From Gammaproteobacteria bacterium (GTDB taxonomy: Bacteria > Pseudomonadota > Gammaproteobacteria > Steroidobacterales > Rariloculaceae), in assembly GCA_963581225.1 (NCBI GenBank), contig CAUZMW010000003.1, forward strand, positions 1 through 44,194: 44,194 bases of DNA, written 5' to 3'. The notes below the pieces were generated by a model. It was given only the letters and a program-made list of their open reading frames with translations, was not told the origin of the DNA and made no database searches. Each line of letters opens with the position of its first letter. Positions within the stretch are counted from its first letter, which is position 1. The position numbers were made by a program, and so were the translations under genes. Below are positions 1 through 44,194 of the stretch, one piece after another.

Positions 1-1
1 G

Positions 2-529
2 ACCCGGACGCCGTCGGGCCAACCGCCTTTGCTCATCGACATGGCGATCCCGGCCGACATTGACCCGGAGGCCTGCGCGCAGCTCGATATCGAGCGCATC
101 GGCATGGATCGCATCACCCTCGAAGCCAAGACCAACCGCGGGGCGCGCCTGATCGAAGCGGCGCAAGCGCGCGAACTCGTCGACGAGGCCTTGTTAAGAC
201 TGCGCGATCGTTTCGCCGAGCGTGTCTACGGCCCGCTATTCGGCGCGCTGCAACAACGTTACCGGCATACGGCCCAGGAAGGCGTACAGCGACTGCTGAA
301 GAAGGAACTGAAAGGACTCGGCGTCGAAGAACGCGAAGCGATCGAGACCTGGACCGAAGTGCTGGCGCGGCGGTTCGCGCACATCCCCTGTCTCGGCCTG
401 CGCGGACTCCTCTATAACGGCCCCGACGGTTCACTGGACGCGTTCCTCGACGGCCTCGATCCCGAGTTCGCCGACGAATTGCGCCAGGCACTCGAACAGG
501 CATCGACACCAAAGCGGGCGGCGGGCTGA
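2..529 (+). CDS. hemA: Glutamyl-tRNA reductase, C-terminal part (5' end outside window)
   Basis: Frame open from the window edge; IDMAIPADIDP resembles the HemA IDLAVPRDID motif, followed by a helical dimerisation-like region; stop overlaps the hemC start. Confidence 0.8.
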   Translation, partial: TRTPSGQPPLLIDMAIPADIDPEACAQLDIERIGMDRITLEAKTNRGARLIEAAQARELVDEALLRLRDRFAERVYGPLFGALQQRYRHTAQEGVQRLLKKELKGLGVEEREAIETWTEVLARRFAHIPCLGLRGLLYNGPDGSLDAFLDGLDPEFADELRQALEQASTPKRAAG

Positions 530-1449
530 TGAAGATACGAATCGGCACGCGCGGCTCGCATCTAGCGCGCACCCAGGCTACAACCATAGCGACCGAACTC
601 GCCGAACTCGGCCACGAGACGGAGCTCGTCATCATCAGCACGGCCGGCGACCTGTCCGACGCGCCGAGTTTCGGCGCGATCGGCCCAACCGGCGTCTTCG
701 TACGCGAGATCGAACAGGCGTTACTCGACGATGCCGTCGACGTGGCCGTCCATTCGTTCAAGGACCTGCCGACCGAATCGCCTCCCGAACTCGTCATCGC
801 GGCGATACCGCAGCGCCACGACGAGGCGGACACGCTCATCATGACGCACGAAGCGAAGGCGGAGAAGCCCGGAAGCGTACCGATAAAAGACGGCGCGCGC
901 GTCGGCACCTCCTCCGCGCGGCGCCAGGCCTGGCTCAAACATCTTCGTCCCGATCTTCAGATCGAGCCACTACGCGGTAACGTACCGACGCGCATCGGCC
1001 GCCTGAACGACGACTTCGACGGCATCATACTTGCCGCTGCGGGGGTCACCCGGCTGCAGAAATCGGCGCTCGACGATCGTCCCGATCTCGATCTCGACGA
1101 GCGTATCCTCTGGCGACTCGACCCCAAGACGTTCGTACCCGCACCCGCGCAAGGTGCACTGGCGCTGCAGTGCCGCGCGGCGGACACGGAGGTTACCAGC
1201 GCGCTCACTATCCTGGGCCATGGCCCGACGCAACTTCATGTCGCCATTGAGCGCGCGTTGCTGATCCGCGTCGAAGGCAGTTGCGATCTCGCCTTCGGCG
1301 CCTATTGCGGGGAATCGAGTCGCGGCGACGGCACACTCGAACTCGTCGCCATGCTGGAGCACGATGACAGACTCATCGTCGCCAAGACTCACGGCAAGGA
1401 CCCCCACGCGCTCGTCGATATGGCCTGGGAAACACTGCAAGACCCATGA
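529..1449 (+). CDS. hemC: Hydroxymethylbilane synthase (porphobilinogen deaminase)
   Basis: IRIGTRGSHLA, AVHSFKDLP, GTSSARR, LRGNVPTR, PAPAQGAL and cofactor Cys in EGSC. Confidence 0.97.
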   Translation: MKIRIGTRGSHLARTQATTIATELAELGHETELVIISTAGDLSDAPSFGAIGPTGVFVREIEQALLDDAVDVAVHSFKDLPTESPPELVIAAIPQRHDEADTLIMTHEAKAEKPGSVPIKDGARVGTSSARRQAWLKHLRPDLQIEPLRGNVPTRIGRLNDDFDGIILAAAGVTRLQKSALDDRPDLDLDERILWRLDPKTFVPAPAQGALALQCRAADTEVTSALTILGHGPTQLHVAIERALLIRVEGSCDLAFGAYCGESSRGDGTLELVAMLEHDDRLIVAKTHGKDPHALVDMAWETLQDP

Positions 1450-2180
1450 ACGAGCTATCCGGACAGAGTGTGCTTCTCACGCGCAGCGAGGATGACTGCG
1501 CGGACTGGGCGCAGGAACTCGAAGCGATGGGCGCTACGGCTGTGATACTGCCGTGTATACGTAGCGAGCAGATCGACACCGCCGAACTTCGCGAGCGAAT
1601 CTCGGCCAGCTTGCCGCGTACCGACTGGCTCGTATTCACATCGAAGCGCGGCGTCGCAGCCTTCGTCGCGTTACATGGCGAGCCACTGCCCGATATCATC
1701 GGTATTGCCGTCATCGGACCGACGACCGCCGACGCGGCCGTCATCGCGTTCGGCCGCGCGGACCTCGTCAGCGAGGTGGGCACGGCCGAATCGTTGGCGC
1801 AGGCACTCGAGACGCACCTCACCGAACCCAACGCGCAGATCTTGATTGCCGTGGCGGAGAATGCAGGTTACACAATCGAGGATACGCTGCGTGCGGCCGG
1901 TGCGTACTGCACGCGGCTCGAGGTCTATCGAACCGTGGCGGCCGACGAGCTGACGCCGAAACAGGCGCTTTCGACATTCGATGCGGATAATGTATTTCTC
2001 GCGAGCCCTTCGGCGGTAACGGGTTTTACGAATCAGGTCGAATTGGACACACCGGCCGCGATCTTTACGATCGGACCGGCCACGAGCGAAGCGGCGCTGG
2101 ACGCCGGCCTCGAGGTGACGGGACAGGCGAGAAGCTCGGGGATCGAAGGATTGATGGAGGCGATGAGATGCGCGATATAG
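1446..2180 (+). CDS. hemD: Uroporphyrinogen-III synthase
   Basis: VLLTRS, WLVFTSKRGV, IGPTTA, VYRT, ASPSAV, IGPATS motifs; ATGA overlap with hemC. Confidence 0.9.
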   Translation: MNELSGQSVLLTRSEDDCADWAQELEAMGATAVILPCIRSEQIDTAELRERISASLPRTDWLVFTSKRGVAAFVALHGEPLPDIIGIAVIGPTTADAAVIAFGRADLVSEVGTAESLAQALETHLTEPNAQILIAVAENAGYTIEDTLRAAGAYCTRLEVYRTVAADELTPKQALSTFDADNVFLASPSAVTGFTNQVELDTPAAIFTIGPATSEAALDAGLEVTGQARSSGIEGLMEAMRCAI

Positions 2181-3172
2181 ATGTCACTACGCCGGGACGC
2201 ACGCGGCCGCGGCGCCTGCGCCAGACCCAGGCGATGCGCGACCTCGTCGCCGAGACGCACATCGCGCCGTCGCAGTTTATCGTGCCGCGTTTCGTGCTGC
2301 CTGCCGAGAAGGCCGAGGATCCGATCCCGTCGCTGCCCGGGCTCGCGCAACTGGGGCTCGATAATCTCGTCGCCGAAGTCGGCGTGGATCTCAAGCTCGG
2401 CATCCGTGCCGTGCTGTTATTCGGTCATCCCAAGGACGACGCGACCAAGACGCCGGATGGGCAACTCGCCTGGGATACGAACGGCGCGGTGCAACGAGCC
2501 GTCGCGCGGCTGAAAACCGCGTACGGCGACGACCTCATCGTCATGACCGATGTGTGCCTGTGCGCTTACACCGATCACGGCCATTGCGGGCTCGTCGAGG
2601 GCGAGCGCGTCGTCAACGATGCCTCGTTGGAGCCGATTGTCAGGACGGCGCTCAGCCATGCCGAAGCCGGCGCCGATGTCGTCGCGCCCTCGGACATGAT
2701 GGACGGCCGCATCGCAGCCATCCGCGACGGGCTCGACGATCAGGGTCACGAGAATGTCGCGTTGCTTGCCTACGCCGTGAAGTATGCGTCCGCCTACTAC
2801 GGGCCGTTCCGCGACGCGGCGGACTCGTCGCCACAGCACGGCGACCGGCAGAGTTATCAGATGGATGGGCGTAACATGCTCGAAGCGTTGCGCGAGGCCG
2901 ACCTCGATGAGGCCGAAGGCGCGGACATGCTCATGGTCAAACCGGCGCTCGCTTATCTCGATGTCATCCAGGCGGTACGCGGCACCACGACGCTACCGCT
3001 CTCGGCCTACAACGTCTCGGGCGAATATGCCGCCGTCAAAGCCGCGGCCGAGAGGGGCTGGCTCGACGAGGCGCGGGTCGTGCGCGAGAACCTGTACGCC
3101 ATCCGACGTGCCGGCGCGGACCAGATCATTACCTACCACGCACGCGACGCGCTGCAGGGACGCTGGCTGTGA
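2168..3172 (+). CDS. hemB: Porphobilinogen synthase (ALA dehydratase), Zn-type
   Basis: RPRRLR, DVCLCAYTDHGHCG, APSDMMDGR, YYGPFRDA, MVKP, AYNVSGEY. Confidence 0.98.
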   Translation: MRDIDVTTPGRTRPRRLRQTQAMRDLVAETHIAPSQFIVPRFVLPAEKAEDPIPSLPGLAQLGLDNLVAEVGVDLKLGIRAVLLFGHPKDDATKTPDGQLAWDTNGAVQRAVARLKTAYGDDLIVMTDVCLCAYTDHGHCGLVEGERVVNDASLEPIVRTALSHAEAGADVVAPSDMMDGRIAAIRDGLDDQGHENVALLAYAVKYASAYYGPFRDAADSSPQHGDRQSYQMDGRNMLEALREADLDEAEGADMLMVKPALAYLDVIQAVRGTTTLPLSAYNVSGEYAAVKAAAERGWLDEARVVRENLYAIRRAGADQIITYHARDALQGRWL

Positions 3173-4485
3173 CCGACGGTTCCGCGGACTGGTTCGCCAA
3201 AGCGCAACAATTCTTGCCGGGCGGCGTGAGTTCGCCCGTGCGCGCGTTCGGCGCCGTCGGCGGCACACCGCCCGTGATCCGTTCGGCAAGTGGCGCCGAG
3301 ATCACCGACGAAGACGGCCGCACCTATCTCGACTTCGTCGGCTCCTGGGGCCCGCTCATCTTAGGCCACGCCCACCCCGAGATCGTCGAGGCTGTCAGCG
3401 AGGCAGCGAAACGCGGCATGTCTTTCGGCGCGCCGTGCCGCGCCGAGATCGAACTCGCTGAGACGGTCGTCCATTCCTACCCCGGTATCGAACAGGTGCG
3501 CTTCGTGTCTTCCGGTACCGAGGCGGTCATGAGCGCCGTGCGCCTGGCCCGCGGCGCAACCGGCCGCGACCTCATCGTCAAGTTTTCGGGCTGTTACCAC
3601 GGTCATATGGATGCGCTGCTGGTAGCCGCGGGTTCCGGACTCGCGACCTTCGGCCGGCCATCGTCCGAAGGCGTTCCCGAGAACTTCACCAACTTAACGC
3701 GGGTGCTCGAGCTCGACGATGACGAAGCACTGGTCGATCTATTCCGTACCGAAGGGGCACGTATCGCGGCGGTCATCATCGAGCCCGTCCCCGCAAACAA
3801 CGGCCTGCTGTTACAGCGCCCCGATTTTCTGGCTCTGCTGCGCGCACAGTGCAGCGAACACGGCGCGCTGTTGATATTCGATGAAGTGATTTCCGGGTTT
3901 CGACTCGGCGCGGGCGGCGCGGCCGAATACTACGGCGTCACGCCCGACATCGCGACGTTCGGCAAAGTCATCGGCGGCGGCATGCCGGTCGGCGCATTCG
4001 CGTCCACGGCCGACGTCATGCGGCATCTCGCGCCCCTGGGCGGCGTCTATCAAGCCGGCACGTTGTCGGGTAACCCCGTCGCCATGGCCGCGGGCTTGGC
4101 GACATTGAAGATTCTTGAAGAGACCGACGGCTGGCAACAACTCGAGGCGCGCGGCCAGTATCTCGAGATCCTGTTGAATCCCGTGCTCGAGGCGGCGCCC
4201 ATCGAGGCGACGCTGAGCCGCGTGGGCTCGATATTCTGGATCACCTGGCACGCCGCCACGCCGCCACGCAGCGCCGGGGCAATCGACGTCGCAGCCGGCG
4301 AGACCTATGCCGGTATTTTCCACGCGTTGCTGGCGCGCGGTGTCGCGCTGGCGCCGTCGGCCTATGAAGTCGGATTTATCTCCCTGGCCCATAGTCGCGA
4401 GGACATCGACCAACTCGCCGCTACACTCGGGCACGTACTCAACGACATCCGCCCCGAGACTTCAGGAGAAGCTCATGATTCTTAG
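3169..4485 (+). CDS. hemL: Glutamate-1-semialdehyde 2,1-aminomutase
   Basis: PGGVSSPVRAF, SGTEAVM, GCYHGH, FDEVISGFR, FGKVIGGGMPVG, QAGTLSGNP. Confidence 0.98.
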   Translation: MTDGSADWFAKAQQFLPGGVSSPVRAFGAVGGTPPVIRSASGAEITDEDGRTYLDFVGSWGPLILGHAHPEIVEAVSEAAKRGMSFGAPCRAEIELAETVVHSYPGIEQVRFVSSGTEAVMSAVRLARGATGRDLIVKFSGCYHGHMDALLVAAGSGLATFGRPSSEGVPENFTNLTRVLELDDDEALVDLFRTEGARIAAVIIEPVPANNGLLLQRPDFLALLRAQCSEHGALLIFDEVISGFRLGAGGAAEYYGVTPDIATFGKVIGGGMPVGAFASTADVMRHLAPLGGVYQAGTLSGNPVAMAAGLATLKILEETDGWQQLEARGQYLEILLNPVLEAAPIEATLSRVGSIFWITWHAATPPRSAGAIDVAAGETYAGIFHALLARGVALAPSAYEVGFISLAHSREDIDQLAATLGHVLNDIRPETSGEAHDS

Positions 4486-5560
4486 GCGTGATCCTATCAA
4501 GGCGTTGCAGATCGGCTTCCTCGCCCTTCTGCTAATCTCCATTGCGCAGGTTGCGTGGTGGATCTCGGATTACTTGGACTACACCAGCAGTGTGCACGAT
4601 CAACTCGCATCGCTTTACGAGTCCGATGCGCAGGTCGTGACCGCGTTCTACGCGAACGACACCGATGCCTGGGAAGCTCTGCTGCCGCATCTCGATATTT
4701 TTCCCGAGTTGGGCACGGCGAGCGTCAACGACGAAATCGCTGCCGTGCTCGATAGCGAGACTTCGTCGCGTATCAATCGGCTTGCGTGGGAAGGCGGATT
4801 TTTCTTGCTCGTGTTGCTCGGCGGCCTCACGATCCTGACACGCACGATCCGGCACGATGCGGACTTACGCGCGCGGCAACAAAATTTTCTCGCGGCCGTA
4901 TCGCACGAATTCAAGAGTCCACTGGCGAGCATGCGCCTGTCTGCCGAGACACTGCTGCTAAGGGTCAGTGATCCCGATACGCAACGCCTCGGCAACCGCA
5001 TACTCGACGATGGCGAGCGCCTGCTGCGCATGGTCGACAACCTGCTCGACACCACGCGTCTCGAGGAAGGCCGAATGGAGCTCGCGCCTGAATCCTTACA
5101 GTTCAAGTCTCTGGCTGAGGCAGGCGCCGAGGACCTCGCGGACCGGGCGCGGCACAACGATATCGAGATCCACGTCGACATTGCCGAGGACTTACGCGTC
5201 ATCGCGGATCGCACAACGCTCGAGACCATATTGCGCAACCTGCTCGACAACGCGGTCAAGGCCTGTATCGCGGGGCACGGCCATTCTATTCGGCTGGAAG
5301 CCCGGGAAACCGATGCGCGCATCGAATTCTCGGTCACGGACGACGGCCTCGGCTTTCCCCCCGAAGACGCGGCCATGATCTTCGAGAAATTCTACCGGCT
5401 TGGCGACGAACTGCGCCGCTCCACGCCGGGCTCCGGTCTCGGTCTCTACATCGTCCGGCGGCTCGTCGAGCTTTCCAACGCGAAAATAGTGGCCGAGAGC
5501 GCCGGACCCGGTCAGGGCGCGAAGCTCACCGTGACCTGGCCCGGAACGAGGGCGGCATGA
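4475..5560 (+). CDS. Membrane sensor histidine kinase (two TM segments, HisKA + HATPase)
   Basis: ATG at 4475 preceded by AGGAG; two hydrophobic segments; H-box SHEFKSPL, N-box NLLDNAVK, G-boxes DDGLG and GSGLGL. Confidence 0.93.
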   Translation: MILRRDPIKALQIGFLALLLISIAQVAWWISDYLDYTSSVHDQLASLYESDAQVVTAFYANDTDAWEALLPHLDIFPELGTASVNDEIAAVLDSETSSRINRLAWEGGFFLLVLLGGLTILTRTIRHDADLRARQQNFLAAVSHEFKSPLASMRLSAETLLLRVSDPDTQRLGNRILDDGERLLRMVDNLLDTTRLEEGRMELAPESLQFKSLAEAGAEDLADRARHNDIEIHVDIAEDLRVIADRTTLETILRNLLDNAVKACIAGHGHSIRLEARETDARIEFSVTDDGLGFPPEDAAMIFEKFYRLGDELRRSTPGSGLGLYIVRRLVELSNAKIVAESAGPGQGAKLTVTWPGTRAA

Positions 5561-6273
5561 GCCGGCCGCGCGCGCGCATACTCGTTGTCGATGACGAGGA
5601 GCATCTCGCGGATGGCATCTGCGAGAATCTCCAGTCCGAGGGTTATCTCACCGATGTCGCACACGACGGCGAGCAGGGTCTTGCGAAGGTCCGCGCGGGC
5701 TCATTCGACCTGATCCTGCTCGATGTCATGATGCCGAAGCTCGATGGTCTCAAGGTCTGCGAGGAAATCCGCGCGACCGGCCTGCAAACGCCGGTCATGT
5801 TTCTAACCGTCAAAGGCGATCCCTCCGATCGCATCCGCGGACTTGAGGTCGGCGGCGATGACTATCTCGCCAAGCCCTTCCATCTGAAGGAGCTGTTGCT
5901 TCGGGTCACCGCCATCTTGAGACGCAGCAACTGGTACAACCAGAGCACGCCCAGTTTGAGTTTCGGCGGCAACGAGATCGACTTCCAGACCTATCACGCA
6001 CGCGCCTGGGACGGCAGCGAACACGCATTGACGCATAAAGAAGCCATGATCATGAAAGTACTGGCCGAGCAGCTCGGCGTGATTGTGCCGCGCGAGGACA
6101 TCCTCGATAAAGTCTGGGGTTACGAGGTGTACCCGTCGACGCGCACGATCGACAACTTCATCGTGCGTTTACGCCGCCGCTTCGAACGTAACCCAGAAGC
6201 ACCCGAATACTTCCACACGGTGCGCGGCGTCGGCTACCGTTTTACGCAGGAACCGGAGACACCTACCGAATGA
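5557..6273 (+). CDS. OmpR/PhoB-family response regulator
   Basis: ILVVDDE, LLDVMMP, DDYLAKPF receiver motifs; winged-helix tail RTIDNFI...TVRGVGYRF; ATGA overlap with the kinase. Confidence 0.96.
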   Translation: MSRPRARILVVDDEEHLADGICENLQSEGYLTDVAHDGEQGLAKVRAGSFDLILLDVMMPKLDGLKVCEEIRATGLQTPVMFLTVKGDPSDRIRGLEVGGDDYLAKPFHLKELLLRVTAILRRSNWYNQSTPSLSFGGNEIDFQTYHARAWDGSEHALTHKEAMIMKVLAEQLGVIVPREDILDKVWGYEVYPSTRTIDNFIVRLRRRFERNPEAPEYFHTVRGVGYRFTQEPETPTE

Positions 6274-6283
6274 GTACCGCCAC

Positions 6284-7333
6284 GTGAGCAAGTTGTTGCT
6301 GAAGACAATCAAACGCGAGCCGACCGAGCGCCGGCCGTTATGGATCATGCGCCAGGCCGGCCGCTATCTGCCCGAGTATCGCGAGCTGCGGCAACGATAT
6401 TCGTTTAAGGAACTCTCCGCCGATGCGGACCTGGCGACGGAAGTCACGTTGCTGCCGATGCAGCGCTTCCCACTCGATGCGGCGATTATCTTTGCCGACA
6501 TCATGAGCCCGCTGCCCGCGTTGGGCATCGAGTTCGACTTCGATCCAGGCCCGGTCGTCGCCAACCCGATCCGCGATCAGGCCGGCGTCGATGCGCTGCA
6601 CGATACCGATCCCGAACAAATCGCGCCCGAGGTCATCACCGCACTGCGACAGGTTCGCGCCGAATTGCCCGACGAGACCGCGTTGCTGGGTTTTTGCGGC
6701 GCGCCGTGGACACTGGCTGCCTATCTCGTCGAAGGGCGTGGCGTGAAGGACTTTCCGACATTGCGTGCATTCGCGGCCGCGGAACCCGCCGCGCTCGACA
6801 GCCTGCTCGCGAAGCTTGCCGATCTGATGGTGCACTACCTGATCAACCAGGTGCGCGCCGGCGCCGATGCCGTGCAGATCTTCGACTCCTGGGCCGGCGT
6901 GTTATCGCTGGCCGACTGGGAACGGTTCATACGCCCGCATCTACACGCATTGCTCGAGGCCGCCGGTAACGCGGGCGTGCCGCGGATCCTGTTCCTGCAA
7001 AACGCGCCACACCTGGTAGACGCCTATGCGAGCCTGCCTGCCGAAGTCTTAGGATGCGACTGGCGCGTGGACCTGCCCACGCTGCAGAATCGTTACCAGG
7101 ACCGGCTCGCCGTACAAGGCAATATCGATCCGGCGATCCTGCTCGGCGGTGCCGAGCCGACGAGAGCGGCCGCAAAAGACCTCCTGGAAAACGTCAATGC
7201 CACCGGCCATATCGTCAATCTCGGCCACGGCATCCTGCCGAACACGCCACTCGAGAGCGTCGAGGCCCTGATCGAGGCCGTCCACAACGAACTGGAGCTG
7301 ACGCAACAGCGACCGACGCTGGCCGGAGGTTGA
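6284..7333 (+). CDS. hemE: Uroporphyrinogen decarboxylase
   Basis: WIMRQAGRYLPEY, GFCGAPWTLAAYLVEG, QIFDSW, QGNIDP, NLGHGI; probable GTG start at 6284, in frame with the 6083 ORF. Confidence 0.97.
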   Translation: MSKLLLKTIKREPTERRPLWIMRQAGRYLPEYRELRQRYSFKELSADADLATEVTLLPMQRFPLDAAIIFADIMSPLPALGIEFDFDPGPVVANPIRDQAGVDALHDTDPEQIAPEVITALRQVRAELPDETALLGFCGAPWTLAAYLVEGRGVKDFPTLRAFAAAEPAALDSLLAKLADLMVHYLINQVRAGADAVQIFDSWAGVLSLADWERFIRPHLHALLEAAGNAGVPRILFLQNAPHLVDAYASLPAEVLGCDWRVDLPTLQNRYQDRLAVQGNIDPAILLGGAEPTRAAAKDLLENVNATGHIVNLGHGILPNTPLESVEALIEAVHNELELTQQRPTLAGG

Positions 7334-7334
7334 A

Positions 7335-8051
7335 ATGAGCGAAGCGCAAACCGAATCACTGGATCTCAGCGAGAAAGGGCTCAAGGACGGCCAACCCACC
7401 TCGCTCGACCGGCGCCTGTTCATGAAGTTCACGGCGTTCACCGGCTGCACCGATGCGACCGCCGCCGGAGCGGCGCTGGCCGCCGTCGGCGTCGAAGGCG
7501 CGATGTATCTCGACGCGAACGATCCGCAAGGCATCGGCTTGGTCGCGATGAACGAGGATCCCGACTACTTCGTTACAACGCTGCGGAAGGTGTTCAACGC
7601 GCCACCGTTCGCGACGCTGACGCACAAGCCCGAATTCGACATGCTCGGCCGAACGTACTCGATCGGCTACGAGCCCGACCTCGAGGATTCGCTCTTTATC
7701 AAGCCGCGCAGCAAGACACTGAACCCGGCGAATGCCTGGGCCGTGTGGTATCCGTTGCAACGTGCCAAATCGTTTCAGACCCTGCCCGACGCGAAGCAGC
7801 GGCAGATCCTCGGCGAGCACGGCACGCTCGCGAAACGCTTCGGCTTCGCCGGGCTCGCGGCCGATGTGCGGCTGGCATGCCACGGTCTCGACAAGAACGA
7901 TAACGACTTCATCATCGGGTTGTTGGGACCGAATCTGTTTCCGCTCTCGGCCGTTGTCCAGCAGATGCGCAAGACAGAACAGACTTCCCAGTACCTCGAC
8001 AGCCTCGGGCCGTTCTTCGTCGGCAAAGTCGCCTGGCAGACCCCAGCGTAA
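7335..8051 (+). CDS. chdC: Chlorite dismutase-like family protein, probable coproheme decarboxylase (ChdC/HemQ)
   Basis: WYPLQR resembles the ChdC Y-P-M/F-x-K/R catalytic-Tyr motif; GEHG proximal His; C-terminal GPFFVG; lies between hemE and the ferrochelatase. Confidence 0.72.
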   Translation: MSEAQTESLDLSEKGLKDGQPTSLDRRLFMKFTAFTGCTDATAAGAALAAVGVEGAMYLDANDPQGIGLVAMNEDPDYFVTTLRKVFNAPPFATLTHKPEFDMLGRTYSIGYEPDLEDSLFIKPRSKTLNPANAWAVWYPLQRAKSFQTLPDAKQRQILGEHGTLAKRFGFAGLAADVRLACHGLDKNDNDFIIGLLGPNLFPLSAVVQQMRKTEQTSQYLDSLGPFFVGKVAWQTPA

Positions 8052-8059
8052 AAGGAACG

Positions 8060-9145
8060 ATGGCGAACACGCGCGACGCGAACGTCGATCACGAGGGCCA
8101 CGACTACGACGCCATACTCGTCGTGTCGTTCGGCGGCCCCGAGGGTCCCGACGACGTCGTGCCATTTCTCGACAACGTGCTACGTGGATTGAAGATCCCG
8201 CTAGCGGCCAAAGAGCGCATCGCGAAACGTTACGAGCACTTCGGCGGCGTCAGTCCGATCAACGCCGAGACGCGCGCGTTCATCGCGGCGCTCGAGAGCG
8301 AGTTACGCGCGCACGGCATCGACCTGCCCGTGTACTGGGGCAACCGCAACTGGCACCCGCTGCTGGCAGACACGCTCGAGAGAATGCAGGCAGACGGGAT
8401 CAAGCGAGCACTGGCGCACGTGACCAGCACGTTCGCCTCCTATAGCGGTTGCCGCAAGTACCGCGAGGATCTGTACGAGGCGACCGCGGCACTCGAGCAG
8501 CCGCTAGTCATCGACAAGCTGCGGCTCGGGTTTAACCATCCGGGGTTCCTCGCCGCGACCATGGGCCGTACACACCAGGCATTCGAAACAATACCCGCTG
8601 CGCGACGAGCCGAGACCCCACTATTGTTCACGGCTCACAGCCTGCCCAAGTCGATGGCTGAACATGCCCCCTACGAGGCGCAACTACACGAAGCCTGCGG
8701 GCTCGTCGCCGCGGCGCTCGAGCACGATGAATGGGCGCTCGCCTACCAGAGCAACAATGCAGCATATGGGGAGCCGTGGCTGGAGACTGATATCTGTGAG
8801 AAATTGCGGGACCTCGGCAGGCTCGGCGTGCAGGATGTTGTGGTGATGCCGATCGGCTTTGTCTGCGATCACATAGAGATCGTGCTCGATCTCGACATCG
8901 AGGCGCAAGCCGTCGCTGATGAAGCCGGCGTAAATATGGTCCGTGCGGCGACGGTCGGTGCGCATCCCACCTACGTCGGCATGGTCCGCGAGCTCATTGA
9001 AGAGCGCATGAGTTCGAATTCGGAACGGCTGAGCTTCGGCAGGCTCGGCCCAAGCCATGATTTCTGTCCCGCGGACTGCTGTCTATCGGGCCGACCCGGC
9101 GATCCGAAACCGGCGCTGTGTGGCGTCCCGGGAACCGAAGCTTGA
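8060..9145 (+). CDS. hemH: Ferrochelatase, actinobacterial-like (probable coproporphyrin ferrochelatase CpfC) with putative [2Fe-2S] cysteines
   Basis: SFGGPEG, YEHFGGVSPIN, VYWGNRNWHP, FTAHSLP, PIGFVCDHIE; YSGCRKY plus C-terminal CPADCC. Confidence 0.93.
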   Translation: MANTRDANVDHEGHDYDAILVVSFGGPEGPDDVVPFLDNVLRGLKIPLAAKERIAKRYEHFGGVSPINAETRAFIAALESELRAHGIDLPVYWGNRNWHPLLADTLERMQADGIKRALAHVTSTFASYSGCRKYREDLYEATAALEQPLVIDKLRLGFNHPGFLAATMGRTHQAFETIPAARRAETPLLFTAHSLPKSMAEHAPYEAQLHEACGLVAAALEHDEWALAYQSNNAAYGEPWLETDICEKLRDLGRLGVQDVVVMPIGFVCDHIEIVLDLDIEAQAVADEAGVNMVRAATVGAHPTYVGMVRELIEERMSSNSERLSFGRLGPSHDFCPADCCLSGRPGDPKPALCGVPGTEA

Positions 9146-10506
9146 CCGAGATTCACGAGCATGACGCGATCGTCATCGGCGCCGGCCTCGCGGGACTGGC
9201 CGCGGCGCTGAAGCTGCAGGCCGCGGGCGTCGATGCGCGGGTCATCGAAGCGCAGGATCGAGTCGGCGGCCGCGTGCACTCGATGCGCCAGTTGGGCAGT
9301 AATAAGGAAGCCGGCGGTACCTACATCGGCGCCGGTTATACGCGCGTCATCGGCGCGGCCGAACGCTATGGCGTCGGGCTCATCGACGTGACGCCGATGC
9401 TGGCGTTCTTCCGTGAGCAAGAACTCGTGCTTGGCGATGAAATCATCCGTCAGGCGGACTGGCCCGATCATCCCGCAAACCTGTTCCGCGGCGACGACAA
9501 GCCGATCATGCCGTGGGCGTATCACCGTTTGCTCACGGTGCGGGAGAATCCACTGACACAACCCGGCGACTGGCTCGCTGCCGACGCGGCCGCCTATGAT
9601 GTCTCGGCTTACGACTGGCTGAAGAGTCTCGGTCTCGACGACGACGCGATCAAGCTCGCCTATGGCATCAACGTCAGCTTCGGCAAGGACGCCCATGACG
9701 TCTCGGCGTTGTTGCTGTTTTTCCGTGCGGCCTTTTCCGTTGCGCAACGTCGCTTCGCGCCCGAGGGCATCGTCGGCTACACGGCCAGGAACGGCGTCGC
9801 CCGCATCCCCGAGACCATGGCCGAAGCGTTGAATCCACCGGCAGAACTGAACAAGGTGGTCGTGGCGATCACAACCCAGGCGGATCACGCCGAGGTACGT
9901 TGCGCGGATGGCAGTATCTATCGGGCGCCGCACATCGTGTGCTCGCTGCCGTTCGGCGTACTGCGGCACATCGACATGAATCCGCCGCTGCAGGGCCTGC
10001 AAGCTGAAGCGGTCAACACGCTGCCGGCGCAGGCCGTGACGCAGGTCTATCTCGCCCACAAATCCAATTTCTGGGAGGCGGACGGCTACACGGCGAGTCT
10101 ATTTACCGACGGCGTTGCCGGCATGGTAGCGGCCGCGAGAAACGGCGCCGACCCCGAGGAGGTCACGAGCTTTACGGCCTGGACGCTCGGACCGAACGCG
10201 AGCGTACTCGACGCGCTGGCGCCGGCCGATGCCGGCAGGCGCGTGATCGCGGAGATCGAACGCATACGGCCCGCCGCCAAGGGCCAGCTCGAATTTTTGG
10301 GGCTGAAGTCCTGGGGCACGGATCCGTTCGCTCAGGGCGGTTGGGCCTATTTCAAGCCCGGCCAGATCACGCGTTTCGGCGCCGCGATGGGCGCGCCGCA
10401 CGGCCAGATACGATTCTGTGGCGAGCACCTGGGGCGAGTCAGCCGCGGTATGGAAGGCGCGATGGAATCCGGCGAACGCGTCGCCGCCGAGATCCTCGAG
10501 TTATAA
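9142..10506 (+). CDS. FAD-dependent flavin amine oxidase family protein
   Basis: [35 protein letters not shown]...GMEGAMESG; TTG start overlaps the ferrochelatase stop (TTGA). Confidence 0.88.
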
Positions 10507-10591
10507 GGTCGGGACAAATAATTCTAATGCCATTCGGCCATACGCGAATGAGCACATAACCGTTCACGCAGCGGCCGATAGCCTCTACCGT

Positions 10592-11392
10592 GTGCCTCCC
10601 GATGAACGCCGTTATCGCTACTGTCGAGCAAACACCCCTCGCCTGCCCGCGCGGCCGGCGCGTGCGAGCGTCTGCGGTGAGGCGGCCACGCAGGAAGCTG
10701 CGCTCTCGCTATGCAACAGCAAGTTCGCCGCGCTCTCGCCGTACGAGCGGATCGAGTGGTCTCTCACACACCGACCGGGCAACCATGTCCTGAGCTCGAG
10801 CTTCGGCGCGCAGGCCGCCGTATCGTTGCACCTCGCCACGCAGGTTTATCCCGATATCCCGGTCGTGCTGGTCGATACCGGCTATCTGTTTCCCGAAACC
10901 TATCGTTTCGTCGACGAACTCACCGAGCGGCTCAAGCTCAACTTGAAAATCTATCGGAGCGAGCTGTCACCGGCCTGGCAGGAAGCGCGCTTCGGACAAC
11001 GTTGGTAACAGGGCGTCAAAGGCATCGACGAATACAACGAGCAGAACAAAGTAGAGCCCATGCGCCGCGCGTTGCGGGAACTCGATGCCGGCACCTGGTT
11101 CGCAGGTCTACGCCGCGGTCAAAGCGAGAGTCGCGCGACGATTCCCTACCTCGATCTGTTCGGCGCGCGCTGGAAAGTTCACACCATCGCCGACTGGACC
11201 GATCACGACGTGCATCGTTATCTGACGAAGCATGACCTGCCGTATCACCCGTTGTGTGAAGAAGGCTATGTGTCGATTGGCGATCGGCACAGCACGCGAC
11301 CGCTACAGGATGCCGGCGATGAAGAGCTGACGCGTTTCAACGGCCTGAAGCGCGAGTGCGGTCTGCACGATATCGACCTGGCTGACCTGTAA
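10592..11392 (+). pseudogene. cysH: PAPS reductase with in-frame TAA at 11006-11008
   Basis: [35 protein letters not shown] and KRECGLH lie in one frame, interrupted at RW*QG; start uncertain (in-frame GTG 10592 or out-of-frame ATG 10602). Confidence 0.88.
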
Positions 11393-11490
11393 GAATCGCT
11401 ATAAATACGGGGACGGTCTACCTAATTCACGGGGAAAAAGTACCGGGTTCGTGAATTAGGTAGACCGTCCCCGTATTTATAGCGATTCTT
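11391..11490. repeat. Perfect 41-bp inverted repeat (REP/REPIN-like) between convergent cysH and cysB
   Basis: 11391-11431 is the exact reverse complement of 11450-11490; the core ATACGGGGACGGTCTACCTAA recurs near 25185. Confidence 0.92.
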
Positions 11491-12500
11491 TAAACGGTGG
11501 CGACTTCGTCCTGGTCGCAGCCGCCGCGGATCGGCAGCCGCAGATCGCTCAACAACTCATCCACCTCTTCCTGCGTCTCGAGACTCGCGGCATCGGTGAT
11601 AAGCCGGGGCGTGTAATGCGGCGCGAACAGATGGATGAAATCGACCATATAGCTTCGCAGCACCATATCCTTCGGGAAACCGAGCCAGGTCGTGACCTGA
11701 GGAAACAGGCCCTTGGCATCGATAGCCTTCAGATCGTCCTGATCCTGGCACTCATAGGCCATGGATGCGATCACACCCACACCCATACCCATACGCACAT
11801 AGGTCTTAATGATGTCGGCGTCGCGCGCCGTAAACACGACGCGTGGTTCGAGCCCTTCATTCTGAAACGCTTTCTTGAACGACGATTCGCCCGTCAGGCT
11901 GAAGACGTAGGTCACGAGCGGATAGGCGGAAAGCATCTTCAAGTCGACGGGCTTTGTTTCACGCGCCAGCGGATGATCGTTGGGGACGAGGGTGATGCGG
12001 TTCCAGTGATAGATCGGCAACAGCGTGAGATTCGAGAACAACTTGTTCGAGCCTGTCGCGATCGCGAAATCGACCTTGTGCGTACTGACCAGTTCCGCAA
12101 TCTGCTCGGAGGTACCCTGGTGTAACTCGAGATCGACCTTCGGATAGCGCTCGTTGAATTCGCGGATGACATCGGGAAGAACGTAACGCGCCTGCGTGTG
12201 CGTTGTTGCGATCGACAGCGTGCCTTCCTGCTCGTCGGTCAGGTCGCTCGCGAGACTCCGGATATTCTCGACTTCGCGCAGGACCTTGCGGGCACGATCG
12301 ATGACTTCCCGACCGGCCGGCGTGATGGCCGCCAGACTCTTGCCTTTGCGGGTGAAAATCTGCATCCCGAGCTCCGCCTCAAGCTGCTTCAGCTGCTTGC
12401 TGATGCCGGGCTGGCTGGTAAAAAGGCGCTCGGCCGCGGAGGTGATATTCAAGCCGCTGTCGACGATGCCGATCAGGTATTTAAGCTGCTTCAGTGTCAT
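11490..12500 (-). CDS. cysB: LysR-family cys regulon activator
   Basis: MTLKQLKY, LFTSQPGISKQ, IATTHTQARYVLP, DADIIKTYVRMGMGVG. Confidence 0.95.
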   Translation of the reverse strand: MTLKQLKYLIGIVDSGLNITSAAERLFTSQPGISKQLKQLEAELGMQIFTRKGKSLAAITPAGREVIDRARKVLREVENIRSLASDLTDEQEGTLSIATTHTQARYVLPDVIREFNERYPKVDLELHQGTSEQIAELVSTHKVDFAIATGSNKLFSNLTLLPIYHWNRITLVPNDHPLARETKPVDLKMLSAYPLVTYVFSLTGESSFKKAFQNEGLEPRVVFTARDADIIKTYVRMGMGVGVIASMAYECQDQDDLKAIDAKGLFPQVTTWLGFPKDMVLRSYMVDFIHLFAPHYTPRLITDAASLETQEEVDELLSDLRLPIRGGCDQDEVATV

Positions 12501-12581
12501 GGGCTCGTTGGTGATCTACTCCAGAGCTGGCCAGACAAAAACGCCGCGTCCCGAGGGAGGCCGCAGCCCAATAATCGCATA

Positions 12582-12594
12582 TAACCATTGGTTA
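12582..12594. promoter_or_regulatory. Putative LysR (CysB) T-N11-A box in the divergent cysB/cysG intergenic region
   Basis: TAACC-ATT-GGTTA is a perfect 13-bp dyad about 80 bp upstream of cysB. Confidence 0.5.
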
Positions 12595-12769
12595 CATGGC
12601 CTGTCAACCGAAAAACCTCTGGTGTTTTCAATCTGTTAGCGTTTATACCCACCAGGCATAAGACCAGAAATAGACGATCTTGTTCTCCGAACGCCCATAG
12701 CGGTATCGTGGCGCACGCTAAGGGTTCCCGTACTCCGGCAAGCGAGCCCGTCTTCAGATCTCAGCGACC

Positions 12770-14206
12770 ATGGACCATCTGCCTATATTCGTAGAACTAG
12801 AGGGCCGACCCTGCCTCGTCGTCGGCGGCGGCGCTGTGGCCGAGCGCAAGGTTCGCGAGCTGCTTGAGGCAGGCGCCGTCGTAACCATCGTGAGCCCGAC
12901 GGTCACAGCCGGACTCGAGCAACTCGTCGATGCCAGCACAATCCAGCTGCAGCCGGAAACATTTCAAGAGAATCAACTGGGGGAGTATTGGCTGGTCGTG
13001 GCTGCGACGGCTGATCGCGAACTCAATTCACGCATCGCAAGAGCGGCGGAGAGCCAACAGCGTTTCTGCAACGTCGTCGACGACGCAGAGCTGTGCTCGT
13101 TCATCATGCCCGCGGTCGTGAAGCGCGCGCCGATCACCGTCGCGGTCTCGAGCAGCGGCCGCTCGCCGGTGCTCGCACGCTGGGTCAAGGGCCTGATCGA
13201 GTCGTTGCTGCCGACGCGGCTCGGCAGCCTGGCGAGTCTGGCGGGGCGCTGGCGGCAACGCGTACGTGAGTCGATCACCAACGTCGATGAGCGGCGGCGA
13301 TTCTGGGAAGAGTTACTCACAGGGCCCGTACCCGAACAGTGCTACTCGGGCGCCGAGCAACAGGCCGAGGCTGCCATCGAGCAGGCGCTCGCCGACTGGC
13401 ACGCAAACGACGCCCACAAGACTGGCGAGGCTTATCTGGTCGGTTCAGGTCCCGGCAGCGCCGACCTCATCACATTGCGCGGCAGGCAGCTCTTGAGTCA
13501 GGCCGAGGTCGTCCTGTACGACCGTCTGGTCGGCGCCGAAGTACTGGAGTTCGCACGCCGTGACGCCGAGCTGATCTCGGTCGGCAAGCAACCCGGACAA
13601 CCGTCGATCACCCAGGAACAGATCAACCGTTTGCTCGTGCAACTCGTGAGCCGCGGCAAGCGCGTCTGCCGCCTCAAGGGCGGCGACCCGATGATCTTCG
13701 GCCGCGGCGGCGAGGAATTGGAAGCACTCGCAGCGGCAGGGCTGCCGTTCCAGATCGTACCGGGCATCTCGGCCGTCACCGGCTGCGCAGCCTATGCCGG
13801 GATCCCGCTGACGCTGCGCGGCGTCGCGCGTTCGGTCCTGCTGACCACCGGCCACGTCGAAGATTCGGGCCACTTCGATCTCGGGCCGCTCCAGCCGGAC
13901 CAGACTCTGGCACTCTACATGGGCGTCGCCCAGTACGGCGAGATCGCCGAGCGGCTCATGGACCAGGGTACCGATCCCGCAACGCCGGTCGCCGTGATCG
14001 AGCGCGGCACGACCGACAGTCAACGCGTGATCAGCACCGTGCTCGGCGAATTACGCCAGGCGGCGCTTGAGTTGGAGATAAAGCCGCCCGCTCTACTCCT
14101 GATCGGCGAAACGACAGAGTTCGCCGAACGCTATGCCTGGTTTGCTCCCGAGAACGTGGTCCTATATAAGAACAGAGCCACCGGGCGCCTAGCGCGGGTC
14201 AGCTGA
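12770..14206 (+). CDS. cysG: Siroheme synthase (multifunctional)
   Basis: LPIF...VVGGGAVAERK, CNVVDD, SPVLAR, GSGPG..DLITLRG, RLKGGDPMIFGRGGEE, YAGIPLT. Confidence 0.97.
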   Translation: MDHLPIFVELEGRPCLVVGGGAVAERKVRELLEAGAVVTIVSPTVTAGLEQLVDASTIQLQPETFQENQLGEYWLVVAATADRELNSRIARAAESQQRFCNVVDDAELCSFIMPAVVKRAPITVAVSSSGRSPVLARWVKGLIESLLPTRLGSLASLAGRWRQRVRESITNVDERRRFWEELLTGPVPEQCYSGAEQQAEAAIEQALADWHANDAHKTGEAYLVGSGPGSADLITLRGRQLLSQAEVVLYDRLVGAEVLEFARRDAELISVGKQPGQPSITQEQINRLLVQLVSRGKRVCRLKGGDPMIFGRGGEELEALAAAGLPFQIVPGISAVTGCAAYAGIPLTLRGVARSVLLTTGHVEDSGHFDLGPLQPDQTLALYMGVAQYGEIAERLMDQGTDPATPVAVIERGTTDSQRVISTVLGELRQAALELEIKPPALLLIGETTEFAERYAWFAPENVVLYKNRATGRLARVS

Positions 14207-14247
14207 CCCCTGTCTGCTGCAATAACAATCGAACAAGAGAGCAGATC

Positions 14248-15207
14248 ATGATCTACGACAGCATTCTGGACACTATCGGCAATACGCCCATCGTGAAGTT
14301 ACATCGCGTCGTGCCCGATAACGTCGAGATCTACGCCAAAGTCGAGGCGTTCAATCCCGCCGGTTCGGTCAAAGACCGGCTGGCATTCGCGATCATCGAC
14401 GACGCCGAGCGGCGCGGGGCAATCAAGCCAGGCCAGACCATCGTCGAGGCGACCTCCGGCAATACCGGTATTGCACTGGCCATGGTCGCGGCCGCCAAGG
14501 GCTACAGTTTCGTCGCCACGATGGCCGACAGTTTCTCCGCCGAGCGCAGGCAGATCATGCGGGCGCTGGGGGCCAAGGTCATTCTGACGCCCGCCGCCGA
14601 ACGCGGCACCGGCATGGTCAAGCTCGCCGAAGAACTCGCGGCGAAGCACGGCTGGTTCCTCGCGCGGCAATTCGAGAACCCGGCCAATCCGGCCTTCCAT
14701 CGCCAGACCACGGGCCCCGAGATCCTGAAGGATTTCGCCGGGCGGCGACTCGACTACTGGGTCACGGGTTGGGGCACCGGCGGCACGTTGACCGGCGCGG
14801 GAGAGATGATCAAGTTGGCCCGGCCGGACGTACAGATCATCGCGACCGAGCCGGAGGCGGCACAACTCGTCGGCGGTAAGGAATGGCAGCCGCACAAGAT
14901 CCAGGGCTGGACACCGGACTTCGTTCCCGATGTGTTGAACCCCGATCTACACGATCAACTCCTGCCCGTCACGGATGAAGCCGGCAAGGAAATGGCGCGT
15001 AGCCTCGCGGCGGAAGAAGGCATCTTCGTCGGCATCTCGGCCGGCGCAACACTGGCCGCCGCGCACCGAGCCGCAGAATCGGCCGACCCGGGGTCGGTCA
15101 TGCTGGTGATGCTGCCCGATACGGGCGAGCGTTATCTCGGCGCGTATCTGTTCGACGATCTCGTCGAGGGTTCCGACGACGAGTGGCTGGCTAGCTTAGA
15201 CGGCTAA
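14248..15207 (+). CDS. cysK: Cysteine synthase (O-acetylserine sulfhydrylase)
   Basis: IGNTP, NPAGSVKDR, EATSGNTG, GTGGT, HKIQG, PDTGERY. Confidence 0.93.
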   Translation: MIYDSILDTIGNTPIVKLHRVVPDNVEIYAKVEAFNPAGSVKDRLAFAIIDDAERRGAIKPGQTIVEATSGNTGIALAMVAAAKGYSFVATMADSFSAERRQIMRALGAKVILTPAAERGTGMVKLAEELAAKHGWFLARQFENPANPAFHRQTTGPEILKDFAGRRLDYWVTGWGTGGTLTGAGEMIKLARPDVQIIATEPEAAQLVGGKEWQPHKIQGWTPDFVPDVLNPDLHDQLLPVTDEAGKEMARSLAAEEGIFVGISAGATLAAAHRAAESADPGSVMLVMLPDTGERYLGAYLFDDLVEGSDDEWLASLDG

Positions 15208-15225
15208 GCGAACTATTATGCGGCC

Positions 15226-16467
15226 ATGAGCACGCCTCGCGTTGTCATTGTCGGCGGTGGGTTCGCGGGCCTCGCCGCGGCGCGCGGCCTGGCGAGCACG
15301 GCAGTCGACGTCTTGCTCATCGATCGCCACAATTATCATCTGTTCCAACCGCTGCTGTATCAAGTCGCGACGGCCGGGCTCTCGCCCGGCGAGATCGCCT
15401 GGCCCATCCGGAGTCTGCTACGGCGACAATCCAACGCGCGCGTCGTCCTCGGCGAAATCGACAGCGTCGATACCGGCGCAAAGCTCGTGCGTGTCGGCGA
15501 GCGTGAGATCAGTTACGACTTTCTCGTACTCGCGACGGGTGCACGGCACGCCTACTTCGGCCACAGCGACTGGGAGCCTCACGCGCCGGGCTTGAAAACC
15601 GTTGACGACGCCACGGAGATCCGGCGGCGAATTCTTCTCGCGTTCGAACAGGCAGAGATCGAAACCGATCCGGAGACACAACGCGCGCTACTAACCTTCG
15701 TCATCGTCGGCGGCGGCCCGACCGGCGTCGAGCTCGCCGGCGCGATAATCGAGCTCGCGAAGAAGGCTCTGACGCGGGACTTTCGACGCATCGACCCGAG
15801 TACGGCACGAGTCATGTTGGTCGAAGCGAGTGCACGCGTCTTGCCAGCCTTTCCCGAGACGCTGTCGTCCACCGCGGCCGAGTCGCTGGAAACACTCGAC
15901 GTCGAGGTTCGCAGCGGTGCGCCCGTTACGGCCTGCGATGCCGACGGCGTCGTTATCGGCACGGAACGTATCCGCGCCCGTACGGTTTTGTGGGCAGCCG
16001 GCGTTGCGGCCTCACCCGTGGCGCGCTGGCTCGATGCGCAGGCCGATGCCGCGGGCCGAGTCATCGTCAATGACGATCTCAGTGTACCCGGTCACCCGGA
16101 AATTTATGTCGTCGGCGATGCGGCACGAGTCGCGTGGGCAGAGGGATTCGTACCCGGCGTCGCGCCGGCTGCCAAACAGATGGGCGGCTATGTCGCGCGG
16201 ACGATTCGCGCCCGCGTCGATGGCAAAAAGCCGTTACCGTTCAAGTACCGGAATTACGGCAACCTCGCTACGATAGGCCGCAGCCGCGCCGTGATCGACT
16301 TCGGCTGGCTCCGCCTGCGAGGCTGGCTCGCATGGTGGATCTGGGGTATCGCGCATATCTACTTCTTAATCAGCATACGCAACCGGATGCTCGTCGCGTG
16401 GCAGTGGCTGTGGTCCTATCTGACGTTTCAGCGCGGCGCGAGACTCATTACCGGGGACGAGGACTAG
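15226..16467 (+). CDS. ndh: Type II NADH dehydrogenase family FAD oxidoreductase
   Basis: VGGGFAG, FQPLLYQVAT, VGGGPTGVELAG, WAAGV, PGVAPAAKQMG, GNLATIGR. Confidence 0.9.
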   Translation: MSTPRVVIVGGGFAGLAAARGLASTAVDVLLIDRHNYHLFQPLLYQVATAGLSPGEIAWPIRSLLRRQSNARVVLGEIDSVDTGAKLVRVGEREISYDFLVLATGARHAYFGHSDWEPHAPGLKTVDDATEIRRRILLAFEQAEIETDPETQRALLTFVIVGGGPTGVELAGAIIELAKKALTRDFRRIDPSTARVMLVEASARVLPAFPETLSSTAAESLETLDVEVRSGAPVTACDADGVVIGTERIRARTVLWAAGVAASPVARWLDAQADAAGRVIVNDDLSVPGHPEIYVVGDAARVAWAEGFVPGVAPAAKQMGGYVARTIRARVDGKKPLPFKYRNYGNLATIGRSRAVIDFGWLRLRGWLAWWIWGIAHIYFLISIRNRMLVAWQWLWSYLTFQRGARLITGDED

Positions 16468-16725
16468 ATGATCGTTTCGACAGAGACGGCCGAACTCGGC
16501 AACCGACTGAAGTCCTAGGCTTCAGCGATGCGGCTGGGAGCCGACGTTCGCGTCCACCGGGAGCGCAACGATACGATGCCGGCGAGTTTCGCGGACTTGT
16601 TCGCGAACGACTGCGGTATCGACTCGATCCCTGCCGATGTCGTGATATGGAGTACTACTCAAAATGAGGCCTTAATAGTGACAGATTATAGCGGTCAACC
16701 TCACGTCGATGGGAAATTCGACTAA
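16468..16725 (+). pseudogene. Remnant of a possible fucosyltransferase-like glycosyltransferase N-terminus
   Basis: ATG directly after the ndh stop reads MIVSTETAELGNRLKS*ASAMRL...FADLFAN, with TAG at 16516-16518; LGNRL resembles the G-L-G-N-R/Q motif. Confidence 0.4.
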
Positions 16726-16910
16726 ATTTAGAATAAGACGACGAGCTCAATGGTGGCAGGAATAAAACCCGCTCGCGCGAATGCGTCGGGCAGCGCTGAT
16801 CTTAACGACTTCTGTTGCGTTCCTCGCCCATCGCTCTATCCTAACAAGTCTGATTCCATGAACCGTTCAGCCATCATGCAGCTATTAAACGCCATCAACG
16901 CCGCTAGTTA

Positions 16911-17024
16911 AATGTGGAGGTCGATGATCGCGGCTATGTCTACATCGTGGATCGAGCGAACATGGGTAGGCATGTCGTTAGATTATCGCGACACACTCCC
17001 CGGGTTGCCGATTTTCTGGGCTAG
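16911..17024 (+). pseudogene. C-terminal fragment of an LVIVD-repeat-like protein
   Basis: Reads NVEVDDRGYVYIVDRANMGRHVVRL...ADFLG*; no upstream body or start codon. Confidence 0.55.
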
Positions 17025-17072
17025 GCATATCACGAGTAAGTCTTCCGGGGCGCGGACCCCGCAGAGACCTCG

Positions 17073-17273
17073 ATGAAGCATCGAAGTCCGCGCCGCTGGG
17101 TGGGGCTCGCCTATCTCGTCTTACTGGCGCTGGTGATTCCCTGGTACTGGCCCGCCGGCGATACGCGCCACGCGTTCGGCTTCCCGTTATGGGCACTAGC
17201 ATCGCTCGCCGCCGTGCTCGCAACCTCCATTTTTACAGCATATATCTACCTCAGCAGCATCGATGACGATTAG
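17073..17273 (+). CDS. Small two-TM membrane protein (DUF3311-like SSS partner)
   Basis: IPWYW...FGFPLW; two hydrophobic segments; ends 5 bp before the SSS gene. Confidence 0.75.
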   Translation: MKHRSPRRWVGLAYLVLLALVIPWYWPAGDTRHAFGFPLWALASLAAVLATSIFTAYIYLSSIDDD

Positions 17274-17278
17274 GTCCT

Positions 17279-18772
17279 ATGACTGATCTACTCCCTTTCG
17301 GACTCGGCGCCTGGATCTTTATTTCCTGTTACCTGTCCTCCCTGCTGCTGCTCGGCTGGCTAGGCTTCAATGCACGTAAGGAAAATACGCTGCAGGATTT
17401 TTATCTTGCGGGCCGCGGATTTGGATTCGTAGTTCTGTTCCTAACGCTCTACGCGACTCAATATAGCGGTAACAGCGTTTTCGGCGTCGCGGGGGCAGCC
17501 TACCGGGTCGGTTTCGGTTGGCTGATCGCGGTGCACTACATGCTCGCGATCATTGTATTCTACCTCGCCTACGCGCCTAAGCTGTATACCCTGTCGCGTC
17601 TACGGGGGTATCTGACGCCGGTCGACTATCTCAAAGATCGCTTCGACTCCCCAGCGATTGCGCTCATCGGTTCCATCGTGATGATCGTCGCGCTCAACAA
17701 CTACTTACTCGCGCAACTCATGACGATGGGACGAGCGCTGCAGGGCCTCACAGGTCTGCATAGCGATCTTGCATACAATTACGGCGTCGTCGGACTAGCT
17801 TTTATCATGCTCGTTTACGGCACGCTCGGCGGCGTCCGGGCTATCGCCTGGACCGACGTAATTCAGGGCGGCGTCCTAATGTTGGGGTTCTTTGTCCTAC
17901 TGCTACTCCTGCGAGAGCAGTTCGGTCCACTGTCCGCCGCAACCCAAACCGTCATCATCTCGGTCGATGCGAGCAAGATAGCAAGACCGAGCGGCAGCAT
18001 GCTGCGGGAGTGGTTGAGTTACATCCTTCTTATCGGAATGGGCGCCGCATTGTACCCGCAGGCAATCCAGAGAATCTATGCTGCGAAGTCCCGCCGGGCT
18101 CTAAACCAAAGCCTCGCAGCCATGGCTTTTCTACCGTTCGGGACGGCGCTGATCGCAGTAATTGCAGGCATCTATGCACTTGCCTACGTGCCCGGATTGG
18201 AGGGAGCTGAAACAGATCAGGTACTAGCAAGGCTGCTGCGGGTCATTCAGGAAGGCTCAGCCATCGGTTACGCATTCGTCGTTCTGATTTTCAGTGCCAT
18301 TCTCGCGGCGCTCATGTCCACGGCGGACTCTGCGATGCTCTCGATATCATCGATGTTTACAAAAGACATCTATGGAACGCTCCTGCGACCCGGAGCGAGA
18401 GAATCGAACCTCACGGCAATCGGCAAACGTTGTTCTTGGGTGGTCGTGTGCACCCTTGCGACACTTGCCATCGCTTTAAAGGATCAAGCGTCGCTGATTA
18501 CGTTAATTGACCGCAAGTTCGATATCCTCGTGCAACTCGTACCCAGCTTCATGATCAGCATCCACTGGTCCCGCCTCCGATCCGGACCGACGTTATGGGG
18601 GTTGATCGCAGGACTGTCGATTGCGCTGAGTCTCGCCTTTGGCCCATTCCATTTCGTCGTCGCCGGTAAAGTATGGGGCTTTCATCCTGGCTTATACGGG
18701 TTGATCGCCAACATAGCGGTCGCCGTGCTCGGCTCGATGATGCTCGAGCGCCGAGTGAAAGGTCCGGCCTAA
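17279..18772 (+). CDS. Sodium:solute symporter family protein
   Basis: DFYLAGRG, YATQYSG, GGVRAIAWTDVIQG, AALMSTADS; many TM helices. Confidence 0.92.
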   Translation: MTDLLPFGLGAWIFISCYLSSLLLLGWLGFNARKENTLQDFYLAGRGFGFVVLFLTLYATQYSGNSVFGVAGAAYRVGFGWLIAVHYMLAIIVFYLAYAPKLYTLSRLRGYLTPVDYLKDRFDSPAIALIGSIVMIVALNNYLLAQLMTMGRALQGLTGLHSDLAYNYGVVGLAFIMLVYGTLGGVRAIAWTDVIQGGVLMLGFFVLLLLLREQFGPLSAATQTVIISVDASKIARPSGSMLREWLSYILLIGMGAALYPQAIQRIYAAKSRRALNQSLAAMAFLPFGTALIAVIAGIYALAYVPGLEGAETDQVLARLLRVIQEGSAIGYAFVVLIFSAILAALMSTADSAMLSISSMFTKDIYGTLLRPGARESNLTAIGKRCSWVVVCTLATLAIALKDQASLITLIDRKFDILVQLVPSFMISIHWSRLRSGPTLWGLIAGLSIALSLAFGPFHFVVAGKVWGFHPGLYGLIANIAVAVLGSMMLERRVKGPA

Positions 18773-18809
18773 CTAAAGCCGCTCCCAAACGAAGCCGTCA
18801 GCAGTAGGT

Positions 18810-19004
18810 TCATTTAGCCCGACCGAGCAGCAAGTAGCCACCGTCGCCGTCCGGCCCGAGCCGAATCAACGCTACCCCGCTATCCAGAGGTCTCAATACG
18901 CGTATCAATCCGTCGAGCCCCGCGTATCGCGTGCGATCGACGATATCGACGCCGAGCCCGCCGACCACCCTGAGCAGCGCGTCCTTTACCGGCTTATCGC
19001 GCAT
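18810..19004 (-). pseudogene. Truncated methyltransferase-like gene (N-terminus only)
   Basis: LIRLGPDGDGGYLL is typical of FkbM/Methyltransf_22-like proteins; the ORF ends 4 codons later; overlaps the 3' end of the upstream FkbM-like gene. Confidence 0.5.
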
Positions 19005-19655
19005 CGCCTTTCCTCACCCAGTTCTCCCAGAAGAAACGATACTGGTAGTTGAGCCTATGCGTGCGCTGCAGAGCCTCCTGTATACGCTCCATTCGCCTCT
19101 TCGCGTCAACGGTAAAATTGTGAAACTGTACTTGGATATTCTCTATGGACTCGACAAGGCCGGTCTCGATCATTCGGTAGAGCAGATCGTACTCACCACC
19201 CTCGATATTGATCTTCATTAACGCAACGGACATGACTCGATTCTCATCAAACCATTGCTGAACGTCGACGATTCAAATCTTTTCCGCAGCGGCCCTTTTT
19301 CGCAACGTCGAACTGCCTGCGCCGCGAACGTAAATCGTTTGGGACTCGGAGATCGCTCCTAGCCCGAATTGGAAACCTCAATGTCCTCGTTCGCCTCGAA
19401 CCGTTCACTTAGCGCTTGCGCAAATTTCCTGACGGGTTCGAACACCACGACCCTGCACCCGTACTTGGAATGAATCTCGCTAGTCCATTGCCCCTCGTAG
19501 CCACCGAGGTCTATGACGAAGGAGTTTTTCGTCAACGGATAATCGTAACGAAACCGGGCGTCACCGCCATCGGCCTCCCACTGCTTGAGGATTCTCCTGT
19601 GCGTGCGGCGGTATAATCTCTTGTTCAGCCGATTTTCGAACTCTTCGAAGTTCAT
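18994..19655 (-). pseudogene. FkbM-family methyltransferase with frameshift and internal stop
   Basis: VIDLGGYEG and VVFEPV, frame change near 19370 into FGLG..., TGA at 19273-19275, then MKINIEGGEY and IQVQFH. Confidence 0.8.
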
Positions 19656-19813
19656 CGTGTGCCTGGTAACGGCGGTTGGAAAGAAGGCACTTTATGCGCT
19701 TCGACGCGACGCCGCAATCGCAGTAGCGACGGGGAGTGGCTTCGAGTGCCGATCTCTTCGATGCCTTACACTACACTAGTCGCTGCTGCCACCAAGAGCG
19801 CTCTTGCTTGCCG

Positions 19814-20887
19814 ATGACGATCAGTATTGCCCATGTCAATCTCTCCCGCGACTACCGCGGCGGCCAGAGACAAACGGAATTGTTAATCCGCGAGCTGGTA
19901 CACGCTGACGTCCGCCAGGTGCTCATCGCGCGCCGACACGCGCCGCTGGCCAAACGAGTAAAGAATCTCGACGTCGAAGTCCGCGAGGTCTCCGGGAACC
20001 GACTCGCGACGACGCGAGCGATGCAGGGCGTCGATCTCGTTCATGCTCACGAGGGTCGCAGCGTCTATGCCGCGTACCTCTGGTCGCTACTGTCTCAGAC
20101 TCCGTATATCGTCACGCGCCGGGTCGATAACCCTATCGGCAATCACTGGCTGGCGCATAAGGCCTATCGGCGGGCGGCATTCGTCGTCGCTGTTGCGCGG
20201 AGAGTCGCGGATATCGTGTCGACCTACGACTCATCCATTCAAGTACGCGTGATCTGCAGCGTCCACAGCGGGCTAAAACCCGACGATGTCCAAACGGCAG
20301 CCATCAGAGACGCCGCCGCGGGCAAGTTTCTGATTGGCCACGTCGGAGCGCTCGACAACAGCCAGAAGGGCCAGGAATTCATCATCCAGGTCGCAAGGGA
20401 ACTACAAAACACTCACCCGGATTTTCAGTTCCTGCTCGTCGGTGGTGGTAGCGATGAAACGATGTTGCGCGCGATGGCGACGGGTGTCGAGAATCTGTCC
20501 TTCACGGGCTTCGTGGACAACGTCGGTGACTATCTCTCTGCGTTCGATATCTTCATACTGCCGTCGAACAAAGAAGGCGTCGGTAGTATTCTGCTCGACG
20601 CGATGGCCCAGAGCCTGCCCATCATCGCGAGTAGAGTCGGTGGCGTTCCCGAGATCGTCCAAGACGGTAGCAACGGAATTTTGATCGACCCTGCGCGACC
20701 CGCGCAACTGAAGACCGCTCTACTACGCCTGCATGACGACCCGGCGCTGCGGCGCGAACTCGGCGAGAACGGCGAACGCGTCTCGAGAAATTTTATCGCC
20801 GGCGCCATGGCCGAGCGCTATCTCGACCTCTATCGCTCTTTGATCGATGGAAACCGATCCGAAGCCGCTGGAAAAGGCGTTCAATGA
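19814..20887 (+). CDS. Glycosyltransferase family 4 protein
   Basis: GGQRQ, VHAH, QKGQE, LPSNKEGVGSILLDAM, SRVGGVPEIV; ATG at 19814 preferred. Confidence 0.9.
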   Translation: MTISIAHVNLSRDYRGGQRQTELLIRELVHADVRQVLIARRHAPLAKRVKNLDVEVREVSGNRLATTRAMQGVDLVHAHEGRSVYAAYLWSLLSQTPYIVTRRVDNPIGNHWLAHKAYRRAAFVVAVARRVADIVSTYDSSIQVRVICSVHSGLKPDDVQTAAIRDAAAGKFLIGHVGALDNSQKGQEFIIQVARELQNTHPDFQFLLVGGGSDETMLRAMATGVENLSFTGFVDNVGDYLSAFDIFILPSNKEGVGSILLDAMAQSLPIIASRVGGVPEIVQDGSNGILIDPARPAQLKTALLRLHDDPALRRELGENGERVSRNFIAGAMAERYLDLYRSLIDGNRSEAAGKGVQ

Positions 20888-20949
20888 GAATGTTGTGGGT
20901 ACGGCGCAGGGAGGCATGAACTATCACGACTGTCGGTGGCCTGTGGTGA

Positions 20950-22461
20950 CTACTCGAACTTCGCGAGTAATGCGGGCGGGATCGGGCCGACCCGAGCGGC
21001 TTCATCCATCGCGGCCGTCACGTGCTCCGGCACCGGCGACGTCCGCTGCGTCGCGAGGCTCACGGTTATCATGACGGTGGTCGAGCCAAGTACGCCGGCC
21101 AGCATCGGCGGCAGCCCGATGATCTCAACAAGCCCCACGAACTCCCAGAAAAACGCAAGCGTCGCGCCCGTCGCCATCGACGCAATCGCGGCAGGCGTAT
21201 TGGCTTTGCGCCACCAGACCGCGCACACATAGGCGGGCAGGAAAGCGCTGCCGAGCACCGACGTCGCGAACACGACGATGCTGAAGACCGACGGCGGATC
21301 GGCGAGCGCGACGATATAACCGACGACGCCGATCGAAAACACCAGGCCCCGCGACACCCAGACCATCTGCCGCTCCGAGGCGCCGGGGTTGATGAAGCGC
21401 TCGTAGAGATCCCGTGAGGCTATCGAGCCCGTCTGCAGCAGGAGCGAATCGGCCGTCGACATGATCGCTGCCATGATCGCTGCCATGACGACACCCATGA
21501 CGGCGGCCGGCAGCAGATTCTCGGCCAGCCTCATAATCGCCAGTTCCGGGTCGTCGAGATCCGGCAGGATGATGATCGCAAGAATGCCCAACAGGTAGGG
21601 TGTCGAGACAAACAAAAGATTCCAGGCCGTAGCGTACGCCCCGGCCTGCCGTGCAGTCGCCGGGTGGCGCATCGCGAGATGCCGCGTCACGACGTGGGGC
21701 CAGCCCATATAACCGACCGAGAAAATCAACAGGGCGCCGAGGACGAGACCCCATTCGCCTTCATATCCCAGACCGCGACCCCAGACCGACAGCAGGGTCG
21801 GATCGATCGAGCCGATCGACGCGTTGGCCGCGCCCAGGCCGCCGACCTCGATCAGCGCGGCAACCACGATCCAGCCGATGCCGATCAGCATGACGACGCT
21901 CTGCAGGGCATCCGTGTAGGCCACGGCGAGATAGCCGCCGAGTAACGTGTAGATCAGGATGATGCCGACCGCGATCAGCGACGCGAGCCAGTACGGCACG
22001 CCGGTAACGAGTGCCATGCCCTTGCCGCCGGCGATGAACTGGGCGAGTACATAACAGCCGAGCAGAAAGACCGTCAGTACGCCGGCGATCAGCCGCACAG
22101 CCGGTGACGGGTAACGTTTCTCGAGGTATTCGATGGATGTCAGCGCGCCGATGATCTGCGAAAACTTGCGCATACGCCGGCCGATCACCGAGAGATTCAA
22201 TACACCGCCACCGATGTCGCCGGCCGCGTACCAGAGCGCCCAGTAGCCCTCCGCGAACCCGAGCGCGCCGGCGCCAAGGAACATGTAGCCGCTCATGGAT
22301 GTGGTCTGCAGCGTCAGCGCCGTGACGATCGGCCCGATCCGGCGGCCGCCAAGCAGAAAACCTTCGAGATCCTTACCGGCACCGAGGCGCATCGCCCAGA
22401 TGCCGATGCCGAGCACAAGCGCGAAATAGAAAACGAGGAACAGTACCGCCGTGGTGTTCAC
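20950..22461 (-). CDS. Sodium:solute symporter (PutP-like)
   Basis: FLLGGR, SMSGYMFLG, GGYLAVAYTDALQ, GWPHV, AAIMSTADS. Confidence 0.92.
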   Translation of the reverse strand: MNTTAVLFLVFYFALVLGIGIWAMRLGAGKDLEGFLLGGRRIGPIVTALTLQTTSMSGYMFLGAGALGFAEGYWALWYAAGDIGGGVLNLSVIGRRMRKFSQIIGALTSIEYLEKRYPSPAVRLIAGVLTVFLLGCYVLAQFIAGGKGMALVTGVPYWLASLIAVGIILIYTLLGGYLAVAYTDALQSVVMLIGIGWIVVAALIEVGGLGAANASIGSIDPTLLSVWGRGLGYEGEWGLVLGALLIFSVGYMGWPHVVTRHLAMRHPATARQAGAYATAWNLLFVSTPYLLGILAIIILPDLDDPELAIMRLAENLLPAAVMGVVMAAIMAAIMSTADSLLLQTGSIASRDLYERFINPGASERQMVWVSRGLVFSIGVVGYIVALADPPSVFSIVVFATSVLGSAFLPAYVCAVWWRKANTPAAIASMATGATLAFFWEFVGLVEIIGLPPMLAGVLGSTTVMITVSLATQRTSPVPEHVTAAMDEAARVGPIPPALLAKFE

Positions 22462-22592
22462 GCGTCGTCGTCCTCTCCGCTCGAGTCACGGGACCAATTG
22501 CGAGAGACGATCAGGAAGCCGATCGTGTAAGCAATCCAAAAGACCGGGAAGCCGAAGACGAGTAACGTCGTACTTAATGGCAAGCCGAACAT
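22458..22592 (-). CDS. 44-aa single-pass membrane protein, putative SSS small subunit (below the ORF-track cutoff)
   Basis: MFGLPLSTTLLVFGFPVFWIAYTIGFLIVSRNWSRDSSGEDDDA; its TGA overlaps the symporter GTG (GTGA). Confidence 0.7.
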   Translation of the reverse strand: MFGLPLSTTLLVFGFPVFWIAYTIGFLIVSRNWSRDSSGEDDDA

Positions 22593-22715
22593 ATAGACAG
22601 GTTACGCAGGGACAGCACAGCCCATGTCACGGGCTTGACGGCCGCCTCAATGAAAGACGCAGCCGATTATCCGAGATGCCGGCGGGAAAAGGAAACTTGA
22701 CCGGGTCGGCGCCTT

Positions 22716-23378
22716 TTAGGCTGAGGCGAGGCTGGCGGCGTTCGCCGGAGTCCGCGGCGCGACGACGTCTTTGAAATCGTAGACTCGCGTAATCTCGAGT
22801 TCATCCCCGCCGGGAGTCTCGAAAGTCACTATCCAGATCAGCTGCTCGCCGTCCGCGGCCAATTCGAATGTCTCGGAAAACGCCAGCCCGCCCCTGGGCC
22901 GGCGCTCCACGAAAAAAGCGCCTTCCTGCCACTCGGCAGAGAAATTTTGATTCGTATCGCTTAGAGTCTCGCCGTCGCGATAGACGACGGTCGATGTACT
23001 ATCGTAATTCACCTGCACCGTCTCCGAAGCTTGTACGACTATGAGTTCATCCATCGGGTCGGTGATTTCTGCCGGGAATTCCGTCGCCGCTTCCTCTGCA
23101 CCATCGGGAATCATCGATGCGACTTCAGCCGCGGAAATTCCGTACACGCTGATAATTCCGCCAAAGCGCCGAATCAAATCGAGTGGGGATGTCGAGCCGC
23201 CTGAAACGCGGCTAAGAACGTCGCTCGGTCGATCGCTGAGTTCCTGATTGAGTACCCAGTCGCCGCTCAGGTCGACGGGTTCGTCAATCGCTGCTGTAAG
23301 TTGGGGTGCCGTCGAACACGCGGCCAGCGCTGTCAAGACGACCTGCTGCAATCGGTTCTGCCTGAAATCCATGGCCAT
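22716..23378 (-). CDS. Hypothetical lipoprotein
   Basis: Lipobox-like LAAC; DLSGDW.LN..LSD start and RVYD end, typical of lipocalin-like beta-barrel hypotheticals; GGAGG upstream of the start. Confidence 0.7.
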   Translation of the reverse strand: MAMDFRQNRLQQVVLTALAACSTAPQLTAAIDEPVDLSGDWVLNQELSDRPSDVLSRVSGGSTSPLDLIRRFGGIISVYGISAAEVASMIPDGAEEAATEFPAEITDPMDELIVVQASETVQVNYDSTSTVVYRDGETLSDTNQNFSAEWQEGAFFVERRPRGGLAFSETFELAADGEQLIWIVTFETPGGDELEITRVYDFKDVVAPRTPANAASLASA

Positions 23379-23502
23379 GCCCTCCTGTCATTCGATCGCT
23401 ATGTGAGCCTGCAGCGATTCGTGCTCGTAGCTGGTTACAACGCGCTACTTGAGCTCGAGTTGACAGAATAAGGGAAGAATCACGACGAGGCCGTCGCTCC
23501 CA

Positions 23503-23551
23503 AAATACGGGGACGGCCTGCCTGTTGTGCGACGAAATACGGGGGCGGTCT
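23503..23551. repeat. Two degenerate direct copies of the REP-like unit
   Basis: AAATACGGGGACGGCCTGCCT and GAAATACGGGGGCGGTCT match the arm of the 11391 and 25185 palindromes. Confidence 0.6.
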
Positions 23552-23564
23552 TGGCCGCGATTTC

Positions 23565-25133
23565 CTAGATCGTATCTACCGTCAGGATATTCTCGAACAA
23601 GACCTCATCATCCACGTGGTGGTGGCGCAACTCCAGCGTCGGCACACCGTCAACTCGATCCACGGTTACCGACAGGAAACCGCCGATGATATTGAGATAG
23701 CGGTGCTCCGGCCGAATGTCGTCGTTGCTGGACCAGGCTCCGGCGTGCTCGTCACTCGCGGCCCCGGTCCCATACTCACGCACACCTGTCTCGTCATCCA
23801 CGGAGACATACTGCCAGTGACGATCACCGCAGATCACGATCATGTTACCTTGCTCCGCTATAAACTGACGCAGATCGTCGCCCTCGTTCGTCCACGCGGG
23901 ATTGGCGTGGCTGTCGTACTTGTCGTCGTTATCGGGGCCGACGACCGGCGTCGGGCTTATCAAGATCTTGAAAGTCGCGTCGGATGCCTCGACCGTGTCC
24001 TTGAACCAGGCAAGTTGCTCGGCGCCCCAGATCGACTTCTCCGGGCCGTCGGGATCCATGTTCGCGTCGCGAAAATCCCGGCCTTCGACGAGCCAGAACT
24101 GCACGTCCTGCCCCCAGCGGAAAGTCCGGTAGGTGAGGTCCTTCATCGGCACCTGCTCGGTGAAGACTTCGATGCCCTGCTGGAACGTGAACTCGCCCAT
24201 GTACTCACTGACCTGACTCGGCCAGGTATCGTCCTGCCAGACGTCGTGATCGTCCTTCATGAAGTAAGTCGGAACTGTGCGATGAAAATCGATGTTGGAC
24301 GCGAGCCCGAACATGCGCGCCCAGCCCCAGCGTGCGAGATCGATATTCTTCGCATACGCGTCGTAGTAGATGATGTCGCCGGTGTGGACGAAGAAGTCGA
24401 CGCCCATATCCATCATCGCGTGATGAATCTGGAACCCCCCGTCGGGCGCATCCTGATCTTCGTAGTCCGTGCCGGTTACCGAGCCGAACACGACACGAGC
24501 CGGTTGGTCTGGTGCGGGCGCCGTGCCGAATCGGCCTTCAATCGTCGAGCTTGCCGCGGTGCTGCCTGCCGCACGCCCTTCGACACGCAACACGTAATCG
24601 GTGCCGGAAGAAAGCCCGGTCAATGTGAACTGACCCGTGAAATCTCTTTCCGGGTCCACAGCGACCCAGGCCGTCGACGCCCACGTCTCGGCGTCCGCTT
24701 TCCGGTAGACGACACGCGTCTCGCCGGTCGTGCCGATGACCGCGCTCTCGATGGTCTCGATCGAAGATCCCTCCGGATAGATGATGACCGGCGACCAGTC
24801 GTGCGGATGAAAACGTCCCGGAAGATCTTCCCGAAGTTCATCCTCACCCGGCACCTGATAAAGAAACTCGGGCATCGGCGCATCCACGCTGATGGGATCG
24901 GCGAGACGCGTGAGCCGCGTCCAAATAATGGCTTCGGAGTCCGTTACCTCTCCGACCTTGATGCCCGTGGCCTGGTACGGGCCGACGCTCTCAGGCGCGG
25001 CTACGGATACAGCCGGCGGAACCGTCGCGTCAACGGCCGACGCATCCGTCTCCGGCTGTTCGCAACCGGCGAGAATAAAGAAAAGGAACAGGCACATCGC
25101 TCTGTCGACGCCATTACGCTGAATTATTTTCAT
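23565..25133 (-). CDS. phoD: PhoD-like metallophosphatase, lipoprotein (copy 1)
   Basis: LAGC lipobox; GEVT..EAIIWTR, HTGDIIYYD, KDDHD, EGRDFR, CGDRH. Confidence 0.88.
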   Translation of the reverse strand: MKIIQRNGVDRAMCLFLFFILAGCEQPETDASAVDATVPPAVSVAAPESVGPYQATGIKVGEVTDSEAIIWTRLTRLADPISVDAPMPEFLYQVPGEDELREDLPGRFHPHDWSPVIIYPEGSSIETIESAVIGTTGETRVVYRKADAETWASTAWVAVDPERDFTGQFTLTGLSSGTDYVLRVEGRAAGSTAASSTIEGRFGTAPAPDQPARVVFGSVTGTDYEDQDAPDGGFQIHHAMMDMGVDFFVHTGDIIYYDAYAKNIDLARWGWARMFGLASNIDFHRTVPTYFMKDDHDVWQDDTWPSQVSEYMGEFTFQQGIEVFTEQVPMKDLTYRTFRWGQDVQFWLVEGRDFRDANMDPDGPEKSIWGAEQLAWFKDTVEASDATFKILISPTPVVGPDNDDKYDSHANPAWTNEGDDLRQFIAEQGNMIVICGDRHWQYVSVDDETGVREYGTGAASDEHAGAWSSNDDIRPEHRYLNIIGGFLSVTVDRVDGVPTLELRHHHVDDEVLFENILTVDTI

Positions 25134-25163
25134 TCGTATCTACCCCATAAGAGTCGCGGCGAG

Positions 25164-25262
25164 GCCTACAGATACGAGGACGAAATACGGGGACGGTCTA
25201 CCTAACTCACGAACTCCGTTGAACCGTCTAGAGTTAGGTAGACCGTCCCCGTATCTGTAGGC
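25164..25262. repeat. REP-like palindrome, second full copy
   Basis: 24-bp perfect arms at 25185-25208 and 25231-25254; an alternative outer arm GCCTACAGATACG (25164-25176) pairs with 25250-25262. Confidence 0.88.
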
Positions 25263-25271
25263 ACCTTTTTA

Positions 25272-26003
25272 TTATCGTTCTGCGCGCGATACTACGCGTT
25301 TCCACCAGACGATAAAACCCGTCACAAACATCACCGTCGGTAGTAGACCGAGTATGACCCACAGAACTCGGATCGACAGCCCGCCGAAGCGCCCAAAGTG
25401 CCAGCGTATCAGCGTCAGTAGAACCCCTTCGCCCGGGCGCTCGAAGTCCGTGGGATCGGTATCGTAATAATTAAAGGCCCATTCGAACGGTTCAGGGAAG
25501 GCGAAGTAGACACCCGTGAACGCCCAGCCGAATAGCAGCACAAAGCCCCAGAAACCGAATGCGCTGTGCAGATGCCACGAGAAGCGCCGCGTCCTGGCGG
25601 GCCGCGCGACGATCAGGCTTCTGCGCCAGCGAGCTCTCCCGGGCCACCAGATCACTGCACCCGTCAGTATCAGAACGGTCACGAGCAGAGCCGCGATCCC
25701 GTTGATGTCGCGACCGAGCGAGCCGGCCAGCAGATTGTCGTGCAGGTCCACGAACCATTCCATGACACGGATCGCCGCAGGAAAACCGTTATCGAAATCC
25801 GATCCCCGCGGCATCAGCCACTGTGCCAACTCGCGCCGAAAGACGACGGCGCTGCCGGTGATACTGATCATGCAGATATAGAGGCCGACGGCGATACCGA
25901 GCCACAGGTGGACTTGAAAGAGCGCCTTGCGGAACCACAGCAACTGAGGTTGATGTACCCAGCGCCGCCACCCAATGAGGCGTGATTGAACGTTAGCGGC
26001 CAA
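25272..26003 (-). CDS. PepSY-associated TM helix domain protein
   Basis: FQVHLWLG, ITGS, DLHDNLL, LTGAVIWWPG, WHLHSAFG, WHFGRFG, TGFIVWW. Confidence 0.88.
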   Translation of the reverse strand: MAANVQSRLIGWRRWVHQPQLLWFRKALFQVHLWLGIAVGLYICMISITGSAVVFRRELAQWLMPRGSDFDNGFPAAIRVMEWFVDLHDNLLAGSLGRDINGIAALLVTVLILTGAVIWWPGRARWRRSLIVARPARTRRFSWHLHSAFGFWGFVLLFGWAFTGVYFAFPEPFEWAFNYYDTDPTDFERPGEGVLLTLIRWHFGRFGGLSIRVLWVILGLLPTVMFVTGFIVWWKRVVSRAER

Positions 26004-26021
26004 GAATAAACGTAGGCCGCT

Positions 26022-27107
26022 CTAGAGCGCGATCACGATCTTGCCCAGGTGGGCGCCGCTTTCCATGTACTCGTAAGCGGCCGGTGCATCCTCGAATGAG
26101 AATACCCGGTCGATCACAGGATGCAGTTGGTGTTCGATCAGAAATTCGTTCATCGCCTCGAAGTCGTCCCGGCTGCCGACGTAGATATTGGTTACCGAGG
26201 TACCGTTCGGCAGCGGTCGCAACGGTATCTCACCCGCGCGCCCCGACAGCCCGCCGATGATCGCAACGTGGGCATCGTAGGCGAGTACATCGAGGGCTCG
26301 GGATAAGGTCTCCTGGCCGACGACTTCCAGCACATGATCGACGCCAACGCCGTCGGTCAATGCTAGTACCTCTTCCTGCCACTCCGGGTATTGCCGATAG
26401 TTCACCGTACCGACGGCACCCAACGATCGCGCCCGCTCGAGTTTGGCATCGCTGGAGCTCGTAATGATCGGTCTTGCGCCGGCGGCCGCGGCAAGCTGGA
26501 GGCCGAAGATAGAGACGCCACCGGTTCCCTCCAGCAGGACGGTGTCCCCCGCCTGAAGGCCGCCATCGGTGAACAACGCACGCCATGCCGTTACGGCCGC
26601 GCACGGCAGTGTTGCGGCTTCTTCGAAGCTCAGGTAGTCGGGAACGGCGACGAGGCCGTTCTCGTGACTCGCCACGACCTCCGCGAGCATGCCGTCGACA
26701 CCGCCGCCGCGGGCCGTCGCCATGGCTTCCCGCGTGCGCCGCCCGCTCGGCCAGTCGGCGAAGAACGTCCCGGCCACTCGATCGCCTACGGCGAACTGCG
26801 TCACGTCACTACCGATGGCGATGACTTCGCCGGCGCCGTCCGACAGCGGGACTGTTCCGGCGGCTGCCGGCCGGCCGAGGATGGATAGATCGCGGTGATT
26901 GAGCGACACCGCACGCACGCGCACCAGAACCTCATGTGCGCCCGGCGTCGGCTGCGCGATCTCTTGCATTGCAAGCGTGAGGCCGTTCGATGCGGGCTCG
27001 AGCCGATACTGGCGAATAGTTTGAGCGTCAGCTTCGAACGCAACGCCGGTGACGCCCACGAGCAACGCAAATATCGTCGCCGTTCGAATCGTAGAGAACA
27101 TTCTCAC
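26022..27107 (-). CDS. NAD(P)-dependent MDR-family oxidoreductase with N-terminal signal-peptide-like extension
   Basis: AVSLNHRD, PLSDGAGEV, EAATLPCAAVTAW, GTGGVS, TSSSDAKL, HLGKIVI. Confidence 0.9.
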   Translation of the reverse strand: MRMFSTIRTATIFALLVGVTGVAFEADAQTIRQYRLEPASNGLTLAMQEIAQPTPGAHEVLVRVRAVSLNHRDLSILGRPAAAGTVPLSDGAGEVIAIGSDVTQFAVGDRVAGTFFADWPSGRRTREAMATARGGGVDGMLAEVVASHENGLVAVPDYLSFEEAATLPCAAVTAWRALFTDGGLQAGDTVLLEGTGGVSIFGLQLAAAAGARPIITSSSDAKLERARSLGAVGTVNYRQYPEWQEEVLALTDGVGVDHVLEVVGQETLSRALDVLAYDAHVAIIGGLSGRAGEIPLRPLPNGTSVTNIYVGSRDDFEAMNEFLIEHQLHPVIDRVFSFEDAPAAYEYMESGAHLGKIVIAL

Positions 27108-27130
27108 TTCAGTACTCCCCTTTGTTCGCC

Positions 27131-27520
27131 CTACTCCCAGCGCGGCTCCGATCCGGGCCTGAGTACGACCTCGCGACCGTCCGCAAGCAGAATATTACTC
27201 GCATGCATCCCGTTGCTACCGTCGCGGGCCGGAAAGCCCGCCAAGCGGAAGCGATTGCCGACACTAATCACCTCTCGAGATATCGTGCGACGCTCCATGC
27301 CGTTGGGGGAGTTGGACTCGATCGTCCAGACCACGCCGTCATCAGTACGCATGCTGAAACTGATGTGCGGATTCTCCCACTGGACGCCGATCACCTCGCC
27401 CTCGATCTCGGCAGTCTGGTTCGTGTTATAGGTGTAGCCGAACGTGTGATGGCCGAACGCGATCCACGGCGCGAGCAGCAAGCCGAGTAGCAGACTCGCC
27501 TGCCGACTGAATCGTCTCAT
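27131..27520 (-). CDS. Exported DUF6152-like protein
   Basis: Signal peptide, then HHTF...EGEV...W.NPH...W.IE pattern. Confidence 0.7.
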   Translation of the reverse strand: MRRFSRQASLLLGLLLAPWIAFGHHTFGYTYNTNQTAEIEGEVIGVQWENPHISFSMRTDDGVVWTIESNSPNGMERRTISREVISVGNRFRLAGFPARDGSNGMHASNILLADGREVVLRPGSEPRWE

Positions 27521-29040
27521 TGCAGCACCCGAATATCTTCGTTCAGAATTTCGCCGTCTACATTGTAATGCCGTACCTGCAACGTAGGCGTGCCATCGCG
27601 GCGCTCGGCCGTAACGGCGACGAAGCCGCCGACCACGTTCAGGTAGCGATGCTCCGGGCGAACGTCGTCGTTACGCCAGCCGCGCGCATGCGCATCGCTG
27701 ACCGGCCCGGTCGCGTACTCACGCAAGCCGGTCTCGGCATCCTCGATGACATACTGATAATGACGATCGCCACAGATCACGATCATGTTGTCCTGCGAGG
27801 CGAGAAACTCACGAATCTCCTCACCCTCGTGATAGAAGCCGTCGCGATTCGTATGATTGTCGATCTCGCCCTCGTTGTAAGGGCCGAGCACCGGCGTCGG
27901 GCTGATCAGAACACGGAACGTCGCGTCAGAAGCCTCGACTGAATTCATGAACCAGGCTTTCTGTTCGGCACCCCACATGGTCTTCTCCGGGCCATCCGGA
28001 TCGGTATTAGCGCTGCGAAAGTCGCGGTTCTCTACCATCCAGATCTGTAGATCCTGGCCCCAACGAACAGTTCGATAAGTCGATGCGCCCATCGGTACCT
28101 GCTCGAGAAACACCGCCTGTCCCTGCGCGAACGTGAACTCGCCCATGAACTCGCTTACCATGCTCGGCCAGCTATCGTTGGACAACGTATCGTGGTCGTC
28201 CTTCATGAAGTAGCTCGGGACGACGCGGTGAAACTCAAAGTTTGTCGGCAGGCTGAACATGCGCGCCCATCCCCAGCGCGCGAGCTCGAGCGTCTTCGCC
28301 CACTGATCGTAGTAAAGAATATCGCCGGTGTGGACAAAGAAGTCCGGTTCCAGTTCGAGAATGGCCGGATACATCTTGTAGCCACCGCCTGGCGCGTCCT
28401 GGTCGGGGTAGGCCTGGCCGGTGGTGGCGGCGAAGACGACGCGCGCCGGCTCGTCGGGCGGTGGCGCGGTTCGGAACCGGCCGCTCAAGACTGAACCGAT
28501 CGGCTCGCCGCCGATCTGACGGGCCTCGACTCGCAGCTCGTAATCGGTCGAAGCCTCGAGACCGGACAACGAGAACTGCCGCGTAAAATCCTGTTCCGGA
28601 TCGACTACGGCCCACCCGCTCGAGCGCCAGTCGTTCTCGCCGCTGATGCGATAGCGGACCCGCGCTTCGCCAGACGATCCCGGCACGGCGCCCTCGATGT
28701 TCTCGATCGTCGCACCGTCCGGATACTCGACTACCGGCACCCAGTCGGCGGGCGTCGCCGGCCAGCGCGGATCCTGAACGAGTTCGCCCGTCTCCGGGTG
28801 GATGTACAAGGTGTCGGGTATCGGCGCGTCACCGCCGACTCGCTTCGTTGCCGCAGTCAGCCGGGTCCAGATAATGGCCGAGGTGTCGCTGACCTCGCCG
28901 ATCTTGATGCCGGTGGCCTGAAACGGTCCGGGCGAATACGAACCGCCACAGTCGGCAAGCAGGACCAAGGCCGTGACGAAGAATACCTTCAACACGTGCC
29001 GCAGATTAGATGTTCGGTTCAACTGATTATTCCTTTCCAT
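27517..29040 (-). CDS. phoD: PhoD-like metallophosphatase (copy 2)
   Basis: GEVSDTSAIIWTR, HTGDILYYD, KDDHD, CGDRH; collinear with copy 1. Confidence 0.88.
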   Translation of the reverse strand: MERNNQLNRTSNLRHVLKVFFVTALVLLADCGGSYSPGPFQATGIKIGEVSDTSAIIWTRLTAATKRVGGDAPIPDTLYIHPETGELVQDPRWPATPADWVPVVEYPDGATIENIEGAVPGSSGEARVRYRISGENDWRSSGWAVVDPEQDFTRQFSLSGLEASTDYELRVEARQIGGEPIGSVLSGRFRTAPPPDEPARVVFAATTGQAYPDQDAPGGGYKMYPAILELEPDFFVHTGDILYYDQWAKTLELARWGWARMFSLPTNFEFHRVVPSYFMKDDHDTLSNDSWPSMVSEFMGEFTFAQGQAVFLEQVPMGASTYRTVRWGQDLQIWMVENRDFRSANTDPDGPEKTMWGAEQKAWFMNSVEASDATFRVLISPTPVLGPYNEGEIDNHTNRDGFYHEGEEIREFLASQDNMIVICGDRHYQYVIEDAETGLREYATGPVSDAHARGWRNDDVRPEHRYLNVVGGFVAVTAERRDGTPTLQVRHYNVDGEILNEDIRVLQ

Positions 29041-29050
29041 CGATCGAAGT

Positions 29051-31123
29051 TTAGAACACCCAGGAGAATTTGGTGAAGAAAGTGTCGCCCTGCTCCGACT
29101 CCTGACCCTGCTCTGACGTGCCGCGCTGGTAAGCGATCTGAAGCGAACCGAATGGCGGCTTGAATCTCCACACCCATTGCACCTGGACGTTCTCCTTGTC
29201 GATCGCGGAGTTGGTCTGCACGAATAATTTCAGAAACAGGTCCGGATTGAACGAATACAGAACCTCCAGGACATGAATCGTCGTCGTCTCGTTCTCCAGG
29301 TCGGGCTCCAGTTCGAGGCGGGTCAGGTCATACGAGAATCGCCAGCGGTCACCGAACGGCCATTCCACGGTAGCACCATAAAGCGTCAAGTCATTGTCGA
29401 AGTTATAGCCACTGCCGGCGTAAGCCGAAACCAAGCGACCATCACGACTGTCCCACGTGGCAGTCAAGACGGTACGGTCATTGTCAAACTCCTTTTCGAA
29501 CAACTTGAACTCGTCTCGATATTGCAGAGCAACTTCCCAGCCGTTGCGAAAGACGACGTCCACGTTCGCGCTGAGGGCCGTGCTTCGCAACACGCCCTCC
29601 TGACTCCGGTAACGATTGTAGTTAACTCTGGGGCGCACATTTTCGATTGGACCGTCATCCAACCAGAACGTGTGACTGGCGTTGGTATCGAACTCTTTGC
29701 GATCATCGTCCGTGAAAAATCCGACCGCGTTGATACCCTCCATGACGTTCTCGTCGATATAGCCATAACGAACGTGGAAATGGCTCGTGGACGTGTCCCA
29801 CGAGGGCCGGAGGAACCACGCGAGCCCGCCGTCGGCGGTTGGGCCGTGCACTCGCATCAGTTGTCCGATCATGCTCACCGTGTCGGTGAAATACGCCGTC
29901 GTGTCGAGCCCGATGGAGCCCGCGTTCTCGCCCTGGAAATCGCGGGTCGCGGCAAGCAGGCCGATGTTCGAGCCGCGAGCGAGGCCGTGCTGCAGGCGTA
30001 TGACCGCGTAGTCCGCAGTCGCTTCGCCGAGAGCGTCTTCGAGCATGCGGTCCTCCGACGTGACAATCGCGGAAAAGTCCGTATCGCCGAGCTTGCCGCT
30101 CGCCTTGGCGCCCCAGGTGATATCGCCGATCCGCCGGCTATAAAACTGCCGGAAGCGCTGATTGAACATCTCACTCCCTTCGAGGAAGAAGGGTCGTTTC
30201 TCCGGGACGCGAAACTCAAATCGGGTCAGATTGATTTCTTCCACATCGGCTTCGATGAGCGCGAAATCGGGATTGATCGCGAGGTCGACCCCAAGCCGGC
30301 TCGATGGCCGCCAGCGAACATCGAGCCCCGCTTCGTAGTCCGGATTCTTGTCCGCCTCGACTGCGGCGAGCGCATAGGGGATCACGTCCCACTGATCGGT
30401 TTCCTCGGGAGATAGAGACACATCAATTCCATTCAGCTCACCAAAGCTCGTGACCCGCCAGATCGTTTCGCCCGGGCCCGACCACAGAGACGTCTCGAGC
30501 CGACGGGGCATCGTGCGGATGAAATTCACACCCCAGGTCACTTCGGATTCGGCGGAGTATCTGAGTATGGAAAACGGGATCTCGAACTCCGCCGTCCAGC
30601 GATCCTCGCCGCGCGTCGCGGCGGACAACCAGGCTGCATCCCATTGCTGGTCCACGACTCGCCCGTTGTCCGCGATGCGGCTGTCCCCCTGGGTCGCCAG
30701 CGCGTTGGTACGAAACGCGTACGCCGTTCGGTTGTCGCCGAACGAATCAAGAGCCACGGTGACGGAATCGTCCGCGTCCAGCCGACCGTCGCGAGTGGCG
30801 ATGGCCGCCGCAAGACGAGACGGGTCCGGATCGAATGACTCGAAGGCGATGTACAGCGCCGTTTCTGTCTGGCCGACGCGAACAACGGTCCGATATGGCG
30901 ACGCAATACCAAAGTCCGGCGCGAACTGCACGAAAGCCTGGTCGATGAACCCGGCACCGGCCCACTCCAACTCATCGATCATGCCGTCGATCGTCGGCGC
31001 CTGCTCGAGGAACGCGACATCTACCGCCTGCTGGGCCGAAGCAAGCGGCGGGAACAGGCAGGAGACCAGGGAGCCGACATACGCTGCCCGAACGACGCCA
31101 CGTATCTCGATCGACTCCAGCAA
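29051..31123 (-). CDS. Exported CBM9-like/DUF5916 protein, probable outer-membrane beta-barrel
   Basis: Signal peptide ASA-QQ; PTIDG..DE.EW, WTAEFEIPF, NPDF...EAD, PEKRPFFLE; terminal aromatic FSWVF. Confidence 0.75.
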   Translation of the reverse strand: MLESIEIRGVVRAAYVGSLVSCLFPPLASAQQAVDVAFLEQAPTIDGMIDELEWAGAGFIDQAFVQFAPDFGIASPYRTVVRVGQTETALYIAFESFDPDPSRLAAAIATRDGRLDADDSVTVALDSFGDNRTAYAFRTNALATQGDSRIADNGRVVDQQWDAAWLSAATRGEDRWTAEFEIPFSILRYSAESEVTWGVNFIRTMPRRLETSLWSGPGETIWRVTSFGELNGIDVSLSPEETDQWDVIPYALAAVEADKNPDYEAGLDVRWRPSSRLGVDLAINPDFALIEADVEEINLTRFEFRVPEKRPFFLEGSEMFNQRFRQFYSRRIGDITWGAKASGKLGDTDFSAIVTSEDRMLEDALGEATADYAVIRLQHGLARGSNIGLLAATRDFQGENAGSIGLDTTAYFTDTVSMIGQLMRVHGPTADGGLAWFLRPSWDTSTSHFHVRYGYIDENVMEGINAVGFFTDDDRKEFDTNASHTFWLDDGPIENVRPRVNYNRYRSQEGVLRSTALSANVDVVFRNGWEVALQYRDEFKLFEKEFDNDRTVLTATWDSRDGRLVSAYAGSGYNFDNDLTLYGATVEWPFGDRWRFSYDLTRLELEPDLENETTTIHVLEVLYSFNPDLFLKLFVQTNSAIDKENVQVQWVWRFKPPFGSLQIAYQRGTSEQGQESEQGDTFFTKFSWVF

Positions 31124-31290
31124 CGATTCATCCCCTCGATTCCGTTGTTATGACTTGAATTCTACCGCTGAACGGTGTCGGATCTGACGGCGGAACAGCT
31201 GCGCCTCTATAAATCATTTGTCGCCGTGCTCTTTGGCGCTGACTGAGAGGGCATAATAGCGCTACAAACGAATAACAATTGGGGAAAACC

Positions 31291-32328
31291 ATGGGACGTA
31301 CTCCTTTCGCTCCGGCTGCCGGACTCATCTCGACCATTCGCACAAGCTGCTCGTGTGCCCTGATCGTTATGCTCGGGCTGGCGCCTGCTACAACCGTCTT
31401 CGCACAGAACACCGCCGAAGACGCGCCGTCGTGGACGTAGCCGGAATCGCACCGGTTATACGCGCGTCAATGGCGCGAAGCCGTCGAGCGGGCCCGTGCC
31501 GGACCACGACTCCTATCCGACTCCTGGCCGGGGGGACGGAAAGTCGCTGTGACGCTCTCCTTCGACATGGATACGGAGACACTGCTCCTCAGAGACAGCA
31601 ACACGTCGCCATCGCGGCTCTCGACGGGGCAGTACGGCGCGCGCGCCGGCGTGCCGCGAATCCTCGATCTGCTCGCGCGTTACGGCATCCGGTCCACGTT
31701 CTTCATTCCAGCCGTGAGCGCTTTGCTCTACCCCGACGAGGTCAGGGCGATCACCGCAGCCGGACACGAGATCGGCGTCCATGGCTGGATTCAGGAGCAC
31801 ACGTCGAGACTCGGGAGAGATGACGAACGGATGCTCATGCTACGTTCGCTAGATACGCTTGAGGAACTCTCCGGCCGCCGCCCGGTCAGCATTCGCACGG
31901 GGTCGTGGGAGTACAGCCACAACACGGCTGAACTCATCGCCGAACTCGGCCTGCTTTACGACAGCAGCCTGATGGCCGACGACATGCCCTACGAGCTGCT
32001 GTCGAACGGCGAACCCACGGACGTCGTCGAGCTGCCCGTCGAGTGGATACTCGACGACTATCCCTACTTCGGCATGACCCGCGATGCCGACATCCGCCCC
32101 TACACGCCGCCGACCGACGTCTACGACATCTGGACCCGCGAGTTCGACGTAGGCTACGAGGAGGGCAGCATGTTTCTGTTAACGATGCATCCGCAGATCA
32201 TCGGCCACCGCTCGCGGATCACGATGCTCGAAGAGCTGATTCAGTACATGCGCTCGAAGCCCGGTGTCTGGTTCGCGACGCATGAGGACGTCGCGCGTCA
32301 CGCCAAAAAGTACGGCGGCAGCAACTGA
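31291..32328 (+). pseudogene. Polysaccharide deacetylase (CE4, PuuE/PgdA-like) with in-frame TAG at 31438-31440
   Basis: ATG 31291 opens a signal-peptide-like stretch in frame with WPGGRKVAVTLSFDMD, STFFIPA, HEIGVHGWIQE, YDSSLM and TMHPQIIG; a restart at GTG 31549 is possible. Confidence 0.72.
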
Positions 32329-33626
32329 TGCGCTCCATCGCCGCACTGCTGCTGTTCGGACTCGCGGCCGGCACGCAGGCGCAACTCAATGAAGACGAGT
32401 CGGCGATGGCCGCGTGGATAGATGGCCAGACGAACGAGATAGAAGCGCTCGTCGAGCGGCTCGTGAATCTCAACAGCGGCACGATGAACCACGCGGGTGT
32501 GCGTGAGGTCGGTGCGATTCTCGGCACAGAGTTGAGCACATTGGGCTTCGAGACCGAGTGGATCGATCTGCCGGCCGAGGTCGAACGCGCCGGGCACTTA
32601 TTCGGACGCCGCGAAGGTACTCACGGCAAGCGGCTGTTGCTGATCGGGCATCTCGATACCGTGTTCGAACCGGACGATGCGTTCCAGGATTTCCTCCGTG
32701 ACGGCTCATGGGCGAGCGGCCCCGGTTCGGTCGACATGAAGTCGGGCGACGTGGTGATAATCTACGCCCTCAAGGCGCTGGCGCAGATCGGCGTATTGGA
32801 CGGCACGCAGATCGTCGTCGCCTACACCGGCGACGAGGAAAACGTCGGCTCGCCGCTCGATGTCAGCCGGGCGGATCTCGTCGAAGCCGGGCACTGGGCA
32901 GACGTCGCGCTCGGCTTCGAATACGGCGTCCGCGACGCTGAAGCGGAATGGGTAACGACGGCACGGCGCAGCTCGAGCGGCTGGCGCCTCGAGGTCACGG
33001 GCCGACAGGCGCACTCTTCCCTGGTGTTCAGCGACGACGTCGGCTCGGGCGCGATCTTCGAAGCGTCGAGAATTCTCGCCGCCTTCTACGAGAGCGTGCG
33101 CGGCGAGCGATACCTGACCTTCAACGCCGGTACGATACTCGGCGGCACCGACGTCGACTACGACTTCCAGACGACGCGCGGCGAAGCCTTCGGCAAGACC
33201 AACATCGTGCCGCGCCGCGTGGTCGCACACGGCGGCATCCGGGCCATATCGAAGGAACAGCTCGAGCGCGCCCGCGATGCGATGCGCGCTGTCGTGGCGG
33301 AGCACCTGCCGCATACCAACGCCGAGATCACGTTCACGGACCGCTACCCGGCCATGTCGCCGACGACGGGCAACGCGCAACTCCATACGATGCTGTCGGC
33401 GATCAGCGAGGAGCTAGGCGGCGGCGCGCTGCCCGCGCTCGATCCTTCGCGCAGAGGCGCGGCCGACATCTCGTTCGTCGCACCCTACACCGACGCGCTC
33501 GCCGGACTCGGGGGTCAGGGAGAAAATATGCATTCCCCGAACGAGCGGCTCGATCTCGACTCGCTGCCGACCGCGGTCAAGCGCGCGGCCATTCTGATCT
33601 ATCGGCTAACGCGCGAAGGCGCGTAA
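32328..33626 (+). CDS. Exported M20-family metallopeptidase (glutamate carboxypeptidase-like)
   Basis: Signal peptide; GHLDTVF, DMKSG, GDEE, AHS, GAAD, HSPNE. Confidence 0.9.
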   Translation: MRSIAALLLFGLAAGTQAQLNEDESAMAAWIDGQTNEIEALVERLVNLNSGTMNHAGVREVGAILGTELSTLGFETEWIDLPAEVERAGHLFGRREGTHGKRLLLIGHLDTVFEPDDAFQDFLRDGSWASGPGSVDMKSGDVVIIYALKALAQIGVLDGTQIVVAYTGDEENVGSPLDVSRADLVEAGHWADVALGFEYGVRDAEAEWVTTARRSSSGWRLEVTGRQAHSSLVFSDDVGSGAIFEASRILAAFYESVRGERYLTFNAGTILGGTDVDYDFQTTRGEAFGKTNIVPRRVVAHGGIRAISKEQLERARDAMRAVVAEHLPHTNAEITFTDRYPAMSPTTGNAQLHTMLSAISEELGGGALPALDPSRRGAADISFVAPYTDALAGLGGQGENMHSPNERLDLDSLPTAVKRAAILIYRLTREGA

Positions 33627-33638
33627 CCGGCTGAAACG

Positions 33639-36764
<3,126 letters not shown>

Positions 36765-38021
36765 TCAGTGATCGTGTACGGCACCGGTCTTCTCGATGTC
36801 GGCTTTGAGGACATAGCTGTTCTCAGTCACATAGCGTGTGCCCGGGTCGAGGCCGCCGAGCACTTCAGCCCAATCGCCGGCCTGCCGGCCCAGGTCCAGC
36901 ATCCGAACCTCGTACTCGTCACCGATCTGCGCATAGACCACCGTGAAGTCGCGGAAACTCTGCAAGCCACTTCGTCTAACGGCGAGGGGGACTTCGTACT
37001 CGCCCACCTGAATCTCGGCCGTCACGTAGGTGCCGGGCGGCCACGCGCCATCGGTGTTATCGAGTTCGACCCGCGCGGCGACGGCCTGATTCGCGTCGGT
37101 CATGACGTTGATGTAGGAGATGGTGCCCATGACGGCCGCGCCGCCGGTCGCCGGCGCGATACTGACATTCGCGCCGAGTCTTACCCGTGCTCGGTCGCCG
37201 GGGAAGACGGCAAGCTTCACCCAAACCGATGACGTATCGATAATCGTAAACAGCGGTCTCCCCCCGGTCTGCTCGCCAGCGTGTGCGACGCGCTCCGTCA
37301 ACACGCCATCGATGGGAGCCGTGATCGAGTAGACATTCAGACTCTCGTTACTCTCCACGGTCGCGAGGGTCTGCCCCTCGGTCACGACCTCGCCCAGAAA
37401 TACGTCCACCGTCCTGATCGCCCCGTCGAAACGCGCACTGACCTGGCGGATACGCTCTGTATTCGGCACGATGTTGCCGTACACCGTCACCGTTTCCTCC
37501 AGCGTGACCGGACCCGCCAGCATCGTTTCGATCCCAAACGCCTCTGCCATCTCCGTGCTGATCTGCGTGCGTCCTTCGAAACTGTCGTACTCCCATCGAT
37601 GGCTGCCGCTGCCATAGGTCGCGTCGATGGAGACCGTGAATGAGTGGGGCTCGTAGATCACCGTATCGCCGAGCAGATAAGCTCCCTGCGGGCGGAAGCC
37701 GATCTCGTCGATGCGATTGCCGAGGCGCGTGAGCCGGACTTCGAGATCGAAATCTTCAGGTTGGAGCGATCTCCCACCGCTCGTCGCCCAGGCCCGATAC
37801 TCGGGCGGCACACCGGTTTCGAATATGGCGAGTTCGACGACGAAATCGCCGTCTCTGAGCAGGATGCCGTTATTCGGTCCTCGCTCCTGTGCTTCGTCCG
37901 CGGCCGCCTCGACCGCGGCGGCGGGCGAGCCGGGCTGCGGATCGCCGCTACAGGCGACAATCGTCGCGGTAACCAGCAGGGTTACTAACAGGCGTAAACG
38001 TGTCTTCATGACTAACCTCAT
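36765..38021 (-). CDS. czcB: RND efflux periplasmic adaptor
   Basis: Lipobox-like IVAC; ELAIFETGVPPEYR extra domain; VSARFDG, ITAPIDG, LKADIEK..A.HDH tail; ATGA overlap with czcC. Confidence 0.9.
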   Translation of the reverse strand: MRLVMKTRLRLLVTLLVTATIVACSGDPQPGSPAAAVEAAADEAQERGPNNGILLRDGDFVVELAIFETGVPPEYRAWATSGGRSLQPEDFDLEVRLTRLGNRIDEIGFRPQGAYLLGDTVIYEPHSFTVSIDATYGSGSHRWEYDSFEGRTQISTEMAEAFGIETMLAGPVTLEETVTVYGNIVPNTERIRQVSARFDGAIRTVDVFLGEVVTEGQTLATVESNESLNVYSITAPIDGVLTERVAHAGEQTGGRPLFTIIDTSSVWVKLAVFPGDRARVRLGANVSIAPATGGAAVMGTISYINVMTDANQAVAARVELDNTDGAWPPGTYVTAEIQVGEYEVPLAVRRSGLQSFRDFTVVYAQIGDEYEVRMLDLGRQAGDWAEVLGGLDPGTRYVTENSYVLKADIEKTGAVHDH

Positions 38022-39298
38022 TGTGCGCTGACCGGGGCGGCAATACCGACGCCAGTCAGCCGTTCGATCTCGATAACGACCTGGTGCGCACCGATCTTCG
38101 CTTCCAGGAGCTGATTATTCGCTGCGAGTAAGTCCGCGCGGACCGTGCTCCACTCGAAGTAGCTGTAGCGACCCAAATCGTAAGCTCTGCGTGTATCGAC
38201 GAGCGCGCTCTCGATAAGCGGTATCACATCGGCGGCGAGCCGCTCAGCGGTCTGCGTAAAGTGTCGCAGTTCCTGCCAGAGTACGAACAGCGTTGTCTTA
38301 ATCTTCACGCGCGTCGCGGCGGCTTCGGCACCGGTTCGCGCTAGATTCGCATGGGCCTCGGCGATACGCCCCTCGTTCTTGTTTCGTATCGACAACGGAA
38401 TCGAGATTCCACCGACGAGCGCGAAATCATCGTTGCGCTCGAGTCGGCGTACGCCGCCGTAGACCGTCCAACTGGGCCTTGCCTTTGCCTCGGCCAGCGC
38501 CAACTCCGCTTCGTGCACTCGCTGCTCCGTCATGTAGCGGAGCAAGTCCGAGTTTTGATCGGCACGCGCTACCAGGTTTTCAACGGGCTCGAGGACCGGC
38601 AGCACATCGAGGTCACCGCTGACCGAACCGAAAGACGGCCGCGTCTCGCCCCACTGGGCGCTCAGGCGATAAAGCGCCGACAGCAGTTCATGTTCGTAGT
38701 GTTCCTCGACCAGCTCGGCACGCGCCAGTTCCGCCTCGGCACGCGAGAGTTCCGCGTCGAGCGCCCGGCCTGCGGCGATCCGTACTCGGACGGCCTCGAT
38801 GATCTCCGCCGCGAAATTGACGCCTTCTATCGCCGTGAGCAAGCGTGCCTGATAAGCCATGCACTCGACAAAGCGGCGCGCGGTTTCAGCGGCGACGTCG
38901 AGCCGTACGATCTCCGCATCGGTTCTACTCATTGCGACGACGGCGCTAGCCGCATCGACGCGCCGCTCTCGAACACCTCGTTCGAGCACCCAACCGAGTG
39001 TCACGGTCAGATCCATCCGCTCGGTTCCCTCGAAAACGCCCGTACCGAAGGCATCTTCGACGTCGATCTCGAGCTGCGGATACGGTTTCAGATCAGCCTG
39101 TAGCAGCAGGCCCTCAGCCGCCTCGATCTGGTAACCGAATGCGATGAGGTCCGGGTTCCGGGCCATCGTTCTCGCGAGCGCCTCGGGCAAGCCGATCGCG
39201 GGGACGGTCAGCGACGACTCTTCCTGAGCCATAGCGAATGTCGCCAACATCGTTAGACAAAAACACGCGAGTATGTTGCGTGCGCGTAGATCCCACAT
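38018..39298 (-). CDS. czcC: TolC-family outer-membrane efflux protein
   Basis: Signal peptide AMA-QE; ARNPDL, ISIPL..RNKNEG, AY..GR; ATG at 39298 with GGAG 9 nt upstream. Confidence 0.9.
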   Translation of the reverse strand: MWDLRARNILACFCLTMLATFAMAQEESSLTVPAIGLPEALARTMARNPDLIAFGYQIEAAEGLLLQADLKPYPQLEIDVEDAFGTGVFEGTERMDLTVTLGWVLERGVRERRVDAASAVVAMSRTDAEIVRLDVAAETARRFVECMAYQARLLTAIEGVNFAAEIIEAVRVRIAAGRALDAELSRAEAELARAELVEEHYEHELLSALYRLSAQWGETRPSFGSVSGDLDVLPVLEPVENLVARADQNSDLLRYMTEQRVHEAELALAEAKARPSWTVYGGVRRLERNDDFALVGGISIPLSIRNKNEGRIAEAHANLARTGAEAAATRVKIKTTLFVLWQELRHFTQTAERLAADVIPLIESALVDTRRAYDLGRYSYFEWSTVRADLLAANNQLLEAKIGAHQVVIEIERLTGVGIAAPVSAQ

Positions 39299-39370
39299 CA
39301 AACGGATCTCCAATGACAAGCCAGCTTCCGCGGGCGCTGACTACGGAGCGAAGCGAAGCGAATTAGCTGA

Positions 39371-39390
39371 GAAAAGCGCCCGAAGGGCGC
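39371..39390 (-). terminator. Terminator-like hairpin between the leader ORF and czcC
   Basis: Minus strand reads GCGCCC-TTC-GGGCGC-TTTTC, starting 10 nt after the leader stop; the U-tract is short. Confidence 0.5.
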
Positions 39391-39400
39391 ACAACTGAGT

Positions 39401-39838
39401 CTAGAGACTCGATGTAATGGAGAGGCGAGGAGGCGCCCTGAGCGGTGGCCGCCAGCGTTCATGGCGACCAATAAGGCGAGGAAGCGTCGTCGTCGGCGCG
39501 ATCTTATCGGCCGGGTTAAGAACCATGAGCAGCGCGAGTCCGAGTGCAATCAGGTACAGCATCAGTTTCGACACCGCGGTACCGAGTTTCACGATGGACA
39601 CGTCGGTATCACCGGAGTGGCCTTGTTCGCCGCCATGAACGGCCTCGTGCGACGCGTCGGCAAGATCCAGATGTGTCGTGTCACCGTGATGATGGCCGCC
39701 GGCTTGCCCGTGCAAATGCGTACTCTCTGGAGTACCGACATAGCCGTGAGCGTCGACATGCATATGGAGGCCGCTCAACTGCAGAGCGATGAGGCTTACG
39801 CAGGCGGCCAACATGACTGGAGTCGATAGACGATGCAT
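39401..39838 (-). CDS. His-rich membrane leader protein with C-terminal RAPP motif (candidate arrest peptide)
   Basis: Hydrophobic N-terminus, 12 His in residues 25-74, second TM at about 92-107, RWRPPLRAPP ending at residue 137 of 145. Confidence 0.8.
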   Translation of the reverse strand: MHRLSTPVMLAACVSLIALQLSGLHMHVDAHGYVGTPESTHLHGQAGGHHHGDTTHLDLADASHEAVHGGEQGHSGDTDVSIVKLGTAVSKLMLYLIALGLALLMVLNPADKIAPTTTLPRLIGRHERWRPPLRAPPRLSITSSL

Positions 39839-39844
39839 TGGCAG

Positions 39845-39853
39845 ATTATATCA
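39845..39853 (-). promoter_or_regulatory. Extended -10 promoter (TGnTATAAT), predicting a leaderless transcript
   Basis: Minus strand TGA-TATAAT, then exactly 6 nt before the ATG at 39838; no SD sequence. Confidence 0.6.
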
Positions 39854-40071
39854 GGCTGGAGAGCGCCGATCGTCCGCCGCTCGGCCTCGAATCGCCGCAT
39901 TCTCTGTACCCCGCGTGGAAATTGAGCCGCAGAGCGTGATGTCTGCTTTTCTCCCCGAAAGCAGCCGTAAAAAACGCAGGTTTAGACTCGGTCGCTATGT
40001 CTGCTGTCGGCATTCGTGCGTCTTCCATACGTTCAGCCTCTCGGCCGGCAACAGGATCTGGCTCGCTAATC

Positions 40072-41313
40072 TCAGGCAAGATTCATACGGTGGGTACAGG
40101 TCATCGATGCCAGATCCAGCCGCGCTATATGATCGTCTACCGAACAGGCGATGAACGCTGCGTCCTGATCGGGTAGGAAGGCGATGTGCGAGGAGCCACG
40201 CCCGACTTCGACTCTTGCGCTTTCAGCTTGAGACTGTGTGTCGTAGACACGTACATAGTCGGAGGAAAACCCCGTCGCGACGACCCAGCGTCCGTTTGGA
40301 GAGATGCCGAGTCCGTGCGGATAGGCCTCGGTTTTAAGAGTCGCGATCTTGTCCATGCTCTCGGTGTCGAATATCGACAGCGTGTCATCGAGAAAATTAG
40401 CGACGTAGAGCGAGCGGCCGTCCGGCGAGATCTCCGGCTGGTGCGCCCAGGGTCCGCTGGCGACCTGTGCTAGCAAATCGCCCTCTATCGACAGGCAACT
40501 TACCGTGCCGTCGAAAGTATTCGCCGAGTAGAGTTTGCCGCCATCCGGATGGAGCACTAGATGCGACGGCCCGTCCCCTACGCGAAAGCGACCAAGTATC
40601 CTGCCATCCTCGAGATCTACGCTGACGATGTTGCCGTCGCCGGCGCAGGGCACGAACACGCACCTGCCGTCCGGCGTAAGCAAGGGATCGTGGGGGCAGG
40701 CGCCGACGTCCAGCGTCTGTACTTCGTAATCCTGGGTCCGCGGCCGCACGATGGTCAGCGTACCGGTGCCGCCCCCTGTGACGCAGACGATGCCGTCGTC
40801 GGTTACCGCGGGCAGCTGTGGGGCTCCGGGCGCGGGCCACGCATGTTGTACCGAAAGGTCTGCGGTCGAGACCGCGAGCAGCTCGTTCGCTCCCGGGTCC
40901 GCGAGGAATACCCACTCTCCGGCACGATCAACCGCGAAGTGGGACGCTTTGGTCGCGATTTCGGCGACCTGGATGACCTCGCCCGTCACGGCGTCGAACT
41001 GGACCAGGCGCTTGGATCGCTCGCAGGCCCAAACGCCGGCTGATCCTGCCGCGGTCACGTGATGGAGCCCGGGGATCGTGCCCTGCCCCGGCGACAGACC
41101 GCGGCGAACCGTCAGCAGCCAGCCGCCGCCCTCATCTTCGTGAATGCGGTGCTTGGCGCCGGCCTCGATGAGCCAGATACGCAGGCTCGCGTCCACGGAG
41201 TCGAGGAGTACCGGGAATTCGGCGCCATCCTCAGCCGCATTGTAGGCACCGAGAATGGCGAGGCCCGCCTCGCGGGCCGGCATATCTCGACAGTCTAGTG
41301 TTTGCGGGTGCAT
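40072..41313 (-). CDS. YncE/YVTN-type beta-propeller protein with small N-terminal TusA-like domain
   Basis: About eight repeats such as VGACPHD..TPDGR, GDGPSHL..HPDG..LYSAN and AYPHGLGISPNG; N-terminal LDCRDMP. Confidence 0.8.
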   Translation of the reverse strand: MHPQTLDCRDMPAREAGLAILGAYNAAEDGAEFPVLLDSVDASLRIWLIEAGAKHRIHEDEGGGWLLTVRRGLSPGQGTIPGLHHVTAAGSAGVWACERSKRLVQFDAVTGEVIQVAEIATKASHFAVDRAGEWVFLADPGANELLAVSTADLSVQHAWPAPGAPQLPAVTDDGIVCVTGGGTGTLTIVRPRTQDYEVQTLDVGACPHDPLLTPDGRCVFVPCAGDGNIVSVDLEDGRILGRFRVGDGPSHLVLHPDGGKLYSANTFDGTVSCLSIEGDLLAQVASGPWAHQPEISPDGRSLYVANFLDDTLSIFDTESMDKIATLKTEAYPHGLGISPNGRWVVATGFSSDYVRVYDTQSQAESARVEVGRGSSHIAFLPDQDAAFIACSVDDHIARLDLASMTCTHRMNLA

Positions 41314-41340
41314 GGTGGGCTAGTTTAAGGTAGACGCGCT

Positions 41341-42636
41341 ATGGGTTCCTCTGCCACAGGACCAGCAGACCAACCGGAGCTATCGGGACACGGCCTGTTC
41401 GTCATCCTCGCCTCCACGGCCCTCGCGCTGCTGGCGACGCCGCTAGCGTCACCGGCGATGCCGGAGATCGCAAGAATATTCGCCGAGCAGGCGCAAACGG
41501 AAGCATTCGCGAGAATGGTCCTAGCCTCGATCAGCTTCCTGCCCGGTGAGCCGAACGCGATCTTCCTCGTCAAGTTCGTGCTGCTCTCGGTTCCCGCGCT
41601 GTTCATTATTATCGGCGCGCCGTTTATGGGCTGGATCAGCGACAACTGGGGCCGCAAGGGTCTACTCAATACGTCCTTGCTGATTTTTGGCATCGCGGGC
41701 GTGTCCGGCTATTTCGCCGAAAGCTTCGTGTTCATGTTCGCCGGGCGCGCTGTGCTAGGGCTCGCGATCGCCGGTATCAAAACTGCGACGATCTCGATGA
41801 TCGGCGACTACTACGAAGGCACAAAACGGCAGAAGGTCATCAGCTGGCAGGGTTCGGCGACGAAAGTCGGCGGCTTCGTCTTCATGTTCCTCGGCGGATA
41901 TCTCGCCAACGTCAGCTGGCAAGCACCGTTCCTGGGCTATGCGCTCGCGTTCTTGATACTTCCCAGCGCGCTGATCGCGCTCGGCGAGAGTCTGCCGAAA
42001 ACGGAGGTCGTCGCCGGCCCGAAGGAGGTCAGCGCGGTGCCGTTCTGGCCATGCACCTATGTGTTCATTTCCGCGACACTGGCTTCGGGTTTGTTCTTTA
42101 TAACGCCAGTCCAACTGCCTTTCTATCTCACGTCGGCGTTCGACGCGTCGCCGCTGCAAACGGGATCCGCGGTCGGTGCCGGCAATACCGTCGGCGCGAT
42201 CATCGCGTTGACGTACTACCGCTTCAAACTTCGCCTCAACTACGTGGCGATTTACGCCATAATTTTTCTGTCGATGTCGATCGGCTATTACGTCCTGACG
42301 CTGATGCCGACATACGGAACGTCGCTGATCGCCATGGTCATCGGCGGGATCGGCTTCGGGCTGTACATACCCAACCACAGTTCGTGGATTCTCTCCGTCG
42401 TCGGTCCCGAGCGGCGCGGCTACGGCGTCGGCCTGGTGACGACGGCGATGTTCCTGGGCCAGTTTCTGGCACCGATCGTCGCGGAACCGTTGATCGAACT
42501 GGACGACCCGGGCGCCGTGTGGCGGAAACTCAGCGGCTTGCTGCTCGGACTAGCGGTAGTGTATTTCGTGCTCGCGAGGAAGGGCGGGCAGGCGAACCCG
42601 GTGGGGCAGTCGGCGGCCGAGGGCGCTGCGAGATAA
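41341..42636 (+). CDS. MFS transporter
   Basis: SPAMPEI, motif A GWISDNWGRK, GRAVLG, IGDYY...R, WQAPF; about 12 TM helices. Confidence 0.9.
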   Translation: MGSSATGPADQPELSGHGLFVILASTALALLATPLASPAMPEIARIFAEQAQTEAFARMVLASISFLPGEPNAIFLVKFVLLSVPALFIIIGAPFMGWISDNWGRKGLLNTSLLIFGIAGVSGYFAESFVFMFAGRAVLGLAIAGIKTATISMIGDYYEGTKRQKVISWQGSATKVGGFVFMFLGGYLANVSWQAPFLGYALAFLILPSALIALGESLPKTEVVAGPKEVSAVPFWPCTYVFISATLASGLFFITPVQLPFYLTSAFDASPLQTGSAVGAGNTVGAIIALTYYRFKLRLNYVAIYAIIFLSMSIGYYVLTLMPTYGTSLIAMVIGGIGFGLYIPNHSSWILSVVGPERRGYGVGLVTTAMFLGQFLAPIVAEPLIELDDPGAVWRKLSGLLLGLAVVYFVLARKGGQANPVGQSAAEGAAR

Positions 42637-42839
42637 CTCCCGGAAGGGGTTAATCGACGAACCCCAGCCTGCTCCGCATCTCGACGAACTCGGGTCGCTC
42701 AAGAACCGAATCCCCCAAAAGGCCTAGGCTCTATCGCTTCAGTATCCTCGCGACATGATGACCTCAGGGGAAACGCATCTGCCAGAGCACCATACTATGG
42801 TATGTATAAATTGCAATATATTTAGCCATACAATATAAC

Positions 42840-42961
42840 GTGCGCGAGGTAACATTCAGCTGGGACGCTGCCACGGAAGCGGCGAATCGATCCGACTATT
42901 TGGCGCGGGCTACTGGAGAAAAGGCAGACGAATCTATGAGCAAAAAAATTACTTACACTGA
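42840..42961 (+). pseudogene. BrnT-like toxin remnant with internal deletion
   Basis: N-terminal VTFSWDAATEAANR joins out of frame to IRLFGAGYWRKGRRIYEQKNYLH* (42890-42961); the middle of the gene is absent. Confidence 0.7.
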
Positions 42962-43199
42962 CGGGCCGATAGGAGAGGTAGAAATTGTCAAAGATTCCTT
43001 ACCTCCACCCGAAGACCTAGTGTTCAAAGAGGATACTGTCAAGATAACGATCGCGCTCAGCAGAAAGAGCGTCGACTTTTTTAAGGAGAAGGCCGCGGAA
43101 CTCGATACGTCGTATCAGAAAATGATCCGGCGGCTGCTCGACTCGTACGCAAGAGCACATCAGTACGACAAAGTGTCAGGAACGAAGCAAGATCGATAG
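42936..43199 (+). CDS. BrnA/CopG-like ribbon-helix-helix antitoxin
   Basis: MSKKITYTD...LPPPEDL...KITIALS..SVDFFK...YQKMIRRLLD.YA; overlaps the 3' end of the toxin remnant. Confidence 0.8.
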   Translation: MSKKITYTDGPIGEVEIVKDSLPPPEDLVFKEDTVKITIALSRKSVDFFKEKAAELDTSYQKMIRRLLDSYARAHQYDKVSGTKQDR

Positions 43200-43260
43200 C
43201 CTCTATTGGCGATATGATCGGCACACGAATACCAGCAACAACAATCGATCGGGGGGTCTG

Positions 43261-44194
43261 ATGAATAACTCGAGCAGAATTGCGTGCACGCTGGCCGGCG
43301 GGCTGATACTCGCGACCGCGTTGGCACAGGACGACGTACTCATCATCGGCCGGGAAGGCGGTCGCTGTGCCGAAGACACGGCCTGCTTCAACCGTATCCA
43401 TCCGGACATTCCGATGGCGGCGCAGGCCGCACCCGACCAGACCATTATTTTCAGGACCCGAAACGCGGGCGATTACGATGCGAATCCTGCCAGTACGTAC
43501 GAGGACCCGCGGGGCGAGCAGCCTTACACTTCCGCCGTTCACCCACTGACCGGGCCGGTCTATATCGAGGGCGCGGCTGCGGGCGACGTGCTCGCGGTCA
43601 CGATTCTCGACATCGATCCGGCCGACTATGGCTACACACGCATCGTATCGATCGGCTTTATCACCGATCTGATCGAAGGACCGGCGCAGGCGCTATGGCG
43701 TCTGAATCGTCAGGAGGCAGTCTCCGACGACATCCCGGGCGTGCGCATTCCGAACGCTAGCTTCCCCGGAATCGTGACCACATTGCCCGGGCCCGACGAA
43801 CATGCGGTGATGCTCGCGCGGGAAACGGAGCTCCTCGCCGCAGGTGGCACGGTCAATCCGCCGAATCCCCAATTCGCGGTCCCCACGTCGCTCTGTGGAC
43901 GGGAAGGCAGTCAGCGCGAAGCATGCCTGCGCACGGGCCCGCCGCGTGAGCACGGCGGCAATATGGATATTCGCTATCTGGGCGTCGGCGTAACGATTTA
44001 TCTGCCGTGCTACATCGACGGCTGCGGACTCGCCATCGGCGACCTGCACTTCGCGCAGGGCGACGGTGAAGTGTCGGGCACGGCAATCGAGATGGATGCC
44101 GACGTGACGTTGACCACACGCGTAATCAAGGGCGGCCCCGGACTGTCGCGCGGACCGCACTACGAGGGACCGTCGCGCCTACTGGACATCCCGT
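43261..44194 (+). CDS. Acetamidase/formamidase family protein with signal peptide (3' end outside window)
   Basis: Own translation: MNNSSRIACTLAGGLILATALAQ, NRIHPDIP, VHPLTGPVYIEGA, REHGGNMD, GDLHFAQGDGEVSGTAIEM; absent from the ORF track because there is no stop in the window. Confidence 0.9.
   Translation, partial: MNNSSRIACTLAGGLILATALAQDDVLIIGREGGRCAEDTACFNRIHPDIPMAAQAAPDQTIIFRTRNAGDYDANPASTYEDPRGEQPYTSAVHPLTGPVYIEGAAAGDVLAVTILDIDPADYGYTRIVSIGFITDLIEGPAQALWRLNRQEAVSDDIPGVRIPNASFPGIVTTLPGPDEHAVMLARETELLAAGGTVNPPNPQFAVPTSLCGREGSQREACLRTGPPREHGGNMDIRYLGVGVTIYLPCYIDGCGLAIGDLHFAQGDGEVSGTAIEMDADVTLTTRVIKGGPGLSRGPHYEGPSRLLDIP

What the first reader, a model, noticed from the sequence alone, without database searches (positions are those of the whole stretch)
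39401..39838. His-rich membrane leader with a RAPP arrest motif upstream of czcCBA: candidate metal-sensing ribosome-stalling regulator of efflux
Seen: a 145-aa ORF about 100 bp upstream of czcC with a hydrophobic N-terminus, 12 His in residues 25-74, a second TM (about 92-107) and RWRPPL-RAPP (RAPP codons 39439-39428), about 30 residues after the TM. Known: RAPP-type motifs cause ribosome arrest (ApdA/ApdP), and the Bordetella uORF CruR (DUF2946, CxxC + RAPP) couples copper sensing to expression of a downstream uptake gene. A 30-residue spacing is roughly the exit-tunnel length over which membrane insertion can pull on a stalled chain. Inference: this is a His-based, CxxC-less analogue that senses Zn/Co/Ni/Cd and controls an exporter, so its output would be inverted relative to CruR. 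No metal-responsive transcription factor lies next to this operon.
Basis: partly seen in the sequence, partly recalled or inferred. Interest (0 to 1): 0.88.

Follow-up and report, generated by a model that had tools for sequence, protein, structure and literature searches.

The report
His-rich RAPP leader before czcCBA
A small histidine-rich membrane peptide ending in a ribosome-stalling RAPP motif sits in front of a heavy-metal efflux pump operon and probably switches the pump's translation on or off, a new branch of a recently described kind of metal-sensing leader peptide.

Summary
ORF 39401-39838 (-) encodes 145 aa with two hydrophobic helices and 12 His in residues 25-74. RWRPPLRAPP lies at residues 128-137, 102 nt upstream of an OEP-MFP-CzcA operon.

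It is a real, conserved family. An index-free HMMER search found 111 cluster representatives. In them G23, H25, H27, H41, H43, D79 and R-P-x-L-R-x-P-P are at least 90% conserved, with some RGPP variants. All 15 loci checked have an OEP gene next downstream.

TM2-to-RAPP spacing is fixed, while the His loop varies in length. The stop follows RAPP by 3-4 codons in 55 of 68 loci. In most MFE folds the czcC Shine-Dalgarno pairs with these codons inside a junction with two covarying hairpins.

Best reading: a RAPP arrest leader whose stalled ribosome unmasks czcC translation. Metal sensing by the His cluster, and its polarity, are inferred.

The concept is already published (CruR, CutF, RAPP uORFs). 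CutF-like genes upstream of OEP/RND are reported, and this family is a peripheral DUF2946 relative (21 of 111 weak hits). It is therefore a new variant of a known kind: His-only, two-TM, Czc-linked. No arrest or metal response was tested.

The parts
39845..39853 (-). Extended -10 promoter element TGATATAAT. Its last T lies 6 nt before the A of the ATG at 39838, which implies a leaderless mRNA.
   Evidence: Sequence read. In alignment A7 of 18 loci the positions equivalent to T109, A110, A112 and T114 are at least 90% conserved and the ATG is invariant. By my reading the -10 ends 4-7 nt before the ATG. The -35/-10 scanner found no promoter, consistent with a -35-independent extended -10. No transcription start site data.
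39401..39838 (-). Leader ORF, 145 aa. Public gene calls start it at M9, giving 137 aa.
   Evidence: The longer N-terminus (M-R/H-R-x) is shared by homologues in A1 and A2, and the ATG at 39838 is the invariant ATG in A7.
39767..39817 (-). Hydrophobic N-terminal segment, residues 8-24 (signal anchor or TM1), running into the conserved motif L-x-x-Q-x-S-G-L-H-x-H.
   Evidence: AlphaFold2 helix 2-21. G23, H25 and H27 are at least 90% conserved in A2. No signal-peptide predictor was available.
39587..39766 (-). His-rich loop, residues 25-84, inferred to be periplasmic. It holds 12 His. The conserved core is H25, H27, G32, H41, H43 and D79 (D-x-D-V-S).
   Evidence: Loop length varies widely between homologues in A2. 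pLDDT is 55-61. The topology is inferred from the positive charges at the N-terminus and after TM2.
39518..39586 (-). Second hydrophobic helix (TM2), residues 85-107.
   Evidence: AlphaFold2 helix 82-107. From the conserved K91 to R134 is 43 residues in the window and in the A2 rows I counted (P0028, P0065, P0101). In A1, 38 of 40 rows show the same gap pattern.
39428..39457 (-). RWRPPLRAPP, residues 128-137. RAPP itself is 39428-39439. Expected arrest state: Pro136 codon 39433-39431 in the P site and Pro137 codon 39430-39428 in the A site.
   Evidence: R130, P131, L133, R134, P136 and P137 are at least 90% conserved in 111 representatives. The arrest geometry is taken from ApdA/ApdP structures (PMC10951233) and the CruR toeprint (PMC12992588).
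39401..39427 (-). Tail of 8 codons plus the stop. It contains a proximal anti-SD UCUCCA (39423-39418) and a distal stretch (39416-39402) that the MFE pairs with the czcC SD and AUG.
   Evidence: Folds, and my reading of the complementarity. Most homologues have 3-codon tails (44 of 68) or 4-codon tails (11 of 68), by my count on A5.
39371..39390 (-). Hairpin 1: GCGCCC-UUC-GGGCGC followed by UUUUC. In the window it looks like a terminator.
   Evidence: 6 GC pairs, loop of 3. The equivalent hairpin is 73-80% paired with compensatory changes in A5. By my reading of A5 the U-tract occurs only in the window and L001.
39322..39369 (-). Second, imperfect stem-loop just 5' of the SD. It is the window's counterpart of hairpin 2 and contains the tandem repeat TTCGC x3.
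   Evidence: MFE. Hairpin 2 in A5 is 73.7% paired, and all 8 of its pairs show double-sided changes.
39296..39311 (-). czcC translation initiation region: SD GGAGA at 39311-39307 and ATG at 39298-39296.
   Evidence: The SD G-G-A is at least 90% conserved and the A and T of the ATG are invariant in A5. M8 of the ORF as listed is nearly invariant in A3.
38018..39298 (-). czcC-like outer-membrane factor.
   Evidence: PF02321, E 4.5e-34. IhpA-like but below cut-off.
36765..38021 (-). czcB-like membrane-fusion protein. Its start overlaps the czcC stop by 4 nt.
33639..36752 (-). czcA-like HME-RND pump.
   Evidence: TIGR00914, 1441 bits against a cut-off of 701.

Best explanation
The ORF is a cis-acting regulatory leader (uORF) of the czcCBA-like operon. 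It belongs to the RAPP/RGPP class of ribosome-arrest peptides and is a His-only, two-helix offshoot of the DUF2946/CutF-like leaders.

Proposed steps:
1. A leaderless mRNA is made from an extended -10 promoter (inferred from sequence conservation).
2. The N-terminal hydrophobic segment targets the nascent chain to the membrane, and the His-rich loop is exposed on the periplasmic side (inferred).
3. The ribosome stops with ...R134-A135-P136 on the P-site tRNA and Pro137-tRNA in the A site. This is inferred from the known RAPP mechanism and from conservation.
4. At that moment TM2 has its N-end about 44-51 residues and its C-end about 29 residues from the peptidyl-transferase centre. That is the range in which an integrating helix pulls on the chain, so arrest lifetime depends on how TM2 integrates. 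The spacing is shown; the force is inferred.
5. The arrested ribosome sits on the pyrimidine-rich codons in and just after RAPP, which otherwise pair with the czcC Shine-Dalgarno and close a three-helix junction. A long-lived arrest therefore frees the SD, and czcC is translated, with czcB and czcA following. The RNA complementarity and the two inner hairpins are shown by comparison; the switch itself is inferred.
6. Divalent metal bound by H25, H27, H41, H43 and D79 changes the pull and so the arrest time. For an exporter the expected sign is that metal prolongs arrest, as Cu does for CutF. This last step is the least certain.
For: Family and motif:
- phmmer against 1.84 billion representatives gave 111 hits at E<=1e-3.
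- In their alignment G23, H25, H27, H41, H43, D79, R130, P131, L133, R134, P136 and P137 are at least 90% conserved. Position 135 is A or sometimes G, and RGPP is also a known arrest motif (PMC12992588).
- Five of 5 loci found by profile search in relatives keep RAPP.

Context:
- All 14 loci inspected, plus the window, have leader, then a 425-460 aa ORF, then a 412-424 aa ORF.
- 15 of 15 of the first ORFs are PF02321 OEP.
- The pump is CusA/CzcA family.
- No regulator was found among 10 upstream neighbours.

Spacing:
- K91 to R134 is 43 residues in the window and in the rows counted. 38 of 40 rows of A1 share the gap pattern, while the His loop varies greatly in length.
- Force-profile work places the onset of TMH pulling at an N-end about 45 residues from the PTC and its end at a C-end about 45 residues from the PTC (PMC7886326, passages).

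RNA:
- The stop lies 3 codons after RAPP in 44 of 68 loci and 4 codons after it in 11 of 68 (my count on A5).
- Hairpins 1 and 2 are 73-80% paired. Their covariation is exceeded by 0 of 500 shuffles and by none of the slid controls.
- In MFE folds the czcC SD pairs with the RWRPPLRAPP/tail codons in 16 of 21 evaluable loci, partly in 3 and not in 2 (my reading).
- Exact complements of 7 nt or more to the SD/start zone fall in the 32-nt RAPP/tail zone in 10 of 27 loci. They fall in the 149-nt upstream coding zone in 4 of 27. There are 7 different sequence solutions (only the 5 longest pairs per locus were printed, so both counts are lower bounds).

Precedent:
- CruR: RAPP-dependent, arrest shown in vitro (PMC9426467; PMC12992588).
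- CutF: Cu-enhanced stalling melts a stem hiding the cutO SD (PMC9973294, abstract, passages, sections 10-12 and 25; bioRxiv 10.1101/2025.02.05.636593, abstract and Discussion).

Homology: 21 of 111 members hit Pfam DUF2946 at E<=1, best 2.3e-7.

Weak hint of expression: short contigs from three RNA libraries of three studies (X15, X17, X18) run from the RAPP region across hairpin 1 to 39320-39337. DNA carry-over cannot be excluded.
Against: - No experiment: arrest, metal binding and regulation are all untested.
- A fixed-column test of the SD/anti-SD helix on 68 loci gave only 49% paired cells, because the register differs between loci. The support therefore rests on per-locus folds and repeat counts that I read by eye.
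- Pro, Leu and Ser codons are pyrimidine-rich, so short anti-SD matches are expected by chance.
- When the 22 nt covered by an arrested ribosome are removed, the SD is free in the MFE in only 5 of 12 loci. In 7 of 12, the window included, it re-pairs with another pyrimidine stretch further 3'.
- The window has an atypical 8-codon tail, and its strongest predicted pairing lies outside the arrested footprint. In the window itself, 'ribosome passage opens the SD' is as compatible as 'arrest opens the SD'.
- Fold z-scores are modest: -3.7 to +1.4, and -1.4 for the window.
- One subgroup (P0030, P0031) keeps RAPP but has a polar 'TM2', so the helix is not universal.
- The window protein itself is below the DUF2946 threshold (11.5 against 23.7 bits).
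- Metal specificity and polarity are pure inference.
Confidence: 0.6

Rival explanations
1. Arrest controls transcription rather than translation initiation. A ribosome held at RAPP, or released from it, decides whether RNA polymerase terminates between the leader and czcC. Termination would be Rho-dependent as in CruR, or would occur at hairpin 1, which in the window is followed by UUUUC.
For: CruR works this way (PMC9426467). The window has a terminator-like site 11 nt after the stop, at 39390-39371. The leader's 3' end is C-rich. This could coexist with SD masking.
Against: By my reading of A5 the U-tract after hairpin 1 is present only in the window and L001; other loci keep the hairpin without it. 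The conserved features are the SD-proximal hairpin 2 and the anti-SD complementarity. Contigs from three RNA libraries cross hairpin 1 (weak). No Rho site analysis was done.
Confidence: 0.15
2. The product is a stable small inner-membrane or periplasmic metal-binding protein that acts in trans, as a CzcI-like regulator, chaperone or pump accessory. On this view the C-terminal RWRPPLRAPP is a cytoplasmic tail motif and any pausing is incidental.
For: It occupies the czcI position. Conserved His/Asp residues and two helices would also suit a mature protein. CzcI is proposed to be a metal-sensing regulator (PMC9973294, passages). Both CzcI and this protein give weak DUF2946 hits.
Against: The strongest conservation, beside a few His/Asp, is the known arrest motif. 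It lies at a fixed 3-4 codons from the stop, with residue 135 varying only between A and G in the rows shown. The loop is low-complexity and varies in length. The TM2-RAPP spacing is fixed. The RNA downstream is built around the leader's last codons. hhalign against pMOL30 CzcI gives 1.8% probability, and the paper states that CzcI lacks the Pro motif.
Confidence: 0.15
3. It is an arrest leader that does not sense metal. Like SecM, MifM, ApdA or ApdP it would monitor Sec/YidC insertion capacity or envelope state through TM2, or it would simply set a constitutive coupling level for czcC.
For: RAPP leaders with localisation signals typically monitor the localisation machinery (PMC7897499 and PMC10987492, seen only as search listings with the start of their abstracts; PMC12992588). 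The fixed TM2-RAPP spacing fits force sensing as such.
Against: The downstream genes are a metal pump, not sec or yidC. H25, H27, H41, H43 and D79 are conserved at 90% or more in a loop that is otherwise free to vary. Related DUF2946/CutF leaders sense metal.
Confidence: 0.08

Closest known systems
CutF of Rhodobacter capsulatus and 'CutF-like' proteins (DUF2946-like; PMC9973294; bioRxiv 10.1101/2025.02.05.636593)
   Same: A small ORF (under 150 aa) directly upstream of a metal-detoxification gene. It has an N-terminal export or anchor signal, a periplasmic metal-binding motif and a Pro-rich stalling motif within the last 15 residues. An mRNA structure hides the downstream SD. The expected polarity is 'metal prolongs the stall, so the gene is ON'. 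The paper reports OEP/RND genes as the most frequent downstream neighbours of CutF-like proteins.
   Different: CutF uses CxxxC and a PPP motif, needs EF-P, and has a cleavable signal with no second TM. In the paper's main text the OEP-linked clusters are Cys-type, and the His-only clusters (14 and 17) sit next to HupE/UreJ. Here the loop has only His/Asp, the motif is RAPP, a second helix lies at a fixed distance, and the pump is Czc-type. Whether this family is among the paper's 29 clusters could not be checked because the supplements are closed.
CruR (Bp2923) of Bordetella pertussis, DUF2946 (PMC9426467; arrest shown in PMC12992588)
   Same: C-terminal RAPP close to the stop. A conserved spacing between the metal-binding motif and RAPP. 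First gene of a metal-homeostasis operon, with a structured intergenic region of 100-160 nt. Arrest is needed for downstream expression.
   Different: CruR has CxxC, senses Cu, controls an importer (TonB-dependent transporter), acts through Rho-dependent termination, and Cu relieves arrest. Its signal peptide is dispensable. Here there is no CxxC, the controlled genes encode an exporter, SD masking is the conserved RNA feature, and metal is expected to prolong arrest.
ApdA/ApdP and other RAPP/RGPP arrest peptides (PMC7897499, PMC10951233, PMC10987492, PMC12992588)
   Same: An R-A/G-P-P motif near the C-terminus of a small secreted or membrane protein encoded upstream of the regulated gene. Some metal-linked RAPP uORFs with TM segments and conserved His/Cys were described in Streptomyces lividans.
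   Different: The classical members regulate sec or yidC genes. The main text of PMC12992588 lists TonB receptors, YcnI, PCuAC, PepSY and DsbA as other downstream classes. The words 'efflux' and 'czc' do not occur in that main text; its appendix could not be read.
CzcI of Cupriavidus metallidurans pMOL30
   Same: A small ORF with an N-terminal hydrophobic segment and His-rich stretches, encoded 75 nt upstream of czcC. It gives a weak DUF2946 hit (E 0.026). The CutF paper classes it as CutF-like.
   Different: CzcI has CxxC, no second helix and no PP motif; its C-terminus reads ...RAPDRP.... There is no detectable profile similarity to this family (hhalign probability 1.8%). The pMOL30 czc cluster also has the two-component regulators CzcRS, which are absent here.

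Membership tests
RAPP/RGPP-type ribosome arrest peptides | An R-A/G-P-P motif close to the C-terminus of a small protein | tested here: met
   RAPP is at residues 134-137 of 145. The stop follows by 3-4 codons in 55 of 68 related loci (my count on A5).
RAPP/RGPP-type ribosome arrest peptides | The motif is conserved among homologues while the rest of the protein diverges | tested here: met
   R134, P136 and P137 are at least 90% conserved in 111 HMMER-found representatives whose mean column identity is 12%. A135 becomes G in some members.
RAPP/RGPP-type ribosome arrest peptides | An N-terminal localisation signal (signal peptide or TM) | tested here: inconclusive
   There is a hydrophobic N-terminus, and AlphaFold2 gives helices 2-21 and 82-107. 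No signal-peptide or topology predictor was available.
RAPP/RGPP-type ribosome arrest peptides | [quoted passage not shown] | tested here: met
   15 of 15 loci have OEP next downstream. Two hairpins covary. The SD pairs with the RAPP/tail codons in 16 of 21 MFE folds.
RAPP/RGPP-type ribosome arrest peptides | Demonstrated elongation arrest (peptidyl-tRNA accumulation or a toeprint at the Pro-Pro codons) | not testable with these tools
   Needs in vitro translation or ribosome profiling.
Pfam DUF2946 (PF11162) / CruR family | A score at or above the Pfam gathering threshold | tested here: not met
   The window protein scores 11.5 bits against a cut-off of 23.7, E 0.52, although aligned over profile positions 3-117 of 117. 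21 of 111 family members hit at E<=1, best 2.3e-7. The own genome has no PF11162 match.
Pfam DUF2946 (PF11162) / CruR family | An invariant CxxC (or CxxxC) metal-binding motif at a fixed distance from RAPP | tested here: not met
   The loop has no Cys; the only Cys is C13, inside the first helix. D-x-D-V-S and H-x-H motifs are conserved instead.
CutF-like proteins as filtered in PMC9973294 | [quoted passage not shown] | tested here: met
   The protein is 145 aa, PP lies 9-10 residues from the C-terminus, and czcC starts 102 nt downstream. Filter definition.
CutF-like proteins as filtered in PMC9973294 | A predicted Sec signal peptide cleaved by signal peptidase I or II | not tested
   SignalP was not available. 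There is no obvious A-x-A site, and a signal anchor seems more likely (inference).
CzcI | Sequence homology to pMOL30 CzcI | tested here: not met
   hhalign of A2 against CzcI gives probability 1.8%, with only 14 signal-peptide columns aligned.
HME-RND (CzcCBA-type) efflux operon, the regulated genes | CusA/CzcA family RND pump together with an MFP and an OEP | tested here: met
   TIGR00914 scores 1441 bits against a cut-off of 701. PF02321 and HlyD_D23 match. The MFP matches CzcB/NccB (E 1.2e-33) far better than CusB (E 0.016).

The most novel reading that the evidence does not exclude
A transcription-factor-free, nascent-chain mechanosensor for divalent metals. A His/Asp cluster at the periplasmic ends of two helices would bind Zn, Co, Cd or Ni while the chain is still on the ribosome. 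This would change the pulling force that the integrating second helix exerts on a RAPP arrest exactly 43 residues downstream of its start, and so time the unmasking of the czcC ribosome-binding site inside a conserved three-helix RNA junction on a leaderless mRNA. It would be the first non-copper, cysteine-free, TM-force-coupled member of the arrest-peptide sensors, and the main regulator of an HME-RND pump in several marine gammaproteobacterial families.
Probability: 0.4. Interest if true: 0.7.

Novelty: new variant of a known kind. Interest (0 to 1): 0.55.

Why it matters
Heavy-metal RND pumps are textbook examples of two-component or MerR/ArsR control. Here a widespread, unannotated module in marine Gammaproteobacteria appears to replace the protein regulator with a leader peptide; 10 of 41 related genomes searched carry it.

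If confirmed, it would extend nascent-chain metal sensing from copper/cysteine chemistry to histidine-based sensing of divalent metals. It would also give a natural system in which TM-helix integration force, ligand binding and RAPP arrest are combined at a fixed geometry. That makes it useful for force-profile studies and as a compact metal-responsive genetic switch.

For annotation, these ORFs are currently 'hypothetical protein', are often called from the wrong start, and fall below the DUF2946 threshold.

Tried and rejected
- Chance ORF: rejected by the family evidence.
- Python analysis of the 74 loci (tblastn context, complementarity statistics): the script machine was lost. All later counts were made with the fixed tools and by reading their outputs, which limits the statistics, especially for the SD/anti-SD helix.
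- Fixed-column test of the closing helix on A5: only 49% of cells paired. I rejected it as a test because the register differs between loci, and replaced it with per-locus folds and an inverted-repeat count with an internal control zone.
- 'Arrested-state' folds: mixed. The SD is free in 5 of 12 loci, so they do not settle polarity.
- Sigma-70 -35/-10 scan: 0 sites. A conserved extended -10 was found by alignment instead.
- tblastn of the leader against 72,556 plasmids: no match at E<=0.01.
- PF11162 in the own genome (96% complete): no match. There is only one copy of the leader.
- hhalign against CzcI: no similarity.
- ESM Atlas: the nearest clusters are unnamed, and a DUF2946 cluster scores only 0.91. 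This is a lead at most.
- NCBIfam on the leader: no family.
- Read laying: only four short contigs were laid. Parts of the stretch without cover, including czcC, and the depths say nothing.
- Supplements of PMC9973294 (Fig. S6, File S1), PMC9426467 (Table S1) and PMC12992588 (appendix figures) could not be read. They may already list this family.
- That 'His-only leader upstream of czc/OEP' is not in print rests on searches and on the main texts read, not on the supplements.
- Complex prediction and fold search were not used. The AlphaFold2 model is two helices and a low-confidence loop, so a fold search would be meaningless.
Full report
OBSERVATION. The minus-strand ORF 39401-39838 exists as described. 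It is 145 aa with an ATG start. A hydrophobic N-terminus is followed by His at 25, 27, 31, 41, 43, 49, 50, 51, 56, 64, 68 and 74, which is 12 His in residues 25-74. A second hydrophobic stretch covers about 85-107, and RWRPPLRAPP lies at 128-137. The RAPP codons are at 39439-39428, followed by eight more codons and TAG. AlphaFold2 run on the family alignment gives helices 2-21 and 82-107 and a low-confidence loop.

Downstream on the same strand, 102 nt away, is an ATG at 39298 preceded by GGAGA. It opens an OEP gene (PF02321). An MFP follows (CzcB/NccB and IhpB-like), then an RND pump that scores 1441 bits on TIGR00914 CusA/CzcA against a cut-off of 701. The flanking genes are a beta-propeller protein, an MFS transporter and an M20 peptidase. 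None is a regulator.

IS IT REAL? A word-indexed search found 41 relatives. A full HMMER scan of 1.84 billion cluster representatives found 111 at E<=1e-3. In the alignment of those 111 the mean column identity is 12%. Even so, G23, H25, H27, H41, H43, D79, R130, P131, L133, R134, P136 and P137 are conserved at 90% or more. Position 135 is Ala or, in some members, Gly, and RGPP is the other motif shown to arrest readily (PMC12992588).

A pattern scan of one genome per GTDB species returned 74 loci. By their record titles these are almost all uncultured marine or sediment Gammaproteobacteria: Rariloculaceae, Woeseiaceae, Halieaceae, Porticoccaceae, Azotimanducaceae, Macondimonas and others. That set was selected through the WRPPLRAPP motif, so it says nothing about motif conservation. 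A profile search in 41 relatives (G000 counted) found the gene in 10, and the five loci returned for relatives (L078-L082) all keep RAPP, one of them as RPPNRAPP. The window's own genome (2.55 Mb, 96% complete) has one copy.

CONTEXT. In all 14 loci whose ORFs I listed, the leader (118-163 aa) is followed within about 25-110 nt by a 425-460 aa ORF and then by a 412-424 aa ORF. All 15 first ORFs, the window's included, are PF02321 OEP. In the 68-locus DNA alignment the SD G-G-A is at least 90% conserved and the A and T of the downstream ATG are invariant. Upstream neighbours in ten loci are unrelated enzymes or transporters, and none of the 10 is a transcription factor. The leader plus pump therefore behaves as a self-contained module.

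PEPTIDE ANATOMY. The His-rich loop varies greatly in length between members. The segment from the conserved Lys that opens TM2 to the Arg of RAPP is 43 residues in the window and in the rows I counted (P0028, P0065, P0101), and 38 of 40 rows of A1 share the same gap pattern.

[quoted passage not shown] On that basis, at arrest the N-end of TM2 is about 44-51 residues and its C-end about 29 residues from the peptidyl-transferase centre. Force-profile work finds that a TM helix starts to pull when its N-end is about 45 residues from the PTC and stops when its C-end is about 45 residues away (PMC7886326). The arrest point is thus placed inside the pulling window of TM2. One subgroup (P0030, P0031) has a polar segment in place of TM2 but keeps RAPP.

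RNA ANATOMY. Upstream, 18 loci share an extended -10 element (TGnTATAAT-like) that ends 4-7 nt before the invariant ATG. This implies a leaderless mRNA and makes ATG 39838, not the annotated M9, the start.

Downstream, the stop follows RAPP by 3 codons in 44 of 68 loci and by 4 codons in 11 of 68 (my count on A5). The window, with 8 codons, is atypical. Its close relative L003 has a stop after three codons, followed by sequence homologous to the window's extra codons.

Two hairpins are conserved, one after the stop and one immediately 5' of the SD. Their cells are 73-80% paired on a plain MAFFT alignment. All 8 pairs of hairpin 2 show double-sided changes. The covariation score of the whole structure tested is 0.251, against 0.184 in shuffles (0 of 500 reach it) and at most 0.13 in slid controls.

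In MFE folds the czcC SD pairs with the RWRPPLRAPP or tail codons and closes a three-helix junction. This holds in 16 of 21 evaluable loci, partly in 3, and not in 2 (my reading).

As an internal control I counted exact inverted repeats of 7 nt or more whose 3' arm lies in the SD/start zone. In 10 of 27 loci the 5' arm lies in the 32-nt RAPP/tail zone. In 4 of 27 it lies in the 149-nt coding zone upstream, and two of those touch only post-ATG codons. Both counts are lower bounds, since only the five longest pairs per locus were printed. The ten use seven different sequence pairs, for example TCTCCTT/AAGGAGA, ATCTCCCT/AGGGAGAT, CTCCCTA/TAGGGAG and AACACATC/GATGTGTT. This resembles covariation.

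These anti-SD stretches lie from about -4 to +11 nt relative to the last RAPP base. That is inside the roughly +15 nt that a ribosome with Pro136 in the P site covers.

MECHANISM. The best-supported model is the SecM/CutF logic. A ribosome held at RAPP occupies the anti-SD, the junction cannot close, and czcC is translated, with czcB and czcA following (czcB overlaps czcC by 4 nt). The arrest lifetime would be set by TM2 integration and modulated by metal bound to the conserved His/Asp cluster. For an exporter, metal should prolong arrest, as Cu does for CutF.

Shown: the motif, the spacing, the synteny, the two hairpins and the enrichment of SD complements at the arrest site. Inferred: arrest itself, topology, metal binding and polarity.

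Evidence against the model:
- The fixed-column test of the closing helix is weak, at 49%.
- Pyrimidine-rich Pro, Leu and Ser codons make anti-SD matches likely by chance.
- With the arrested footprint removed, the SD is free in only 5 of 12 folds. It re-pairs elsewhere in 7 of 12, the window included.
- In the window the strongest pairing (39416-39402 with the SD and AUG) lies beyond the footprint, so 'ribosome passage opens the SD' cannot be excluded there.
- The window's hairpin 1 carries a U-tract and scores as a terminator. This keeps an attenuation layer, or a Rho mechanism as in CruR, open.

Short contigs from three RNA libraries of three studies span 39320-39507, crossing hairpin 1. This is a weak hint of read-through transcription, and DNA carry-over is not excluded.

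COMPARISON WITH WHAT IS KNOWN. The window protein aligns over the whole DUF2946 profile, but at 11.5 bits against a 23.7-bit cut-off. 21 of 111 family members hit at E<=1, best 2.3e-7. The family lacks the defining CxxC. I therefore treat it as a peripheral relative rather than a member.

CruR (DUF2946; CxxC plus RAPP) regulates a Cu importer through Rho, and Cu relieves arrest (PMC9426467). CutF (DUF2946-like; CxxxC plus PPP) turns on the Cu oxidase CutO by Cu-enhanced stalling that melts an SD-masking stem (PMC9973294; bioRxiv 10.1101/2025.02.05.636593).

The CutF paper's survey reports OEP/RND genes as the commonest downstream neighbours of CutF-like proteins. In its main text these are Cys-type, while the His-only clusters sit next to HupE/UreJ. 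It classes CzcI as CutF-like without a Pro motif.

pMOL30 CzcI shows no profile similarity to this family (hhalign probability 1.8%), although it too gives a weak DUF2946 hit. By eye it shares 'D-T-D' before its CxxC and ends with ...RAPDRP.... These are resemblances by eye, not evidence.

PMC12992588 shows that RAPP/RGPP uORFs lie upstream of many metal-homeostasis genes. Its main text does not mention efflux or czc. Supplements of all these papers were closed, so prior listing of this family cannot be excluded.

VERDICT. It is a new variant of a known kind: a His-only, two-helix, RAPP leader family dedicated to Czc-type HME-RND pumps, with a fixed TM-to-RAPP geometry, a leaderless mRNA and a conserved SD-masking junction. 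Confidence that it is an arrest leader controlling czcC translation is 0.6. Confidence in metal sensing with CutF-like polarity is lower. Interest is 0.55.

Noticed in passing
window 39836-39853 (-); A7, 18 loci: A conserved extended -10 box (TGnTAtAaT) ends 4-7 nt before the leader's invariant ATG, and no SD precedes that ATG. The leader is probably translated from a leaderless mRNA. Public gene calls (137 aa, starting at M9) appear to use the wrong start.
   Followed up: partly
window 39340-39360 (-), around 39347: The intergenic stem contains a tandem repeat TTCGC x3. All three RNA-library contigs laid there (X15, X17, X18) lack 5 nt at 39347, so related strains carry one repeat unit fewer.
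   Followed up: no
L005-L007, L010-L012, L015; proteins P0030, P0031: A Rariloculaceae-type subgroup keeps RWRPPLRAPP but has a polar segment where TM2 should be. In L006, L010, L011 and L012 the intergenic region is only about 45-50 nt, with a single GC-rich hairpin before the SD. L005, L007 and L015 have longer tails after RAPP. This may be a different way of releasing or reading the arrest.
   Followed up: no
L077 15176-15523 (pMOL30 czcI): CzcI ends with ...N-A-R-A-P-D-R-P-Q-W..., has D-T-D just before its CxxC, and has a signal segment ...L-P-F-Q-F-S-W. By eye these echo RAPP, D-T-D-V-S and L-A-L-Q-L-S-G of the window protein. hhalign finds no significant similarity. This could be a decayed RAPP leader or coincidence.
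   Followed up: partly
window 40072-41313 (-): The gene upstream of the leader encodes a 413-aa YncE/lactonase-type beta-propeller with weak N-terminal TusA/DUF2249-like hits. L001 has an ORF of the same length (413 aa) in the same position. Any link to the pump is unknown.
   Followed up: no
window 39397-39410 (-): A small hairpin GAGUC-UCUA-GACUC straddles the leader's stop codon. L003 has GAGUC-UUUC-GACUC at the homologous place, but there it lies after an earlier stop. The window clade seems to have extended the ORF by reading through the ancestral three-codon tail.
   Followed up: partly
runs X1-X14: Fourteen DNA runs, labelled seawater, marine or hydrothermal-vent metagenomes, hold half or more of the sampled words of 39250-39900. 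One of them may be the source of this DNA. The organism or close strains are therefore recurrent in marine samples.
   Followed up: no
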